DNA from: Armatimonadota bacterium
GTDB lineage: Bacteria > Cloacimonadota > Cloacimonadia > Cloacimonadales > TCS61
Assembly (NCBI GenBank): GCA_013203665.1
Contig: JABMPU010000077.1
Span: 22,471-86,470 of the forward strand
Reading direction: 5' to 3'
DNA: 64,000 nucleotides
The translations under genes were made by a program, and so were the position numbers. The notes under the pieces are model-generated. The model was given only the letters and a program-made list of their open reading frames with translations, was not told the DNA's origin and did not search any database. Below, piece after piece: positions 1 to 64,000 of the stretch (the first letter of the stretch is position 1; each line of letters starts with the position of its first letter).

Positions 1-241
1 ATTCCAGTAAATTCCTTCTTATGTTTAGTTAGAAATTTCGAGATTAAATAAGAGAAAAAAAATAGATTAAATTTATTTTATACCATAAAAGTGAGACTTT
101 AGAACTCTATGATTTGATGCATTATTTAAAAGTCATTGTGATAGTGAAAGAAACGATTGAGTTGATGGAGAAGATAGATGTGGTAGCAAAACCTTAGTTT
201 TTCTTAATTATACAAATCAATTTAAAAGGCGGTTATTTCTT

Positions 242-793
242 ATGAGTATTAATGAAATTAGTAAGATTGTTGAAATTGTTGTTCCAATTATTGGTATCAT
301 TTTAGCAATAATTAGTGTAATTGTTGCTTATTTCTTACTAAGAGAATCTAGAAAAATGCATGTACTCTCATCTTCTCCAAACTTGGTTTTTTCTTTTCAT
401 TCTTCATCCCAAAATAGAATATTAGGTCGTTTAGAAAATATTGGTTATGGTACTGCATATAATATTAATGTTAAGGTAGATCCAGATTTTCAAATAATGG
501 GTCGTAAATCCTTACAGAAGATATTTAAAAATGTTAATTACCTTTCACCTAAACAATGTTATGATATTGATTATGGTGTTATTAATGTTGATAATAATCT
601 CAAAGTTTTTAAAAAGCACAAATTAACAATAACTTGGACAAGAAAAAAGCAAGATAAGAAAAAAGAAATTTTTATAGCTAATTTTGAAGAAGATTATTTT
701 ATAAATTTTCCATGTTCACATAGTTTTTCTGATTTAGTCAATTCTATTGATAATTTAAACAATAATTTAGAGAGATATTTATCTACTGTTTAG
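242..793 (+). CDS. hypothetical protein with N-terminal transmembrane helix
   Basis: 183-aa ORF. Hydrophobic stretch IVEIVVPIIGIILAIISVIVAYFLL near the N-terminus. No family motif recognised. Confidence 0.4.
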   Translation: MSINEISKIVEIVVPIIGIILAIISVIVAYFLLRESRKMHVLSSSPNLVFSFHSSSQNRILGRLENIGYGTAYNINVKVDPDFQIMGRKSLQKIFKNVNYLSPKQCYDIDYGVINVDNNLKVFKKHKLTITWTRKKQDKKKEIFIANFEEDYFINFPCSHSFSDLVNSIDNLNNNLERYLSTV

Positions 794-896
794 TACATTG
801 AATGACTATGTATGTTTTATATTAATCAGTTATATTTTTTTCGGTCGCACGCCCACTTCCCTACAATTACTACATAAATTATTTTTTGGTGATACA

Positions 897-1472
897 ATGA
901 TCCATATTCGCAAACGCAACCGATTACAGAATTACGATTATTCCACACCCGGATATTATTTTGTGACCATTTGCACAAAAGGAATGTTGGAACATTTCGG
1001 ACGGGTGCAGAATAATGAAATGGAATTGAATGGTGCAGGCAGAATGGTTGAGAAATGGTTTAATCGAATCACGGATAAATATCCATCAGTCTGTTGTCAT
1101 ACATTTTGTGTTATGCCGAATCATATTCATGCAATCATCCAAATCGTAGGGACAGACCCATGTGTCTGTCCTGATAAAAACAAGCAGGAAAGGGTGAACA
1201 CGCAGGAAAGGGTGAACACACAGGTTCACCCCTACGAGGATGTGTCGTTATCTGATGTTGTTCAATGGTTCAAAACAATGACAACAAATGAATATATTCG
1301 AAATGTTAAACTGCTTTCATGGAAACCTTTTGATATGAAATTATGGCAGCGTTCATTCTACGATCACATCATTCGCAACGATGAAGAATTGATCAGGATA
1401 TCAGATTACATTGAAAAAAATCCGCTGTTATGGAAAGAGGATGAATATTTTATTGAATTAGAAAATATTTGA
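897..1472 (+). CDS. IS200/IS605-family Y1 (HUH) transposase-like protein, RAYT-like
   Basis: HUH motif MPNHIHAII, a later WQRSFYDHII tyrosine region, and N-terminal YDYSTPGYYFVTICT. Start moved from ORF-track 798 to ATG 897 (MIHIRKR). No flanking IS ends seen. Confidence 0.7.
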   Translation: MIHIRKRNRLQNYDYSTPGYYFVTICTKGMLEHFGRVQNNEMELNGAGRMVEKWFNRITDKYPSVCCHTFCVMPNHIHAIIQIVGTDPCVCPDKNKQERVNTQERVNTQVHPYEDVSLSDVVQWFKTMTTNEYIRNVKLLSWKPFDMKLWQRSFYDHIIRNDEELIRISDYIEKNPLLWKEDEYFIELENI

Positions 1473-1700
1473 TTTAAGCTGATTAAAAAAAATATAGATA
1501 CAAAATCTTAGTCGCTCTCACTCAAGGCTAACTTACTAAAAATAAAAACTATAGCGAAAAAAATAAAATAATTGACATCTAAACCCGAAATTTGATTTTG
1601 GCAACCCTGTATGAAATCTTAAGGTAGCGAAATATGTAAGCTACTGTAAAATAAAGCCTGCCAGACAGGTTTGTAGATCTTTATTACGTAGGAGGAAAAG

Positions 1701-2885
1701 ATGGCTAAAGAGAAATTTGTAAGAACAAAGCCCCATGTTAATGTTGGCACCATTGGTCATGTTGACCATGGTAAGACCACTTTAACAGCTGCTATCACAT
1801 TATTTTTGAGTAAAAAGGGTTCAGCAGAATTTGCGTCATTTGATAGTATCGATAATGCTCCTGAAGAAAAGGAGCGTGGAATAACTATTGCCACAGCACA
1901 TGTAGAGTATGAGACAGACAATCGTCATTATGCTCATGTGGATTGTCCGGGTCATGCTGATTATGTAAAGAACATGATCACCGGAGCAGCCCAGATGGAT
2001 GGAGCTATCCTGGTTGTGAGTGCAGCAGATGGTCCCATGCCGCAAACCAGAGAGCATATACTTCTTGCCCGCCAGGTGGGAGTGCCTGCTATGGTTGTGT
2101 TCATGAATAAAGCAGATCTGGTTGATGATCCTGAACTTTTGGAACTGGTTGAGCTGGAAGTTCGTGAGCTTCTGGTCGAATACGAATTTCCCGGAGATGA
2201 GATTCCCATTATCATTGGTTCAGCTCTCAAAGCATTGAATGGAGATCCTGAAGGAGAGAAACAAGTAGTAGAACTTCTGGAAGCAGTAGATTCTTATATT
2301 CCACTCCCTGAAAGAGATATAGAGAAGCCATTCCTGATGCCGGTTGAAGATGTATTTTCGATCTCAGGCAGGGGAACAGTAGCTACAGGCAGAATTGAAC
2401 GTGGTGTTATCAAAGTGGGAGAGAAAATAGAAAGAGTAGGCATCAAAGAAACCAAAGAGACTACCTGTACAGGCGTGGAAATGTTCCGTAAGATCCTTGA
2501 TCGTGGAGAAGCAGGCGACAATGTGGGCATTCTTCTGCGTGGAATGGCAAAGGATGAAGTGGAAAGAGGAATGGTACTTGCCAAACCGAAATCCATCACA
2601 CCTCACACCAAATTCAGCGGTGAAACTTATATTCTCACCAAAGATGAAGGTGGACGTCACAAGCCTTTTTTCACAGGTTATAGACCTCAGTTCTATTTCC
2701 GTACAACCGATGTAACCGGAAGTTTGTCTTTACCTGAAGGAGTAGAAATGGTAATGCCAGGTGATAACGTGAAAATCACAGCAGAACTCATCACTCCGAT
2801 AGCCATGGAAAAAGGTCTTCGTTACGCTATCCGTGAAGGTGGAAGAACAATCGGCGCCGGCGTTGTAAGCGAAATTATTGAATAA
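1701..2885 (+). CDS. tuf: translation elongation factor Tu
   Basis: 394 aa with [18 protein letters not shown] and NKAD GTPase motifs. AGGAGG Shine-Dalgarno upstream. Confidence 0.98.
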
Positions 2886-2898
2886 TCCCGGAGGATAA

Positions 2899-3219
2899 GT
2901 GGCAAAAAAAAGTATGGAAAGCAGAATAAGAATAAAACTGAAAGCTTACGACTTTCGGTTGTTAGATAAATCTGTCGCAGAAATTATCAAGAACACCAGA
3001 AATACAGGCGCCAAAATCGTTGGACCAGTTCCTTTACCCACAGAGAGAACATTTTATACAGTACTCAAATCTCCACATGTAAATAAAAAAGCGCAAGAAC
3101 AATTTGAAATGCTGGTTCACAAAAGACTGGTGGATATTATAAATCCCACTCCTCAAACAACCGGAGCATTGAAAAAGCTAAATTTGCCTGCTGGTGTACA
3201 TGTGGAAATCAAGGCATAA
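2899..3219 (+). CDS. rpsJ: 30S ribosomal protein S10
   Basis: GTG start after GGAGGA. Typical S10 sequence ([10 protein letters not shown]...) and first gene of the S10 operon order. Confidence 0.95.
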
Positions 3220-3230
3220 GGGAGCTTGAG

Positions 3231-3854
3231 ATGATTGGATTAATCGGAAAAAAAATAGGAATGACTCAAGTTTTTGATAAAGATGGAAAACTCATACCTG
3301 TAACTGTTATTAAAGCCGGACCTTGCAGAGTTATCCATCGAAAATTCAAAGAAAAGCACGGTTATGATTCAGTACAATTAGGCTATGAAGAAGCGGATGA
3401 TAAGAAACTGAATAAACCCAAATTGGGACATCTTAAAAAACATAATAGTTCAGGTTATAGATATCTGCGGGAATTCCGTTTGAGAGTGTATAAAGATATT
3501 GAAGAAAGTGAAGTTTTTGATGTGAGCATGTTTGTGGAAAACGAGATGCTGAAAGTTACTGCAAATTCCAAAGGTAAAGGCTTCAGCGGCGTTATGAAAA
3601 GACACGGATTTCACGGTTTCAAAGCAACTCACGGTGTTCATGAATCTTACAGAGGACCTGGTTCTATCGGTCAATGTGCTACACCGGCTCGAGTTTTTAA
3701 AGGAACTAAACTTCCGGGTCATATGGGTGCACACAGAACAACCATCATAAATGTGAAAGTAGTAAAAGTGGATGTAGAAAAAAATCTGGTTATGTTAAAA
3801 GGTTCTGTTCCGGGTCATAGAAATTCTCTTGTACTTCTCAGAAAAGAATTGTAA
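3231..3854 (+). CDS. rplC: 50S ribosomal protein L3
   Basis: MIGLIGKKIGMTQVF N-terminus; position after rpsJ. Confidence 0.95.
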   Translation: MIGLIGKKIGMTQVFDKDGKLIPVTVIKAGPCRVIHRKFKEKHGYDSVQLGYEEADDKKLNKPKLGHLKKHNSSGYRYLREFRLRVYKDIEESEVFDVSMFVENEMLKVTANSKGKGFSGVMKRHGFHGFKATHGVHESYRGPGSIGQCATPARVFKGTKLPGHMGAHRTTIINVKVVKVDVEKNLVMLKGSVPGHRNSLVLLRKEL

Positions 3855-3866
3855 AGGGAGACGGAA

Positions 3867-4502
3867 ATGATGAAAGCAATTAAATATTCAAGCACAGGTG
3901 AAGAACTCGGAAAAATTAATCTTCCTAAAAAACTATTCGCAGTAGAAACTAAAAATTCCAAAGCTCTATTATATGAAGTTATAAAAATGTATCTGGCAAA
4001 CCAGCGTCAAGGCAATGCTTGCGTGCAAACCCGTGCAGAAGCACATGGCAGCGGACGCAAGTTGTTCCGACAAAAAGGAACCGGTAATGCACGTCCGGGT
4101 AATCTTCGAACACCTTTAAGAGTTGGTGGTGGTCGTGCTTTTGGTCCTAAATCAAAAGACTGGTATAAGAAAATTCCTAAGAAGAAAAAACGCCTTGCAC
4201 TTAAACTTGCTCTTTCCGAAAGAGCAAAGGAAAACCAGGTCATAATATTAGAATCATTAAATTTCGACAAACCAAATACAAAACTCGCTAAAGAGCTTAT
4301 TTCTAAGATTGCACCTGAACAAAGTAAAAACCTGCTGCTAATAGACGGCAATAATCATGCTATCATAAAATCTTTCAGCAACCTTCAAAATGTGGAGATG
4401 GATAAAGCAGACAGCATTTTTGCTTATGAAATCCTCAAATGCAATAATCTTATCATCACAGAAGATGCACTCAAAAAAATTGAGGAGGTATTTGCCAAAT
4501 GA
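3867..4502 (+). CDS. rplD: 50S ribosomal protein L4
   Basis: 211 aa with the RQGTGNARPG-type motif (QKGTGNARPGN); operon order. Confidence 0.95.
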   Translation: MMKAIKYSSTGEELGKINLPKKLFAVETKNSKALLYEVIKMYLANQRQGNACVQTRAEAHGSGRKLFRQKGTGNARPGNLRTPLRVGGGRAFGPKSKDWYKKIPKKKKRLALKLALSERAKENQVIILESLNFDKPNTKLAKELISKIAPEQSKNLLLIDGNNHAIIKSFSNLQNVEMDKADSIFAYEILKCNNLIITEDALKKIEEVFAK

Positions 4503-4786
4503 AATATCCCAGACAAATAATTATCTCTCCAATGATGACAGAAAAAACCACCTCTTTGCAAGATCAGAATAATTGTTATACATTTAAAGTAAGTTTAAAT
4601 GCCAATAAAATTGAAATCCAAAAAGCGATAGAAAGAATCTTCGATGTGACCGTGGAAAGTGTAAACACTATCAAACAGCGCGGTAAAGTGAAGAGAATGG
4701 GAAGATATTCTGGAAAAAGAGCTGATTGGAAAAAAGCAATCGTAAAACTTAAAGCTGGAAATTCAATTTCAGATTTTGAGGTATAA
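4499..4786 (+). CDS. rplW: 50S ribosomal protein L23
   Basis: 95 aa; ATGA overlap with rplD; operon order. Confidence 0.93.
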
Positions 4787-4790
4787 TACT

Positions 4791-5624
4791 ATGGGAATAA
4801 AAAAATATAAACCTGTTACTCCTACGATGAGATTTAAAACCGGTTATACTTTTGAGGAAATCACCAAAAGCCGTCCGGAAAAATCCCTGATAAAACCGCT
4901 TCCTAAAAAAGCAGGCAGAAACAATCAAGGTCGTATTACCTGTCGTCATCGTGGTGGTGGTCATAAAAGACAATACAGAATTATCGATTTCAAGAGAAAT
5001 AAGTATGATATCCCTGCTAAAGTAACTGCCATCGAATATGATCCGAATCGGAGCGCTCGAATTGCTCTTTTGCATTATGCAGATGGTGAGAAACGATATA
5101 TTCTTGCACCTCTCGGATTGAAAGTCGGCGATAGTGTTATGTCCGGTGAAAAAGCTGAAATCAAAGTTGGAAATGCTCTTCCCCTGGAAAAAATGCCTTT
5201 GGGTGCTACCATTCATAATATTGAATTCAAACCGGGAAGAGGCGGACAGCTTGCCAGAAGTGCCGGTTCTTACGGACAATTAATAGCGAAAGAAGGCAAT
5301 TATATTCATGTGCGAATGCCTTCAAGTGACGTTCATATCTTAAGAAGTGAATGCTTTGCTACAATCGGTCAGGTAGGAAATGTGGAGCATAATTCCATTG
5401 TAATTGGCAAAGCCGGACGTAAAAGGTGGATGGGAATTCGTCCTACAGTGCGTGGAGTTGCCATGAATCCTGTAGACCATCCAATGGGTGGAGGTGAAGC
5501 AAAAACCTCCGGAGGTGGTCATCCGGTTTCTCCCTGGGGAGTTTTAGCAAAAGGCGGTAAAACCCGTAAGAAACGTAAATATTCGAATAGATATATCATC
5601 AAATCCAAAAAGAAAAGGAAGTAG
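4791..5624 (+). CDS. rplB: 50S ribosomal protein L2
   Basis: [11 protein letters not shown] start at ATG 4791 (ORF track begins 15 nt upstream). GGGHKRQYR and HPMGGGEG-like motifs. Confidence 0.95.
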
Positions 5625-5631
5625 GAAGGTT

Positions 5632-5895
5632 ATGGCTCGTTCTATAAAAAAAGGACCTTTTGTTGATGAGCATTTACTTAAGAAAGTTCAGAAACTAAAT
5701 GCTGAAAACAAAAAACAGGTAATCAAAACCTGGTCGCGCAGATCAACCATTTTACCGGAATTCGTTGAACATACTTTTGCGGTTCATAATGGGCGTAAAT
5801 TCGTACCGATCTATATTTCAGAAAATATGGTGGGTCATAAATTAGGTGAATTTTCTCCTACCAGAACCTATCGTGGACATAGGGTTAAGAAATAA
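5632..5895 (+). CDS. rpsS: 30S ribosomal protein S19
   Basis: [13 protein letters not shown]-terminus; 87 aa. Confidence 0.95.
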
Positions 5896-5925
5896 ATTTC
5901 AAAATTTTACAAGGGAGCTAAAATA

Positions 5926-6273
5926 ATGGAAGCAATAGCCAGAGTTCGTAATTTAAGAGGCTCAGCAAGAAAGGCAAGATTGATACTGGATTTAATCCGG
6001 GGCAAATCTGTGCCGGAAGCTCAAAACATATTGCTTTTCTCAAAGAAAAGAGTTGCACTAAAGGTAGCAAAACTTCTCAACTCTGCAATCGCCAATGCTA
6101 CTGTTAAAGAAGGTAAAGCAGATATTGATAGTATGATCGTTAGTAACGTTTTTGCAGATGATGGACCAATAATGAAAAGACATCGACCGAGAGCTCAAGG
6201 CAGAGCCACAATCATCAGAAGAAGAACATGCCATATAACTCTTGAAATTATGGATAAAAGGATAGGGGGATAG
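5926..6273 (+). CDS. rplV: 50S ribosomal protein L22
   Basis: 115 aa; operon order; typical L22 sequence. Confidence 0.93.
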
Positions 6274-6274
6274 T

Positions 6275-6922
6275 TTGGGACAGAAAGTTAATCCTGTCGG
6301 TTATAGACTTGGTGTAAATAAACAGTATGATTCAATCTGGTTCGCAACGGGTGAAGATTATATCGTAAATTTTCATGAAGATTTAAAGATTAAAAAATAT
6401 ATCAAAAACCGGTTAGATAGTGCTATGATATCAAAAGTCAAGATAGAACGAAAGACAAAATCTATCACCCTCGATATTCACACTGCCAGACCAGGTCAGG
6501 TTATTGGCAAGAAAGGTAGTGAAATTGAAAAATTGAGAAATGAATTATCGGTTTTAGTAAATAAAAATAGAACTTCTACTCTAAATGTTTTTGTAAATGT
6601 TCAGGATATAAAACTTCCCTGGATAGATGCAAGTTTGATTGGTGAAGAAATCGGCAGACAGTTAAAACGAAGAATTTCCTTCCGAAGAGCAATGAAATTT
6701 GCGATCCGAAATGCCATGAGAAATGGTGCACAGGGCATCAAAATCCAATGTGCCGGAAGACTGGGTGGTGCAGAAATGGCTCGTACTGAAAGATATCAGG
6801 AAGGAAGAACTCCTCTTCATACTTTGCGAGCTGATATTGATTATAAATTAACGGAAGTTACAACCACTTATGGAATAATTGGAATTAAAGTCTGGGTTTA
6901 TAAAGGCGATATTTTGAAATAA
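6275..6922 (+). CDS. rpsC: 30S ribosomal protein S3
   Basis: TTG start. [14 protein letters not shown]-terminus and KH domain [10 protein letters not shown]. Confidence 0.95.
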
Positions 6923-6934
6923 GGAGAATCATAA

Positions 6935-7354
6935 ATGTTAGCCCCCAAAAAGGTAAAATATAGAAAAAAGCAAAAAGGACGTCGTCGCGGTCTGGCTTAT
7001 CGTGGGAGTACTTTAAATTTTGGTGATTATGGAATTATTGCCTTAAATGCAGCCTGGATAACAAGCCGGCAGATTGAATCTGCTCGTGTGACAATTTCTC
7101 GCGAGATGAAAAGAACCGGAAAACTTTGGATTAGAATTTTCCCGGATAAACCGGTAACCAAAAAACCTGCTGAAACTCGTATGGGAAAAGGTAAAGGCGC
7201 TCCTGAATATTGGGTTGCGGTGGTCAAACCCGGCAGAATCATGTTTGAATTTGAAGGAGTGGATCTGGCAACAGCAAAAGAAGCTGCCCGCCTTGCCGGA
7301 CATAAGCTGCCTATTAAAACCAAAATTGTTATCAGAGAAGGAATTGAATCATGA
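6935..7354 (+). CDS. rplP: 50S ribosomal protein L16
   Basis: [17 protein letters not shown]-terminus; 139 aa. Confidence 0.95.
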
Positions 7355-7536
7355 AAATATTTGAGCTACGCGAATTAACTAATGATGAACTTCAACAAAA
7401 ATTGGATGACCTCAGAGAAGAAATTTTTAACCTGAGATTCCAACATGCTTCCAATAGGTTGGATAATCCAATGAAAATTAAAATTGCTAAAAAGAATATT
7501 GCTCAGATAAAAACCTTGTTAACTGAGAGAGAGTGA
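7351..7536 (+). CDS. rpmC: 50S ribosomal protein L29
   Basis: 61 aa; ATGA overlap with rplP; [10 protein letters not shown] motif. Confidence 0.93.
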
Positions 7537-7553
7537 TTCTGAAATAAGAGGAA

Positions 7554-7811
7554 ATGATGACAACAAATAGAAAAGTTACAAAAAGCGGTGTGGTAGTTAG
7601 CGATAAGATGGATAAAACCATAGTAGTCAGAGTTCAACGCCAGTTTAAACATCCGCTTTACAAAAAGATAGTCAGAAGACATAAAAAATTCCAGGCACAC
7701 GATGAGAATAACGAATGCAAAATTGGTGATTTCGTGTTGATTCAGGAAAGTAAACCAATAAGTCGTCATAAAAAATGGATTCTAAATAAAATCATAGAGA
7801 AGTCAAAATAA
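7554..7811 (+). CDS. rpsQ: 30S ribosomal protein S17
   Basis: 85 aa; [14 protein letters not shown] motif. Confidence 0.93.
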
Positions 7812-7821
7812 GGAGTCTGAA

Positions 7822-8190
7822 ATGATTCAAGCTCAGACAATAATGAATATTGCAGATAATTCCGGTGCCAAAAAAGCGATGTGCATCAAAGTCCTTGGCG
7901 GCTCCAAGCGGAAATATGCCAGCCTGGGAGATGTGATCGTAGTAGCCATCAAAGCTGCTGCTCCAAACGGAAAAGTAAGGAAAGGCACGGTAGAAAGAGC
8001 TGTGATTGTTCGCACTCGCAAAGAAGTGAGAAGGAAAGATGGAACTTATGTTCGGTTCGATGATAATGCAGCAGTCATTATCGATGAAAAAGGAGAACCG
8101 ATTGCTACGCGTATTTTCGGTCCGGTTGCTCGCGAACTGAGAGAAAAGCATTATACAAAGATAATTTCGCTGGCTCCAGAGGTTCTTTAG
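7822..8190 (+). CDS. rplN: 50S ribosomal protein L14
   Basis: [18 protein letters not shown]-terminus; 122 aa. Confidence 0.96.
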
Positions 8191-8198
8191 GAGTATAT

Positions 8199-8546
8199 AT
8201 GATAAAAAGAAATAAACTTAATAAATCAAATGATAAAAAAATGAGAATTAAAAAGGGTGATACAGTCGTTGTTATCAATGGGAAATATAAAGGCGTGAAA
8301 GGTAAAGTCTTGAAATCTTTTCCAAAAACCAACCGGGTAATTGTGGAAAAGGTGAATTTCATAAAAAAACACACCCGTCCAACCCAACAAAATCAGCAAG
8401 GTGGAATAGTGGAAAAAGAATCTCCTATTCATGTTTCCAATGTTAAACTTTATAGTGAAAAATTAGGAGAAGTAACACGCGCTGTTTTCACGAAAGCAGG
8501 AGACAAACGAATTCGCGTGTGCAAGAAATCCGGAGATGAAATTTAA
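8199..8546 (+). CDS. rplX: 50S ribosomal protein L24
   Basis: KOW motif KKGDTVVVINGKYKG; 115 aa. Confidence 0.93.
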   Translation: MIKRNKLNKSNDKKMRIKKGDTVVVINGKYKGVKGKVLKSFPKTNRVIVEKVNFIKKHTRPTQQNQQGGIVEKESPIHVSNVKLYSEKLGEVTRAVFTKAGDKRIRVCKKSGDEI

Positions 8547-8558
8547 GAGGAACGGAAA

Positions 8559-9101
8559 ATGACTCATTTGAAAGATAAATATATAAAAGAGACAATTCCA
8601 GCTTTAATGAAGCATTTTGATTATAAGAATGTGAACATGGTTCCCAGGTTGGAAAAGATTTCTGTGAATATGGGTGTGGGAATTGCCACCCAAAACAAAG
8701 CTGTTTTAGATAATGCAGTTAAAGATATGACTCGGATTACAGGCAGGAAACCCATCATCACAAAAGCTAAGAAATCTATTTCAAATTTTAAATTACGTCA
8801 GGGAATGCCAATCGGCTGTAAAGTTACATTACGCGGTGAAATCATGTATGAATTCTTAGATAGATTGGTCTCGATCGTTATTCCCAGAATTCGTGACTTC
8901 AGAGGCATTTCTGCAAAATCTTTTGACGGACGCGGGAATTATACCTTTGGCATTAAAGAACAAACTGTTTTTCCGGAAATAGAATATGATAAAATAGATG
9001 CGATCAGAGGAATGGACATCACGGTCGTGACCACTGCTGATAGTGATGAAGAAGGAAAAGAACTTCTTAGTTCACTCGGTATGCCATTCAGGAAAAATTA
9101 A
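8559..9101 (+). CDS. rplE: 50S ribosomal protein L5
   Basis: 180 aa; typical L5 sequence ([15 protein letters not shown]). Confidence 0.95.
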
Positions 9102-9112
9102 GAGGAGAGATT

Positions 9113-9298
9113 TTGGCAAAAAAATCGTGGATTGAAAAGCAAAAAATACCCCAAAAATTCTCATCCAGAGAATATTCTCGTTGTAAGATCTGTGGACGTT
9201 CCAGAGCATATATGCGAGATTTTGGTCTTTGTCGAATCTGTTTCAGAAAACTTGCTTCCGAAGGTCAGATTCCCGGTGTGAAAAAAGCAAGCTGGTAA
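9113..9298 (+). CDS. rpsN: 30S ribosomal protein S14, zinc-binding type Z
   Basis: 61 aa; TTG start; CxxC...CxxC (CKICGR...CRICFR). Confidence 0.92.
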
Positions 9299-9308
9299 AA
9301 AGAATAAG

Positions 9309-9484
9309 AAAGGAACACAGATGACATTGAAAATTGAATATTTAATATTGAGGATTGAATATTAATCTCCATGTGCTCTGTGGTGAAAAAAGGAACACGG
9401 ATGACACGGATATTACGGATTATCACAGAAAAAAAATTAAGTTTGTGTCTTAGTGTCTTTGTGGTGAATTTGTGGTAAAAAAAA
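9309..9484. repeat. degenerate short-repeat block inserted between rpsN and rpsH
   Basis: aaaggaacacRgatgaca occurs twice (9309-9326 and 9389-9406). Reiterated tgtggtgaa/tgtggtaaa motifs follow (9379-9390 and 9461-9484). A related cacagataYacacagat motif lies at ~29740. Confidence 0.6.
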
Positions 9485-9520
9485 ATAAAAAATCAGTGTT
9501 AAAATAATAATGGAGAAAAA

Positions 9521-9934
9521 ATGAGTGCAACAGATCCAATTGCTGATGCAATAACAAAAATTCGTAATGCCTATTCTGCCAATCATAAGATTGTGGCAGT
9601 AAATCACAGCAATCTTACTGAAGCAATTGTAAAAATCCTGGCAGAAGAAAATTTTATAAATAGTTACGAATTGATTGAAAGAGATCCCAAGAAAAAACAT
9701 TATAGAAAAAAGATATTTATAAATCTGCGTTACACGAACAGCGGAGAACCTGTAATGAAAAATATCAAAAGGATAAGTAAACCCGGACTTCGCATCTATG
9801 TTAATTCCAAAAATATTCCCTCGGTTTACAACAATACAGGTTGTGCCATTTTATCCACGAACCGCGGCGTAATGGTAGATAGAGATGCTCGCAAAGATAA
9901 GCTTGGCGGCGAGTATATCTGCAAGGTCTGGTAG
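9521..9934 (+). CDS. rpsH: 30S ribosomal protein S8
   Basis: MSATDPIADAITKIRNA N-terminus; 137 aa. Confidence 0.95.
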   Translation: MSATDPIADAITKIRNAYSANHKIVAVNHSNLTEAIVKILAEENFINSYELIERDPKKKHYRKKIFINLRYTNSGEPVMKNIKRISKPGLRIYVNSKNIPSVYNNTGCAILSTNRGVMVDRDARKDKLGGEYICKVW

Positions 9935-9943
9935 GAGGAATCT

Positions 9944-10516
9944 GTGAGTAGAATTGGTAAAACTCCTATAAAAATACTGAACGGTGTGAAGGCAACTATC
10001 AGTGATCAGAAAATAACAGTAGTTGGAAACAAAGGAACACTGGATTATTTGATAAATTCCGGAATCGAGGTGAAAGAAACTGACGGAAAACTGATCGTAA
10101 CCAGGAGAGATGATTCCAGAGAACAAACATCTCTTCACGGGCTTACCAGAGCTTTGATAAACAATATGATAATTGGAGTAAAAGAAGGTTATGGGCGAGT
10201 TCTGCAAGTTATCGGAACCGGATACTCTGCTGAAGTTATTGGACCCTGGGTGAAATTGAATGTTGGTTTTTCTCATGGAATACTTTTGGAAATTCCCGAA
10301 GGAATACAGGTCGAAGCAAAAACCATCCCACGTAGAGAACAAGGCAAACTGGGAGTTCAAGCAGTAATTACAGTAAAAGGAATTCATAAAGAAGATGTTG
10401 GTAAATTTGCTGCTGAGATCCGAAGATGTCGTCCTCCAGCTCCGAATTTCAAAGGAAAAGGAATTCGTTGGGAAGGCGAACACGTGCGCATTGTTTCCAA
10501 ATCCGGAACTGAGTAG
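9944..10516 (+). CDS. rplF: 50S ribosomal protein L6
   Basis: GTG start; MSRIGKTPI N-terminus; 190 aa. Confidence 0.94.
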   Translation: MSRIGKTPIKILNGVKATISDQKITVVGNKGTLDYLINSGIEVKETDGKLIVTRRDDSREQTSLHGLTRALINNMIIGVKEGYGRVLQVIGTGYSAEVIGPWVKLNVGFSHGILLEIPEGIQVEAKTIPRREQGKLGVQAVITVKGIHKEDVGKFAAEIRRCRPPAPNFKGKGIRWEGEHVRIVSKSGTE

Positions 10517-10532
10517 AATTTATGAGGTTAAA

Positions 10533-10907
10533 ATGAATAGAAAGTCAATAATATTCAAAAAAAACTTAGCACGCAAAAGAAGAATTAAATCAATAAAGAA
10601 GAAAATCTTTGGAACTTCGGAACGTCCGAGATTAGTTGTATTCCGCAGTTTAAAGAACATCAGTGCTCAGATCATCGATGATAATGCAAATAAAACACTG
10701 GTCTCTTTGTCCACGATATCTAAAGATATAAAAATTGATAAATCCAAAAAGAAAACTAAGCAAAGCTTTGAAATCGGATTAAAACTGGGAGAGCTTGCTT
10801 TGAAAAAAGGAATTACTCAGGTTTGTTTTGATCGCAGCGGTTATTTGTATCATGGAAGAGTTAAAGCTCTTGCAGATGGCACCAGAAAAGCCGGCATAAA
10901 ATTTTAA
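10533..10907 (+). CDS. rplR: 50S ribosomal protein L18
   Basis: True start is ATG 10533 ([10 protein letters not shown]) after rplF. The ORF-track start at 10395 lies inside rplF. Confidence 0.92.
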
Positions 10908-10918
10908 GGGAGAGCCTT

Positions 10919-11482
10919 TTGGAAAGAAGAAAGAATAATCCTCGAAATGAATCTCAATTTGAAGTGGAAAAGATCATCGATACAAACCGTGTGGCAAAAG
11001 TTGTGAAAGGCGGCAGAAATTTCAGCTTCAATGCAACAGTAGTTGTGGGAGATAAACAAGGACGCGTGGGTGTGGGCATTGGCAAAGCAAATGAAATCGT
11101 GGATGCGATTCGTAAAGCCAAAGAAAAAGCTGCAAAAAACATGTTCACAGTTCCCATTGTAAAAGGTACTATTCCTCATGAAATTATCGGTCGTTTCAGT
11201 GCCAGCAAGATTATGCTGAAACCAGCATCTCCGGGTACAGGAGTTATTGCCGGCGGACCTGCTCGTGCCATATTAGAAGCTGTGGGAGTGGAAAATATTC
11301 TCACTAAATCACTGGGTTCAAATACAGCTGTCAATGTGGTGAAAGCAACTGTTAACGGACTGAAAGAACTTCGTACTATGGGAGATATTGCCAGACTGCG
11401 CAATTTAACTATTTCAGAATTGACCGGTCGTGAAGAACTTCCTACTGAAACTGAAACTCAGGAGGAAGCAGATGAAACTTAA
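10919..11482 (+). CDS. rpsE: 30S ribosomal protein S5
   Basis: TTG start; [10 protein letters not shown] motif; acidic C-terminal tail overlaps the rpmD start. Confidence 0.94.
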
Positions 11483-12011
11483 AGTAACTCAAATCAGAAG
11501 CACGATCGGACGAAAAGAAGACCAGAAAAGAACTATTATTGCTCTTGGTTTAAATAAAATAAACAGAACAAAAATTCATGATGATAATGCTGTAATTCGT
11601 GGTATGATCAATAAAGTTTCTCATCTCATCAAAGTAGAAAAAATTGAAGAAAAAAAGAAACCAAAAAAAGCTACATCCAAAAAAGTAGAAACTAAGCCCG
11701 AAGAAAAGAAAACAAAAATCGAAGAAATAACTAAAAAAACTACCAAACCAAAATCAGAAAAAAAAGAAGTTAAGAAAACTGCGAAACCGAAAGTAGTAAA
11801 ACCAAAAGCAAAAAAAACAGAAGCAAAAAAGACAGAAGCAAAAAAAACTGCTTCAAAGCAAAAAAAAACTACAGAAACCAAAAAGGCAGAAACAAAAAAA
11901 GTTTCACCAAAGCCGGTAAAAGTTGCTGAAACTAAAAAAGCAGAAAAGAAAGAAACTACAAAAAAAGTAACAAAGAAAAAACCGACAAAACCAAAAGCTA
12001 AAAAAGAGTAG
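11472..12011 (+). CDS. rpmD: 50S ribosomal protein L30 with ~120-aa lysine-rich C-terminal extension
   Basis: ATG 11472 after GGAGGA. The first ~58 aa ([14 protein letters not shown]...HLIKVEKI) are a complete L30. The frame stays open to 12011, encoding K/T/E/P/A low-complexity sequence. Confidence 0.85.
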
Positions 12012-12020
12012 GAGTTTGTT

Positions 12021-12473
12021 ATGAAACTTCATAATATCGAGCATCCGAAAACAAAAAGATATAAAAAGAGATTGGGAAAAGGTCATGGAACCGGTTTTGG
12101 AAAAACATCCGGTAAAGGTCACAAAGGTCAAAAATCACGTTCCGGTGGAAATATTCCTGCCTGGTTTGAAGGTGGTCAGATGCCTTTGCAACGACGTTTG
12201 CCCAAAAGAGGTTTCACGAACATCTTCAAAAAACAGTTTAGAATTGTTAATTTAGATAAATTACAAAATCTCGACGGATCTATATTTGATATTAAGAAAT
12301 TAGAAAAATTGAATTTGATAAGAAAAGCAAGAGCCAATGAAAAAGCACCTGTGAAAATTTTAGCGAAGAATACTGAAAATTTTAACAAAAAAATAACTGT
12401 AAAAGCAAATGCTTTCTCTAAAACTGCCAAAGAAATAATCGAAAAATTTGGTGGTGTTGCGGAGGTAATTTAG
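12021..12473 (+). CDS. rplO: 50S ribosomal protein L15
   Basis: 150 aa; GKGHGTGFGKTSGKGHKGQKSRSG motif. Confidence 0.95.
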   Translation: MKLHNIEHPKTKRYKKRLGKGHGTGFGKTSGKGHKGQKSRSGGNIPAWFEGGQMPLQRRLPKRGFTNIFKKQFRIVNLDKLQNLDGSIFDIKKLEKLNLIRKARANEKAPVKILAKNTENFNKKITVKANAFSKTAKEIIEKFGGVAEVI

Positions 12474-12474
12474 A

Positions 12475-13791
12475 GTGTTACAAAGTATCAGTAATATCTT
12501 CAAAATACCGGATTTAAAGAAAAAAATCCTGATTACAGCCATGATACTAGTTATCTACAGGCTGGGAAGTTTTATTCCTGTTCCGGGAATTAATGCTGCT
12601 GTTCTGAAAGAATTTCTGGCAGGAGCCGGAGGTGCTGGAAACCTGTTTGGAATGTTCGATTTATTTGTGGGTGGCAACTTTGGAAGAGCTTCGGTTTTTG
12701 CACTCGGTATCATGCCATACATCACAACTTCAATCGTTATCCAGCTTCTGGGTGGTGTATTACCTTTCTTTGAAAGATTGAAGAAAGAAGGTGCTGAAGG
12801 TCAGAAGAAAATAAACCAATACACCAGATATGGAACAGTTGCTGTGGCAGCTTTTCAGGCAATCGGTTTTAGTGTTTTCCTTCTTAACCTTGACGGAGCA
12901 AGTGGACCTGCAGTTCCTCATCCGGGATTTCTATTTCTTTTCACAAGTGTTGTAACAATGGTTACCGGTGTTATTTTTATTATGTGGCTGGGTGAACAGA
13001 TTACAGAACATGGCATTGGAAATGGTATTTCCCTGATTATTTTCGCAGGAATTATTGCCCGTTATCCAAACGGTTTCATAAATATGTTCCAGATGGTCCG
13101 AGCCGGGGCAATGACTATTTTCATGGCAGTTGCCGTATTATTGGTAATGGTTGCTGTAACTGCTTCCGTTGTTCTGGTAACTGAAGGTATTCGAAAGATA
13201 CCAGTTCAATATGCCAAAAGAATTATCGGCAGAAAAGTTTATGGTGGGCAAAGTACACATATTCCGCTAAAAGTAAATACAGCCGGGGTTATCCCCATCA
13301 TTTTCGCTCAATCCATTCTTATGTTTCCACGCACGATTGCTACATTCTTCAAAGATAGCGAGATCATGAACATGATCGTTCAATGGTTATCACCCGGAGC
13401 TTTTCTTTATACTTTACTTTATGTTGGTCTCATTATTTTCTTTGCTTACTTTTATACTGCCATGGTTTTGAACCCGGTGGAAATGGCAGAAAATATGAAA
13501 AAATATGGTGGATTTATTCCCGGAAGAAAACCCGGTAAAAAAACATCAGATTATATCAATAATGTTCTGTTGCGCATCACTTTGCCCGGTGCTACTTTCT
13601 TTGCATTTATAGCAGTATTGCCGGAATTCATGCAAAAGTGGTCCAACCTGCCATTCTATTTTGGTGGAACAGGACTTATAATTATCGTTGGTGTTGCCCT
13701 GGATACTCTTCAGCAAATCGAGTCTCATCTGGTAATGAGACATTACGAAGGATTTATGAAGAGAGGAAAACTGCGGGGACGACGAGGTTAA
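12475..13791 (+). CDS. secY: preprotein translocase subunit SecY
   Basis: 438 aa, GTG start, polytopic; GIMPYITTSI and other typical SecY segments; follows rplO. Confidence 0.96.
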   Translation: MLQSISNIFKIPDLKKKILITAMILVIYRLGSFIPVPGINAAVLKEFLAGAGGAGNLFGMFDLFVGGNFGRASVFALGIMPYITTSIVIQLLGGVLPFFERLKKEGAEGQKKINQYTRYGTVAVAAFQAIGFSVFLLNLDGASGPAVPHPGFLFLFTSVVTMVTGVIFIMWLGEQITEHGIGNGISLIIFAGIIARYPNGFINMFQMVRAGAMTIFMAVAVLLVMVAVTASVVLVTEGIRKIPVQYAKRIIGRKVYGGQSTHIPLKVNTAGVIPIIFAQSILMFPRTIATFFKDSEIMNMIVQWLSPGAFLYTLLYVGLIIFFAYFYTAMVLNPVEMAENMKKYGGFIPGRKPGKKTSDYINNVLLRITLPGATFFAFIAVLPEFMQKWSNLPFYFGGTGLIIIVGVALDTLQQIESHLVMRHYEGFMKRGKLRGRRG

Positions 13792-13828
13792 TTTTTGTAA
13801 ATTACATAGAGTGTAAATAAGAAGCAAT

Positions 13829-14593
13829 ATGATCTACATAAAAAATGAATCTGAAATAGTTAAGATGCGGGAAGCCAATCGTATCGTAGGATTATTGCTT
13901 CATAAGATGAATGATTTTGTCAAGCCTGGTATAAGTACATTTGAACTTGATAAAATCGCTGAGGATTTCATCCTGTCTCAGGGAGCAAAACCGGCTTTTA
14001 AGGGTTATTCAAGTTCAGGTTTACCTCCTTATCCGGCATCAATTTGCACCTCGGTAAATTCCTGTATTGTGCATGGTATTCCTTCCAAAAAAGTCATCCT
14101 GAAAAAAGGTGATATTATTGGGATCGATGTGGGTACATATAAAGATGGATTTTGTGGAGATGGTGCTTGCACATATCGAGTTGGAAAAGTTTCAAGGGAT
14201 ATTGAATGTCTCCTCAGCGTGACCAGGGAAGCACTTGACAGAGCAATTCACCAGGCAAGGAATGGTGCTCGAGTCGGTGATATTTCTTATGCCATCGGTT
14301 CTTACGTGAAACAGCAGGGATTTTTTATTGCAGATCAGTTAACCGGACACGGCATTGGCAAACAGATGCATGAAGAACCAATTGTTTCTAATAATGGCAT
14401 GAAAAAGAAGGGACCACGCTTGAGAAAAGGAATGACTCTGGCAATCGAACCGATGGTAAATATCGGTACGAATCGGGTAAGAGAAGTTGGTTGGGAATTT
14501 TTCGTGAAAGATAATTCTTTATCTGCTCATTATGAGAAAACGATCTTAATAACAGATAAAGAAGCAGAGATTTTAAGCGAATACGAGGCTTAA
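13829..14593 (+). CDS. map: type I methionine aminopeptidase
   Basis: 254 aa; the D..D..H..E..E metal-ligand pattern context (GIDVG...GDGACT...HGIG...LAIEP) reads as the pita-bread fold; spc operon position. No adk lies between secY and map. Confidence 0.93.
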   Translation: MIYIKNESEIVKMREANRIVGLLLHKMNDFVKPGISTFELDKIAEDFILSQGAKPAFKGYSSSGLPPYPASICTSVNSCIVHGIPSKKVILKKGDIIGIDVGTYKDGFCGDGACTYRVGKVSRDIECLLSVTREALDRAIHQARNGARVGDISYAIGSYVKQQGFFIADQLTGHGIGKQMHEEPIVSNNGMKKKGPRLRKGMTLAIEPMVNIGTNRVREVGWEFFVKDNSLSAHYEKTILITDKEAEILSEYEA

Positions 14594-14596
14594 ATT

Positions 14597-14815
14597 ATGG
14601 CAAAAGAAGGAGTTATAGAAGTTGAAGGCATTGTAAGAGAAGCAATGCCAAATACTACTTTCAAAGTAGAATTGGAAAATGGGCATCAAATTCTTGCTCA
14701 TAGTTCCGGTAAGATGAGAATGCATTATATCAGAATTTTACCGGGTGATAAAGTGAAAGTGGAATTATCTCCATACGATCTGAACAGGGGTAGAATTACT
14801 TACCGCTATAAATAG
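14597..14815 (+). CDS. infA: translation initiation factor IF-1
   Basis: 72 aa; [11 protein letters not shown]...GRITYRYK. Confidence 0.96.
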
Positions 14816-14823
14816 AGGAAAAA

Positions 14824-14940
14824 ATGAAAGTAAGAGCATCAGTTAAAAAGATTTGTAAGGATTGCAAAATAATAAAAAGACACGGAGTTATCCGGGTTAT
14901 TTGTAAAGCAAATCCTAAACATAAACAAAGACAAGGCTAA
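14824..14940 (+). CDS. rpmJ: 50S ribosomal protein L36
   Basis: Not in the ORF track (38 aa). My translation is [38 protein letters not shown], with a zinc-ribbon Cys pattern. Confidence 0.93.
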
Positions 14941-15000
14941 ACTGATTGTCGATGTTTAAAAAAATTATAAAAAAAGAAATATCTTTAAGGAGGATATAAC

Positions 15001-15369
15001 TTGGCTCATTTAGCAGGCATTGAATTACCAAAAGATAAAAGAGTTGTGATCGGACTTACTTATATTTTCGGTATAGGAAAATCCATCTCTTCAAAGCTTT
15101 TGAAAAAAGCAAAAATCGATGAAAATAAAAAAGTGAAAGATCTTACAGTAGAAGAAGAAAAAACTCTGAGAGAGATAATCCAGGATGAAATTATTGTGGA
15201 AGGTGAGCTTAGAACTCAGGTAGCAATGGACATCAAACGTCTCATGGAAATAGGTTGTTACAGAGGAATAAGACACAAAAAAGGATTCCCTGTAAGAGGA
15301 CAACGAACTCATACAAATGCACGCACCAGGCGCGGCAGACGCAAAACTTCCGGCGTAATAAAGAGGTAA
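15001..15369 (+). CDS. rpsM: 30S ribosomal protein S13
   Basis: TTG start after AGGAGG; 122 aa; [11 protein letters not shown]-terminus. Confidence 0.94.
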
Positions 15370-15372
15370 CTG

Positions 15373-15759
15373 ATGGCAACAAAAAAAACAAAGAAAAAAC
15401 GAGTTCGACTCACTTATAATGAAGGCGTTGCACATATTCACTCCAGCTTTAATAATACAATCGTAACTCTTTCCGACAAAGCCGGTAATGTATTAACCTG
15501 GTCAAGCGGGGGAAAAATCGGTTATAAACACGCTAAAAAGAGTACTCCTTTTGCTGCTCAGCTCGCTGCTGCAGAAGTAGCAAAAGCTTCTCTGGAAATG
15601 GGTATTAACAAAGTTCAGGTAATTGTTACCGGACCTGGTGGCGGTAGAGAATCTGCAATCAGATCATTAGATTCAAATGGTTTGGAAGTGACAATGATCA
15701 AAGACACCACTCCAATCCCGCATAATGGCTGCAAACCAAGAAAAACCAGAAGGATATAA
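15373..15759 (+). CDS. rpsK: 30S ribosomal protein S11
   Basis: 128 aa; [15 protein letters not shown] motif. Confidence 0.95.
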
Positions 15760-15761
15760 TT

Positions 15762-16397
15762 ATGGCAAGATATACTGGACCCTCTTGTAAATTGTGTAGA
15801 AGGGAAGGCACAAAGCTTTTTCTAAAAGGTTCCCGCTGCAACTCGGATAAATGCGCCTTTGAAAAACGAGCTTATATTCCCGGCGAACATGGAAATGCAA
15901 AAGGTTTTAGAAGAAGATTAAGTGATTATGGAATCCATCTAAGGGAAAAACAAAAAGTAAGACGTATTTATGGGATTTTGGAAAAACAATTCAGGAAATA
16001 TTTTAAAATGGCTGCTAAAAAATCTGGAATTACCGGTGAAAACCTTCTCCAGTTTTTAGAATGCCGCCTGGATAATATTATCTATCGGATGGGGTTTGCT
16101 CCTTCCAGGAAATCTGCTCGTCAAATCGTACGGCACGGTCATATCCTGGTTAATGGGCGCAAAGTAAATATTCCTTCCTTTTTAGTTCGCTCGGATGATG
16201 AAATTTCTATTAAAGAAAAAAGCAGAGGAATGACGTTGATCCAGGAAGCGATGGAAGCTTCCACTGAAGTTTCTAACTATGAATGGTTCGAAGTGGACAA
16301 AGACCAGTTCATGGGTAAGATTCTCAGCATTCCAACCCGCATACAAATCCCTCTGGATGTTGATGAACGTCTTATTGTTGAATATTATTCTAAGTAG
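15762..16397 (+). CDS. rpsD: 30S ribosomal protein S4
   Basis: MARYTGPSCKLCRREG N-terminus; S4 domain; 211 aa. Confidence 0.95.
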   Translation: MARYTGPSCKLCRREGTKLFLKGSRCNSDKCAFEKRAYIPGEHGNAKGFRRRLSDYGIHLREKQKVRRIYGILEKQFRKYFKMAAKKSGITGENLLQFLECRLDNIIYRMGFAPSRKSARQIVRHGHILVNGRKVNIPSFLVRSDDEISIKEKSRGMTLIQEAMEASTEVSNYEWFEVDKDQFMGKILSIPTRIQIPLDVDERLIVEYYSK

Positions 16398-16412
16398 AAG
16401 AGGAGTTAATTT

Positions 16413-17432
16413 ATGAATTTCCTTGAACCTATACAATTACCCGAAAAAGTTCAAGCTGATGAAAAAACATATTGTCCGACTTTCGGAAAATTCGAAATTG
16501 GACCTTTGGAACCCGGTTTTGGCACAACCATTGGAAATACTCTGAGAAGAGTTTTGCTCTCGTCTGTTCAGGGTGCTGCCATCAGATTTGTGAAAATTGA
16601 AGGTTTACATCATGAATTTGCTCCTATTGCAGGTTCCAATGCTGATTTCGTGGACTTGATTTTAAGATTGAAAAAACTGGTGATAAAATCTGAATCTATC
16701 GAAGAAGAAAAACTAATTCTGGAACATAAAGGAATCGGACCTGTTACAGCCAGCGAAATAACAGGAAGTGCTAATGTCGAAATCATAAATGATGATCTGG
16801 TTTTATTGGAAATGACAGAAGATATCGATTTCAGGATGGAACTCTGGACTGGAATTGGCAGAGGATATTGCCCTTCGGAAAATCATGATGCGGAAGATAA
16901 ACCTGTGGGTGTGATCCCGATAGATTCCATTTATTCTCCAGTTACAAAAGTTAACTTCTATGTGGACCGTCAAAGAGTTGGCGAAACAATAGATTTCGAT
17001 AAATTAATCATTGAAATTACTACAGATGGCAGTATGAATCCAAAAGATGCTCTTTATCTTTCTGCGATGATTCTGAGAGATTTATACGCTAAGATGGTTC
17101 TTTTCGAAAAAGAACCGGAATACATCGAAGAAGTAGAGATAAATCCTGAACTGGAAAGACTGGAAAAAATCCTTTTTACAAATGTGAATGAATTGGAACT
17201 TTCCGTGAGATGCAGCAATTGTCTTTCTGCTGCCAAGATTGAAACAATCGGGGAACTGATAGAAAAAAGTGAAAATGAAATGCTAAAATACCGCAACTTC
17301 GGAAAAAAATCCTTAGAAGAGATTAATATATTACTGGCAAAATACAATTTATCCCTCGGTACTGATGTGAAAGGATTAATAGAAGAAATCCAGAATACAA
17401 AAAACAAGATAACTACAAAAAAAAAAGGTTAA
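16413..17432 (+). CDS. rpoA: DNA-directed RNA polymerase alpha subunit
   Basis: 339 aa; GNTLRRVLLSS motif; C-terminal domain LELSVRCSNCL. Confidence 0.96.
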   Translation: MNFLEPIQLPEKVQADEKTYCPTFGKFEIGPLEPGFGTTIGNTLRRVLLSSVQGAAIRFVKIEGLHHEFAPIAGSNADFVDLILRLKKLVIKSESIEEEKLILEHKGIGPVTASEITGSANVEIINDDLVLLEMTEDIDFRMELWTGIGRGYCPSENHDAEDKPVGVIPIDSIYSPVTKVNFYVDRQRVGETIDFDKLIIEITTDGSMNPKDALYLSAMILRDLYAKMVLFEKEPEYIEEVEINPELERLEKILFTNVNELELSVRCSNCLSAAKIETIGELIEKSENEMLKYRNFGKKSLEEINILLAKYNLSLGTDVKGLIEEIQNTKNKITTKKKG

Positions 17433-17436
17433 GATT

Positions 17437-17844
17437 ATGCGACACAAAGTAAAAGGCAGAAAACTCGGAAAAGAAGCTGACCATCGTAAACTAATGTTGA
17501 AAAACCTGGTTTGTTCATTAGTAGAACACGGCAGGATAAATACAACTGTGGCAAAAGCAAAAGAAATTAGAGGTGTTGCGGAAAGAGTGATAACTTATGC
17601 CAAAAAAGGTGGAGTTCATCACAGAAGACTGGCTTTTAAAGTTCTAAAAAACAGAACTCTGGTTAAAAAAGTATTTGATGAAATCGCTCCCAAATATACC
17701 AGTGTGGAAGGTGGTTATACTCGCGTTCTCAAAAACGGATTTCGCAAAGGTGACTGCGCTCCTATGGCTATTATCGAATTCGTGGAAGGCAAAGATACAA
17801 AAACCAAAAAAGAAGATATTAAAACCGAAGAAATCGCAAAATAA
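17437..17844 (+). CDS. rplQ: 50S ribosomal protein L17
   Basis: MRHKVKGRKLG N-terminus; 135 aa; last gene of the alpha operon. Confidence 0.95.
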   Translation: MRHKVKGRKLGKEADHRKLMLKNLVCSLVEHGRINTTVAKAKEIRGVAERVITYAKKGGVHHRRLAFKVLKNRTLVKKVFDEIAPKYTSVEGGYTRVLKNGFRKGDCAPMAIIEFVEGKDTKTKKEDIKTEEIAK

Positions 17845-17869
17845 TTAGGAATTATAAATTAAGAATTAA

Positions 17870-17903
17870 GCAGGCTGCCAAATATGGTTGCCTGTTTTTT
17901 TTA
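17870..17903 (+). terminator. rho-independent terminator of the ribosomal superoperon
   Basis: gcaggc...gcctg stem followed by a T9 run (17895-17903). Confidence 0.65.
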
Positions 17904-17927
17904 TTTGAAATTTGTAGGGACAGTTCA

Positions 17928-17948
17928 TCGAACTGTCCAAAAAATTTA
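17928..17948. repeat. GTAGGGACAG-type hairpin (REP-like)
   Basis: ggacagtt-catcg-aactgtcc is a perfect 8-bp stem. Its gtagggacag lead-in is the same as the hairpin inside the RAYT-like gene at 1146-1171. Confidence 0.45.
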
Positions 17949-18009
17949 ATGACCGAATGTTTAGGTCAAGATTGGTTTGAAGAAAATCTGTTTGAGGATT
18001 TAATGAATT

Positions 18010-18833
18010 TCACCAGTCAATGTTTTCTATCCAGTTTCTAAATTGATCAGTTAGATTTTCAAAAAATCCTGTATAAGGTGCATTATCTTTCTTAAACATA
18101 ATTTCAATAACATCACAAGCCTGGATTGCTTCAGAAATATTTTCGAACCATCGTCTACGTAAAGTGCAGATAGCACCAGGTAATTCTTTAATGCCCTTAA
18201 TATTCCATTTAAATATTATTGAATTTTCAAATTGTATACATTTTGTATAGAGATCGTGAAGATATTTTGTTTCAGTTACATTATTTTCATTTAAAGCATA
18301 ATTAATTAGTACATTGGGTGATATAAAATAGTTAATGGCGTATTCCGTGATTTTTTTAATTTTTTATCTGTCCTAAATCTATCTATTTGTATAGTTATTT
18401 GTGTTATTGGCTTACGATATCTTAAAATGTAACCAGTGATTGCTTTCATAGCAGAGTACCCAGAGAAAAAATTCCAAATAAAATCGGCTGATGTAATTTT
18501 TTCAGGAGTATCTTTACCTCGAAGTTGTTTCTCATTGTATTCTTTACATTTTTGTTTAATTAGGGCTTTCTCTCCCTCAGTAGAATAGGAGTATATCGTT
18601 ATTGGGAAATAACCGTTTAAAAGGAATTCTGCAAAAGGTAACCAAACAGTGTTGGGATATCGTTTACTTTTTTTATTAAAAGGAATTTCATTATCTCTGA
18701 GAAATTTTTCCCAATCTGAGTTAGTTTTGTCTTCTTTTTTGAATGTAAAAAATCCGCCAAAAATAAAAGGTATATTTTTATTTATATCACCTGGTGTTCC
18801 CGACTCATCTAAATATATTCTCATATGTGACAT
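18010..18833 (-). pseudogene. DUF3800-like protein, frameshifted in a poly(A) tract
   Basis: N-terminal MRIYLDESGTPG resembles the DUF3800 start. The 175-aa ORF stops at 18306. A second frame is stop-free for 117 codons from 18363 down to the TGA at 18010-18012. The two frames join at the A6-tt-A7 run (plus strand 18351-18365). Total length is 824 nt, which is 3n+2. Confidence 0.65.
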
Positions 18834-19010
18834 TGTGGTTTCCTTTAAAAAAAATAATTCGAATCAAGTACAAAAGCTACTAATATAGCACCATGTTCTG
18901 TACAATCGAGTTTTACACGGTGATTGCAATTTGCGATCACCTTTCAATAAATCTTTAGATATAATTTAAAATCTTTGTTTTATGTCAAAGTGTATTTGAT
19001 CTCTTGTAAT

Positions 19011-19071
19011 GGTTATCAAGTAACCAAACTGGACTTCAAGCAGATTTTATTCGGGCTGGAGTCCAGAACGA
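19011..19071. repeat. left copy of ~60-bp direct repeat bracketing the wHTH/NTase cassette
   Basis: ggttatcaagtaaccaaactggacttcaagcagattttattcgggctggagtccagaacga, compared with the copy at 20268-20326. Confidence 0.7.
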
Positions 19072-19077
19072 GAAGAT

Positions 19078-19611
19078 TCAAGTTCCTAATTCCTTGAAAA
19101 ATTTCTTAAATTTTTCTTCTTCATCTTCTTTTTTAGACCAACGCTCGATTTCATTAAAATTAATATCATTCATTTTTGCAACTAATACAGCTTGATCCAG
19201 ACATTGTCTGTCATTCCAGAAATAAAATGCAGCCAAACGATCTTTTACACATTCAGTCGGAGAAATTATTTTTAATTCACCGGTTTCAAAATGCAGAGTA
19301 ATGATATCTTTTACAGGTTCATTACCTATTGAGAGGGGTCCAGGTGGAAATTCTACAATATAATCTGTATCAGGATGTTTAAAATATCTGTTTTCCTCAA
19401 AGAAGCCAATTTCAGATAAATGTTTTGCTAATTCCTTACTTTTCGTGTAAAATGTTTCTATAAAATCCAAATCCATAGAAACATATTGATTTTTAGAATA
19501 AATGCTTACACAGCTTCCACCAGTTAGAATTACCTCTATGCCATTATTCTTAAGATGGGTAGAAATAAATGCTGCCAATTCTTCTATATTCATTTTTTTT
19601 ATGGATTTCAT
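19078..19611 (-). CDS. minimal nucleotidyltransferase-fold protein (putative toxin/effector)
   Basis: 177 aa. LTGGSCVSIYSKNQYVSMDLDFI fits the G[GS]-x(9-13)-DxD pol-beta NTase motif. 4-nt ATGA overlap with the upstream wHTH gene. Confidence 0.6.
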   Translation of the reverse strand: MKSIKKMNIEELAAFISTHLKNNGIEVILTGGSCVSIYSKNQYVSMDLDFIETFYTKSKELAKHLSEIGFFEENRYFKHPDTDYIVEFPPGPLSIGNEPVKDIITLHFETGELKIISPTECVKDRLAAFYFWNDRQCLDQAVLVAKMNDINFNEIERWSKKEDEEEKFKKFFKELGT

Positions 19612-19937
19612 ATAGGCTTATTCCTTCGTCTGGGGCGACGCCGGTTGTAAAGCAAAGCAGTTTTTAATTCTTCCGGATAAAATGAAAGTGCCTTTTCCAA
19701 CAATTGCTGTAATTCTTTTAAAAATGGATAGCGGGGATTGAAAGAGTAATTACGGGTTCTACCGGATAACTTACTTATCAGCATTCCATTTTCTTCCAAT
19801 TTATTCAACTGCTTTTGAATAGGAGAAAGAACCGTATTATAAAAACTTGCTATCTCCCTGGCATATCCTTCATTCCTGCAAAACAGGAAAATAAGGATCC
19901 GTTCTGCATTTATTGAACCTAACAAAACTTCCAGCAT
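19608..19937 (-). CDS. winged-helix (ArsR/MarR-like) DNA-binding protein (putative antitoxin/regulator)
   Basis: 109 aa. GYAREIASFYNTVLSPIQKQLNKLEENGMLISK reads as an HTH plus wing; basic C-terminal tail RRRPRRRNKP. Confidence 0.6.
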   Translation of the reverse strand: MLEVLLGSINAERILIFLFCRNEGYAREIASFYNTVLSPIQKQLNKLEENGMLISKLSGRTRNYSFNPRYPFLKELQQLLEKALSFYPEELKTALLYNRRRPRRRNKPI

Positions 19938-19938
19938 A

Positions 19939-19978
19939 AGACCTTCTTTTTAGGTCATATGACCTATTACTTAGGTCT
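19939..19978. promoter_or_regulatory. nested palindromic operator candidate upstream of the wHTH gene
   Basis: Perfect 14-bp palindrome aggtcatatgacct (19952-19965), nested inside inverted half-sites agacct (19939-19944) and aggtct (19973-19978). It starts 2 nt from the start codon. Confidence 0.55.
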
Positions 19979-20267
19979 AAATTTGATTTGATGTTTTTTT
20001 TGTAAAGATTTTTTTAAACCTAAATCGGATAAACCGAAACCAAAAAATTTGCAACGAACCTGTCTTTGTTACACTACGACACGGCAGGCAAAACAAACAA
20101 TATCTAACAAAAAATGAAAAAAGTTCGTTGTTGTTAGTGTTTGTTAGTTGCTAAAAATATTTTTTTGCCAAAAAGTGTAAGAATATTAGAATTAAGTAAC
20201 TAATAGAAATTATATGCGAAAATAAAAATTGTAGCAACAATTCAAGAACTGTGGAAAAGCTTGCCAA

Positions 20268-20326
20268 GGTTACAACTGTTGGACCGGACTTCAAGCTGGA
20301 TTTATTCGGGTTGGAGTTCAGGATGA
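20268..20326. repeat. right copy of ~60-bp direct repeat bracketing the wHTH/NTase cassette
   Basis: ggttacaactgttggaccggacttcaagctggatttattcgggttggagttcaggatga. I counted 9 mismatches to the left copy over the 43-nt core. Confidence 0.7.
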
Positions 20327-20397
20327 AATTAAAATTTAATAGACAAAAAAATCGTATTCATAATTTTAAAATCAATCCTTTTTGAGGAGGTTGGTTT

Positions 20398-21729
20398 ATG
20401 TTGAAGATGACTTATAATCAAATACTGGAATATTTTGAAAATAATCAGCAAAACCGGTTAAAAGAAAAAATTAACCTGTTACATTCTGCTGATTCTGCCC
20501 AGATTATAAATGAACTCCCTTCCGAATACCAGTTCACAGCTTTTTCTCTTTTGAATGACGAAAATGCGTCTGATGTTCTTCCTGACCTTTATGATGAACT
20601 GCGAGAAGATATCCTGGAAAAAATGCAGCAGAACCGTCTGGTGAAGATCATTGATGAAATGGAGACAGATGAAGCAGCAGATATAATCGGAGAACTGGAA
20701 GATGATGTTTCTAAAGAACTTCTGGAAAAGATAGACAAAGAAGATTCCGAGGATATCAAGCAACTTCTGAAATATGATGAAGAATCTGCCGGCGGCTTGA
20801 TGCAGACCGAGATCATCGCTGCTAACCAGGAAATGAAACGCGATGAGATAATTGAATATATCCGTGAAAATTATGAAGAAGTCGAGAATATTCATTACAT
20901 TTTTGTGGTAGATAATGACAATAAATTAATAGGACTCCTGGAAGTGACTCACCTGCTTTTGGCAAAACCACAGAGAAAAGCAAAGGATATCATGGATAAG
21001 AATGTAATTTCAGCCCAAGTAGATCTGGACCAGGAACAGGTGGCACACATCTTTCGTAAATATGATATTTACATTCTCCCCGTGGTGGATAAAGAGCATC
21101 ATTTGCTGGGTCGTATCACAGTGGACGACATCATCGATGTTATCGATGAAGAAGCATCGGAAGACGTGTATAAAATGGTGGGACTGGAAAGCGAAGATAG
21201 AGTTTTTACCAGTCCTTTAAGTTCTGTTAAGAAAAGACTTCCCTGGCTCACTTTGAATTTATTTACAGCGCTCCTGGTTTCCAGTGTGGTCGGAATCTTT
21301 GAACAGACAATTGCCAGGTTATCATTTCTGGCTGTGTTGATGCCAATTGTTGCCGGCTTGGGTGGAAATTCCGGAACTCAAACTTTAACTGTGATAACAC
21401 GAGGAATTGCTCTGGGTGAATTAACTATACATAATACTTTCAGAGCAATTATTAAGGAAATTACTGTGGGAATTGTGAACGGAATTTTGATCGGTTCTGC
21501 TGCTGTGCTGATCGCTTATTTGCTGAAAGGTAATATCATGTTGGGAGTTGTTTTGGGAACAGCAATGATCTGCAATATGTTCATTGCAGGTTTGGTCGGT
21601 TCACTCATTCCGATAATCATGAAAAGTCTGAAAATAGACCCGGCATTAGCATCCAGTGTGATCATTACTATGCTCACGGATATTGGTGGTTTTGCTTCCT
21701 TTTTGGGATTAGCCACAATTTTATTATGA
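20398..21729 (+). CDS. mgtE: magnesium transporter MgtE
   Basis: 443 aa with an acidic MgtE N-domain, tandem CBS region and a C-terminal 5-TM domain with the GLGGNSGTQ motif. Confidence 0.92.
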   Translation: MLKMTYNQILEYFENNQQNRLKEKINLLHSADSAQIINELPSEYQFTAFSLLNDENASDVLPDLYDELREDILEKMQQNRLVKIIDEMETDEAADIIGELEDDVSKELLEKIDKEDSEDIKQLLKYDEESAGGLMQTEIIAANQEMKRDEIIEYIRENYEEVENIHYIFVVDNDNKLIGLLEVTHLLLAKPQRKAKDIMDKNVISAQVDLDQEQVAHIFRKYDIYILPVVDKEHHLLGRITVDDIIDVIDEEASEDVYKMVGLESEDRVFTSPLSSVKKRLPWLTLNLFTALLVSSVVGIFEQTIARLSFLAVLMPIVAGLGGNSGTQTLTVITRGIALGELTIHNTFRAIIKEITVGIVNGILIGSAAVLIAYLLKGNIMLGVVLGTAMICNMFIAGLVGSLIPIIMKSLKIDPALASSVIITMLTDIGGFASFLGLATILL

Positions 21730-21908
21730 GTTCCACCAAAACGAATTAAAACTATTTTTTTATAAATGAAGCTCTTAAAAGCTCGCTATTTATACCTTAT
21801 TTGGAAGCAATAAAAAGTATGATATAATTTAACATTGACAATAAAGCTTATACTTAATGTTTTTGATAGGATTTTTTTAGTATAAAATCCATATTAAAGG
21901 AGAAATTT

Positions 21909-24902
21909 ATGAAGTTAAACCATTTCAAAACTTCTTTTTTTCTGGTTTTGATGGTTTTCAGCTTCCTGTTTTTGCCAATCTCCTCCCACGCAGCTTTAGA
22001 CGACTCAGAGTACATCGTTCAAAATCTGCAAGTGAATGACATCCCGAATGATGACGGGTCGGGATTGGTACTTAGTTGGAAACCATTATCAAAAGAAAAG
22101 AGAATCATCGAATACCGCATTTATCGCGGTGTTACGCCGGATTCTCTTTTTTATATCGGAAGAATCGATGTAAATGTGAAAACCGGAGTTGCGGGTGATT
22201 TGATGTATTTTTATGACACCGCCTACAATTACTTTCTAGATATCCAGGCTCCGGGAAAACTTAAAAAAGAGAAAAAACAGGCAGAAGACAGTCCTCTTTA
22301 CAGAAGGTATCCTCGCGATCTGGCAGTTACCGGACCTCAATTTAAGAACTACAGTGTATTAACTGTTATTCCTGAAAAAGATTACTATTACAAAAACAGG
22401 AAAATCGAAGTTGTGACGGAGAAAGATACTACTGTTTATGCTGCCCTGAAACTGCGTAATTTCAGACAGCTTGCCAAGAAGCTGCTTGATGACAAAGAAT
22501 ATTATTACACTGTATTCGCAGTTAATGAGGCACGCAAGTATTTTCCTCACGCAGAACCTGTAATGGGAATCCCAAGAGAGAATGCTCCTGAGGAAACCAA
22601 AGAATTCTATCCGGTTTTTGTAAAAGACACAAATCGGCTTCAATTTGAATGGTCATTACCAATTTTCACTGATGATATTTACTACCATTGTTTATATATT
22701 TTGGATAAAGATGAGCTGGATAAATTTCAGGAATACAAGAAAGAGCAAAAGTTGATCGAAGAAAATAATCTGGCAATAAAGCTGGATTCGACAGTTGTAA
22801 AATATGAACCTAAGTTTGAAAATCCCGCTGAACTCATTTTTATGAGGTATGCCGGTTATCCATACACTGGTTCAAAAACTGTTCATCTGGATATTGTTGA
22901 TGGAAAAATCAAAAGTGAAAAAATTTACAAAAATGAAGTTTTGGGACAAGAATTCGATGTTGATCTTGAGATTGATATTAATAATATCCAAGATTACTAT
23001 TTTGTGTTTTCACTTTTTGATACTTCCAATTATGAGACATTCTCCGAAGTCAAAGCTGCGGAAATAGTGTATCCTGATATGCTTCCCGAAATCCCACCAT
23101 TTACAGTTGTGGATGGCAAGAATGATAAAGGTGATTACAATTATGTTTCCTGGGGAAAACCTGTCGTTTACCTTACCAATTCATCATACTTAAATGAAGA
23201 AAAAACCAAACTGCTGGTCAATTATGATACTATGACAAATGAGCATTATAAGATCAGGAATATCTATTTCACTGTTTACGATGATGCGGGAAATGAGATA
23301 AAAAAAATAAATGAATTCTATCAAGATAATAAATTGAAAATCAGAATTCCTCCCAATACTGAATCTTTAAACTTCGAAATAACATTGAAATGCAATAATC
23401 CAATTGGTGACAATTATGTGTTTTATCAAGATATTTCCTGGAATGACCAAACAAAATCTCTTACACCTGGAATTTTGTATTTTAGCGAAAGCAAAGAAGA
23501 TATTTACAAATACTCTTACTACGTTTATAAACGTAATTATACTGATGAAGAATTTCGTTTATCCAAGAAAATCACAGGTTCGCAAAGAGAGCTTTACGAC
23601 AATATACGATATAAAAATGTTCATTTCAAAATAACCACAAAATTTGATGCTGATAAAGGTCTGATCTATGTTTCTCCGGCTTTCTCAGTTAGGATGGATG
23701 GAGAACAAGAAAACACAATTCGCTCGAACCTGTATCCCTCCGAAGTTGAGAAAACTCTGAGAGGATACAAAGAACAAATCGCCGATTATACCGCATCCAA
23801 AGATACTTTGGAAACCGAAGAAGAAATCAAAGAAGCTGATGATGCAATCGAACACTATCAAAACCTGTTTGACCTTCTTGCTAATTATCCTATCTCCAAA
23901 GAAGCAGCTTCTTTTTCCAATCCTAAAGCTCGCATCAAGTACCTCGATAAATCTCGTCATATTGCCAAAAACTCATTTGAATATAAAATTGTAAAAAGCG
24001 ATGACAAAGGTCATTTCACTGAAACTCCTATTTATATCAATGAAGATGCAAAACCGGTTGATGTGGAAAAAAACATTGCTCTGATTTCTTATGAAGGTTT
24101 TGGTAAAGATCACTTCTTCCCCATTCCCAACTGGTTCAAAACTACTATGTTTCCAGCTTTTCTGGCTACAATTATTTTCGGAGGATTTGTTTTCTTTATG
24201 ATTGGAAAAGCAAAAAAGGGACACGATCTTTTTGTGCGACCAATTGCAGGAATCGAGGAAATTGATAATGCAATCGGAAGAGCAACAGAAATGGGAAAAC
24301 CTATCCTGTTTGTTCCCGGAACATCCGGAATCACCGATGTGGCAACTCTTGCCGGTCTTTCAATTTTGGGACGAGTTGCCAAAAAAGCTGCTGAATATGA
24401 CACAAAAATTCTTGTCCCCTGCCGTGATTACCTGGTTCTACCTGTTGCTCAGGAAATCGTTAAAGAAGCACATTACGAAGCAGGACGACCGGATACTTAC
24501 GATAAAACGAGCGTATTCTTTATTACAACTGCTCAATTCCCGTTTGTTGCCGGTGTTAATGGTATTATGGTTCGCGAAAAAACAGCGACCAACTTCTTTA
24601 TGGGAATGTTCTGGGCAGAAGCTCTTCTGATGACTGAAACCGGAAACACAACCGGGGCAATTCAAATTGCCGGAACAGATGCTCCAACTCAGCTTCCTTT
24701 CTTTATCACCACTTGCGATTATACTTTGATTGGTGAAGAACTTTATGCTGCCTCTGCTTATCTTGCCAGAGAGCCAATGCAGTTGGGTACTCTAAAAGGT
24801 GTGGATTATTCAAAATTATTAATTCTAATACTTATCATTTCAGGAACTATACTTTCGAGTGTGCATTTAACCTTCCTGATGAATGCATTCCCAGAGAAGT
24901 AG
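21909..24902 (+). CDS. large signal-peptide protein with C-terminal TM - soluble domain - TM anchor, function unknown
   Basis: 997 aa. Signal peptide MKLNHFKTSFFLVLMVFSFLFLPISSHA. Fn3-like YRIYRG module. TM MFPAFLATIIFGGFVFFMIG at ~aa 740 and a terminal TM LLILILIISGTILSSV. Confidence 0.6.
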   Translation: MKLNHFKTSFFLVLMVFSFLFLPISSHAALDDSEYIVQNLQVNDIPNDDGSGLVLSWKPLSKEKRIIEYRIYRGVTPDSLFYIGRIDVNVKTGVAGDLMYFYDTAYNYFLDIQAPGKLKKEKKQAEDSPLYRRYPRDLAVTGPQFKNYSVLTVIPEKDYYYKNRKIEVVTEKDTTVYAALKLRNFRQLAKKLLDDKEYYYTVFAVNEARKYFPHAEPVMGIPRENAPEETKEFYPVFVKDTNRLQFEWSLPIFTDDIYYHCLYILDKDELDKFQEYKKEQKLIEENNLAIKLDSTVVKYEPKFENPAELIFMRYAGYPYTGSKTVHLDIVDGKIKSEKIYKNEVLGQEFDVDLEIDINNIQDYYFVFSLFDTSNYETFSEVKAAEIVYPDMLPEIPPFTVVDGKNDKGDYNYVSWGKPVVYLTNSSYLNEEKTKLLVNYDTMTNEHYKIRNIYFTVYDDAGNEIKKINEFYQDNKLKIRIPPNTESLNFEITLKCNNPIGDNYVFYQDISWNDQTKSLTPGILYFSESKEDIYKYSYYVYKRNYTDEEFRLSKKITGSQRELYDNIRYKNVHFKITTKFDADKGLIYVSPAFSVRMDGEQENTIRSNLYPSEVEKTLRGYKEQIADYTASKDTLETEEEIKEADDAIEHYQNLFDLLANYPISKEAASFSNPKARIKYLDKSRHIAKNSFEYKIVKSDDKGHFTETPIYINEDAKPVDVEKNIALISYEGFGKDHFFPIPNWFKTTMFPAFLATIIFGGFVFFMIGKAKKGHDLFVRPIAGIEEIDNAIGRATEMGKPILFVPGTSGITDVATLAGLSILGRVAKKAAEYDTKILVPCRDYLVLPVAQEIVKEAHYEAGRPDTYDKTSVFFITTAQFPFVAGVNGIMVREKTATNFFMGMFWAEALLMTETGNTTGAIQIAGTDAPTQLPFFITTCDYTLIGEELYAASAYLAREPMQLGTLKGVDYSKLLILILIISGTILSSVHLTFLMNAFPEK

Positions 24903-24910
24903 GAGGATAG

Positions 24911-25531
24911 ATGAAAAGACAAATTCCATTATTAATAGTAATAGGTCTCGGACTTTTGTTTGTTGTTCATACATTTGTTCCACATAAAATTTCAGAAGAT
25001 TTTTACGAATGGTGGCAAACCTGGTCCAAAGCAATATCACCCTTCATGGTTTTGTTGGGAATTATGAGTCTCTTTATGGTACATTCAACAAAAATTAAAC
25101 GTAAAACTGCCAACTGGCAATACAGCTTTGTAACTTTAGGCGGATTGTTGATAACTGCTTTTGTAGGATTTATGTGGGGCACAAGAGAAGGAACTCCCTA
25201 TATGTGGCTTTTCAAAAACATACAAATGCCAATGAGTGCAACCATGTTTTCTTTGCTGGCATTTTATATTGCTTCTGCTGCTTATAAAGCTTTCCGCGCT
25301 CGCTCTGTTGAAGCCACTGTGCTATTACTTGCAGCAGTAATTGTTATGTTAGGTCAGGTTCCCTTAGGAGCCCAGATTTCACATTGGATTCCAGATACTT
25401 CCAAATGGATTCTTAACGTTCCTAACCTTGCTTCAAAAAGAGCAATTACTCTTGGTGTAGGTTTGGGAATCACAGCTACATCGCTCAAAATTCTTTTGGG
25501 AATTGAACGAAAATATCTGGGAGGTGATTAA
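24911..25531 (+). CDS. polytopic membrane protein, function unknown
   Basis: 206 aa with several hydrophobic segments; 8-nt intergenic gap (24903-24910) after the upstream gene. Confidence 0.55.
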   Translation: MKRQIPLLIVIGLGLLFVVHTFVPHKISEDFYEWWQTWSKAISPFMVLLGIMSLFMVHSTKIKRKTANWQYSFVTLGGLLITAFVGFMWGTREGTPYMWLFKNIQMPMSATMFSLLAFYIASAAYKAFRARSVEATVLLLAAVIVMLGQVPLGAQISHWIPDTSKWILNVPNLASKRAITLGVGLGITATSLKILLGIERKYLGGD

Positions 25532-25532
25532 G

Positions 25533-26483
25533 ATGAGTAATAATAAAAACATCTTCTGGGATAGAATGCAAAATTTAGACCGACGATATATCTACATCGT
25601 AGTTGCATTAGCTATCATCATCCCCCTGCTTATTCCGTTTAATTCTAAAACATATATAACTGAACCTGTAGAAAATCTTTATAAGAAGGTGGATTCATTC
25701 ACCGAAAGAGAAGATAGAGCTATTTTAATGTGCTTCATGCACGATGCTTCCACAATGCCGGAACTTTTCCCAATGGAAGTGTCTATTTTAAGACACTGCT
25801 TTGAAAGAAATATCAAGGTGTTCACTATTTGTTTCCTGCCCACTGCTGCTCCTCTTATAGATTACGCCATCAACACAGCAAAAGAAGTGGGCGGTTTTGA
25901 TGTGCAATCAGGTGTCGATTATTGTAATTTCGGATATAAACCTTATGCTCTATTCCTGCCGATTCTTTTGGGAATGGGAGAAGACATTGCAGAAGCAGTA
26001 GAAACCGATTCGGAAGGAAGAAAAGTTGAAAACCTGGAAATCATGAAAAATTTGAAAAATTACAATGAATTGAACCTGGTCATAGATTTCTCAGCTTCTG
26101 CCAGCGTTCAAACCTGGATTACTTATGCCAGGGTAAAATTCGGAGCAAATATCGGGGCAGGAATAACTGCTGTGATGGCTGCTGAAAATTATCCTTTCCT
26201 ACAAACCGGTCAGCTCGTTGGCATGTTGGGCGGATTGAAAGGTGCTGCAGAATATGAAAAACTTGTTGATGTCTTTGCTTCAAACAATGTTGTTTTCAGT
26301 AAAGAAATCGTCAAAGAAACCTGGATTCCAATAACTGACAAAAATATACCATATCAATTTAAAACTGCCAGAATCGGCATGAATGCTCAATCTGTTGCTC
26401 ATATCATGATAATTGTATTTATTATCCTTGGTAATATCGGTTATTTTGTGAGCCGGAAAAGCAAAAATAAAGAGTTAGGATAG
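25533..26483 (+). CDS. membrane-anchored protein with a soluble domain resembling the C-terminal domain of the 997-aa protein
   Basis: Start set at ATG 25533 (MSNNKNIF) after GGGAGGTGA. N- and C-terminal TM helices. Function unknown. Confidence 0.55.
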   Translation: MSNNKNIFWDRMQNLDRRYIYIVVALAIIIPLLIPFNSKTYITEPVENLYKKVDSFTEREDRAILMCFMHDASTMPELFPMEVSILRHCFERNIKVFTICFLPTAAPLIDYAINTAKEVGGFDVQSGVDYCNFGYKPYALFLPILLGMGEDIAEAVETDSEGRKVENLEIMKNLKNYNELNLVIDFSASASVQTWITYARVKFGANIGAGITAVMAAENYPFLQTGQLVGMLGGLKGAAEYEKLVDVFASNNVVFSKEIVKETWIPITDKNIPYQFKTARIGMNAQSVAHIMIIVFIILGNIGYFVSRKSKNKELG

Positions 26484-26491
26484 GAGGAACC

Positions 26492-27091
26492 ATGTTTGGA
26501 ACAATAAGTAATATAGTAGCAGCTTTCTTAACCCTTTGTATCTTTTCATTTTTATACAAAGATAATCCGTTCTATAAATTTGCCGAATCTTTACTCGTTG
26601 GTGTTTCCATGGGATATGCCATACCACTCGTTTACGAAAATGCATTTATTCCTTATGTTTACAGACCTATATTCCTGCAAAACAAATTCTTAATAATAAT
26701 TCCAACTCTGATGGGTGTTTTGTATATTTTCAGATTCAGTAAGAATCTCAGTTGGCTTTCCAGGTATCCCATTGTTTTTGGAATGGCAATAGTGGGAATG
26801 TTCGTGCCAATGTCTCTGAACGCACGAGTTCTGGTTCAGATGAGAAGCACCATGCTGCCTTTGGATAACATTAATACAATTTTGATCTTCATTGGAGTTG
26901 TCACGATTCTTATGTATTTCTTTTTCTCCAAGGAACACAAAGGAACTTACGGTAAAATCTCCAATGTTGGCATCTGGTATATGATGGTGGGCTTTGGTGC
27001 GTCTTTCGGATACACGGTTATGGCGCGTATTTCACTTCTTATCGGAAGAATCCAATTCCTCCTCGGAGAATGTTTAGGATTGATTAAGTAA
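26492..27091 (+). CDS. polytopic membrane protein, function unknown
   Basis: 199 aa, ~6 hydrophobic segments, AGGAGG Shine-Dalgarno; last gene of the four-gene operon. Confidence 0.55.
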   Translation: MFGTISNIVAAFLTLCIFSFLYKDNPFYKFAESLLVGVSMGYAIPLVYENAFIPYVYRPIFLQNKFLIIIPTLMGVLYIFRFSKNLSWLSRYPIVFGMAIVGMFVPMSLNARVLVQMRSTMLPLDNINTILIFIGVVTILMYFFFSKEHKGTYGKISNVGIWYMMVGFGASFGYTVMARISLLIGRIQFLLGECLGLIK

Positions 27092-27107
27092 GAAAGATAA
27101 AAAAATA

Positions 27108-27147
27108 AAACCTGTTATCTGACGAAAACCGGATGACAGGTTTTTTT
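27108..27147. terminator. bidirectional rho-independent terminator
   Basis: aaacctgttatc...gatgacaggttt stem with one mismatch. It is flanked by an A-run on the left and a T7 run on the right, and sits between convergent genes. Confidence 0.65.
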
Positions 27148-28420
27148 ATATTTTATTTAGAATTTCTGCTAATTTCTTTGTTAGATTTATTCTACTGTAG
27201 TTTTCTACTTTTTTATTAATTATTCTCTTTTTTCTATTTTTCCAATCATTAAATTTTTCTTCGATGAATTCCGTTATCTCTTCTATTTTATCATAAAAGA
27301 ACATTTTTCCGCTTTCAGTTTCTTTCAGGATTTGTGCTGCTTCTCCATCTTCAGGTCCGATTCCTAAAATAGGAACTCCAGAACCGATATATTCAAATAT
27401 TTTTCCTGTTAGAATACCTTTGTTGTTTTTCACTTTGTTGATTATGAGCAGCAGGATTGAAGAATTAACCAGTAAATTCAACATTTCATTATGAGGAAAA
27501 TATGAATGGAAAGTTATCAAATTATTTTCATCATATTCTTTTAATTCTATTTTCACAACATCACTCACATTTCCATAAAAATTGAGATGGATGTTGTTTA
27601 TCTTTTTCTCGTACAAAAGATTCACAGCTTTTAAGATTGGAATAGGACTCGATTCCGAAGGGATCGTTCCAAAATAATTTAAAGTAAAGTTTTTGTTATG
27701 TTTAAGTATTTTAATATGTTTAAAATCTTCGTAATCATATCCATTTGTGATGAGATGGATTTTGTTGATATTATTAAAATCATCCATAATTTTCTTTGAT
27801 ACAGCAATAGCAGAATCACAATTATCAATTACTTTTCTTTCCAGAATGCTATCAAAAAAAGTTGATATTTTCCACCTTTTCACATTTTTCAGATAACCCA
27901 TTTTCGTCCAGGGATCACGGAAATCAGTCAGCCATTTGATTTTGAATTTCTTCTTTAATTTCAATCCGACCAAATGGGTCGAGTGAGGAGGTCCGGTGGT
28001 AATCAGAACATCATATTTAGTGGATTGCAGTTCTTTTGTAGCAGCTTGAAAAGCTTGCTTATTCCAGATTTTCCGTGCATCAGGAATTATAAAATTTAAT
28101 CTCATCCAAATAGAAATTCTCCTCAAAAAAGAATCATCTTTATCTGTATTCAGGCTTCCGTAAGGAACTTTTTCCCCAATTACTTTTTGGAATAGTTTAC
28201 CGAAAGTTGGCGTTTTTGTTCTAATAACTTTTATTATCGAGGGAACATCCTTCAATAAAGATTCATCAATTGCAGGATAATCACCATCTTCGGTTGTAAT
28301 CACGGTTGGCATCCAACCAAATCCTGGAAGACACTTAACAAACTTAAGCCAACGCTGTACGCCGGAGCCACCGCTTGGAGGCCAATAATAGGTGATTATC
28401 AATGCTCTTTTCACAATCAA
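27146..28420 (-). CDS. GT-B fold glycosyltransferase (group-1-like)
   Basis: 424 aa. N-terminal ALIITYYWPPSGGSGVQR resembles GT4-type N-domains. C-terminal E-x7-E-like region GKIFEYIGSGVPILG. Confidence 0.6.
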   Translation of the reverse strand: MIVKRALIITYYWPPSGGSGVQRWLKFVKCLPGFGWMPTVITTEDGDYPAIDESLLKDVPSIIKVIRTKTPTFGKLFQKVIGEKVPYGSLNTDKDDSFLRRISIWMRLNFIIPDARKIWNKQAFQAATKELQSTKYDVLITTGPPHSTHLVGLKLKKKFKIKWLTDFRDPWTKMGYLKNVKRWKISTFFDSILERKVIDNCDSAIAVSKKIMDDFNNINKIHLITNGYDYEDFKHIKILKHNKNFTLNYFGTIPSESSPIPILKAVNLLYEKKINNIHLNFYGNVSDVVKIELKEYDENNLITFHSYFPHNEMLNLLVNSSILLLIINKVKNNKGILTGKIFEYIGSGVPILGIGPEDGEAAQILKETESGKMFFYDKIEEITEFIEEKFNDWKNRKKRIINKKVENYSRINLTKKLAEILNKI

Positions 28421-28490
28421 AAACCTTTTATAAATAATTTTGACAATATTCTAACCTGTTTCCTTTTTGTCCAAGTTTTTAGGAGAAAAA

Positions 28491-28736
28491 ATGCGCCCGA
28501 TAGAAAAAAAAGTCTTTCAGAAGATAACTGACAAAGGCATCAATTTTGATGATGTGCTGGAAATCTTAGATAGAACCAGCACTCAGGAAATGAAAAAAAG
28601 TTTCCCGGATGATTGCCATTTTCAATCTGATAAATATTTTGCAAAATTTATTCTGGATTCGCTTTTAAGATATAAACTTATCAAAAAAGATGGAGCAAAA
28701 TTTTTCAAGATCGAGAGAAAGAAGAAAGAAGAATAA
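28491..28736 (+). CDS. hypothetical protein
   Basis: ATG 28491 after AGGAG (ORF track uses TTG 28467); 81 aa; no motif recognised. Confidence 0.4.
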   Translation: MRPIEKKVFQKITDKGINFDDVLEILDRTSTQEMKKSFPDDCHFQSDKYFAKFILDSLLRYKLIKKDGAKFFKIERKKKEE

Positions 28737-28841
28737 AGTAAACCTTGCAAACGGTTGAGGAACGAGACCTTCGCAACGGTTAACATTTGTTTCCCATCCA
28801 TTCTGAAGGTTTCACAAGCTCAACCATTCAGAAGGTCAGTG

Positions 28842-29639
28842 CTACTTCCACTGCCTTTTAATTTCGAAAGCCACCACAGCAAAACAAACTCCCACATTCA
28901 GAGAATTTTTCCATCCTGAAATCGGGATGTTAATAATTTCGTCAGCCCAATCCAGAATTTTTTCTGAAATCCCAAGCGCTTCATTTCCTAAAATCAAGGC
29001 ACATTTTGAGGGGAATTCAACTTCATAAATTGATTTTGAATTTGTTGTTGTTTCTACAGCAAAAATCTTAATATTTTTATCTCTCAAATATGAAATTGCA
29101 TCTTCTGTTTTCTCAAAATATTTCCATTCCACATATTTTTCAGTTCCCATAGCTGTTTTTTTCACTTTATTATTTTTCGGTGTTGCAGAATACCCACAGA
29201 GAAAAATTTCCGAAATTCCTAAACATTCAGCAGTTCGGAAAATGGAACCAATATTAAAAGATGAACGAAGATTATCTAAAATGAGATAAAGCGGAATTTT
29301 ATTTCTGGAAATATTTGTACCGTCATTTTTCAGAACCAAAAAATCATTATCTTTTACATTCTTATAGTTTTGCTCGAATGGAATTGAATAATTCAAAAAC
29401 TCTCTCAAAGACATTTTTTTGATATTAAAATCTTTTTTCACAATTTCAGAAAAACTATGAAGTGTAGGGATTTTCAGTTCTTTCTCTGCGAGATTTATGC
29501 AATCCAGAAAATTATTGAGCAATTCAAACCTGAGAGTTTCATCATGCCAATTTCTCTCGATTTCCCTGATGAATTCCAGAATAACTTTAATTTGCTTTTC
29601 TAATGAAAAACTTTTAAACTTCTTTTTTGAATATCTCAT
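28842..29639 (-). CDS. SpoU/TrmH-family RNA 2'-O-methyltransferase with N-terminal extension
   Basis: SPOUT motifs NIGSIFRTAECLG, LILGNEALGIS and IPISGWKNSLNVGVCFAV. Start set at ATG 29639 (MRYSKKK) with a GAGGG Shine-Dalgarno. Confidence 0.8.
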   Translation of the reverse strand: MRYSKKKFKSFSLEKQIKVILEFIREIERNWHDETLRFELLNNFLDCINLAEKELKIPTLHSFSEIVKKDFNIKKMSLREFLNYSIPFEQNYKNVKDNDFLVLKNDGTNISRNKIPLYLILDNLRSSFNIGSIFRTAECLGISEIFLCGYSATPKNNKVKKTAMGTEKYVEWKYFEKTEDAISYLRDKNIKIFAVETTTNSKSIYEVEFPSKCALILGNEALGISEKILDWADEIINIPISGWKNSLNVGVCFAVVAFEIKRQWK

Positions 29640-30191
29640 TTTACCCTCAATTGCGAAATGACTTAAATTTAAAACGACACTGTTTCGCTCACCAGCCGTC
29701 GTCAAGACTATGGCTTGGCAAGCGGGTATTCACAGATATACACAGATAAAAATTGATGAATCTTAAAATCAAAATAAAAGTAAGTAGATTCAAGAAATAT
29801 GTCAATAATTTTAAAAAATGGGGTCCTTCCGACTCCTATGAAGCCGCACTCTAACTTCCTAAAAATAAAGGATTTATAATTTTCATTATAAATGCTGATA
29901 TTTTGCATTATCTCCCGACTTAGCACATGATCTTCGACATGTGCCAAGTCTTACAGAAACTTGTCCTAAGTTCCGGCAGGAATCTTGGGAGAAGTTGATA
30001 CATTTCATCTTAATGGAACTATCAGCTTGCTGATAGCGGGGAAATCGTAAGGAACGACGAGTCGAGACAAAGAATCTACCTCGAGTCGTCGTTGCAAGCT
30101 CCTTACAACTCGAAACAGCTCTTTGTTGTTTTTATTGACACCAAATCATTTGAATTAAAGTTGTATAGCAATATAAATTATGTGAGATAAA

Positions 30192-31193
30192 ATGAAATCT
30201 AAGAAAAAACATTTTGGGAAAAATTTGCTGCTTTTATTTTCAATTATTCTTTTATGTTTGATTATCTGCGAACTTATCGTCAGAGTTTTTATACCTGTAC
30301 GTAATGTTGGTCCGTCTTTTACGGTTTATGATCCTGTATTTGGTAAAACAAATAAAACAGATTTTTCTGCTAAACGCTTTACACCTGAATTTACCATGAA
30401 AATATCTTTTAACTCTCTGGGTTTTCGCGATCCGGAAATTGAATCTATTGGAAATCGAAATATCATTTTTCTGGGAGATTCTTTTACTTTGGGATATGGC
30501 GTAAATGATGATGAAGAATTTCCTGCTCTTATTCGAAAGGATTTTTCCAACGATGACTCTGTAATAAATGCCGGAATGGGTGATAATGGGAATGGACGCT
30601 GGTTGAAATTTCTTAAAACAAAGGCAGAAAAATATAATCCTGAACTAATCGTATTTCAGATCATGGGAAATGACTTCGATGAGAATAAGATAGAAAATCT
30701 TTTCAAAATCTCGTCTTCTGAAGAATTACAGGAACTTAAAGTTGCTCCACCCGGTTTAGCCCGGAAAGTACAAAAAATTGTCGAATTTGTTCCCTTTGTA
30801 CCATATTCTTATTTGATCGGACTTCTAAGACAAGCAAGAATAAAACCGTCGTATAAACCCACAGGAGCAGTAAAAGATAAAATCAATGTCGAGCTTTCTT
30901 ATCGTGAAAAATTAACATTGAAGATTTTGGATGAATGCTTCTCTTTTTGCCAGAAAAAAGAGTGGCAAATGATGATTATTTTAGTCGGAATTTCCGGAAG
31001 AAAGTTTGATGTATTAGAGGACCTATTTGCAAAGTATGACTTTCCAATCATACAAATTCCTTCAAAAAAGGAAAGACCAGAACTATATTACATAATTGAT
31101 GGACACTGGAATAAAGACGGACATATTTACACTGCAAATATTATTTCACAAAACTTAAAACAATCTTTTCCCGAATTTTATTCAAATCCATAA
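30192..31193 (+). CDS. membrane-anchored SGNH/GDSL-family hydrolase
   Basis: N-terminal TM; block I FLGDSFTLGYG; block V-like DGHWNKDGH. Confidence 0.7.
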   Translation: MKSKKKHFGKNLLLLFSIILLCLIICELIVRVFIPVRNVGPSFTVYDPVFGKTNKTDFSAKRFTPEFTMKISFNSLGFRDPEIESIGNRNIIFLGDSFTLGYGVNDDEEFPALIRKDFSNDDSVINAGMGDNGNGRWLKFLKTKAEKYNPELIVFQIMGNDFDENKIENLFKISSSEELQELKVAPPGLARKVQKIVEFVPFVPYSYLIGLLRQARIKPSYKPTGAVKDKINVELSYREKLTLKILDECFSFCQKKEWQMMIILVGISGRKFDVLEDLFAKYDFPIIQIPSKKERPELYYIIDGHWNKDGHIYTANIISQNLKQSFPEFYSNP

Positions 31194-31214
31194 AAATCAT
31201 ATTTGAGGAAGCAA

Positions 31215-31616
31215 ATGGAATATAATAGAAAAATCTTTGGTTATGAGTGCGATATTTACGGACATCTTAATAATGCGATTTATCTGCACATTTATGAAGA
31301 AGCACGTTCAGATGCATTAGACCAGATGGGAATGTCCATACAAAAATTGAACGAAAGAAATATCGGCATTTTCCTGATCAATCTTGAACTTGAATTTATT
31401 AAAGCGATTCAAATGGGAGAAATTATTACAGTTAGTTCTTACATTATCGAATCGACCAGACTGAGAGCAACCTGGAAACAGGAAATATTCAATTCCAAAA
31501 ATGAATTATGCAATCGAGCTATCGTCAAAGGTGTCTTTATCAAAAATACGAAACCCAATCGTTTGCCAAAAGATATTTTTGAACATTTCAACAAATTTAT
31601 TGTAAACACGGATTAA
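31215..31616 (+). CDS. hotdog-fold acyl-CoA thioesterase (YbgC/4HBT-like)
   Basis: ATG 31215 after GAGGAAG; YECDIYGHLNNAIYLHIYEEAR is a typical 4HBT N-terminal motif. Confidence 0.7.
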   Translation: MEYNRKIFGYECDIYGHLNNAIYLHIYEEARSDALDQMGMSIQKLNERNIGIFLINLELEFIKAIQMGEIITVSSYIIESTRLRATWKQEIFNSKNELCNRAIVKGVFIKNTKPNRLPKDIFEHFNKFIVNTD

Positions 31617-31943
31617 TAAATTGACCTTGAAAAGGCTTCTTTCAGAGATTCTTCCCGCTCAGCCCTTTCAAGGTTTCTTTCATAAACCTTTATCGTTTTC
31701 CAACACTGAAAGAGTCAAATGCAAGAACTCTTTCAAGTAGACCTTTTCAATGGTTTTTTCCTTTTCACAAAAGAAGAAAAGCCCAAATTCCGACAGCAAA
31801 AAGCAGAAGAGATCTTTATTCAAAAACCTGAGAGGGATAATGACATTATCCCTCTCTTTGAACTACTGAAAACTTGAGTTAAGTTAACTTTAGATGACTT
31901 GACTTAAGTTTTCTACTTCGCTGAAACATCTCAACTTAACTCA

Positions 31944-31959
31944 TCCGTCAGTTGCCGGA
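31944..31959. repeat. REP-like palindrome TCCGKCAGTTGCCGGA
   Basis: tccgtcagttgccgga lies 32 nt beyond the 3' end of the S8 protease gene. It sits within a block of reiterated acttgagttaagtt/acttgacttaagtt motifs (31861-31975). Confidence 0.55.
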
Positions 31960-31990
31960 TAAGTCAAGTTTCTATTCTGTTTGAATTATC

Positions 31991-34900
31991 TCATTTCAAA
32001 AGCAAACATTTCCTCACAGATTCATCTTTTCCATTCACTTTTAGCTTATAGAAATAAATTCCTGAACCGACTTCCTTCCCGGACGAATCTTTTCCATTCC
32101 AGATTAATTTATGAAATCCTTTTTCAAATACATCTTTTGTTAGTGTTTTTACTTTTTGGCCCTTGATGTTATACACTGTAAGTTCTACTTTGCTTTCTTC
32201 AGGAATTGAGAAAGAAATGGTTGTTTCAGGATTGAACGGATTTGGATAGTTATTATGCAATACACACTTTTGCAATTGAGGTGCATTATTTTGGATATGA
32301 TTACCTGTTATGATTGACTCCAAAAGCAATTGAGTCGTTCTATAATGCGCTTCGAAAGATTCAGGTTGCAAATACATTAACCTGCCTGTTGCTCGTCCGT
32401 TAGCTTCCAGGTATGTATTACCGACATCGATTACTGCATAGCACGAATCTGCATAAGATGGATTATTCAGAATGATATCTTCATAGTGAATTATTGCATC
32501 ATTGTAATCTTCCAATGCTCTATTAACCATAGCTTTGTAATGCAAGAAAAATTCTTGAAGTTCAGTAGATGGTGAAAACGTCAATCTCTCATCGATATAC
32601 AACCCGAAGAGCTCGATATTCCCCAATTCTATATAACATGTAAAAAGACAAGCTATTGATATAGGATCTTCAATTGTCTCGAGACTATCTTCAATTACTT
32701 CTTTAAAAAGATCAGACGCTAAAATATAATCAAAGTTAGAAAGTAAAATACAAGCTTCTTGAAAAACAGTTAAGGTATCTGATCTTCCGCGGACAATATT
32801 TATTTCTCTATCCCAAGGAATAAAAGTTACAAAATCTGCCGGGTCCAAAGTACCGGTTATATATTCATATCCATCACCACCCCACCAATTATGTATTGCC
32901 ATAACTCGCCAATCTAACATTCTAAGTGTCATATTGTAAAGGCTATTATCATAAAGGTTATTATGTCCTGTTTGCAAAGATGGATTTGAATTCCAAACAT
33001 ATATGCCGGTTTGGTTATTATAAAATGAGTTTATGCCATCAGGGGCAAATAACGGAGTTGCGTTATTATGACAGAAAACACCGGTATTATTGTTGTTTAT
33101 AGAATTATATTTTATAATATTAGGGTTAGAAGAATTATAGAAGCGAATACCTACATGGTTGTTTGATATTCTATTAGAATTTAAATTATGCCACCCATAA
33201 TCGTTATAAATCAATCCAGTACATGAATTTTGAATTACTGAATGCTCTATTTCTGAAGTTCTATTATTATTAAAAGTTATGCCATTCCAGTAATTTTTGA
33301 TTTCATTACTGCATAATCCACCGAATCTGATTGAGTCTGCTTCAGTTCCAATACAGTCTAAACCGCCTGGATTAGGCATGTCAGAAATTCCTTTAAAATT
33401 AAAAGATTTAAACTTCTCAAATCTTATTTCAGTTCCTTCTTCTATTGTTAATGTATTACCAGGTAGTATTTTGATGTTTTTATCGATAACTGTGTCATGT
33501 TTTAAGGTGATATTTTCATTGATTTCCTCTGGTAAGGGTTGGTAATAAGAACCTGTATTGCGGGAGTTGTTCAGGTATTGTGAACATTCGGTAATTGAAT
33601 TCGTATTATAACTTAAGGGAAATGCAAATATTTTGCCATCATTAGTTATCAAAACAACATTATTATTGTCATACTCAACAACTTTATCAACTGATAAACT
33701 TACATAATTATCATTCGTTCGCCACTCAGATAATTCAAGCCCAGAATTATCTGTTACAAAGAAGGTGTTCAATCCTAAGAAAAGTAACTCTTGATTGGAG
33801 TTAGAATTTATATCTGATATTGATCTCGAAAAAATATCTGTATCATTAAGATTGAAATTTGGTATTTGTTGACCTGTACAATCGAATAAAAGGACATCCT
33901 GGTTATTTGAAATTAATATTTCTAAACCCGGATTTTCATCAATTATATTTGCAATACAAACCTGATTACGAAAGTATTCATGCATGTCAATATTATCATT
34001 TATCCAGTATGGTATATCGTTTTCATAATGTAATGCTAATATAGTACCAATAGAATTTTCTCTTAATAGTAAAATGATTTCTATCTCACCGTCCTCATCA
34101 ATATCGGCTATTATAGGACCTGAAATTGGAAGTGTTATATGAGAACCATAACTAAATGACCATAATTCGGTTAATTCAAAAGATTCATTTACTTTGAAAA
34201 CTTTTAATTCGTAAGGATAACCAGGATCACCTGTTTTTCTTACTGGTATTAATATTTCCTTAATACCATCTTGATTCACATCTGCAACAGCTAATGGAGT
34301 AATAAATAAATCAAATACTGGCATACCTGTTAACTCTGAACATATATTTTCTTCTAATGGCTCAATTACATAAAGGTAATAATTTGATGATGATGATTCT
34401 AAAGTAGTAAAAATTATTTCCATTCTTCCATCTCCTGTTACATCTTCCAATACTATAGAGTTTTTACATGCCCCGATAATATTTTGAAAAAGATAAATCT
34501 GGTTACCATCTTTATCCCAGACAGATATCTCGCTTTCATCATTACCAACAACATTACCAACAACAATTTCTTTAAAACCATCATTATTAAGGTCAGCAAC
34601 AGCCGGAGTGCATAGAACAGGATTATTTCCAGTATTTAATATTATTGGGAGACCCGGATGATCATAAATATAAACATTACCATTAGATGCTCCAACTATA
34701 ATCTCACTCACATTGTCATTATCTATATCAGTTGTAACTAACTCTGTTGTAATTTCTTCATCTACTCCTAAATCAAGATCTACTAATGGAATATTTGTAT
34801 TAGGATGTACATAGATTCGAAATATAATATCTTTAGGTTGCATATTATTTGCTAAGAGATGAAGAGTAAAATCTACCAATCTTGGTGAACTACTATTATC

Positions 34901-36517
34901 AGTAATAAGAAAAGTATCATTAATGTTGGATTCTATCTCCTCATTACCAATATTTCCCCAGCTTGATAAGTTATCAGAAATTATTATTGATGTATCATCA
35001 GTTGTTAAAACTCCAGTAACATTTTGAGCTTCTATCCACCAGTTTTTTAATTCAATAATGATTTCAGCAGTCTCTCCATATTCAAGAATTCCATCATCTT
35101 CGTCATCTATTGTAATGCTTTGAAGACAAATATTAGGATGTTCATCCTCTATTAAAGCTCTATATGCATTAATTCTTCCGGAACCCATCTTACCAAGATA
35201 TTCATTATTAATCTCGTAAATATCATCGGAAGTTCCAAGAATCCTTCCTCTTATTTCATCACTGGTTATTTCAGGAAAGTGAGATTTTATTAATGCTGCT
35301 AAACCAGATACATATGGTGCTGCCATTGAAGTACCTGCCATATATCCATAATTCATTTCTATATATTCATCTTCACCTGGTTCAAAATTTGCATGATAAT
35401 AAAAATTTGAATAGTGAGGGGTTGTAGAAAGAATATTTTCTGGTCTATTATAAGGAAAATCATACCCACCAGGCGCTGAAATATCAGTCCAATAACCATA
35501 TGTAGAGAAACCGGATATTTCATCTGAATCAATAGTAGAAACAACACCTATCACTTCATCATGAGATGCTGGATAATTAGGTACTTCATTGGGGGTATTC
35601 CCTGCTGATGCTATAAGCATGATTCCTAAACCATCAGCATATTGTATCTGTTCATAAACAAGTTGAGAAAAATCCGGACCACCCAAACTCATGTTGATTA
35701 TATCAGAACCATTCTCTGCTGACCATTTAATTGCTCGTGCGATAAAATAATGTGATGTAAATCCGCTTGAAGTAAAAATTTTTACAGGCATTATTTTAAC
35801 ACCACCGCTTTGGTTCCAACCCCCTGCTAAACCAGCTACACCAATAATATTGTTGGTTACTGCAGCAAATATACCGGAAACATGTGTTCCGTGCCCCCTT
35901 TCATCAAAAGGTGTAAAAGGAAAATCAGGATCTCTAAAGTTTCTTCCAATTACATTATTATTTTCATCTTTTAGGATGTTATTATCCAAATCAGGATGAG
36001 GATCATCAAAACTTGGAATGGGTATTTCATCAGGATCACCCAAATCGATTCCACTGTCAATGACTCCCACAATAATCTCTTCACTACCAGTTTCAATATC
36101 CCATGCATCTTCAGCTTGGATTTTAGTTAATGCCCATTGATATGAATATAGTTCATCATCAGGTGCTTCAAACAATTGATAAATAAATGAAGGTTCTGCA
36201 ATTAATACTTCAGCTTGATATTCAAAATCATTCTTAACATCATTAACTTCAAAATTCTCGGGAAATTCCAAATGAAACCACTGGTTATGGGGTGGATTAT
36301 CTGATTGAAGAATCTGTTCGAGTTCATCTATCTGATATTCTTCGGATAAATCGTTAAACCAATTTTGTTCGGTAACTATAATTCCATTATTTATGTATAT
36401 TGTTTCAAATGGCGTTTGGACTTTGATGTTTAATTCTCCTTCAAAATAATTCTCTCCAATTAATTGGATACCAATTAATAAGAAAGTTACGGTATAAACT
36501 AAAACTGCTCTTTTCAT
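31991..36517 (-). CDS. secreted multidomain subtilisin-like (S8) serine protease with T9SS C-terminal sorting domain
   Basis: Start ATG 36517 (MKRAVLVYTVTFLLIG signal peptide, AAAGGAG Shine-Dalgarno). Catalytic motifs are D (VGVIDSGID), H (HGTHVSG) and S (GTSMAAPYVSG). FG-GAP/VCBS-like repeats (DINNDGFKEIV, DVNQDGIKEIL, DIDEDGEIEII). Beta-helix-like N-rich repeats, and C-terminal YPNPFNPETTISF...GIYFYKL...KCLLLK. Confidence 0.85.
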   Translation of the reverse strand: MKRAVLVYTVTFLLIGIQLIGENYFEGELNIKVQTPFETIYINNGIIVTEQNWFNDLSEEYQIDELEQILQSDNPPHNQWFHLEFPENFEVNDVKNDFEYQAEVLIAEPSFIYQLFEAPDDELYSYQWALTKIQAEDAWDIETGSEEIIVGVIDSGIDLGDPDEIPIPSFDDPHPDLDNNILKDENNNVIGRNFRDPDFPFTPFDERGHGTHVSGIFAAVTNNIIGVAGLAGGWNQSGGVKIMPVKIFTSSGFTSHYFIARAIKWSAENGSDIINMSLGGPDFSQLVYEQIQYADGLGIMLIASAGNTPNEVPNYPASHDEVIGVVSTIDSDEISGFSTYGYWTDISAPGGYDFPYNRPENILSTTPHYSNFYYHANFEPGEDEYIEMNYGYMAGTSMAAPYVSGLAALIKSHFPEITSDEIRGRILGTSDDIYEINNEYLGKMGSGRINAYRALIEDEHPNICLQSITIDDEDDGILEYGETAEIIIELKNWWIEAQNVTGVLTTDDTSIIISDNLSSWGNIGNEEIESNINDTFLITDNSSSPRLVDFTLHLLANNMQPKDIIFRIYVHPNTNIPLVDLDLGVDEEITTELVTTDIDNDNVSEIIVGASNGNVYIYDHPGLPIILNTGNNPVLCTPAVADLNNDGFKEIVVGNVVGNDESEISVWDKDGNQIYLFQNIIGACKNSIVLEDVTGDGRMEIIFTTLESSSSNYYLYVIEPLEENICSELTGMPVFDLFITPLAVADVNQDGIKEILIPVRKTGDPGYPYELKVFKVNESFELTELWSFSYGSHITLPISGPIIADIDEDGEIEIILLLRENSIGTILALHYENDIPYWINDNIDMHEYFRNQVCIANIIDENPGLEILISNNQDVLLFDCTGQQIPNFNLNDTDIFSRSISDINSNSNQELLFLGLNTFFVTDNSGLELSEWRTNDNYVSLSVDKVVEYDNNNVVLITNDGKIFAFPLSYNTNSITECSQYLNNSRNTGSYYQPLPEEINENITLKHDTVIDKNIKILPGNTLTIEEGTEIRFEKFKSFNFKGISDMPNPGGLDCIGTEADSIRFGGLCSNEIKNYWNGITFNNNRTSEIEHSVIQNSCTGLIYNDYGWHNLNSNRISNNHVGIRFYNSSNPNIIKYNSINNNNTGVFCHNNATPLFAPDGINSFYNNQTGIYVWNSNPSLQTGHNNLYDNSLYNMTLRMLDWRVMAIHNWWGGDGYEYITGTLDPADFVTFIPWDREINIVRGRSDTLTVFQEACILLSNFDYILASDLFKEVIEDSLETIEDPISIACLFTCYIELGNIELFGLYIDERLTFSPSTELQEFFLHYKAMVNRALEDYNDAIIHYEDIILNNPSYADSCYAVIDVGNTYLEANGRATGRLMYLQPESFEAHYRTTQLLLESIITGNHIQNNAPQLQKCVLHNNYPNPFNPETTISFSIPEESKVELTVYNIKGQKVKTLTKDVFEKGFHKLIWNGKDSSGKEVGSGIYFYKLKVNGKDESVRKCLLLK

Positions 36518-36528
36518 GATTTTCTCCT

Positions 36529-37530
36529 TTATTTTAATAATAGGCATTTGCCTGTTTGGATTTGAGTTTCGGTTTTTATCCTGTAAAAATAGATACCGGA
36601 ACTTTGTTTTGTCGCATTCCATTCTACGGAATGCATTCCTGCACTTTGACATTCATTTACAAGTGTTTCAATTAACTGTCCTTTGATATTGTAGATTTGA
36701 AGTTTAATTGCTCCCGGATTAGCAATTTGATAGGATATTTTTGTCTTTGGATTGAAAGGATTTGGGTAGTTTTCTATAATTATCATATCATTAGCAAATT
36801 CTGTTATGTACTCTTCAATTACATAAGTAGAATCAGATAAATAAAATAGTAATGAAGGTTTATGAGCTAAATTTGGTGTTACATTACATATTTGAATATA
36901 ATCATACAGACTATCACCATCGGTATTGATTTCAAATCCTATTCTAAACTGAGATTTATTTCTTTCATTTTCAATGTCATTTATAACCTGGTTAGTTACA
37001 TCAACAATGATATAACCTGTTTCTGGGCTATAGACTTCAAGGCTTATGAAAGCACATTTTGTTTCCAGGGTCTGTGGATCACCATAATCACCGGCAGTCC
37101 AATCTCCAATATCAAGAGAATAGCCAAAATCTACGTGATCGACACAGCATTTTATCGTATCTCCGCCAGGGATATCCCAAACCGGCCATTCTCCAAAAAT
37201 GTCATTTCCTACTAGATAATTTTCGTGTGTCCATAATCTCAATTTTATTGAATCCGGTTCACTTCCAATACTTAAACTATCTAATATAAAAGTCAGATAT
37301 GACCTAAAAACTGCATTTGGCACATATGGTGGTATCCAGGGCATACCGGTATCACCCATAATTAATGCAAGAAAATCAACTTGAAGTTCATAGTTGTAAT
37401 TGAAGTTACTTATCTCACCTGTCAATGGTGTTCCTGCTACAAAAATTGTATCAACAATTGTTTCTTGAGCGTGAATAAAGACTAAAGAAAAAAGAGTAAA
37501 GACTAAAATAACGATGGTTTTTGAATTCAT
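36529..37530 (-). CDS. secreted protein with T9SS C-terminal sorting domain, function unknown
   Basis: Start ATG 37530 (MNSKTIVILVFTLFSLVFIHA, GGAGG Shine-Dalgarno). C-terminal NYPNPFNPKTKISYQI...GIYFYRIKTE...GKCLLLK. Confidence 0.75.
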   Translation of the reverse strand: MNSKTIVILVFTLFSLVFIHAQETIVDTIFVAGTPLTGEISNFNYNYELQVDFLALIMGDTGMPWIPPYVPNAVFRSYLTFILDSLSIGSEPDSIKLRLWTHENYLVGNDIFGEWPVWDIPGGDTIKCCVDHVDFGYSLDIGDWTAGDYGDPQTLETKCAFISLEVYSPETGYIIVDVTNQVINDIENERNKSQFRIGFEINTDGDSLYDYIQICNVTPNLAHKPSLLFYLSDSTYVIEEYITEFANDMIIIENYPNPFNPKTKISYQIANPGAIKLQIYNIKGQLIETLVNECQSAGMHSVEWNATKQSSGIYFYRIKTETQIQTGKCLLLK

Positions 37531-37541
37531 GATCGCCTCCT

Positions 37542-37870
37542 TTATTTTATTAATAGGCATTTGCCTGTTGCTGTTTGAGTTCCGGTTTTTATCCTGTAAA
37601 AATAAATACCGGAACTTTTATTTTCTGCATTCCAGATAACGGAATGTTTTCCTTCTCTTTGACATTCATTTACAATTGTTTCAATACATCAATTTGTAGG
37701 GTAACATTCAAATCTACAAAAGCTTGAGCATTACAGATAGCGATAGTATTAAGTTCTAATTTCGATAAGAACTCTGAAGTTTCCTTAATTGCGAAAAGAT
37801 TTACTAAGATGATGAATAGAATAATAATGATTTTAAATTGATTTTTGAATTTCATATATTCCTCCCACAA
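37542..37870 (-). pseudogene. decayed T9SS-cargo gene (signal peptide ORF plus out-of-frame CTD remnant)
   Basis: The 66-aa ORF begins with a signal-like MKFKNQFKIIIILFIILVNLFA and stops at 37670. A different frame of 37542-37685 then encodes CIETIVNECQREGKHSVIWNAENKSSGIYFYRIKTGTQTATGKCLLIK, which parallels the tail of the neighbouring gene. Confidence 0.65.
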
Positions 37871-38331
37871 GATTTTAAATAATGTGGGACGATTTTTATT
37901 ACAACCATTTAAAGCAAAAATTGATGAAAAGTGTCAAGAAGTATTTTTATTTCAAGAATTTAAATGATAAAAAATTAGAAAAGTAGTTACTTTTATTACA
38001 CAGGGTTAAATAATTTAGATTGGCTTAATACCTGAAAAAGTGTGAAAATATACGATTTGTATTTGGGGAAATTGTATACCAAATGACACAGAAAAAAAGT
38101 TCGGGGTGGGAGTTGCGAATTGCAACTTGAGAAAACGTTTTCAATATTCCCGGGTGAAACACGGCAACCAAAGGACATCTTTTCCTAAATAAAGATTCAG
38201 GATGATATTTTTCATTCAATCTTCAATATATAATTTTTGCAACTTGAAAAATAAATTACTTGTCTATATTTCAGACAATTTTTCTTTAGAGCAGATTTTT
38301 TTATAAAAAACTCTGATAAAGGATTTTTAAG

Positions 38332-40545
38332 ATGAAACCGATTTATCTGGATTATAATGCCACCACACCCATCGACCCGGAAGTTGCAGATGCTATGCTT
38401 CCTTTTTTAAAAGAGCATTTTGGAAATCCTTCCAGTTCGCACTGGTATGGAATTCAAACCAAAAAAGCCATTCAAAAAGCCCGTAAACAGGTTGCTTCGA
38501 TCCTGAGCTGTAATGCTGAAGAGATTATCTTTACCAGCGGCGGCACAGAATCAAACAACTTTGCCATTAAAGGTTTTGCTTTTGCAAATCGCGTAAAAGG
38601 GAATCATATAATTACTTCCACGATAGAGCATCCGGCTGTGATTGAAGTCTGTAAATTTTTAGAGAAAAATGATTTTGAAATCTCTTATATTCCTGTTGAT
38701 AAATACGGAATTTTGAATTTATCGGAACTGGAAAAAGCAATTACATCTCAGACGATACTCATCACGATTATGCACGCCAATAACGAAGTGGGCACAATCC
38801 AGCCGATAAAAAAGATTTCTGAGATTGCCGGAAAAAATGAGATAATATTCCATACGGATGCAGCCCAATCTGTGGGAAAAATACCAACCGCTGTCAATGA
38901 ACTTGGAGTCGACCTTCTCTCCATTGCAGGACATAAACTTTATGCTCCCAAAGGAATTGGGGCACTTTATATTCGTCAGGGCATCCAGCTTGAGAAATTT
39001 ATGCACGGTGCGGATCATGAACAAGACCAGCGAGCAGGAACGGAAAATGTGCTGGAAATTGTTGGTTTGGGAAAAGCCTGTGAAATTGCTGGACGCAATC
39101 TTGAAAAAAACATGACTCATATGAAAAAAATGCGAGACAGACTTTATAATGGATTAATCCAAAACCTGGAAGATATAAAACTTAATGGTCATCCGACAAA
39201 GCGGCTCCCCAACACACTCAGTTTGAGTTTTCTCAACCTGGAAGCTGATGGAATTTTATCTGAATTAGAAGAAATTGCTGCATCTGCAGGAGCTGCCTGT
39301 CATTCGGATTCAATCGAGCTTTCACCTGTTTTAGTTGCTATGAATGTACCGGAAAAATACGCAATGGGTACCATCAGGTTTTCCACCGGCAGGAAAACAA
39401 CCCAAGATAAAATTGATAAAACGATTAATGCTGTTACAAAAGTGATTAAACGAATGAGAACTTTTTCAGAAAAAACTCATTTGCAGGAATCTAAAAAGGT
39501 TAAACTCACGCACTTTACTGCCGGACTGGGTTGTGCCTGCAAGCTCAGACCTCAAGCTCTGGAAAAAATTCTCTCTTCTTTGAACCCAATTCTTGACCCA
39601 AATGTAATTGTAGGTACAAATACAGCGGATGATGCTGCTGTTTATAAACTCGATGAAAATACCGCTATCGTGCAAACCGTTGATTTTTTCACACCAATCG
39701 TAGATGATCCGTATCAATTTGGAGCCATTGCTGCTGCAAATGCTTTCAGTGATGTTTATGCAATGGGAGCGAAACCTCTTTTTGCTTTGAATATTGTGGG
39801 TTTCCCTTCCAATAGATTGCCAATGGAGGTCTTGAAACAGATTCTCCTGGGAGCAGAGGATAAAGCAAAAGAAGCTGAAGTAAGCATTATTGGCGGTCAT
39901 ACGATCGATGATAATGAACCAAAGTACGGACTGGTTGTTCTGGGAGTTGTTCATCCGGATAAAATTCTTAAAAATTCCGATGCAAAATCCGGAGATGCAT
40001 TAATCTTAACAAAACCTATAGGATTGGGAATAATTTCTACTGCTATGAAAAGAGGTCTTGCTGAAGAAAAAACCATTAAAAAAGCTATTCAAATAATGAG
40101 CACTTTAAACAAGAAAGCAGCAGAAATCATGAAAGAATTTCCAGTTAATTCCTGTACGGATGTTACCGGATTCGGTTTGTTGGGACATTTAAAAGAGATG
40201 ACAGAATCCAGCAAAGTGGATGCAGAAATTTATCTGAAGGAAATTCCTACAATAAACGAAGCGTGGGAATTAATCGTGGAAAATGTAGTTCCCGGTGGAA
40301 CTTTGAATAATCTGGAATATGTAAAAGAAATCGTAGAATGGGACAATAATATTTCTCGGGCAGCTAAAATTATGCTTTGCGATGCTCAAACTTCCGGTGG
40401 TTTGCTTATAGCAATTCCTGCAAAATATGCTGATGATTTACTTTTAAAGCTCCATCAAAACAATATCAAGGATTCATCCATCATAGGAAAATTTATAAAA
40501 AAAGGAAAAGGAAGGATATTTGTAAAAAAATCTTGTCAGGAATGA
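38332..40545 (+). CDS. selD: fusion protein: NifS-like cysteine desulfurase/selenocysteine lyase + selenophosphate synthetase SelD (Cys type)
   Basis: 737 aa. The N-terminal class-V aminotransferase half has the PLP lysine context SIAGHKLYAPKGIGALY and C-terminal-loop GAACHS. The SelD half starts near LTHFTAGLGCACKL (Cys/Lys active-site loop) and has an AIR-synthase-like fold segment. Confidence 0.88.
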   Translation: MKPIYLDYNATTPIDPEVADAMLPFLKEHFGNPSSSHWYGIQTKKAIQKARKQVASILSCNAEEIIFTSGGTESNNFAIKGFAFANRVKGNHIITSTIEHPAVIEVCKFLEKNDFEISYIPVDKYGILNLSELEKAITSQTILITIMHANNEVGTIQPIKKISEIAGKNEIIFHTDAAQSVGKIPTAVNELGVDLLSIAGHKLYAPKGIGALYIRQGIQLEKFMHGADHEQDQRAGTENVLEIVGLGKACEIAGRNLEKNMTHMKKMRDRLYNGLIQNLEDIKLNGHPTKRLPNTLSLSFLNLEADGILSELEEIAASAGAACHSDSIELSPVLVAMNVPEKYAMGTIRFSTGRKTTQDKIDKTINAVTKVIKRMRTFSEKTHLQESKKVKLTHFTAGLGCACKLRPQALEKILSSLNPILDPNVIVGTNTADDAAVYKLDENTAIVQTVDFFTPIVDDPYQFGAIAAANAFSDVYAMGAKPLFALNIVGFPSNRLPMEVLKQILLGAEDKAKEAEVSIIGGHTIDDNEPKYGLVVLGVVHPDKILKNSDAKSGDALILTKPIGLGIISTAMKRGLAEEKTIKKAIQIMSTLNKKAAEIMKEFPVNSCTDVTGFGLLGHLKEMTESSKVDAEIYLKEIPTINEAWELIVENVVPGGTLNNLEYVKEIVEWDNNISRAAKIMLCDAQTSGGLLIAIPAKYADDLLLKLHQNNIKDSSIIGKFIKKGKGRIFVKKSCQE

Positions 40546-40599
40546 AAGGTTCATAAAAATAGAATAAGATGTAATATAAAAAATCTTAAAGGAGCAATC

Positions 40600-41397
40600 T
40601 TGAAAAAAATCTTAGCCATTTGTTGTATATTAGTATTGATGATGGTTTTTGTTATTACAAATGTAAACGTTTCTCTGTGTTATGGTGCAGAAAGCGAACA
40701 AGTAAAATTACAGATCATCACAGAAAATTTCGCACCCTTCAATTTCAGATCAAAAGAGGGAAAGATCACAGGTCAGTCCACAGAAATTGTGCAGGAGATT
40801 TTGTCTCGACTTAATCTGAAAATCGATATTCATCTTATGCCATGGAATGATGGCTATGAGCTTGCTCTATCTGAACCTGATGTGGTACTTTATTCAACCT
40901 TTCGAACTGCTGAACGTGAGAAGCTTTTTCAATGGGTTGGCCCGATTGGATCAGATGAGTTTCTGTTCTATGCTCTTGAAGGTTCAGACCTAATCATCCG
41001 CAGTCTTGAAGATGCAAAGACAGTTACTGCGATTGGAGTAGTGCAGGATGATGCCCGTCATCAATTATTGAAGCAGAACAATGTAACGAATTTGAAACTC
41101 TATGCAAACGATGCAGAATGTTATAAAGCTTTGGTAGGCGGAGATGTCGAGCTCGTGGCAGGAACCAGTATAACTATGGCTCAGATGGCTCGCCAGGCAG
41201 GTGTTGATCCTTCGGATTTAAAGCCAGTCTATTCTTTTAAAAAATCACCGTTGTATATTGCCTTCAATAAAAATACCTCAACAGACATTGTGAAACAGTG
41301 GCAGGATGCTCTGGACGAAATGAAGCGTGACGGCACATTCGATGAGATCAATGAACGCTGGGGTGGAGCACCTGCACAAGGTTATCCACGAGACTAA
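40600..41397 (+). CDS. periplasmic solute-binding protein, family 3 (PBPb-like)
   Basis: TTG start after AAAGGAG; signal peptide; 265 aa; FAPFNFRSKEGKITG is typical of SBP_bac_3. Confidence 0.7.
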   Translation: MKKILAICCILVLMMVFVITNVNVSLCYGAESEQVKLQIITENFAPFNFRSKEGKITGQSTEIVQEILSRLNLKIDIHLMPWNDGYELALSEPDVVLYSTFRTAEREKLFQWVGPIGSDEFLFYALEGSDLIIRSLEDAKTVTAIGVVQDDARHQLLKQNNVTNLKLYANDAECYKALVGGDVELVAGTSITMAQMARQAGVDPSDLKPVYSFKKSPLYIAFNKNTSTDIVKQWQDALDEMKRDGTFDEINERWGGAPAQGYPRD

Positions 41398-41574
41398 AAA
41401 TAGGAAGATGAAAAAAAAGGAAACCTCTAACATGTTTTTCTTTTAAAAAACAATTTAAGGTTGATCTTTCTCATTTAACTCATCCTGCTGCCTGCACCGC
41501 CGAAGCTGGCGAAGGCGTGTCCTTCTCTTAAAAAAAAGAGAAGGAACATAAGAAAAAATGAAAGAAGTTATCCC

Positions 41575-41590
41575 TCCGGTAACTGCCGGA
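41575..41590. repeat. REP-like palindrome (reverse orientation variant)
   Basis: tccggtaactgccgga, embedded in ccctccgg...ccggagaggg, between the two SBP paralogues. Confidence 0.5.
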
Positions 41591-41656
41591 GAGGGACAGA
41601 GGGTTAGTTAGAAAATATTGAAAAATTGGTAGTGTAAGAAACTTAAAGGAGCTGTC

Positions 41657-43132
41657 TTGAAAAAAATCCTAACCATTTGTTGTATATTCGTATTGATGAT
41701 GGTTTTTAATACCACAAATGTAGCTGTTTCTCTGTGTTATGGTAGCGAAAGCGAACAAGTAAAATTACAGATCATCACAGAAGATTTCGCACCCTTCAAT
41801 TTCAGATCAAAAGAGGGCAAGATCACGGGTCAGTCCACAGAAGTTGTGCAGGAAATTTTGTCCCGCTTAAACCTGAAAAACGATATTCAGCTTATGCCCT
41901 GGAATGAAGGATATGAGCTCGCTCTATCTAAAAATGATATTGTTCTTTATTCAACCTTTCGAACTACTGAACGTGAAGAACTTTTTCAATGGGTTGGTCC
42001 AATCGGATCAGATGAGTATGTTTTTTATACCCTAAAAAATTCTGGTTTGTCCCTCAGTAGTCTTGAAGAGGCAAAGACAGTTAATGCAATTGGAGTAGTA
42101 CAGGATGATGCCCGTCATCAATTTTTGCAGCAGAACAATGTAACAAATTTGAAACTCTATCAAAACGATGCAGAATGTTATAAAGCTTTGGAAAGCGGAA
42201 ATGTCGAGCTCGTTGTGGGAACCAGTATAACTATGGCTCAGATGGCTCGCCAGGCAGGTGTTGATCCTTCCGAATTAAAGCCAATCTATACTCTGAGGAA
42301 AACACCTTTGTATATTGCCTTCAATAAAAATACTTCAGCAGACATTGTGAAACAATGGCAGGCTACTCTGAACGAATTAAAGCGTGACGGAACATTCGAT
42401 GAGATCAATGAGCGCTGGGGTGAAGCACATACTCCAGGTTATTCGAAATTGGATGCTACTGCCAGTATAAACAAGGTTGCTGCTACAAAACTCCTTGCCG
42501 GCTTCATTGATGTTCGTCTTGGGGAGTTTTTGCTGGTGTTGCAAGCATTGTCCTTTACTGATGAGGCTCGTTCGGGAAAGTGGAAAAAACTTAAATCCCT
42601 TCTCGTTGAACTGGAAGAAGCAGAACATTCTGGTCGGATTTGGTATCTATTGCCTGATGGCTCATATTATACTACTGTTGATGATCTTACAAGCAAGAAT
42701 CTGAAAGATCGTTCCTATTTTCCCGGTTTGATTACTGGGAATTCGGTACTTGGAACCGTTGTAGTGAGTAAATCGACAGGCAAAACAGTGGCTATCGCTG
42801 CTGCTCCAATCATAAAGAAGGATACAGTAAAAGGTGCACTTGGAACTTCGATTTATATGCAAAATATCAATGATGAAGTACAAGATGCTTTTCCCTTGCA
42901 GCCAGATCAGATGTTTTTTGCCATCACTGATGACGGCACGATCGCATTACATTCCGATGATGTGTGGATAGGCCAGAAAGTAGCCATTATGTGCAGCAAT
43001 CTAAAATCATCCTTGAACCGGAATTCAGGTGAATGTAATTTTAACTATGATGGAAAAGATTGGCATGCAGTGTGGGCTACAGCTCCAAGAACAGGATGGC
43101 TTATAGCGATTGCTAATATTGAAAATAAGTAG
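41657..43132 (+). CDS. solute-binding protein family 3 domain fused to a C-terminal Cache/PDC-like sensor domain
   Basis: TTG start. The first ~260 aa are a close paralogue of 40600..41397. The C-terminal ~220 aa contain a Cache-like core YFPGLITGNSVLGTVVVSKSTGKTVAIAAAPI...GALGTSIYM. No TM or transmitter domain. Confidence 0.65.
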   Translation: MKKILTICCIFVLMMVFNTTNVAVSLCYGSESEQVKLQIITEDFAPFNFRSKEGKITGQSTEVVQEILSRLNLKNDIQLMPWNEGYELALSKNDIVLYSTFRTTEREELFQWVGPIGSDEYVFYTLKNSGLSLSSLEEAKTVNAIGVVQDDARHQFLQQNNVTNLKLYQNDAECYKALESGNVELVVGTSITMAQMARQAGVDPSELKPIYTLRKTPLYIAFNKNTSADIVKQWQATLNELKRDGTFDEINERWGEAHTPGYSKLDATASINKVAATKLLAGFIDVRLGEFLLVLQALSFTDEARSGKWKKLKSLLVELEEAEHSGRIWYLLPDGSYYTTVDDLTSKNLKDRSYFPGLITGNSVLGTVVVSKSTGKTVAIAAAPIIKKDTVKGALGTSIYMQNINDEVQDAFPLQPDQMFFAITDDGTIALHSDDVWIGQKVAIMCSNLKSSLNRNSGECNFNYDGKDWHAVWATAPRTGWLIAIANIENK

Positions 43133-43204
43133 TAATAAATTTATTGATAATAAATTCAAACTAAATAGGTGGTTGATGAGTTAAAAAAACAATGGAGGAA
43201 AAAA

Positions 43205-44509
43205 ATGAAATCAAAGTTAATTTTCATTTCAACTATGATTATGTTGCTTATGCTTACCGGATGCGGTGACAACATCACAAAAATCTATGGAAACGGTGAA
43301 ACAGACGGTAGAGTAATTGGCACCATTCATGGCATCGTGACAGATGCAAACACAAATGAAAGACTTGTAAATGTCGATGTTACCTGGCTTGATGAGGATG
43401 AAATAAAAACTACAACAACTAACGCTCTTGGATATTATTTCATCACAGACCTCTCTCCGGGTGATTATGAACTTACATTCTCCGGAAACGAGGATTTTGC
43501 TGTAGGAAGAATAAATGTAACAATTCCCACTCTCGATGAAATCGGAGTTACGAATGTTCCAACTGATGAAGATTTCTATCACACCGAAATCCAGGATATG
43601 GAAATGTATCAATTGAATGCAGGTTTGACAGGAACGATTTACACCATAATTGATGATGAGAATATTGCTTTAGCTTCTGGAGTTATTGTGATTGCTGATT
43701 TTGAAAACTGGAATATTTCACCGGAAGAATATTCTTCAACAACCGGAATTAACGGTATTTTTACTTTTGAAAATCTTCCCTCTACGCCAGAGGTAGTTTT
43801 GAGAACATTGCCTTTTACTGATGGCACTTATAGTTTCGAGGTTGTTGAACTTGACCTGGTTTTATTCCCGGAGACCATTGTAACTGCTCCCAATATTTTC
43901 CTGAACATTATCGATGATCCTCCCTTCATAATAGAAAACAACTTTGATAATGACAATTTTGGAATTTCTGATGCTATTGAAATCACATTTAACAAAGCAA
44001 TCGATGCAAACAATTTTGAAGTTGAACTCTATTCTGATATCGCTGATCCGGTAGAATTTGAAAGCATAACCTGGATTACTGATGCAAATGTGATAATCAC
44101 TCCTGATGAAGACCTTCTTTTGGCAACGGTTTATTTTATGAATCTATCCGGTTGTTCAGTGGATGGTAATTTCTTTGATTTTCCCGGTTTGCAATTTGAA
44201 ACTCAACCCGGAATCGATATTGAAAGTACAAACCTGGAAGTTTATGATAATTACTATGAAATCGCTCCCATGGGAACAATTATCATCAATTTCACCGAAG
44301 AAGTGGATATTTATAATGACCTGAACGTTCTCACTATTACTGGATATCCTGATCCAGCATATGTTTGGTCGAATAATAATAAAACTTTAAGTATTGCACA
44401 TCCCACTGGTGGATATGCAGACGACTTCATTTTGGAAATTACTTATTATTCTACTCTTGCAAGTTATGATTTTGTAGCTAAAACTTTTTTGGTGAACTTA
44501 ATAAACTAA
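43205..44509 (+). CDS. lipoprotein with carboxypeptidase-regulatory-like and Ig-like beta-sandwich domains
   Basis: Start ATG 43205; lipobox LMLTGC; GIVTDANTNERLVNVDV...GYYFITDLSPGDYELTF is CarboxypepD_reg-like. Confidence 0.6.
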   Translation: MKSKLIFISTMIMLLMLTGCGDNITKIYGNGETDGRVIGTIHGIVTDANTNERLVNVDVTWLDEDEIKTTTTNALGYYFITDLSPGDYELTFSGNEDFAVGRINVTIPTLDEIGVTNVPTDEDFYHTEIQDMEMYQLNAGLTGTIYTIIDDENIALASGVIVIADFENWNISPEEYSSTTGINGIFTFENLPSTPEVVLRTLPFTDGTYSFEVVELDLVLFPETIVTAPNIFLNIIDDPPFIIENNFDNDNFGISDAIEITFNKAIDANNFEVELYSDIADPVEFESITWITDANVIITPDEDLLLATVYFMNLSGCSVDGNFFDFPGLQFETQPGIDIESTNLEVYDNYYEIAPMGTIIINFTEEVDIYNDLNVLTITGYPDPAYVWSNNNKTLSIAHPTGGYADDFILEITYYSTLASYDFVAKTFLVNLIN

Positions 44510-44514
44510 ATATT

Positions 44515-44542
44515 AGGTGGGTTCAAACCCACCTTTTTTTTG
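44515..44542 (+). terminator. rho-independent terminator
   Basis: aggtgggtt/aacccacct stem followed by T8. Confidence 0.7.
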
Positions 44543-44596
44543 TCATTTAAAAAAAAAGTAATAAATTTTGGATATTACTAAAATGCTGGAGATAAT

Positions 44597-45478
44597 ATGA
44601 ATAAAATTGGAATTTTTATTTCAATATTTCTTTTGCTTAGCTCATTTATCCAGGCAGAAGAATGGATAAAAGAAGGAAATATTTCACTTTCCTTGAATCA
44701 AAATGCTTACAGCGATAATTGGGCTGGAGATGAGAATGGTTCAATTTCCTGGGTATTCAATGCTGACTTCTTAGCTGAAAAACAGCTTAATCCAAAACTG
44801 CACAATAAAAATACACTCAAAATTGCTTATGGACAAACCCATAGCCAATCTATTGATTCTAACAATGAAAAAGTATGGGAAGAACCTGAAAAAACCACAG
44901 ATTTATTCGACCTGGAATCGGTTCTAAGATTCACCCTGAATACTGTTGTTGACCCCTATATTAGTGGAAGAATCGAAAGCAACTTTATGGATGAAGGTGA
45001 TGAAGCTCTTGGAGTAAATGCTAAATTGTACAATCCCATAATTATTACTGAAGGTTTTGGAGCCGCAAAAATCTTGCTCAAAAAAGAGAAACAAGAACTT
45101 TCCACCAGGCTTGGTGGTGCTTTTAAACAATATGTCAATACACGAGAAGAAATTGATAATACAAATGACGGTGGTATCGAATTTATTGCAGATTATAAAA
45201 CTTCATTAGCAAATGAAAAGATAGGTTTTAAAAGTAAACTGAATATCTATAAAGCTCTCTATTATTCTAAATCTGATCTTGACGTAGATGATAATTGGAA
45301 AGCCTCAAGAATGAATTGGGAAAATATTTTCACAGCATCAATTACTAATCTGATAAATGTGAATCTTTACTTAGAATTTATCTACAATAAAACAGATTAT
45401 GATACCCAAGGTGAATGTATCGATGAAATCCAGTTCAAACAAAACTTATCACTCGGTTTAACCTATAAATTTTTATGA
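44597..45478 (+). CDS. putative outer-membrane beta-barrel protein (DUF3078-like)
   Basis: Signal peptide; alternating beta pattern; SDNWAGDENGS motif; C-terminal LGLTYKFL. The family name is from memory. Confidence 0.45.
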   Translation: MNKIGIFISIFLLLSSFIQAEEWIKEGNISLSLNQNAYSDNWAGDENGSISWVFNADFLAEKQLNPKLHNKNTLKIAYGQTHSQSIDSNNEKVWEEPEKTTDLFDLESVLRFTLNTVVDPYISGRIESNFMDEGDEALGVNAKLYNPIIITEGFGAAKILLKKEKQELSTRLGGAFKQYVNTREEIDNTNDGGIEFIADYKTSLANEKIGFKSKLNIYKALYYSKSDLDVDDNWKASRMNWENIFTASITNLINVNLYLEFIYNKTDYDTQGECIDEIQFKQNLSLGLTYKFL

Positions 45479-45571
45479 TTTTAACAAGCGAGATTATATT
45501 CTCGCTTCTGTTAATTCATAATCTCTTGCTAATTCTCTGAACTTGAGTCTTGGTTTCATCTAAATAAGCTA

Positions 45572-45587
45572 TCCCGTAACTGCCGGA
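45572..45587. repeat. REP-like palindrome (reverse orientation variant)
   Basis: tcccgtaactgccgga, flanked by gaacttgagtc and ttaacttaagtc motifs shared with the 31.9-kb block. Confidence 0.5.
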
Positions 45588-45668
45588 TGAAGGGGAGATT
45601 AACTTAAGTCCCTAACATTCGCAAATATCCCGAGGACTTTCGGTAGAGCAAGGGTAAATAAGGTAAAT

Positions 45669-46040
45669 ATGAGTTTATTAGGAAACATTTTATGGATTAT
45701 CTTAGGAGGAGGAATTTTTCTTTTCCTAGAATATCTGATTGCCGGATTCGTCTTATGCTGCACGATTATCGGAATTCCTTTTGGAGTGCAATGTATAAAA
45801 ATTTCTCTTCTAGCTCTTGCTCCCTTTGGAAGGGAAATCAAAGAAAAAGAATCTGCTTCAGGTTTTCTGGCTATTATCATGAATATCATCTGGATTCTTA
45901 TTGGAGGATTCTGGATAGCAATAACACACATTGTTTTCGGAATTCTTTGTGCAATCACCATTATTGGACTTCCTTTTGCCAAACAGCACTTGAAACTGGC
46001 AACTTTGAGTTTGGTTCCTTTTGGACGAAAAATGGTGTGA
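45669..46040 (+). CDS. yccF: YccF-family inner membrane protein
   Basis: 123 aa; duplicated GNILWIILGG...IIGIPFG / NIIWILIGGFW...IIGLPFA repeats typical of YccF/DUF307. Confidence 0.75.
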   Translation: MSLLGNILWIILGGGIFLFLEYLIAGFVLCCTIIGIPFGVQCIKISLLALAPFGREIKEKESASGFLAIIMNIIWILIGGFWIAITHIVFGILCAITIIGLPFAKQHLKLATLSLVPFGRKMV

Positions 46041-46049
46041 ATTTACAAG

Positions 46050-46080
46050 TGGTGGATTAATGATGATCCTCCATTTTTTT
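46050..46080 (+). terminator. rho-independent terminator
   Basis: tggtggat/atcctcca stem (one mismatch), 8-nt loop, T7 run. Confidence 0.6.
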
Positions 46081-46123
46081 ATTGTAAATCATAAAGTTTC
46101 AATTTTATGTGTTTAAGATTTAA

Positions 46124-48334
46124 ATGATGAAAGAAAGCAATCAAATAAAAATCGCCATTTTAATAATTTTTCTTCTAATCTTCTTCTCATTTCTTTTTGC
46201 TGAAGAACAGAATCTGGAAAGACCGAAAATCGGACTTGTTCTCAGTGGCGGAGGAGCAAAAGGAATAGCTCATATTGGTGTTCTAAAGGTTCTCGAAGAA
46301 GCTGGAATTGAAGTAGATTTCATCACCGGTACAAGCATGGGAAGCATTATCGGCGGACTTTATGCAATCGGTTACTCTGCTGCAGAATTAGAAAAAATCA
46401 TATTAGAACAGGATTGGAATGAGCTGATTTATGATAGAATTTCCAGGAGAAATATTTCTTTAACAGAAAAAGATGAAAGAGAAAAATATGCTGCTTCATT
46501 TCCTATCAGTGAAGGAAAAATCGGCTTGCCAAAAGGGCTTGTTGCAGGACAGAAAATATCAGCATTAATCTCAAAACTTACAATTTCTGTTCATCATATC
46601 GAAGATTTTAACAACCTTCCAATCCCTTTTCTTTGCATTGCCACAGATATCGAAAATGGTAAAGTCGTTATCTTGGATGAAGGTTATCTTCCTGATGCTA
46701 TTCGAGCAAGTATGTCCATTCCATCTGCTTTTGCTCCCATCGAAATTGAAGGTCAACTGCTGGTAGATGGCGGATTAATAAGAAACTTTCCGGTCTCAGA
46801 TATAAAAAAAATGGGAGCTGATATCGTTATTGGAGTAGATGTGAGTGCTCCTCTTTATACAAAAAAGGAACTGAAATCTTTAGTAAAAATTATGGAACAA
46901 TCCATGAGTTTCCAGGGTTCCATTGCCACTCAGGAAGAAAGAAAACTCTGTGATATTCTAATTTCTCCGGATATAGATGAATATAATATCATGGATTTTG
47001 AAAATGCAGATTCACTGATTATCAGAGGAGAAAGAGCAGCCAGAAAATTTCTTCCTCAATTATCTGCCCTCGCTGATTCTCTGAAACATTTTCCTCAAAA
47101 AACAAAAATGATTCCAATAACATCAATAGATTCCTTATTTGTTACAAAAATATACATTCAGGGACTCAGGAAAGTATCGAAAAACCTGGTAAGAGGAAAA
47201 CTGCAATTAAAAAAAAATAGTTGGATTACTCCCGACGAACTGGAAAAAGCTATTGAACGAGTTTATGGAAGCAATTTCTTTAGAAGAGTTACCTACAAGC
47301 TTGAACCTGTTAGCAATGGCATTAAATTATTCGTTCGCGTTGTAGAGAAGACAACTGATTATTTTAATGTGAATATTCATTATGATAGTGATATGAAATC
47401 AGCTCTGTTATTAAATACAACATTTAGAAATCTTTTTGTTCAAGGTTCAAAATTATCTGTAAATCTGGAATTAAGCGACAATCTTCGATTTAATTCATCC
47501 TATTTTATTTATACAGGATGGAAACCGGGAATTGGTTTTGGCTTGAAATTGTGGCGAGAAGATTTTGAAGTTCCGATTTTTCAAGAAACTGGAATTCAGC
47601 AGGCAATTTTCGAATACACCACCAGTGGAATTGGTTGGGAACTACAAACAATTTTCTCAAATTCTTCAGCATTCGGAGGAATCCTAGAATTTGAACATAC
47701 TATGCTCGACCCAGTTATTGTGCCGGAAACTTGGCCTCGTGAAAGGAGTGAATTAAATTATTTTAATATTAGAGGATTTATAAATATCGATAGATTAGAC
47801 AGAAGTATCTACCCTCGAAAAGGCATTGAACTTTATGCAGAAGCAAAATACATCCAGGAGATTGAAAAAGAAGAAAAAAGACATGAACCAGTTGAATTCT
47901 GTGTTTTCTTGCTTACAAAAATCGAACAATTAACTAAAAAAATATCATTGATCGGAAGTATCTACGGAGGTTCAGTTAACGGGGATGAAATTCCAGGAGA
48001 CGCATTATTTTACCTTGGAGGTTTCAATTACCATCAAAAAGGTCTTCTGCCATTTGTGGGTTACAAGTTTATGGCGCTTTCTGCTCCCAATGCTATTGCC
48101 TTATCGACTGGTCTTCAATTCGAAGCCTGGAAAGGGAAATTCATTATAATTAAAGGTAATTACGCTAAACTTGGTGTTAATATCAGCGACCTTTTTAAGA
48201 AAGATTACGAATATCATGGATATGCAATAACCTTTGGTATTAAAACTCCTATTGGACCAATGGAATTTTCTTTAATGAAAGGAAGTGAATCAAAAGATTT
48301 TATAAGTTATGTGAATATAGGATATCCATTTTAG
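46124..48334 (+). CDS. patatin-like phospholipase fused to POTRA and Omp85-type beta-barrel (PlpD/type Vd-like)
   Basis: Signal peptide; GLVLSGGGAKG oxyanion motif; GTSMG nucleophile elbow; DGG catalytic Asp; C-terminal barrel ending VNIGYPF. Confidence 0.82.
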   Translation: MMKESNQIKIAILIIFLLIFFSFLFAEEQNLERPKIGLVLSGGGAKGIAHIGVLKVLEEAGIEVDFITGTSMGSIIGGLYAIGYSAAELEKIILEQDWNELIYDRISRRNISLTEKDEREKYAASFPISEGKIGLPKGLVAGQKISALISKLTISVHHIEDFNNLPIPFLCIATDIENGKVVILDEGYLPDAIRASMSIPSAFAPIEIEGQLLVDGGLIRNFPVSDIKKMGADIVIGVDVSAPLYTKKELKSLVKIMEQSMSFQGSIATQEERKLCDILISPDIDEYNIMDFENADSLIIRGERAARKFLPQLSALADSLKHFPQKTKMIPITSIDSLFVTKIYIQGLRKVSKNLVRGKLQLKKNSWITPDELEKAIERVYGSNFFRRVTYKLEPVSNGIKLFVRVVEKTTDYFNVNIHYDSDMKSALLLNTTFRNLFVQGSKLSVNLELSDNLRFNSSYFIYTGWKPGIGFGLKLWREDFEVPIFQETGIQQAIFEYTTSGIGWELQTIFSNSSAFGGILEFEHTMLDPVIVPETWPRERSELNYFNIRGFINIDRLDRSIYPRKGIELYAEAKYIQEIEKEEKRHEPVEFCVFLLTKIEQLTKKISLIGSIYGGSVNGDEIPGDALFYLGGFNYHQKGLLPFVGYKFMALSAPNAIALSTGLQFEAWKGKFIIIKGNYAKLGVNISDLFKKDYEYHGYAITFGIKTPIGPMEFSLMKGSESKDFISYVNIGYPF

Positions 48335-48337
48335 AAA

Positions 48338-49282
48338 ATGAATCATATCAACATCGAGATAAAAGCACGTTGTTCAAATAAAGAACAAATCAGAAAAATC
48401 TTGAAAAATAAGAGTGCTGATTTCAAAGGCATTGACCGGCAAATAGATACCTACTACAAAGTTAAGAAGGGAAGATTAAAACTTCGCGAAGGAAACATTG
48501 AAAACTGCTTGATTTATTACGATCGAGAAGATATATCTGGTCCCAAAAAATCTGATGTAATTCTTTTTCCGGTTCAAAAGAATTCTTCTCTTAAACAGAT
48601 TTTTCTCAATTCATTTGAAATCCTGGTAAGAGTAAAAAAGACAAGAGAAATTTATTTCATAGATAATATCAAATTTCATCTTGATGGAGTGGAAAATCTG
48701 GGGAATTTCGTGGAAATCGAAGCAATTGATAAGAATGGAAAAATTGGAGCAAAAACTCTTCTTAAGCAATGCCAGGAATATCTTAACTTATTCAAAATAA
48801 AAGAACAAGATCTGATCGAAAACTCCTACAACGATATGCTTTTAGAAAACGAACTCCAGATAAAACCGGGAACTATTAATGAAGTCGTTCTTCTATCCAA
48901 ACAAATTCCTGAATTTGATAAACCTTATGAAAACTCAGAATACAAAAAGAGATTCGAAAATACAAAACATCTTATTTTGATTGCGTACTATTTTGAGAAA
49001 CCGGTCGGTTTTAAGGTTGGTTATCAGATAGAAGATTATTTCTATACCTGGATGGGAGGAGTTCTCCCAAATTTCAGAAACAGAAACATTGCGAAAAAAC
49101 TTGCTCAAAAACAGGAAGAATGGATAAAAGAAAACAGCTTTGTAAAAATGAAATTGAAAATCAGAAATAAGCATAAATCCATGCTGCATTTTGCTCTTTC
49201 AAACGGATTTAAAATCATTAGCTTAGAGCCGAATAAAAACAAAGAAGAGAGCAGAATTATCCTGGAAAAGAAGGTTGATTAA
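48338..49282 (+). CDS. CYTH (CyaB-like triphosphate tunnel) domain fused to GNAT acetyltransferase domain
   Basis: N-terminal half: IEIKARC...DTYY...RLKLRE...FVEIEA, with EXEXK-like start IEIK. C-terminal half has GNAT motif A-like FRNRNIAKKLAQ. Confidence 0.6.
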   Translation: MNHINIEIKARCSNKEQIRKILKNKSADFKGIDRQIDTYYKVKKGRLKLREGNIENCLIYYDREDISGPKKSDVILFPVQKNSSLKQIFLNSFEILVRVKKTREIYFIDNIKFHLDGVENLGNFVEIEAIDKNGKIGAKTLLKQCQEYLNLFKIKEQDLIENSYNDMLLENELQIKPGTINEVVLLSKQIPEFDKPYENSEYKKRFENTKHLILIAYYFEKPVGFKVGYQIEDYFYTWMGGVLPNFRNRNIAKKLAQKQEEWIKENSFVKMKLKIRNKHKSMLHFALSNGFKIISLEPNKNKEESRIILEKKVD

Positions 49283-49284
49283 AT

Positions 49285-49899
49285 ATGAAAATTCCCCAAA
49301 AAATCATTTTAATAATATTATTATTAATTGCTATTAACTCGCTTTTTCCTGAATCGCTGTCATTCAGATTCATCTGCTCCGGAGCAGCTTATTATCCGGA
49401 ATACCCGGATTATGATTATGACAGTCCGGTTACAGGTTGCAAATTCGATGCGGAAATATTTAATATTATCGGAAATTTTGGAATTGGCGGTTCTGCTTTT
49501 CTTCAAATCAGAAGTTATGATAAATATTTCCAATCTATGAAAATATATGATGCTTACATACACCATTTTGATAGCTACCAGGGAAAAGATTCTTATTTCA
49601 TTTATGGTTTTTTTGGAGGTGTGCAGCGTACAGACTTAAAGTATGAAGACTACAAAACTTCTCAAAAATTCGAACTTCTAATGACAAAACCTTTGCTGGG
49701 CTTTCACTTTTCCACTCATCAATGGGGCTTTACCCTAACCTGGACTCAAACAGAGAACGAAAAACCACGTTTGGGATATGAAGTGAAATTCCGGGACTCC
49801 AGTGGTGTTATTTTCCAAATTGGCAGAAGCACCAAAGGTCCAATCGAAGGTGCAAAATCTGACTTTCACATTTATACAGGTTATGAATTTTTTATGTAA
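49285..49899 (+). CDS. small secreted beta-rich protein (possible outer-membrane barrel)
   Basis: Signal peptide MKIPQKIILIILLLIAINSLF; aromatic-rich alternating pattern; C-terminal YTGYEFFM. Confidence 0.45.
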   Translation: MKIPQKIILIILLLIAINSLFPESLSFRFICSGAAYYPEYPDYDYDSPVTGCKFDAEIFNIIGNFGIGGSAFLQIRSYDKYFQSMKIYDAYIHHFDSYQGKDSYFIYGFFGGVQRTDLKYEDYKTSQKFELLMTKPLLGFHFSTHQWGFTLTWTQTENEKPRLGYEVKFRDSSGVIFQIGRSTKGPIEGAKSDFHIYTGYEFFM

Positions 49900-49902
49900 A
49901 AC

Positions 49903-50574
49903 ATGGTAAAAATGAAAAAAAATGATCTATCTGTTTCAATGGGAAAAGCAAATTTGTATTCATTACCTTTTGTGTTTTTTTCATTTATTGTTTTCAGTCT
50001 TCCCTATTTTTTCATCTGGGGCAGAAATAGCGTGGAAATCGGTATTAGAGCTACTTATCTCAATTTGAAAGTTTTCATTCCGGTTTTTGTTTTGGGAGCA
50101 TTTCTGCACGAAATTCTGCACGGAGTTTCATTTCTGATTTTTGGAAAATTAAGCTACAAGCAAATCAAAATAGGATTTCAATGGAAAACCATAACTCCGT
50201 TTGCTCACTGCAAAGTTCCGGTTAAAGCATCTGTTTACAGAATTGCTTTGATAATGCCGACTCTTATTTTAGGAATCATTCCCTCGATTATTGCGATTAT
50301 CACAGGCAATAGCTGGCTCATTATTTACGGAATCATTTTCACAGTAGTTGGAGGTGGAGATTTTCTAACTGTTTGGCTCATTCGCAAAGCCAAAAAAAAT
50401 CAGCTTGTACAGGACCATCCTAAGAATTGTGGGTGTTGGGTTTATGAAAACAACCCCATCCTTGATCCTTCCCCTATCCGTCATAATCCGGACAAGACGA
50501 AGGGGAAGGGAAAAATAAGCAACCCCATCCTAACCTTCCCCTATCGAGGGGAAGGGAAAAGTCCCCCTAAATAG
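49903..50574 (+). CDS. membrane zincin-like protein (DUF3267-like, HExxH)
   Basis: HEILH lies within FVLGAFLHEILHGVSF, with multiple TM segments. The last ~40 codons are encoded by repeat copies at 50451-50574, so the native C-terminus is uncertain. Confidence 0.55.
   Translation: MVKMKKNDLSVSMGKANLYSLPFVFFSFIVFSLPYFFIWGRNSVEIGIRATYLNLKVFIPVFVLGAFLHEILHGVSFLIFGKLSYKQIKIGFQWKTITPFAHCKVPVKASVYRIALIMPTLILGIIPSIIAIITGNSWLIIYGIIFTVVGGGDFLTVWLIRKAKKNQLVQDHPKNCGCWVYENNPILDPSPIRHNPDKTKGKGKISNPILTFPYRGEGKSPPK
50451..50519. repeat. hairpin repeat family copy A1 (long-loop variant)
   Basis: caaccccatcc...cttcccct[25-nt loop]aggggaaggg. Confidence 0.65.
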
Positions 50575-50588
50575 GGGGATTCAGGGGG
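50520..50588. repeat. hairpin repeat family copy A2
   Basis: caaccccatcctaaccttcccctatcgaggggaagggaaaagtccccctaaatagggggattcaggggg. Two hairpins: cttcccct/aggggaag and ccccta/tagggg. Confidence 0.75.
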
Positions 50589-50637
50589 TAAAATAAATGC
50601 GAAAATATCCGGAATTGATTATAATTGTAGCAAAAAA

Positions 50638-50994
50638 ATGCGAGAAAATCCAACTAAAGCTGAAGCAATTTTATGGAATGAACTCAAAAGCAGAAAACTA
50701 AACGAATACAAATTTCGCTTTCAAGCTCCTTATGATAATTTTATTCTTGATTTCTTATGTTCAAAATATAAATTGATTATCGAGCTTGATGGAAAATACC
50801 ATGAGAATTTTAAAATGAAAGATACTGAAAGAGATAATTATTTTAATAGTAAAGGTTATCGAATTTTAAGATTCAAAAATGACGAAGTATTTAATAATAT
50901 TGAATTGGTGAAAAAGAAAATAATTAAAGCGATAAAACAACCCCATCCTAACCTTCCCCTATCGAGGGGAAGGAAAGAAAGTCCCACTAGATAG
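50638..50994 (+). CDS. DUF559 endonuclease-domain protein (Vsr/PD-(D/E)xK-like)
   Basis: 118 aa. LWNELKSRKL...FRFQAPYDNFILDFLC...LIIELDG..H...D..RD..L...GYRILRF matches the DUF559 pattern. The 3' end is encoded by repeat copy B. Confidence 0.8.
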   Translation: MRENPTKAEAILWNELKSRKLNEYKFRFQAPYDNFILDFLCSKYKLIIELDGKYHENFKMKDTERDNYFNSKGYRILRFKNDEVFNNIELVKKKIIKAIKQPHPNLPLSRGRKESPTR

Positions 50995-51008
50995 GGGGAT
51001 TCAGGGGA
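50938..51008. repeat. hairpin repeat family copy B
   Basis: caaccccatcctaaccttcccctatcgaggggaaggaaagaaagtcccactagatagggggattcagggga; near-identical to copy A2. Confidence 0.75.
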
Positions 51009-51028
51009 TTGAAAAAAGGAGTAAATCT

Positions 51029-52060
51029 ATGCAACTTTTAAAAGAACTTTGCGAAGCACCCGGAATTCCCGGCAGAGAACAAGCAATCATCAACATCATG
51101 AAGAGAGAACTGAAAAAAAATACTGATAAAGTATATGTAGATGAAATGGGAAATGTGATCGGTTTCAAAAAAGGAGAAGCCAAAAAACCTCTAAAAGTTA
51201 TGATTGCGGGTCACATGGACGAAATCGGCTTTATAGTCAGTCATATTGATAAAGACGGATTCATTCGTTTCAATCCTCGCGGTGGACACATTCCCAGAAC
51301 TCTCGTATCTCAAAGAGTGAAGATTTATGGTAAAAAGACTTTGATCGGAGTTGTGGAAGGAAGTCCGTTTTTTTTAGCCCCTCCTGACGCTCGCAAGAAA
51401 ATTCCGGAATTGAAAGACCTTTTCATTGATACGGGATTGAAGGAAAAAAAGCTCAAGAAAATCATCAATATCGGCGATATCATTGTTTTAGATAGAAATT
51501 TCATCGAGCAGGGAGATATTTGCATTGCTAAAGCTTTTGATGATAGAATTGCTTGTTATATCATCCTGGAAACAATGAAGCGTTTGGGAAAAGTTAATGC
51601 TGATATTTATGCAGTTGGAACTTCACAGGAAGAAGTTGGGATTCGCGGAGCTTTTACATCTGCCAAAAATTTAAATCCCGATTTCGGCATTGCAGTTGAT
51701 ATCACCGGAAGTTTTGATATTCCCGGTGTTTCCGAACATGAACAGGTGACTAAACTCGGGGAAGGTGTTGCTATTAAAATTAATGATTCTTGCAGTATTT
51801 CCAACCACGGAATCGTGGAATTTATGAAAAAACTGGCAAAGAAAAATAAGATAAAATTCCAGATGGAAATCCTTCCTTTTGGTGGAACAGATGCCGGAGC
51901 AATGCAGAGATCTGGTAAGGGACCTGTTTGTACGCTTTCCATTCCAACCAGGTACGGACATTCACCCAGCGAAATGGTGCATAAAAAAGATGTGGAAGCT
52001 ACAATTGAACTTCTGATTAAATTTATCGAGGAATGTGAGAAGTGTAAATTGGAGTTTTAA
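51029..52060 (+). CDS. M42-family aminopeptidase (FrvX/glutamyl aminopeptidase-like)
   Basis: 343 aa; LLKELCEAPGIPGRE N-terminus; GHMDEIGF; SQEEVGIRGA; typical M42 motifs. Confidence 0.85.
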   Translation: MQLLKELCEAPGIPGREQAIINIMKRELKKNTDKVYVDEMGNVIGFKKGEAKKPLKVMIAGHMDEIGFIVSHIDKDGFIRFNPRGGHIPRTLVSQRVKIYGKKTLIGVVEGSPFFLAPPDARKKIPELKDLFIDTGLKEKKLKKIINIGDIIVLDRNFIEQGDICIAKAFDDRIACYIILETMKRLGKVNADIYAVGTSQEEVGIRGAFTSAKNLNPDFGIAVDITGSFDIPGVSEHEQVTKLGEGVAIKINDSCSISNHGIVEFMKKLAKKNKIKFQMEILPFGGTDAGAMQRSGKGPVCTLSIPTRYGHSPSEMVHKKDVEATIELLIKFIEECEKCKLEF

Positions 52061-52064
52061 AAGG

Positions 52065-52216
52065 GAGCTGCAAAATAAAAAAAAAGCTGTCTTTCTGAGG
52101 AAATCTTCGAAGTAGTTTCTAACGAAGAATCTCATTATAAGCGAAGATCCTTCGATGGAAAAGCAATCCGGCAGTTGCCGGATCAGGATGACAAAAAATA
52201 CTTTATTTTGCAGAAC
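52065..52216. mobile_element. MITE-like insert with terminal inverted repeats around a REP-like palindrome
   Basis: ctgcaaaataaa (52068-52079) is the exact reverse complement of tttattttgcag (52202-52213), and gag flanks both. Inside are tccggcagttgccgga (52167-52182) and the cttcg...cgaag hairpins. Confidence 0.5.
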
Positions 52217-52244
52217 TCATAAGTTTTAAAAAAACGGAGGAAAA

Positions 52245-53636
52245 ATGAAAACTATGAAAATCGTTTTAACGCTGGTCGTATTAGTATTGAGTATTAGTTT
52301 AAATGCAGGAACCAGAATTGAGGGACTGGGAAATTATTTTGAATATCTTATCCGTGATATTGACACAGATATTACCTTATTCCCTGCACATCTTATTTGA
52401 TATGACTATAAACATATTCAGTTTGTGAATAATGGAAAATCTGCAAAATATTACGGATTTTCTGCAAGAGATATTAACCTCAGTATAATGCCTTTGGCAA
52501 AAAAAGTGTTTCTTAAAATTAACGCAAATATTGCCAGTGATAACAGGCAACCCAGAATTTATCTTAGTGATAGCTACTCATCTTTTTATGGTGAGGAATA
52601 TGGTGCAAACTTAATAACTACCACATTGGCATATTCATTTTCCAATAACTTTCTGGTTGGATGCTTTCTAAAATATGGAAATAACTGGAGAGAAAGCATA
52701 TCTGAAGATTATAAAATGACCGGTCCGAACACGATCATAAACGAGGATGTTTCAGATTCTGATTTTGACGATGATTATTATTCGACTGGAATTAATTTCA
52801 GAATAGGTTCGGATTTTAAAACCGATGTCACCATTGTGTTTTCACAGAATTTCATGAATGAGAGTTACTATGATAATTTTGATTTTGAAGATTTCTATTC
52901 CAGCGGTTCAAACACCTATTCTTATCGTAATATTGACAAGAATTCGCAATATTTAGACCAGGAAACAGAAGATATTGGAATTTGCGTTTTATTGGATGTG
53001 GAAAACGATAAATCAATAAATCGTTTTTTTATGGAATCCCACTATACTCAACTGACACTTGACTTAGAAATCAATGATTCTCGTCATCAATTGAATTATG
53101 AAAATGACGAATTAGATGGTGAGCATAATGATATTCGCGAACAAGATAAAAAGGAAGAAAGAAAAATATACACGGCAACTTTGGGTTTTGGAAAGACCAT
53201 CAAAAAAAATAAATGGAACCTGCATTATGGTATTAAATTTGATGGATTGTATGGTGATACAAAACGTGATGAATCATATTACAATCTGGATTATGATCTT
53301 TATGTATATCCTGATACCGTACAGATATATTCAGTTTCTTTCAGCGGACAAAACAATTTTAAGATCAAAGATTGGAAAGCAGTATTAAAAGTGCCATTCG
53401 GAGTAAGCTATCATTTAAATAAACTCGTTCAACTTTATGGTGGAGTTGGTTTTAAATTGATCAGGCAGAAATTCGAGTATTTTGATGATAACGAATTTAA
53501 TAGATGGGAAACCGACCGCTATCAATCATTCGGAGCTACCATCTCACCGCTCGAATGTTTGAAAATAGATGTGAATTTTGCAGGAACTCTTACCAGTTAT
53601 GCTTCCTGGCAGATAGATGTGAAATATCTGTGGTGA
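52245..53636 (+). pseudogene. outer-membrane beta-barrel-like protein interrupted by a single in-frame TGA (codon 52)
   Basis: ATG 52245 after GGAGG encodes signal peptide MKTMKIVLTLVVLVLSISLNA. TGA at 52398-52400. The same frame continues into the 403-aa ORF (52425..53636) ending YASWQIDVKYLW. Confidence 0.6.
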
Positions 53637-53652
53637 GGAAAATTATGATCAC

Positions 53653-53697
53653 AAAACCCGAGTCGGGTTCTGCAAACCCGACTCGGGTTTTGTTTTT
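53653..53697 (+). terminator. strong hairpin terminator; left copy of repeat bracketing the R-M islet
   Basis: aacccgagtcgggtt-ctgca-aacccgactcgggtt is a perfect 15-bp stem, followed by ttgttttt. Confidence 0.7.
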
Positions 53698-53827
53698 AAG
53701 ATAGTTTTTTAAAGTGGAACCTTTCTCACTTTCTTATACAACAATTCGAGTTAACAAAAAATAATTTGTTAAAAGTTTTGACAAAAGATTTTTTGTTAAG
53801 TTCTCATTCTAAATATGTAATTTTATA

Positions 53828-54580
53828 TTACATATACTGATTCCAAAGCTTTTCTTTGGCTGGGAAATGAACTGATACTAAATCTGTGAAACTGATGACA
53901 TTATGATGATCAGAAAAATTCTTTTCTTTCTCTTCATCAAAAACGACTAAATCTATATTATGCTTTTCCATTTCTTTGATTTTTTTTTCCGAAATGTCCT
54001 GCTCTTGAGTAACAATATAGATTTTGTCGGCTTTGATCGACGCCAATTCACCAACGACTTGTCTCCATCTTTCCCTTAAAGTTCTTTTTACTGAAATAAT
54101 TAAGCAAGATGTTCTGTTCTTCGTGAAAACTTTTTCACTCGGAAAAAGATAGTCAACCCTTCCATTTAATTGAGTCTGTGTAGCATAAGGATAATTTAAA
54201 CGGCTAAATAAAAATTCCAAATGTCTTTCAAAACTTCCACCTGCGCGAGCTTTTCTCGATTGACTAATACTCAAAAATACATTCCAGAAATCATTATAGT
54301 ATTTATTAAAAAAATCAGAAAATGTTTTTTTAAAATCATCTTTTGGTATTTCGAATATTTTTTGTTTAAAAGCTTCATCAAAAATCTTAATAGTACATTT
54401 CTTTTCAAATTCTTTGTATAAATCAAATTCGATCTTTAATAATTGCTTTAAAAATAAATTGAAATTTTTTTCAATATTATTCATCTCAAGTTTCTTTTGG
54501 GCAAGCTCCGCTAATCTCTCGCCAGAAGGCATAAATTGTTTTCTTATAGTTTTTTGAAAATCATTAAAATTAATATCCAT
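53828..54580 (-). CDS. type II restriction endonuclease-like protein (PD-(D/E)xK)
   Basis: 250 aa. SRKARAGGSFERHLE resembles the R-x-R-A-G motif of EcoRII-C/related REases. Candidate catalytic residues are VDYLFP ... ISVKRTLRERW. It lies 8 nt downstream of the methyltransferase gene. Confidence 0.6.
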   Translation of the reverse strand: MDINFNDFQKTIRKQFMPSGERLAELAQKKLEMNNIEKNFNLFLKQLLKIEFDLYKEFEKKCTIKIFDEAFKQKIFEIPKDDFKKTFSDFFNKYYNDFWNVFLSISQSRKARAGGSFERHLEFLFSRLNYPYATQTQLNGRVDYLFPSEKVFTKNRTSCLIISVKRTLRERWRQVVGELASIKADKIYIVTQEQDISEKKIKEMEKHNIDLVVFDEEKEKNFSDHHNVISFTDLVSVHFPAKEKLWNQYM

Positions 54581-54588
54581 AACTATGT

Positions 54589-56556
54589 TTATCTCCTTTC
54601 TAAAATAATAATAAATTCCTCAAGCATTGTGTTTACTGTTTTTCCAATAATGTTGGTCGGGCTATTTTTTCTCGGCATTCTTTTGTTTGGAATTTCTCGA
54701 ACAATTGTCTTGTGATGAAAAAAGTCTTTTTTACAAAGCTCGATTATAATTTCATCTGTTGGAATTTGTATTTCTTTTACTGTTCTATTTCCCACAACAA
54801 TACACATAAAACCACTTTTCTTCAGTACTCTAGTAAATTCTTTCAAACATTTATTTAAATCATAGAAAAAGGCAAAAACTTCATTGCTTCTTTTTTTATC
54901 TTGTTTTGAAATATTATCAACAATATCAAAAAGTAATTCTGAATAAATATCATAAACAGGATGATTAATTATTTTCCCACCTAAACTTTCTCTATCTACA
55001 TTAACATTATCTAATTCTAACCATTCAATTGCAAATCTGGAAAATTGCCCGTAAGCAACAGTCGTTTTGCTATCTCCATAAGGTGGTGAAGTTACAATTA
55101 AATCAATTTCTTCATCATTAATTTCAGATACATCTTTGACGATTTTAAACCAATGTTCTTTCGATATTTTGTTCTTTAAAGAATTTAACCTATCAATGTT
55201 TTCAAGTGATTTTTTTATAAATAATTCTTTTACATTCGGGTTGTGCTTTATTAAATCCTTTTCAGAATATCTATGCAATTTGAATCCATTTCTACAATTT
55301 GATGCTGTACGTATGGTTTCACTTAAAACAATTTTATAGAAATTTTTTATATCGGAATTCCCTATTTCCCAAATAACTTTTTTAAGTTTTCCGATTTCAT
55401 TTATTATATCATCTTTAAACCAAAAATTTATATTTCTAACCGGTGAAATATCGGGTTCTGTTTTTTCCATTCCGATTAAAATTTCATCAAGAGTATTTTT
55501 TAATAAATCTTTTTGTATTGGAGTTAATTTCACTTTTGTGATTAATTCTGCTAATGGATTAATATCAATACCAAAAGAATATCTTTTTTTTATATTTGCT
55601 TCAAAAAGTGTTGTGCCTGCTCCCATAAATGGATCTAAAATGATATCATTTTCATTACTATATTCCTCAATAAGAAAGTCTGCAATGGGGTAAGCCATAA
55701 CTGCGGGATAAATGTGTAATCCGTGTATTCCCTTGGTTTGTCGAATTTTTCTGAAATCAAACGAAGAATCTTTATATTTTTTATTTAAGAATTCTTTAGA
55801 TAATTCATTTTCATAGAACCTAGGATAATATTCTGATAAAGTAATTTGTTCATAACCGCTTTTAAAATAATCAATTTTTCTATTTTGAGTATAGTTTTCT
55901 AATAAACTGAAATAACCTTCTTTGGAAATTATTATATGATCGATTATTTTAATTCCGGATATATCTTCTAATTTTAATAATTTTTCAGTTATTTTTTGAT
56001 CTTCTTTCGAAGGGTTTGAATCTCCATCAGGATGGTTATGGACAATAACAATTGCTGTTGCATTATATAAATATGCTGGAGCGAAAATTTCTCTGGGATG
56101 AACAATACTGGAATTTACTGTCCCAATTGATATGGTTTCCCTTTTTATCAATTGATTAAGAGAATCTAAATATAAAACAATTAAATGTTCTTGTCTTTTA
56201 GTGATTAAATCTTTGCAAATATTAAAAATATCACTTGAATTGATAATTTTTGTTTTACTTTTGTCTTCACAAATAATTCTTTTTGCTAATTCAAGTGAAG
56301 CAACAATTTGCTCCGCTTTAATTTTTCCGATTCCTTTGATTTCAGTTAGTTCTTTAACACTTGCATCTAAAAGTTTTTCCCCAAATTTCTTTAAAATGTT
56401 TTTAGATACTTGCTTTACATTTGTTCCTTTTATTCCACTTCCAAGTAAAATAGAAAGCAGTTCGGAATTTGATAAATAGTTTATGCTCGTTCTTTCTAAT
56501 TTTTCTCTCGGTCTTTCAAACTCCGGCAAATCTTTAATTTTTAAATTTCTTTTCAT
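54589..56556 (-). CDS. RadC-like JAMM domain fused to DNA methyltransferase (motif I DPFMGAGTT, motif IV TSPPY)
   Basis: 655 aa. The N-terminal ~225 aa have an HhH region plus HNHPDGDSNPSKED (JAMM/MPN+). The C-terminal part has ILDPFMGAGTT, then ~180 aa later LIVTSPPYGD (alpha-type motif order; SPPY is typical of N4-C, less often N6-A, methyltransferases). Confidence 0.75.
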   Translation of the reverse strand: MKRNLKIKDLPEFERPREKLERTSINYLSNSELLSILLGSGIKGTNVKQVSKNILKKFGEKLLDASVKELTEIKGIGKIKAEQIVASLELAKRIICEDKSKTKIINSSDIFNICKDLITKRQEHLIVLYLDSLNQLIKRETISIGTVNSSIVHPREIFAPAYLYNATAIVIVHNHPDGDSNPSKEDQKITEKLLKLEDISGIKIIDHIIISKEGYFSLLENYTQNRKIDYFKSGYEQITLSEYYPRFYENELSKEFLNKKYKDSSFDFRKIRQTKGIHGLHIYPAVMAYPIADFLIEEYSNENDIILDPFMGAGTTLFEANIKKRYSFGIDINPLAELITKVKLTPIQKDLLKNTLDEILIGMEKTEPDISPVRNINFWFKDDIINEIGKLKKVIWEIGNSDIKNFYKIVLSETIRTASNCRNGFKLHRYSEKDLIKHNPNVKELFIKKSLENIDRLNSLKNKISKEHWFKIVKDVSEINDEEIDLIVTSPPYGDSKTTVAYGQFSRFAIEWLELDNVNVDRESLGGKIINHPVYDIYSELLFDIVDNISKQDKKRSNEVFAFFYDLNKCLKEFTRVLKKSGFMCIVVGNRTVKEIQIPTDEIIIELCKKDFFHHKTIVREIPNKRMPRKNSPTNIIGKTVNTMLEEFIIILERR

Positions 56557-56615
56557 TTATTTCACCATTCTTATAATAAATACTTGTTTATAAAATGATT
56601 TTCTTTGTCAAGCTC

Positions 56616-56655
56616 AAAACCCGAGTCGAGTTATTCAAACCCAACTCGGGTTTAC
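56616..56655. repeat. right (degenerate) copy of the hairpin bracketing the R-M islet
   Basis: aaaacccgagtcgagttattcaaacccaactcgggtttac has 5 substitutions relative to the first 40 nt of the left copy (aaaacccgagtcgggttctgcaaacccgactcgggttttg, 53653-53692). Confidence 0.65.
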
Positions 56656-56777
56656 ATTATACAATATCTTTTTGCTTTGTGTCCTTCGTGGCTAAGTTTC
56701 AGGAACAAATATTTTTTTATTTGACACTATAAATACTCATTTAATCAATAACCAAAAATTTAATTATGGAGGAGATA

Positions 56778-57920
56778 ATGGTTGATTTTTCATTAAGCAC
56801 CAGGCAGCAGGAAATTAAAGAAAAGTATCGAGATTTCGTGCAGAAATGGGTTGTACCGAATCGCATGAAATATGATGAATCCTGTGAATTCCCCTGGGAA
56901 ATAGTTAAGGCGGCTTATAAAGATGGTTTGATGAATGGACCTATCCCAAAACATCTCGGTGGGAACGGTTTCGGAATTATGGATTGTGCCCTTACTTCGG
57001 AAGAACTGGGAGCAGGTTGTATTGGAATTGGAATTTGTATAGATGCCAACACATTAGCACTTACACCTTTGCTTCTCGTAGGAAGTGAAGAACAGCAGAA
57101 AAAGTTTTTTGGTTTGATAAGGGAAAAACAGGGTGTAGCAGCTTACTGTCTTACCGAACCAAATGCAGGTTCGGATGTTGCCAGTATCAGTTCAACTGCA
57201 ATTTTGAAAGGTGATAAATACATTCTGAATGGTCACAAACGGTTTATCACAAATGGTGAAGTGGCAACCTTTCATACGGTTTTTGCATTAACGAATCCGG
57301 AAAAAGGTGCGAGAAGTCTTACTCCTTTTATTGTTCCCACGGATCTTCCTGGAATTGAAATTGTATCTAAAATGGAAAAAATGGGTCAGCGAGCTTCCGT
57401 GCAGAATGAAATCAAATACCACGATGTAGAGGTTCCGGTTGAAAACAGGCTGGGTGGAGAAGGTCGCGGATTTATCGTAGCGATGAAAACCTTTGACCGA
57501 ACCAGAACCGGAGTTGCAGCTCTGAGTCTGGGTGCAGCGCGTACTGCTTATGAAATCTCAAGGGATTGGGCGAAGAAAAGAATCCAATTTGGGAAACCAA
57601 TTGCAGCAAATCAGGCTATTGCTTTTATGCTGGCTGATATGGCTACTGAAATTGAAACTGCCAGGATGCTTACATGGCGAGCAGCTTGGGCGTATGATAC
57701 AGGTCAAAAGGATATTTCGATACTTTCAGCGATGTCCAAAATGTATGCCTCTGATGTGGCAATGAAAGTAGCAACAAATGCTGTACAGGTTATGGCAGGT
57801 GAGGGTTATTCCAAGGATTATCCTGTAGAAAAAATTATGAGGGATGTGAAACTCTGCCAGATTTACGAAGGCACAAACCAGGTACAACGACTTGTAATTT
57901 CTAAAGGTATAATGAAATAG
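56778..57920 (+). CDS. acyl-CoA dehydrogenase
   Basis: Start ATG 56778 (MVDFSLS) after GGAGGA. CLTEPNAGSD motif; C-terminal QIYEGTNQVQRLVISK. Confidence 0.92.
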   Translation: MVDFSLSTRQQEIKEKYRDFVQKWVVPNRMKYDESCEFPWEIVKAAYKDGLMNGPIPKHLGGNGFGIMDCALTSEELGAGCIGIGICIDANTLALTPLLLVGSEEQQKKFFGLIREKQGVAAYCLTEPNAGSDVASISSTAILKGDKYILNGHKRFITNGEVATFHTVFALTNPEKGARSLTPFIVPTDLPGIEIVSKMEKMGQRASVQNEIKYHDVEVPVENRLGGEGRGFIVAMKTFDRTRTGVAALSLGAARTAYEISRDWAKKRIQFGKPIAANQAIAFMLADMATEIETARMLTWRAAWAYDTGQKDISILSAMSKMYASDVAMKVATNAVQVMAGEGYSKDYPVEKIMRDVKLCQIYEGTNQVQRLVISKGIMK

Positions 57921-57988
57921 ATCATTTTCTTTTTTTCCTTGAATAGAGAAAATTAAAGAAGAAATTTACTTTTTAAAAAGGGGGAAAA

Positions 57989-59749
57989 ATTTCATTAAAA
58001 CAATCAACTGATAATGCATGGCTCAAATATGAAATAACCAGACATCCGGATAGACCAAGGTCTTCGGAAATTATAAAAGAATTATTTACAGATTTTATTC
58101 CATATGGGCAGGGATTTCCTAAAGATCCGGCAATAATAACAGGTTCTGCGAATTTTAAGAATCAAAAAGTTTTTATCATTGCTCAAGAGAAACCTAAAGG
58201 GCTATCCATGGAAGAGCAGGTAAAAGTGAATTTCGGTATGGTCAAACCTGAAGGTTATTCTCTGGCAATGAAAATTATGGATATAGCTGAAAGTACAAAT
58301 ACTCCTTTAATCACCATCATCGATACACCTGGTGGAGATCCATTTGAACATTCAGCAAAATATCTTCAATCCTGGAAAATATCGGATTGCATCTCCAAAA
58401 TGGCTGGATTAAAGACCAGGACAATTGCTCTCATTTTAGGAGAAGGAGGAAGTGGAGGAGCTCTTGCCCTGCAGGTTGCAGATAGAACTCTGATGATGGG
58501 AAATGCTGTCTATTCCGTGATGTCACCGGAAGGATGCTCCAGTATTATTCTTCGAAATCCAGCCAGAAAAGAGGAAGCTGCCAACCTTCAAAAACCCACA
58601 GCAGAAGATATGTTAGCTTTTGGGATTATCGATGATATTATTCCTGAACACGAAGATGGAGCACACAATGATGTAAAAAGAACTATCATCAACATTGAGA
58701 AAAAACTCTCGTTGATCCTTAACGAACTTAATAATATCGATCAAGAAAAGCTTTTGAAAAGCAGATACAAACGATTTATCGGTTACGGAGAATTGAAAGA
58801 AGATTTTTCCAAAATATTCAAACAAAAGACAATCAAAACTGTACATTCCATTGAAAAGAAATTTGAAAAAATATTTTCTAAATTAAAAACAGTTGGTGAT
58901 TACCTGACTCTGCATTTAGCAAAAACTCTAAAAAAAGAAGAAATTAAGGAATTAAGTAAAGATGAATATTATGAATGTGAAAAATGCCACACCAGTATTT
59001 CCTTTAAAACCTTCCTGGATAATTTCAAAACCTGTACTAAATGTGGAGCAATCAGCAGGAAATACTATTTGTCAGCATACGAATGGATAAACTGCATCAC
59101 AGATAAAAATTCCTTTGTGGAAACCGACAAATTTCTCGTGCCCAAAGATGCATTGAAATTCAGTTATAAATATGAAGGTAAAAATAAATCTTATAAAGAA
59201 ACGGTAAAAAATGCTCAAAAAAAGAAAGGTGTAAAGGAAGCTCTGGTGATCGGAGAAGCGAGAATTTTTGATACTCCTGTGATTGTAGCTGTATCTGAAT
59301 TTGGATTTTTAGGTGGTTCAATGGGTTCTGTGGTCGGAGAAAAATTCGTCAGAGCAGTGAAATTAGCGAATTTAATGAAATGCCCTTTGGTATCAATCGC
59401 TCTTTCCGGGGGAGCCAGAATGCACGAAGGAATTCTCTCCTTGATGCAAATGGCAAAGACAAATATGGCTTTGACCAAATTGAAAAAACCTTTTATTTCC
59501 GTTCTTGCAGATCCCACTTTTGGAGGAACATTAGCGAGTTTTGCCACACAGGGAACGATAATTTTAGCTGAAAAAAATGCTCAACTCGGTTTTGCTGGTC
59601 CGCGAGTAACCAAACTTATCTCCGGTAAAGATATGGATGAAAAATATTATACTGCTGAATTTTATTTGGAGCGAGGTGGAGTTAATGAAGTAGTTTCCCG
59701 CAAAGATATGAAGGAAGCTATTCATAAGTATATTTTGAGTTTGTCCTGA
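57989..59749 (+). CDS. accA-accD: acetyl-CoA carboxylase carboxyltransferase, fused alpha (AccA) - beta (AccD) subunits; start codon uncertain (ATT candidate)
   Basis: The AccA-like part (RHPDRPRS..., IDTPGG, GEGGSGGALA) begins upstream of the first ATG (58208). The frame is open from 57977 with no ATG/GTG/TTG. ATT at 57989 lies 4 nt after GGGGG. The AccD part has a CxxC...CxxC zinc ribbon (CEKCH...CTKCG) and FGFLGGSMGSVVGEK. Confidence 0.8.
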   Translation: MSLKQSTDNAWLKYEITRHPDRPRSSEIIKELFTDFIPYGQGFPKDPAIITGSANFKNQKVFIIAQEKPKGLSMEEQVKVNFGMVKPEGYSLAMKIMDIAESTNTPLITIIDTPGGDPFEHSAKYLQSWKISDCISKMAGLKTRTIALILGEGGSGGALALQVADRTLMMGNAVYSVMSPEGCSSIILRNPARKEEAANLQKPTAEDMLAFGIIDDIIPEHEDGAHNDVKRTIINIEKKLSLILNELNNIDQEKLLKSRYKRFIGYGELKEDFSKIFKQKTIKTVHSIEKKFEKIFSKLKTVGDYLTLHLAKTLKKEEIKELSKDEYYECEKCHTSISFKTFLDNFKTCTKCGAISRKYYLSAYEWINCITDKNSFVETDKFLVPKDALKFSYKYEGKNKSYKETVKNAQKKKGVKEALVIGEARIFDTPVIVAVSEFGFLGGSMGSVVGEKFVRAVKLANLMKCPLVSIALSGGARMHEGILSLMQMAKTNMALTKLKKPFISVLADPTFGGTLASFATQGTIILAEKNAQLGFAGPRVTKLISGKDMDEKYYTAEFYLERGGVNEVVSRKDMKEAIHKYILSLS

Positions 59750-59938
59750 TTGAGTTTTAACTTGCTAAAATTTTGAAAATCTTATCTGAAATTTATGTAA
59801 TGTCTGAATTAATAGCGGATTAAGTCCCGTTTTTTTTACTACATTTGAAGAACAGAGGTTTCCAGCGTCAAATACGGAAAAGAATAATACTCCTGAAATT
59901 TGGTTATTTTTTTTAGTTTACGCAGAGCGTTCATATTG

Positions 59939-60144
59939 TGTTCCCACGCAGGACAGCCTGTGTGAAAACTGATTTCTTTAAGTTATAACGATCCCCATCC
60001 CTAACCCTTCCCCCTATCGAGGGGAAAGGGAACTGCCTGCGGCAAAAGGAGATAGGTTCTCCCCCTAAATAGGGCGAGTTAGAGGGGGTTAAAAAAAATC
60101 GTGCTTTTCATCTGTTTTCACACAGACTGGGGAGCATGGGAACA
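59939..60144. mobile_element. MITE-like element: 31-bp imperfect terminal inverted repeats enclosing hairpin-repeat copy C
   Basis: tgttcccacgcaggacagcctgtgtgaaaac (59939-59969) against the reverse complement of 60114-60144 gives 25/31 matches by my count. Copy C of the cccatcc...cctatcgagggga...ccccctaaataggg family lies at 59991-60088. Confidence 0.55.
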
Positions 60145-60204
60145 AGCTTAGGTTGTTAATTTTTCTTCGTGTCTTTACCTGCCTTACCGAAGACAGGTGG
60201 TTAC

Positions 60205-60573
60205 TTACTTCTGGGACCACAAAGCAAGGCGATTTCCTTCTGTATCCAGAAACCAGGCAAAATAACCATGCTCTTCGGTTATAAGAGTTTTGGCTACAAC
60301 AATCTTTCCTCCAGCCGGTTCAATTCTATCCAGAATTATCTGCAGGTCTTCCCCTCCATTAAGATAAACGATCGTTCCTTTACCACCGGGCTCATGTCCT
60401 TTTCCCTTAACAATCGCACCGCTACTTCCCCCTTTTTCGGTTAGGAACAAACCCATTAGATCATCACCCATTTTTTCTTCTTTGACCTCTGCTTGAAGAA
60501 TTTCGCTGTAAAATTTTTGTGCTCTAACAAAATCATTTACAGGAATCTCGAACCAGACAACTAAATTTTCCAT
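60205..60573 (-). CDS. VOC/glyoxalase-family protein
   Basis: 122 aa; VVWFEIPVNDFVRAQKFYSEIL and C-terminal DTEGNRLALWS are typical of the glyoxalase/bleomycin-resistance fold. Confidence 0.75.
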   Translation of the reverse strand: MENLVVWFEIPVNDFVRAQKFYSEILQAEVKEEKMGDDLMGLFLTEKGGSSGAIVKGKGHEPGGKGTIVYLNGGEDLQIILDRIEPAGGKIVVAKTLITEEHGYFAWFLDTEGNRLALWSQK

Positions 60574-60631
60574 TTTTTCCTCCTCAAAAAAATATTATCT
60601 ATTTTATACAGTTTTTAAAAAAAACAGAAGC

Positions 60632-61108
60632 TCAAATCTTCTTTATGGGAATATGAATATCCATTTCAGATTCCGGATCTCCAAACTTAAAGCGAGAATC
60701 ATACCATTCGATTTCATCTTCTTCAGCAAGTTCATAATCACTTTCTTCTAACCAGGTATTATAGATATAATCATACGTTTCGCTGAGATTATCCAGAGAA
60801 CCTTTGTGAGTGAAAACAGCACATAAACAAGCAGGAATGTTCCTGAAAACCATTCCTTCGGGAATCATGCATCCGATTTTCATTACTTTGCAGGCAAGAT
60901 AGGAAAATTCTGTGTTTTCATCAAAATCGGAAATACCTTCATTAATGCAGATCCCCAGCGAGCATTCTGGAACCGCAATTTCAGAGATTTCGTCTTCACG
61001 AGCCAGAAAATCATTCCACAACTGAGGAATTTTGTTTTCCTTCATGGTTGTCTTGATGAGTATGCCCACTACTTTTAAAGCTGCTCGTTCTGTAATTATA
61101 ACTTTCAT
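60632..61108 (-). CDS. GyrI-like small-molecule-binding domain protein
   Basis: 158 aa; ...IPQLWNDF... and a C-terminal E.Y......P...E.....IPIK pattern typical of AraC effector-binding/GyrI-like domains. Confidence 0.65.
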   Translation of the reverse strand: MKVIITERAALKVVGILIKTTMKENKIPQLWNDFLAREDEISEIAVPECSLGICINEGISDFDENTEFSYLACKVMKIGCMIPEGMVFRNIPACLCAVFTHKGSLDNLSETYDYIYNTWLEESDYELAEEDEIEWYDSRFKFGDPESEMDIHIPIKKI

Positions 61109-61180
61109 AATTTTCCAAAAATGCTTTTATTAAATTTGATTGATGTGTTTCTCTTTTTTGAAACTTCTTATGAATTAGGA

Positions 61181-61564
61181 TTATTGGTCGTCGTCAAGAT
61201 TTCTCAATTCATTCAGAACGATTTCCTGTTTGCGATTGGAAAGTTCATTCAGAACATTCCGAGATTCGCTCATTGCAGGTGAGCGTTCAGGTTTTTCCTG
61301 GGTTTGAGGAGACAATATTTTTGTTATCTCAGCTAATTTTGCCTTAACGCTGGATTCAGAAGTTTTTAATCTATCTGCAACTTCAATTTTGTATCCATCA
61401 CAACAAACGTAAACTTTTAGAAATTCCCATTGCTCTGCAGTTAATTGTGAAAAACCTTCTTCTTCAAATTTTCCCTTGATGGATATATCACAGTCCGGAC
61501 AATGATATTCAGTGATTTCTAAGGCGGATTTACAAAATGGACATTCTTTTAATTTTTTACTCAT
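61181..61564 (-). CDS. DUF2089-like zinc-ribbon + HTH protein
   Basis: CPFCKSALEITEYHCPDCDISIKGKF zinc ribbon, followed by LTAEQWEFLKVYV...SSVKAKLAEI. Confidence 0.6.
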   Translation of the reverse strand: MSKKLKECPFCKSALEITEYHCPDCDISIKGKFEEEGFSQLTAEQWEFLKVYVCCDGYKIEVADRLKTSESSVKAKLAEITKILSPQTQEKPERSPAMSESRNVLNELSNRKQEIVLNELRNLDDDQ

Positions 61565-61750
61565 AACACCTCCTTTTATCTATCAATGAAATTACTAAAT
61601 ATCAATTTTTATGTCAAACACAAAATTCATAAAAAGTATTTAAGAGAAGCATTAAAATAAATAAACACGATAAGTTAAATAAAAATCTTGACTCGAAAAA
61701 AGGTTATTTTTTTGTTAGCTGTGTTGTTTAAGATTGATGGAAATGAAGCT

Positions 61751-61884
61751 ACCCGCTTCTACCTTGCGGTTTCAAAAGAGTTAGATGCTTAATTGAATAC
61801 TTGTAAGGTTTTGAAAAGAATAAAAGTATTTGAAATATTATTTTGATAAATTTTAAGCGGGTGGATTTCCATCCGCTTTTTTCG
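61751..61884 (+). promoter_or_regulatory. candidate transcription attenuator in the infC leader
   Basis: Terminator hairpin aagcgggtgga/tccatccgctt (61855-61878) plus T6. The upstream ctacccgctt (61749-61758) can pair with the terminator's left arm aagcgggtgg as an alternative structure. Confidence 0.45.
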
Positions 61885-61911
61885 TTGAAAAAAATTATTA
61901 AGGAGGTTCTT

Positions 61912-62505
61912 ATTTCGATAAGAATACGTAGAGGTAAAGCGAGAATAAATCCGACAGTACCCAAAGAGAAAATCAATAATCAAATCAAGGCAAAATCTGT
62001 CAGGTTGATTTCCGATCAGGGAAACCAGGTTGGCGTTATCTCTCTGGCAGAAGCCTTATCTACTGCTGAAAATGCAGGATTAGATCTGGTTGAAATCTCT
62101 CCAAATGCAAATCCACCCGTTTGTAAAATTATGGATTTTGGACCTTATCATTACCAGAAAGAGAGAAAACTCAGAGAATCCAGGAAAAAGCAACATATTG
62201 TGCAAACTAAAGAAGTTAAATTCGGACCCAATACAGAAGAACACGACTATAACTTCAAAAAAACCAATGCTTTAAAATTTCTGAAACAACACAATAAAGT
62301 GAAATTTACTGTAAGATTTCGCGGCAGACAACTTGCACACAAGGATATTGGTTTCAAGCTTCTGGATAGAATAAAGGAAGATCTGAAAGATTTGATAGAA
62401 ATTGATAGTCCTGCAAAAAGTGAAGGCAGAACTATCTCAATGATCGCTTCACCCAAAAAAGATATTGATAATATCTTAGAAAAATTAAATACAGAGGAAG
62501 AATAG
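61912..62505 (+). CDS. infC: translation initiation factor IF-3 (ATT start)
   Basis: AGGAGG (61901-61906) is followed 5 nt later by in-frame ATT 61912. The IF-3 homology (INNQIKAKSVRLI...) begins just after. The ORF-track ATG 61843 lies upstream of the terminator hairpin and Shine-Dalgarno. Confidence 0.85.
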   Translation: MSIRIRRGKARINPTVPKEKINNQIKAKSVRLISDQGNQVGVISLAEALSTAENAGLDLVEISPNANPPVCKIMDFGPYHYQKERKLRESRKKQHIVQTKEVKFGPNTEEHDYNFKKTNALKFLKQHNKVKFTVRFRGRQLAHKDIGFKLLDRIKEDLKDLIEIDSPAKSEGRTISMIASPKKDIDNILEKLNTEEE

Positions 62506-62561
62506 ATAATCTGATTTTTTATCAGGTTAAAGAAGAAATATTTTTAGAAAAGGAGGAAACA

Positions 62562-62945
62562 ATGGAAATGACACCATTACGAACTTTGATTTCGCTTTAT
62601 ATCTCGTTTGCTCATTTGAGCGATGATGTTCTTGCCAAAGAGGAAATGAATTCCATCTTAAAGAAAATCATAGAATGGGTTCCGGAAGAAAATCCGGATA
62701 CTGTTACTCAAGCTTTCAAAGAAGTTTATGCACAGTATCATACATTTGATTCTTATCAGGGTTGGATCAAAATACTTAAAGAGTCGGTCTCTTCAGTAAG
62801 AAAAATGTTTGAAGATAAGGAAAAATTTCTCACAGTTTTAAACGACCTTGTAGGAATCGCTATGTCCGATAAGAAATTTAAAGATACTGAAAGACAAATG
62901 ATAAACATCTGCGCCGAAAAATGGGGCGTAGATTTCAAAATATAA
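62562..62945 (+). CDS. TerB-like (tellurite-resistance TerB/DjlA N-domain-like) helical protein
   Basis: 127 aa; GIAMSDKKFKDTERQMINICAEKWGV resembles the TerB ADG-x-E repeat; inserted between infC and rpmI. Confidence 0.45.
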   Translation: MEMTPLRTLISLYISFAHLSDDVLAKEEMNSILKKIIEWVPEENPDTVTQAFKEVYAQYHTFDSYQGWIKILKESVSSVRKMFEDKEKFLTVLNDLVGIAMSDKKFKDTERQMINICAEKWGVDFKI

Positions 62946-62969
62946 ATATCGAATAATCCAGGAGGAATA

Positions 62970-63164
62970 ATGCCAAAACTCAAAACAAGAAAAGGTGTGT
63001 CAAAGAGGTTCAAAATAACGGGAAAAGGTAAATTAAAACGCTCTCATGCTAATGCAGGTCATATTTTGACAAAAAAGAGCACAAAACAGAAAAGAGGTCT
63101 GCGAAAATCAGGTCTCGTTAACAACGCAGATGTTCCCAGAATGAAAAGAATGCTGGGTGCATAG
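62970..63164 (+). CDS. rpmI: 50S ribosomal protein L35
   Basis: [25 protein letters not shown]-terminus; 64 aa. Confidence 0.95.
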
Positions 63165-63188
63165 ACAAAGAATAAAAGGAGTTTTAAT

Positions 63189-63542
63189 ATGCCAAGAACA
63201 ACAAATAACGTCGCTGCAAAAAGAAGGAAAAAGAAATTTCTGAAAGCTGCAAAAGGTTATGTAGGTGGAAGAAGCAAATTATACAGAACCGCACGTCAGG
63301 CAGTAGAAAAAGGCTGGCTTTATGCATATCGCGATAGAAAAACCAAAAAAAGAGAATTCAGAAGACTTTGGATTATCCGCATTAATGCTGCTGCCAGAAT
63401 GAATAACCTTTCTTACAGTAAATTAATTAGCGGATTAAAAAAAGCTGAGGTAGAAATCGATAGAAAAGTTCTTGCTCATTTAGCTTTTCACGATTTGGAA
63501 GCTTTCGGAAAACTTTGTGATTTAGCTAAAGCCCAGAAATAG
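63189..63542 (+). CDS. rplT: 50S ribosomal protein L20
   Basis: [25 protein letters not shown]-terminus; 117 aa. Confidence 0.95.
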
Positions 63543-63599
63543 AGTAAAAAAAACATAAATATATTTTGTGCATTTTTGTGGCTATAATAAGGAATCAGG

Positions 63600-64000
63600 G
63601 TGAAAGAAGAATTAAATAAAATTCTGGAATCTGCAAAATCAGAAATTAATAAAACCGGTTCTATTCACGAACTTCAACAGCTTAAATCTCGCTTTATTGG
63701 GAAAAAAAGCGGACTGATGAGTTTCATGAAACAAATCAGTTCCCTGCCAAAAGAAGAACGTCCTGCTTTTGGACAGCTCGTGAATGAAACCAAACAAAAA
63801 ATAACAAATATTATTTTAAACTGTGAAGCAGAAATTAAGGAATCTGATTATAAAAAAACACTTAAATCCGAATTCATCGATTTGACAATGCCGGGACGCA
63901 AACATGAAAAAGGAAGCCTTCATCCTATTACTTTGGTTTGGAGGGAAATCGAAGACATTTTTCTTTCCATGGGTTTCGATGTTGCAGAAGGTCCGGATGT
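63600..64000 (+). CDS. pheS: phenylalanine--tRNA ligase alpha subunit, 5' partial (runs off window)
   Basis: GTG 63600. My translation VKEELNKILESAKSEINKT...RFIGKKSGL...LPKEERPAFGQLVNE...HPITLVWREIEDIFLSMGFDVAEGPD matches the PheS N-terminal region. Not in the ORF track because there is no stop within the window. Confidence 0.85.
   Translation, partial: MKEELNKILESAKSEINKTGSIHELQQLKSRFIGKKSGLMSFMKQISSLPKEERPAFGQLVNETKQKITNIILNCEAEIKESDYKKTLKSEFIDLTMPGRKHEKGSLHPITLVWREIEDIFLSMGFDVAEGPD

What the first reader, a model, noticed from the sequence alone, without database searches (positions are those of the whole stretch)
53653..56655. Restriction-modification islet bracketed by two copies of one hairpin; methyltransferase fused to a RadC/JAMM domain
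Seen in sequence: the gene pair 54589..56556 and 53828..54580 (minus strand, 8-nt gap) lies between two copies of the same ~40-nt element. The left copy (53653-53697) is a perfect 15-bp-stem terminator hairpin for the upstream OMP gene. The right copy (56616-56655) has 5 substitutions by my count and a weakened stem. This is the pattern expected if an insertion duplicated, or recombined at, a pre-existing terminator. The islet also reads as visibly more AT-rich than its flanks (qualitative only). The 655-aa protein joins a complete RadC-like module (HhH region plus HNHPDGDSNPSKED JAMM motif) to a DNA methyltransferase. The methyltransferase has motif I (DPFMGAGTT) ~180 aa ahead of motif IV (TSPPY). 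The 250-aa partner has SRKARAGGSFE and a plausible D...SVK PD-(D/E)xK core. Established knowledge: SPPY-type motif IV is typical of N4-cytosine (some N6-adenine) methyltransferases. RadC-like JAMM domains recur in mobile and anti-restriction contexts, but their function is unresolved. Inference: a RadC-methyltransferase fusion as the modification subunit of a type II-like system is unusual and may add a nuclease, peptidase or regulatory activity.
Basis: partly seen in the sequence, partly recalled or inferred. Interest (0 to 1): 0.6.

Follow-up and report, generated by a model that had tools for sequence, protein, structure and literature searches.

The report
Restriction-modification cassette with RadC-fused methylase
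This is a small, horizontally moving two-gene restriction-modification system in a variable chromosomal hot spot; the system itself is ordinary, but its DNA methylase has a complete RadC protein fused to its front end, one case of a wider habit of RadC fusing to DNA methylases that I did not find described and that gives a clue to RadC's unknown function.

Summary
Two copies of one ~41-nt hairpin (53652-53692 and 56615-56655, 35/41 identical) bracket a minus-strand gene pair. That pair lies in the lowest-GC 2.9 kb of the window (0.270 against 0.353).

- **The 250-aa protein** is an EcoRII-C/Ecl18kI-type PD-(D/E)XK endonuclease. Its E118, D143, K165 and R-E-R motif are intact.
- **The 655-aa protein** is a full RadC (HhH N-domain plus JAB with an intact JAMM motif) joined by a ~35-aa linker to an alpha-class SPPY amino-methyltransferase.
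- **Predicted target:** relatives of this methyltransferase pair with EcoRII-C or MvaI/BcnI endonucleases. The target is therefore probably CC(N/W/S)GG, methylated at N4 of cytosine.

The fused pair recurs as one unit in seven distinct gene neighbourhoods, six of them outside this locus. The RadC part is under purifying selection (dN/dS 0.05-0.2).

The fusion is rare for this methyltransferase family: seven protein clusters. However, the same RadC-plus-linker module is fused to C5-cytosine methyltransferases in more than 110 Patescibacteria clusters. LexA-methyltransferase fusions occupy the same N-terminal position.

No clean empty site was found. The gene-3' side of the OMP gene is a cargo-swapping hot spot, and the hairpin belongs to a dispersed terminator family.

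Verdict: an ordinary type II restriction-modification system, with a new variant of its methyltransferase architecture. The role of RadC is inferred, not shown.

The parts
53652..53692 (+). Left hairpin copy. It is the intrinsic terminator of the OMP gene and could act in both directions: perfect 19-bp stem, 5-nt loop, T-tract on the + strand.
   Evidence: The orthologous hairpin follows the OMP gene in L014, L015, L016 and L026.
53693..53750 (.). Native spacer holding a degenerate second hairpin (AAAGTGGAACCTTTCTCACTTT). It is shared with relatives that lack the restriction-modification pair.
   Evidence: and alignment A4. It aligns with the OMP terminator of L013 and the accD terminator of L009.
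53751..53799 (.). Two tandem 22-bp palindromes (TTRACAAAA-N5-TTTGTYAA, 27-nt register). They mark the edge of the variable cargo in all close relatives. They may be an operator/promoter or a recombination site; which one is unresolved.
   Evidence: (I2).
53828..54580 (-). Restriction endonuclease gene, 250 aa, EcoRII-C/Ecl18kI family. Catalytic E118, D143, K165 and the R169-E-R171 CC:GG-reading motif are present. The EcoRII-C domain spans aa 87-234 (nt 53879-54322).
54598..55788 (-). Methyltransferase module of the 655-aa protein (aa 257-653). It is an alpha-class SPPY amino-methyltransferase. Motif I DPFMGAGTT lies at nt 55609-55635 and motif IV TSPPY at nt 55078-55092.
   Evidence: (PADLOC MTase_II PDLC03322, 1.5e-113).
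55789..55896 (-). Linker (aa 221-256) carrying the motif (D/E)Y..G.Q.(S/T)L, which is shared with RadC-C5 methyltransferase fusions. AlphaFold confidence is low to moderate.
   Evidence: A2; dN/dS 0.16-0.48; pLDDT 58-72.
55897..56241 (-). RadC JAB domain (aa 106-220). The JAMM site is intact: E156 in PREIF and H173-x-H175-x7-S183-x2-D186 (nt 55999-56040).
   Evidence: (2QLC: target-normalised TM 0.90, rmsd 1.5 A, 41% identity).
56314..56538 (-). RadC N-terminal UPF0758_N / helix-hairpin-helix domain (aa 7-81). It is kept even in the variant that has lost the JAB domain (P0007).
56557..56614 (-). Promoter and leader of the cassette. TTGACA lies at 56604-56609 on the - strand. The block GTTTTGARCTTGACAAAGAAAAT is conserved with L009 and L007.
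   Evidence: A3.
56615..56655 (+). Right hairpin copy, decayed. It lies in a divergent intergenic region where no + strand terminator is needed. On the - strand it precedes the cassette promoter. Its right flank is orthologous to the sequence that follows the OMP hairpin in L016.

Best explanation
The islet is a mobile type IIP restriction-modification operon transcribed leftwards from one promoter at about 56604-56609, with the methyltransferase gene first and the endonuclease gene 8 nt behind it.

**Endonuclease.** It is an Ecl18kI/EcoRII-C/PspGI-like enzyme. By homology it should read CC:GG through its R-E-R motif, flip the central base pair, and cut CCNGG or CCWGG.

**Methyltransferase.** The module belongs to an alpha-class SPPY family whose members pair with EcoRII-C or MvaI/BcnI endonucleases. 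It most likely protects the same pentanucleotide by N4-cytosine methylation (inferred).

**RadC addition.** An existing methyltransferase-endonuclease pair gained, at the N-terminus of the methyltransferase, a complete RadC plus a ~35-aa linker. This module came from a lineage in which RadC is habitually fused to DNA methyltransferases (Patescibacteria). The whole unit then spread among Cloacimonadota-like genomes.

**Most likely role of RadC (inferred, not shown).** It is a cis-acting DNA-binding and control module. The helix-hairpin-helix domain holds the methyltransferase on DNA or on its own control region. This would resemble the N-terminal DNA-binding domains of M.SsoII and M.Ecl18kI, and the LexA-methyltransferase fusions found in this same family. 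The catalytically intact JAB domain would add a processing step, proteolytic or on nucleic acid.

**Location.** The cassette sits just past the 3' end of the OMP gene, in a hot spot where relatives carry other cargo. It is bracketed by a 41-bp direct repeat of the OMP terminator. [quoted passage not shown]
For: **Restriction-modification identity**
- Pfam EcoRII-C 1.5e-24 and PADLOC REase_II.
- PDB sequence matches: Ecl18kI 1.6e-17, EcoRII catalytic domain 7.3e-13, PspGI 1.6e-6.
- E, D, K and RER residues are invariant in 8 homologues.
- PADLOC MTase_II 1.5e-113 over aa 257-653.
- The nearest solved fold to the methyltransferase module is E. coli Dam.

**Specificity class**
- Stand-alone methyltransferase homologues P0008 and P0016 (48% identity) are followed by EcoRII-C endonucleases.
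- The LexA-fused homologue P0046 and a Liquorilactobacillus plasmid homologue are next to MvaI/BcnI endonucleases.
- A phage homologue is annotated as similar to the PspGI methylase.

**A mobile unit**
- The fused pair lies in seven different gene neighbourhoods.
- It is the lowest-GC segment of the window.
- There is no integrase, transposase or tRNA nearby.

**RadC module is functional**
- NCBIfam RadC equivalog scores above its cutoff.
- The JAMM residues are kept in all six full-length fusions.
- dN/dS is 0.05-0.12 for JAB and 0.07-0.21 for HhH, against 0.06-0.17 for the methyltransferase.
- The modelled JAB domain superposes on RadC structure 2QLC.

**Module origin**
- The nearest RadC sequences (45-53% identity) that carry an organism name are from Patescibacteria; most hits are unnamed. 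About 10 of the top 120 are fused to C5 methyltransferases and share the linker motif.
- More than 110 full-length RadC-C5 methyltransferase clusters exist.

**The N-terminal slot is used for control modules**
- LexA DNA-binding domain plus S24 peptidase is fused to the same methyltransferase family.
- A separate HTH_17 gene lies upstream in L010, and an uncalled HTH-like ORF in L004.
- A separate HTH regulator is present on the plasmid homologue.
- The regulatory N-terminal domains of M.SsoII and M.Ecl18kI are described in PMC3978073 and PMC2760811.

**Repeats**
-.
- The mode is known from PMC2853133.
Against: - No activity, methylation motif or recognition site is shown.
- CCNGG and CCWGG are not depleted in the 64 kb (observed/expected 1.02 and 1.08), so the sequence gives no support for the predicted target.
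- The role of RadC is an argument from position and analogy only.
- The genes here are co-directional, not divergent as in SsoII and Ecl18kI. No operator for the HhH domain was identified.
- One lineage (P0007) deleted the JAB domain cleanly and kept the system, so JAB is dispensable at least there.
- Two fusions carry Thr in place of the JAMM Ser, and one of these also has a 2-aa insertion in the motif.
- The linker evolves fastest and is modelled with low confidence, which fits a passive tether.
- For the hairpins, no true empty site was found. The hairpin family is dispersed, and a degenerate copy accompanies the cassette elsewhere.
Confidence: 0.6

Rival explanations
1. The JAB domain is a self-processing or signal-responsive peptidase. 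It would cut the linker, or another protein such as the endonuclease, to release or tune the methyltransferase. This would parallel the self-cleaving LexA module fused to the same methyltransferase family. The fusion would then be a pro-protein or a damage-responsive switch.
For: - Both N-terminal additions to this methyltransferase family have the same layout: a DNA-binding domain followed by a peptidase-fold domain. These are LexA wHTH + S24 and RadC HhH + JAB.
- The JAMM site is intact and under purifying selection.
- The linker carries a motif conserved across unrelated methyltransferase partners.
- There is no internal Met or ribosome-binding site that could make a free methyltransferase.
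Against: - RadC-type JAB domains were argued to lack the ubiquitin-tail groove and to act on nucleic acids instead (PMC5512222 and PMC3239186).
- No peptidase activity of any RadC was found in the papers searched.
- Variant P0007 has no JAB domain yet keeps the HhH domain fused.
Confidence: 0.15
2. RadC supplies a second DNA-directed activity beside methylation. This could be a nuclease or DNA-processing function acting at replication forks, on incoming DNA, or at breaks made by the partner endonuclease. The system would then be more than a plain type II pair.
For: [quoted passage not shown]
- RadC is fused independently to two different DNA methyltransferase families, C5 and N4/N6.
- Some C5 fusion loci also carry Vsr repair genes.
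Against: - No biochemical evidence for any RadC nuclease appeared in the papers searched.
- JAB was lost in P0007 without loss of the pair.
- A stand-alone endonuclease is already present.
Confidence: 0.15
3. The RadC part is a neutral passenger. A restriction-modification pair landed next to a radC gene, a stop codon was lost, and the fusion persists because it does no harm or merely borrows a promoter.
For: - Restriction-modification genes often insert beside housekeeping genes.
- The JAB domain could be deleted in one lineage.
- The linker is poorly constrained.
Against: - dN/dS of the RadC domains is as low as that of the methyltransferase across dS up to about 2.
- The fused unit moved intact to at least six further neighbourhoods.
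- The same RadC-plus-linker module is fused to an unrelated methyltransferase family in more than 110 clusters.
- The nearest RadC relatives that carry an organism name are from Patescibacteria rather than the Cloacimonadota-like host lineage.
Confidence: 0.07
4. The two hairpins are not a target duplication. The right copy would be the cassette's own upstream terminator or insulator, and the left copy the resident OMP terminator. They look alike because both belong to one lineage-wide terminator family, and that likeness may have guided homologous recombination.
For: - Near-identical hairpins end unrelated genes in L023-L025, L027 and L028.
- L007 and L009 carry degenerate hairpin remnants directly upstream of the conserved cassette promoter in other chromosomal contexts.
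- On the - strand the right copy folds at -24.3 kcal/mol and is followed by UUUUG just before the -35 box.
Against: - In L016 the sequence to the right of the right copy directly follows the OMP hairpin. This is what a duplicated target predicts.
- In 64 kb the motif occurs only at these two sites.
- 41 bp bracketing a methyltransferase-endonuclease pair with no mobility gene matches the published criteria for long target duplication.
Confidence: 0.4

Closest known systems
Ecl18kI / SsoII, EcoRII and PspGI restriction-modification systems (CCNGG / CCWGG)
   Same: - The endonuclease shares the EcoRII-C fold family, the catalytic E...D...K triad and the R-(D/E)-R CC:GG-reading motif.
- An aromatic residue (F52) aligns with the base-flipping pocket residue Y226 of EcoRII. 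This is a weak alignment (pocket residues from PMC2577355).
- M.SsoII and M.Ecl18kI also carry an extra N-terminal DNA-binding domain (PMC3978073, PMC2760811).
   Different: - Those systems, except PspGI, use C5 methyltransferases. Here the methyltransferase is an SPPY amino-methyltransferase.
- The genes here are co-directional with an 8-nt gap, not divergent.
- The N-terminal addition is a 220-aa RadC, not a 70-aa HTH.
- At 250 aa the endonuclease has no EcoRII-type effector domain.
MvaI / BcnI-type systems with M.MvaI-like N4-cytosine methyltransferases (the N4 assignment is from my own knowledge, not tested here)
   Same: The methyltransferase module is 38-45% identical to homologues that sit next to MvaI/BcnI-family endonucleases. 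They share the TSPPYGDSKTTVAYGQFSR block.
   Different: The partner endonuclease here is EcoRII-C type, not MvaI/BcnI type. Those homologues are stand-alone proteins of about 410-450 aa or are fused to LexA, not RadC.
RadC family (NCBIfam PRK00024 / TIGR00608; PDB 2QLC)
   Same: Residues 1-221 form a full-length RadC with UPF0758_N/HhH and JAB domains. They score above the equivalog cutoff. The JAMM motif is intact. The fold matches 2QLC with target-normalised TM 0.90.
   Different: Ordinary RadC is a stand-alone protein of about 220 aa. The fusions named in the main text of the two papers read are to HhH, ArdC, DnaG primase and DinG helicase, not to methyltransferases.
RadC-C5-cytosine methyltransferase fusions of Patescibacteria (P0241-P0354; annotated only as 'DNA repair protein RadC' or 'DNA (cytosine-5)-methyltransferase 1')
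   Same: They have the same RadC subfamily (45-53% identity), the same post-JAB linker motif, and the same order with RadC at the N-terminus. Some lie beside type II endonuclease genes of HaeII type, or HpaII fragments.
   Different: - The methyltransferase family is unrelated (PF00145, C5).
- The host phylum differs.
- Several copies are truncated and interrupted by HNH or NOV_C genes.
Insertion of restriction-modification genes with long target duplication (Furuta, Abe and Kobayashi 2010, PMC2853133)
   Same: The endonuclease and methyltransferase genes lie between direct repeats longer than 30 bp. The insert is shorter than 20 kb. There is no mobility gene. The insert GC is below the genome GC. 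The repeat overlaps a gene's 3' end region, as in the two 46-bp H. influenzae cases.
   Different: The defining comparison with an empty site holding one copy is missing. The repeat is itself a hairpin from a dispersed family. Native sequence lies between the left repeat and the cargo.

Membership tests
Type II (IIP) restriction-modification system | Separate endonuclease and methyltransferase genes that are adjacent and co-transcribed | tested here: met
   The ORFs are 8 nt apart on the same strand. The pairing is conserved in all seven neighbourhoods and with the stand-alone homologues.
Type II (IIP) restriction-modification system | Both enzymes act on the same short palindromic site; cleavage is blocked by methylation | not testable with these tools
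   This needs enzymology or a methylome. Motif avoidance gave no signal.
EcoRII-C / Ecl18kI / PspGI endonuclease family (PF09019) | Match to the family profile above the curated cutoff | tested here: met
   87.4 bits against a cutoff of 25, aa 87-234. Ecl18kI 1.6e-17.
EcoRII-C / Ecl18kI / PspGI endonuclease family (PF09019) | Catalytic E...D...K and the R-(D/E)-R motif next to the catalytic lysine | tested here: met
   E118, D143, K165 and R169-E170-R171 align with the Ecl18kI motifs KEFE, VDLV and SAKTTLRERW, and are invariant in 8 homologues.
EcoRII-C / Ecl18kI / PspGI endonuclease family (PF09019) | Base-flipping pocket (Ecl18kI R57/W61; EcoRII R222/Y226; PspGI E60/F64) | tested here: inconclusive
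   L48 and F52 align with EcoRII R222 and Y226, but only in a low-scoring stretch (residues from PMC2577355). F/Y52 is conserved.
Alpha-class N4-cytosine / N6-adenine DNA methyltransferase (PF01555) | AdoMet motif I (FxGxG) and catalytic motif IV ((S/D)PPY), in the order I - target-recognition region - IV | tested here: met
   DPFMGAGTT at aa 308 and TSPPY at aa 489. Both are invariant among 10 homologues. The nearest solved fold is Dam.
Alpha-class N4-cytosine / N6-adenine DNA methyltransferase (PF01555) | The methylated base (m4C or m6A) and the target sequence | not testable with these tools
   m4C at CC(N/W/S)GG is inferred only from the partner endonuclease families.
RadC family (PRK00024 / PF04002 + PF20582) | Full-length match above the curated cutoff, covering both the N-terminal HhH domain and the JAB domain | tested here: met
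   218.7 bits against 180, aa 17-221 covering profile positions 1-209 of 212. Pfam RadC 130 bits and UPF0758_N 77 bits.
RadC family (PRK00024 / PF04002 + PF20582) | JAMM metal site: E ... HxHx7Sx2D | tested here: met
   E156, H173, H175, S183 and D186 are present in the window protein. H, H and D are kept in all six fusions. Two fusions have S to T, and one of these also has a 2-aa insertion.
RadC family (PRK00024 / PF04002 + PF20582) | Stand-alone housekeeping protein; the genome's only radC | not testable with these tools
   Here it is fused, not stand-alone. Whether the genome holds a second radC cannot be seen from 64 kb.
Restriction-modification insertion with long target duplication (PMC2853133) | Endonuclease and methyltransferase genes inside the insert; insert shorter than 20 kb; direct repeat longer than 30 bp; no other mobile-element genes | tested here: met
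   The repeat copies are 2963 bp apart start to start and match at 35 of 41 bp. Neighbouring ORFs are a peptidase, DUF559, the OMP, ACAD and a carboxyltransferase. There is no tRNA.
Restriction-modification insertion with long target duplication (PMC2853133) | A related genome shows the uninterrupted target with a single repeat copy | tested here: inconclusive
   L015, L016 and L026 have a single hairpin after the OMP gene but other cargo after it. L016 joins the hairpin to the window's right-flank sequence. No OMP-hairpin-ACAD site was found.
Polyvalent proteins of conjugative elements and phages (Iyer et al. 2017) | Multidomain effector protein encoded on a conjugative element or phage, with several conflict domains and often a processing peptidase | tested here: not met
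   There are only two modules, the context is chromosomal, and there are no transfer or phage genes. No plasmid or phage record carries the fusion.

The most novel reading that the evidence does not exclude
RadC, a near-universal bacterial protein whose function is still unknown, is a dedicated partner of DNA methyltransferases. The repeated N-terminal fusion of one RadC-plus-linker module to two unrelated methyltransferase families would be Rosetta-stone evidence for this. Those families are C5 in more than 110 Patescibacteria clusters and N4/N6 here. A LexA (DNA-binding domain plus peptidase) module occupies the same position. On this reading RadC couples methylation to a DNA-state signal, such as a replication fork, a break, or incoming or hemimethylated DNA, through a proteolytic or nucleolytic JAB step. 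That would also define a new class of self-regulating restriction-modification systems.
Probability: 0.25. Interest if true: 0.75.

Novelty: new variant of a known kind. Interest (0 to 1): 0.5.

Why it matters
The restriction-modification pair itself is routine. The value lies in the fusion. RadC is conserved across most bacteria and is induced with competence genes in some (from my own knowledge). It still has no accepted activity (PMC3239186, PMC5512222).

A compact two-gene cassette in which an intact, selected RadC is covalently tied to a methyltransferase is a tractable test bed. The readouts are simple: methylation level, self-restriction, establishment efficiency and phage resistance. 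Natural controls exist, namely the JAB-deleted variant P0007 and the stand-alone methyltransferase homologues.

The wider pattern suggests that the N-terminus of type II methyltransferases is a recurrent docking point for modules made of a DNA-binding domain plus a peptidase fold. That pattern includes the RadC-C5 methyltransferase fusions in candidate-phyla bacteria and the LexA-methyltransferase fusions. If confirmed, it bears on how restriction-modification systems avoid killing their hosts.

The locus also adds an example from an uncultured lineage of restriction-modification genes bracketed by a long direct repeat in a cargo-swapping hot spot.

Tried and rejected
- **Target-site avoidance.** CCNGG, CCWGG, CCSGG, CCGG and related sites are not depleted in the window, so they say nothing about specificity. 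GGCC is strongly depleted instead, which is unrelated to this system.
- **Empty-site search.**
  - One genome-contig scan with the OMP protein gave four relatives. One carries the same islet and three carry other cargo.
  - One metagenome scan with the hairpin pattern gave six loci. One was the OMP site, again with other cargo, and five were other genes.
- **Integron attC reading of the tandem palindromes.** The ends loosely resemble RYYYAAC and GTTRRRY. I did not pursue it for three reasons: only one such locus exists in 64 kb, the units are short 22-bp palindromes in a strict 27-nt register, and in L015, L016 and L026 they directly abut a ribosome-binding site. That layout looks more like an operator or promoter array.
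- **Phage or plasmid origin.** No viral contig, phage record or plasmid record carries the fusion.
- **Known RNA or tRNA attachment site.** There is no Rfam match above noise and no tRNA.
- **Polyvalent-protein membership.** Rejected (see the membership test).
- **Literature.** Four of the searches targeted RadC (with methyltransferase, restriction-modification, JAB, nuclease, REBASE, Ecl18kI or anti-restriction). None found a description of RadC-methyltransferase fusions. One further search was badly framed and returned only noise.
- **Structure prediction.** It confirmed the domains, but the tool reports no inter-domain error, so the model does not show whether the linker docks into the JAB site.

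Full report
**1. The observation**

The sequence is as described.
- ORFs 54589..56556 (655 aa) and 53828..54580 (250 aa) lie on the minus strand, 8 nt apart.
- They sit between two copies of one hairpin.
  - The left copy, 53652-53692, has a perfect 19-bp stem and a 5-nt loop. It folds at -34.8 kcal/mol (z = -8.9) and is followed by TTTTGTTTTT. It directly follows the stop codon of the outer-membrane-protein (OMP) gene.
  - The right copy, 56615-56655, matches it at 35 of 41 positions. It folds less well: -16.6 kcal/mol on the + strand and -24.3 on the - strand.
- A 16-nt core with up to three mismatches occurs only at these two loci in 64 kb. None of 100 shuffles reached the observed count.
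- The DNA between the hairpins has GC 0.270. It is the lowest-GC 2.9-kb stretch of the window, where the mean is 0.353 and the sd 0.025.

**2. The two proteins**

*The 250-aa protein* is a PD-(D/E)XK endonuclease of the EcoRII-C family.
- Pfam EcoRII-C scores 1.5e-24 and PADLOC REase_II 1.8e-17.
- Its best solved relatives are Ecl18kI (CCNGG), the EcoRII catalytic domain (CCWGG) and PspGI (CCWGG).
- E118, D143, K165 and the R169-E-R171 motif next to the lysine are invariant in eight homologues.
- An aromatic residue (F52) aligns weakly with the base-flipping pocket residue of EcoRII (PMC2577355).

*The 655-aa protein* has three parts.
- Residues 1-221 are a complete RadC. The NCBIfam equivalog PRK00024 scores 218.7 bits against a cutoff of 180. 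Pfam finds UPF0758_N/HhH and the RadC JAB domain. The JAMM site is intact: E156 and H173-x-H175-x7-S183-x2-D186.
- Residues 221-256 are a linker.
- Residues 257-653 match a PADLOC type II methyltransferase profile end to end (1.5e-113). Motif I (DPFMGAGTT) lies 181 aa ahead of motif IV (TSPPY).

An AlphaFold model (mean pLDDT 85.5, pTM 0.70) gives confident domains and a linker with pLDDT 58-72. The JAB domain superposes on Chlorobium RadC, PDB 2QLC (target-normalised TM 0.90, rmsd 1.5 A). The nearest solved fold for the methyltransferase is E. coli Dam, which fits the alpha-class order.

**3. Likely target**

- Stand-alone homologues of the methyltransferase module (48% identity, about 410 aa) are each followed by an EcoRII-C endonuclease of 231-245 aa. 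That endonuclease is 52-53% identical to the one here.
- Other homologues sit beside MvaI/BcnI-family endonucleases.
- A Sulfolobus virus homologue is annotated as similar to the PspGI methylase.

All these partners cut CC(N/W/S)GG. I therefore infer that the methyltransferase protects such a pentanucleotide, most likely as N4-methylcytosine. SPPY is typical of that class; this is established knowledge and was not tested here. The window itself gives no support: CCNGG and CCWGG occur at expected frequencies.

**4. The fusion is real, conserved and mobile**

- In 5.8 billion protein clusters, the search with the whole protein found the identical protein plus five full-length relatives at 69-84% identity. 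It also found one 524-aa relative. Every other listed hit was a methyltransferase without RadC, at 51% identity or less.
- The fused gene is always followed by the 250-aa endonuclease gene, in seven different neighbourhoods:
  - OMP | ACAD (the window and L014);
  - Rce1-like | spermine synthase;
  - epimerase | methyltransferase;
  - RND efflux | Dam-like;
  - glyoxalase | carboxyltransferase;
  - DNA polymerase III delta' | HEPN-NTase island.
- The JAMM residues are kept in all six full-length proteins. Two have Ser replaced by Thr, and one of these also has a 2-aa insertion.
- Pairwise dN/dS values:

| Region | dN/dS |
|---|---|
| JAB domain | 0.05-0.12 |
| HhH domain | 0.07-0.21 |
| Methyltransferase | 0.06-0.17 |
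| Endonuclease | 0.06-0.17 |
| Linker | 0.16-0.48 |

The RadC part is therefore maintained by selection and is not a recent annotation or assembly accident.
- The 524-aa variant (P0007) has a clean in-frame deletion of roughly residues 116-250. It removes JAB and keeps the HhH domain fused to the methyltransferase. It has a separate HTH_17 gene just upstream.

**5. Where the RadC module came from, and how common such fusions are**

- A search with residues 1-247 found relatives at 45-53% identity. The hits that carry an organism name are from Patescibacteria; most hits are unnamed.
- About ten of the best 120 hits carry a C5-cytosine methyltransferase domain behind RadC.
- These share not only RadC but also the post-JAB segment (D/E)Y..G.Q.(S/T)L with the window protein.
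- A search with one of them (P0121) returned 120 of 120 best hits with the RadC + C5 methyltransferase architecture. More than 110 are full-length proteins of 552-596 aa. They come from Moranbacteria, Gracilibacteria, Beckwithbacteria, Parcubacteria and others. They are annotated only as 'DNA repair protein RadC' or 'DNA (cytosine-5)-methyltransferase 1'.
- Some lie beside HaeII-type or HpaII-type endonuclease genes and Vsr.

Fusion of RadC to a DNA methyltransferase is therefore widespread. The combination with this N6_N4 family and an EcoRII-C endonuclease is the rare variant.

The papers I could search name RadC fusions to HhH, ArdC, primase and DinG helicase, but not to methyltransferases. 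REBASE could not be queried.

**6. A parallel that bears on mechanism**

- In the same methyltransferase family, two clusters (P0046 and P0104, 631-632 aa) carry a complete LexA at the N-terminus. It has the winged-helix DNA-binding domain, the Ala-Gly cleavage site and the S24 peptidase. These proteins are followed by an MvaI/BcnI endonuclease.
- Other members have a separate HTH regulator gene in front.
- M.SsoII and M.Ecl18kI are the methyltransferases of the very endonuclease family found here. They are known to regulate their own systems through an extra N-terminal DNA-binding domain (PMC3978073, PMC2760811).

The N-terminus of these methyltransferases is thus a recurrent site for control modules. 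Twice the module consists of a DNA-binding domain followed by a peptidase-fold domain.

From this I infer, without direct evidence, that the RadC module acts in cis on the behaviour or expression of the methyltransferase. The HhH domain is the indispensable part, and JAB would add a processing step. The rival readings cannot be excluded. They are self-processing peptidase, second DNA-directed activity, and neutral passenger. The passenger reading is the weakest given sections 4 and 5.

**7. The hairpins and the locus**

Four relatives of the OMP locus were found.
- **L014** has the same islet with both hairpins. It shares the right copy's substitutions, so the arrangement predates the split of these two lineages.
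- **L015 and L026** have OMP, one hairpin, and the same ~110 nt that follow the left hairpin in the window. That stretch is a degenerate second hairpin plus tandem palindromes. After it come STAND-like ATPase genes instead of the restriction-modification pair.
- **L016** has OMP and one hairpin, followed directly by sequence orthologous to the window's right flank. Palindromes and an ATPase gene come next.
- **L013** has OMP, a different hairpin, the palindromes and two unrelated genes.
- **L009** has the same cassette, with the palindromes, about 6 kb away behind the carboxyltransferase gene.

The gene-3' side of the OMP gene is therefore a cargo-swapping hot spot. The true left edge of the foreign DNA is near 53800, not at the left hairpin.

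The L016 junction is what a target duplication predicts. The islet also meets the operational criteria of Furuta et al. for insertion with long target duplication: endonuclease plus methyltransferase, under 20 kb, repeat over 30 bp, no mobility genes (PMC2853133).

Three points weaken that reading.
- No clean OMP-hairpin-ACAD site was seen.
- Very similar hairpins terminate unrelated genes in related metagenomic organisms.
- Degenerate remnants of the hairpin lie just upstream of the conserved cassette promoter in L007 and L009.

The right copy may therefore belong to the cassette, as an upstream terminator or insulator, and may have guided recombination with the resident terminator. I rate the two origins about equally likely.

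**8. Verdict**

- The finding is real and the annotation as a type II restriction-modification islet is sound.
- The system is a new variant of a known kind, not a new kind.
- Its interest lies in the RadC-methyltransferase link. That link is much broader than this locus and I did not find it described. It offers an experimental handle on RadC.
- Confidence is about 0.9 that this is a CC(N/W/S)GG-type restriction-modification pair carried on a mobile cassette. It is about 0.3 for the specific control-module role of RadC.

Noticed in passing
window 52245-53636 (stop at 52398-52400): The OMP gene just ahead of the islet is interrupted by a single in-frame TGA, where relative L013 has GGA (Gly). 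The signal-peptide part (ATG at 52245) is cut off from the rest of the ORF. This is either a pseudogene or an assembly error. TGA is used as a normal stop elsewhere in the window, so recoding is unlikely.
   Followed up: partly
window 53751-53772 and 53778-53799; also L009:6119-6167, L013:247-295 and 1874-1922, L014:5948-5996, L015:2309-2384, L016:5957-6005, L026:2431-2506: Tandem 22-bp palindromes (TTRACAAAA-N5-TTTGTYAA) in a strict 27-nt register. This is the only such locus in the 64 kb. The palindromes appear at the edge of every variable cargo in close relatives, and in L013 also upstream of the OMP gene. In L015, L016 and L026 the last unit abuts a ribosome-binding site. They may be an operator/promoter array or a recombination site; which one is unresolved.
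   Followed up: partly
whole window: GGCC is almost absent (6 observed against about 50 expected). GATC (159 against 269), CATG (124 against 194) and CTAG (10 against 62) are also depleted. This suggests long exposure of the lineage to other restriction systems. The predicted target of this islet (CCNGG / CCWGG) is not depleted.
   Followed up: no
window 53828-56556 compared with L014:6025-8747: The two copies of the cassette at the same chromosomal site are mosaic. Synonymous divergence is about 0.16 in the endonuclease gene and the HhH region but about 0.5 in the JAB and methyltransferase regions, and the linker is identical. L014's central part is closer to the L007 and L009 alleles. This points to recombination between cassette alleles.
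   Followed up: no
L032-L034 (P0046), also P0104: Complete LexA (DNA-binding domain, Ala-Gly site, S24 peptidase) is fused to the N-terminus of the same methyltransferase family, followed by an MvaI/BcnI-family endonuclease. This may be an SOS-linked restriction-modification control. I did not find it described.
   Followed up: partly
L017-L022; proteins P0241-P0354: More than 110 clusters of full-length RadC-C5-cytosine methyltransferase fusions (552-596 aa) occur in Patescibacteria. Several shorter copies end at one conserved point (…GDITKVK(S/N)(F/Y)SL) or just after the ENV motif. One copy of each kind was examined: an HNH_2 gene follows the first kind (L018), and a NOV_C gene then RE_HaeII and Vsr follow the second (L020). 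The methyltransferase gene looks invaded by a nuclease gene.
   Followed up: partly
L010-L012 (P0007); L004:7810-7990: One lineage of the cassette has lost the JAB domain by a clean in-frame deletion and has a 59-aa HTH_17 gene directly upstream. L004 has a similar uncalled HTH-like ORF while keeping JAB. The window, L007 and L009 have no such gene.
   Followed up: partly
L009:5343-6027: In this copy of the cassette the endonuclease gene is split into 154-aa and 83-aa ORFs while the fused methyltransferase is intact. This looks like a decaying system on its way to an orphan methyltransferase.
   Followed up: no
window about 59990-60090; L013:1-230: Clusters of GC-rich short palindromic units (for example CTCCCCCTAAATAGGGCGAG and TCTCCCTGGATAGGGAGAG) lie in intergenic DNA. 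This looks like a REP- or MITE-like repeat family of this lineage. The C-terminal tails of ORFs 49903..50574 and 50638..50994 may run into similar units.
   Followed up: no
window as a whole; L013-L016: The public record holding the identical protein is labelled Armatimonadetes, and L014 is labelled Armatimonadota. The other three syntenic relatives (OMP 78-85% identical) and the P0005 record are labelled Cloacimonadota. The phylum label of the source bin is probably wrong.
   Followed up: no
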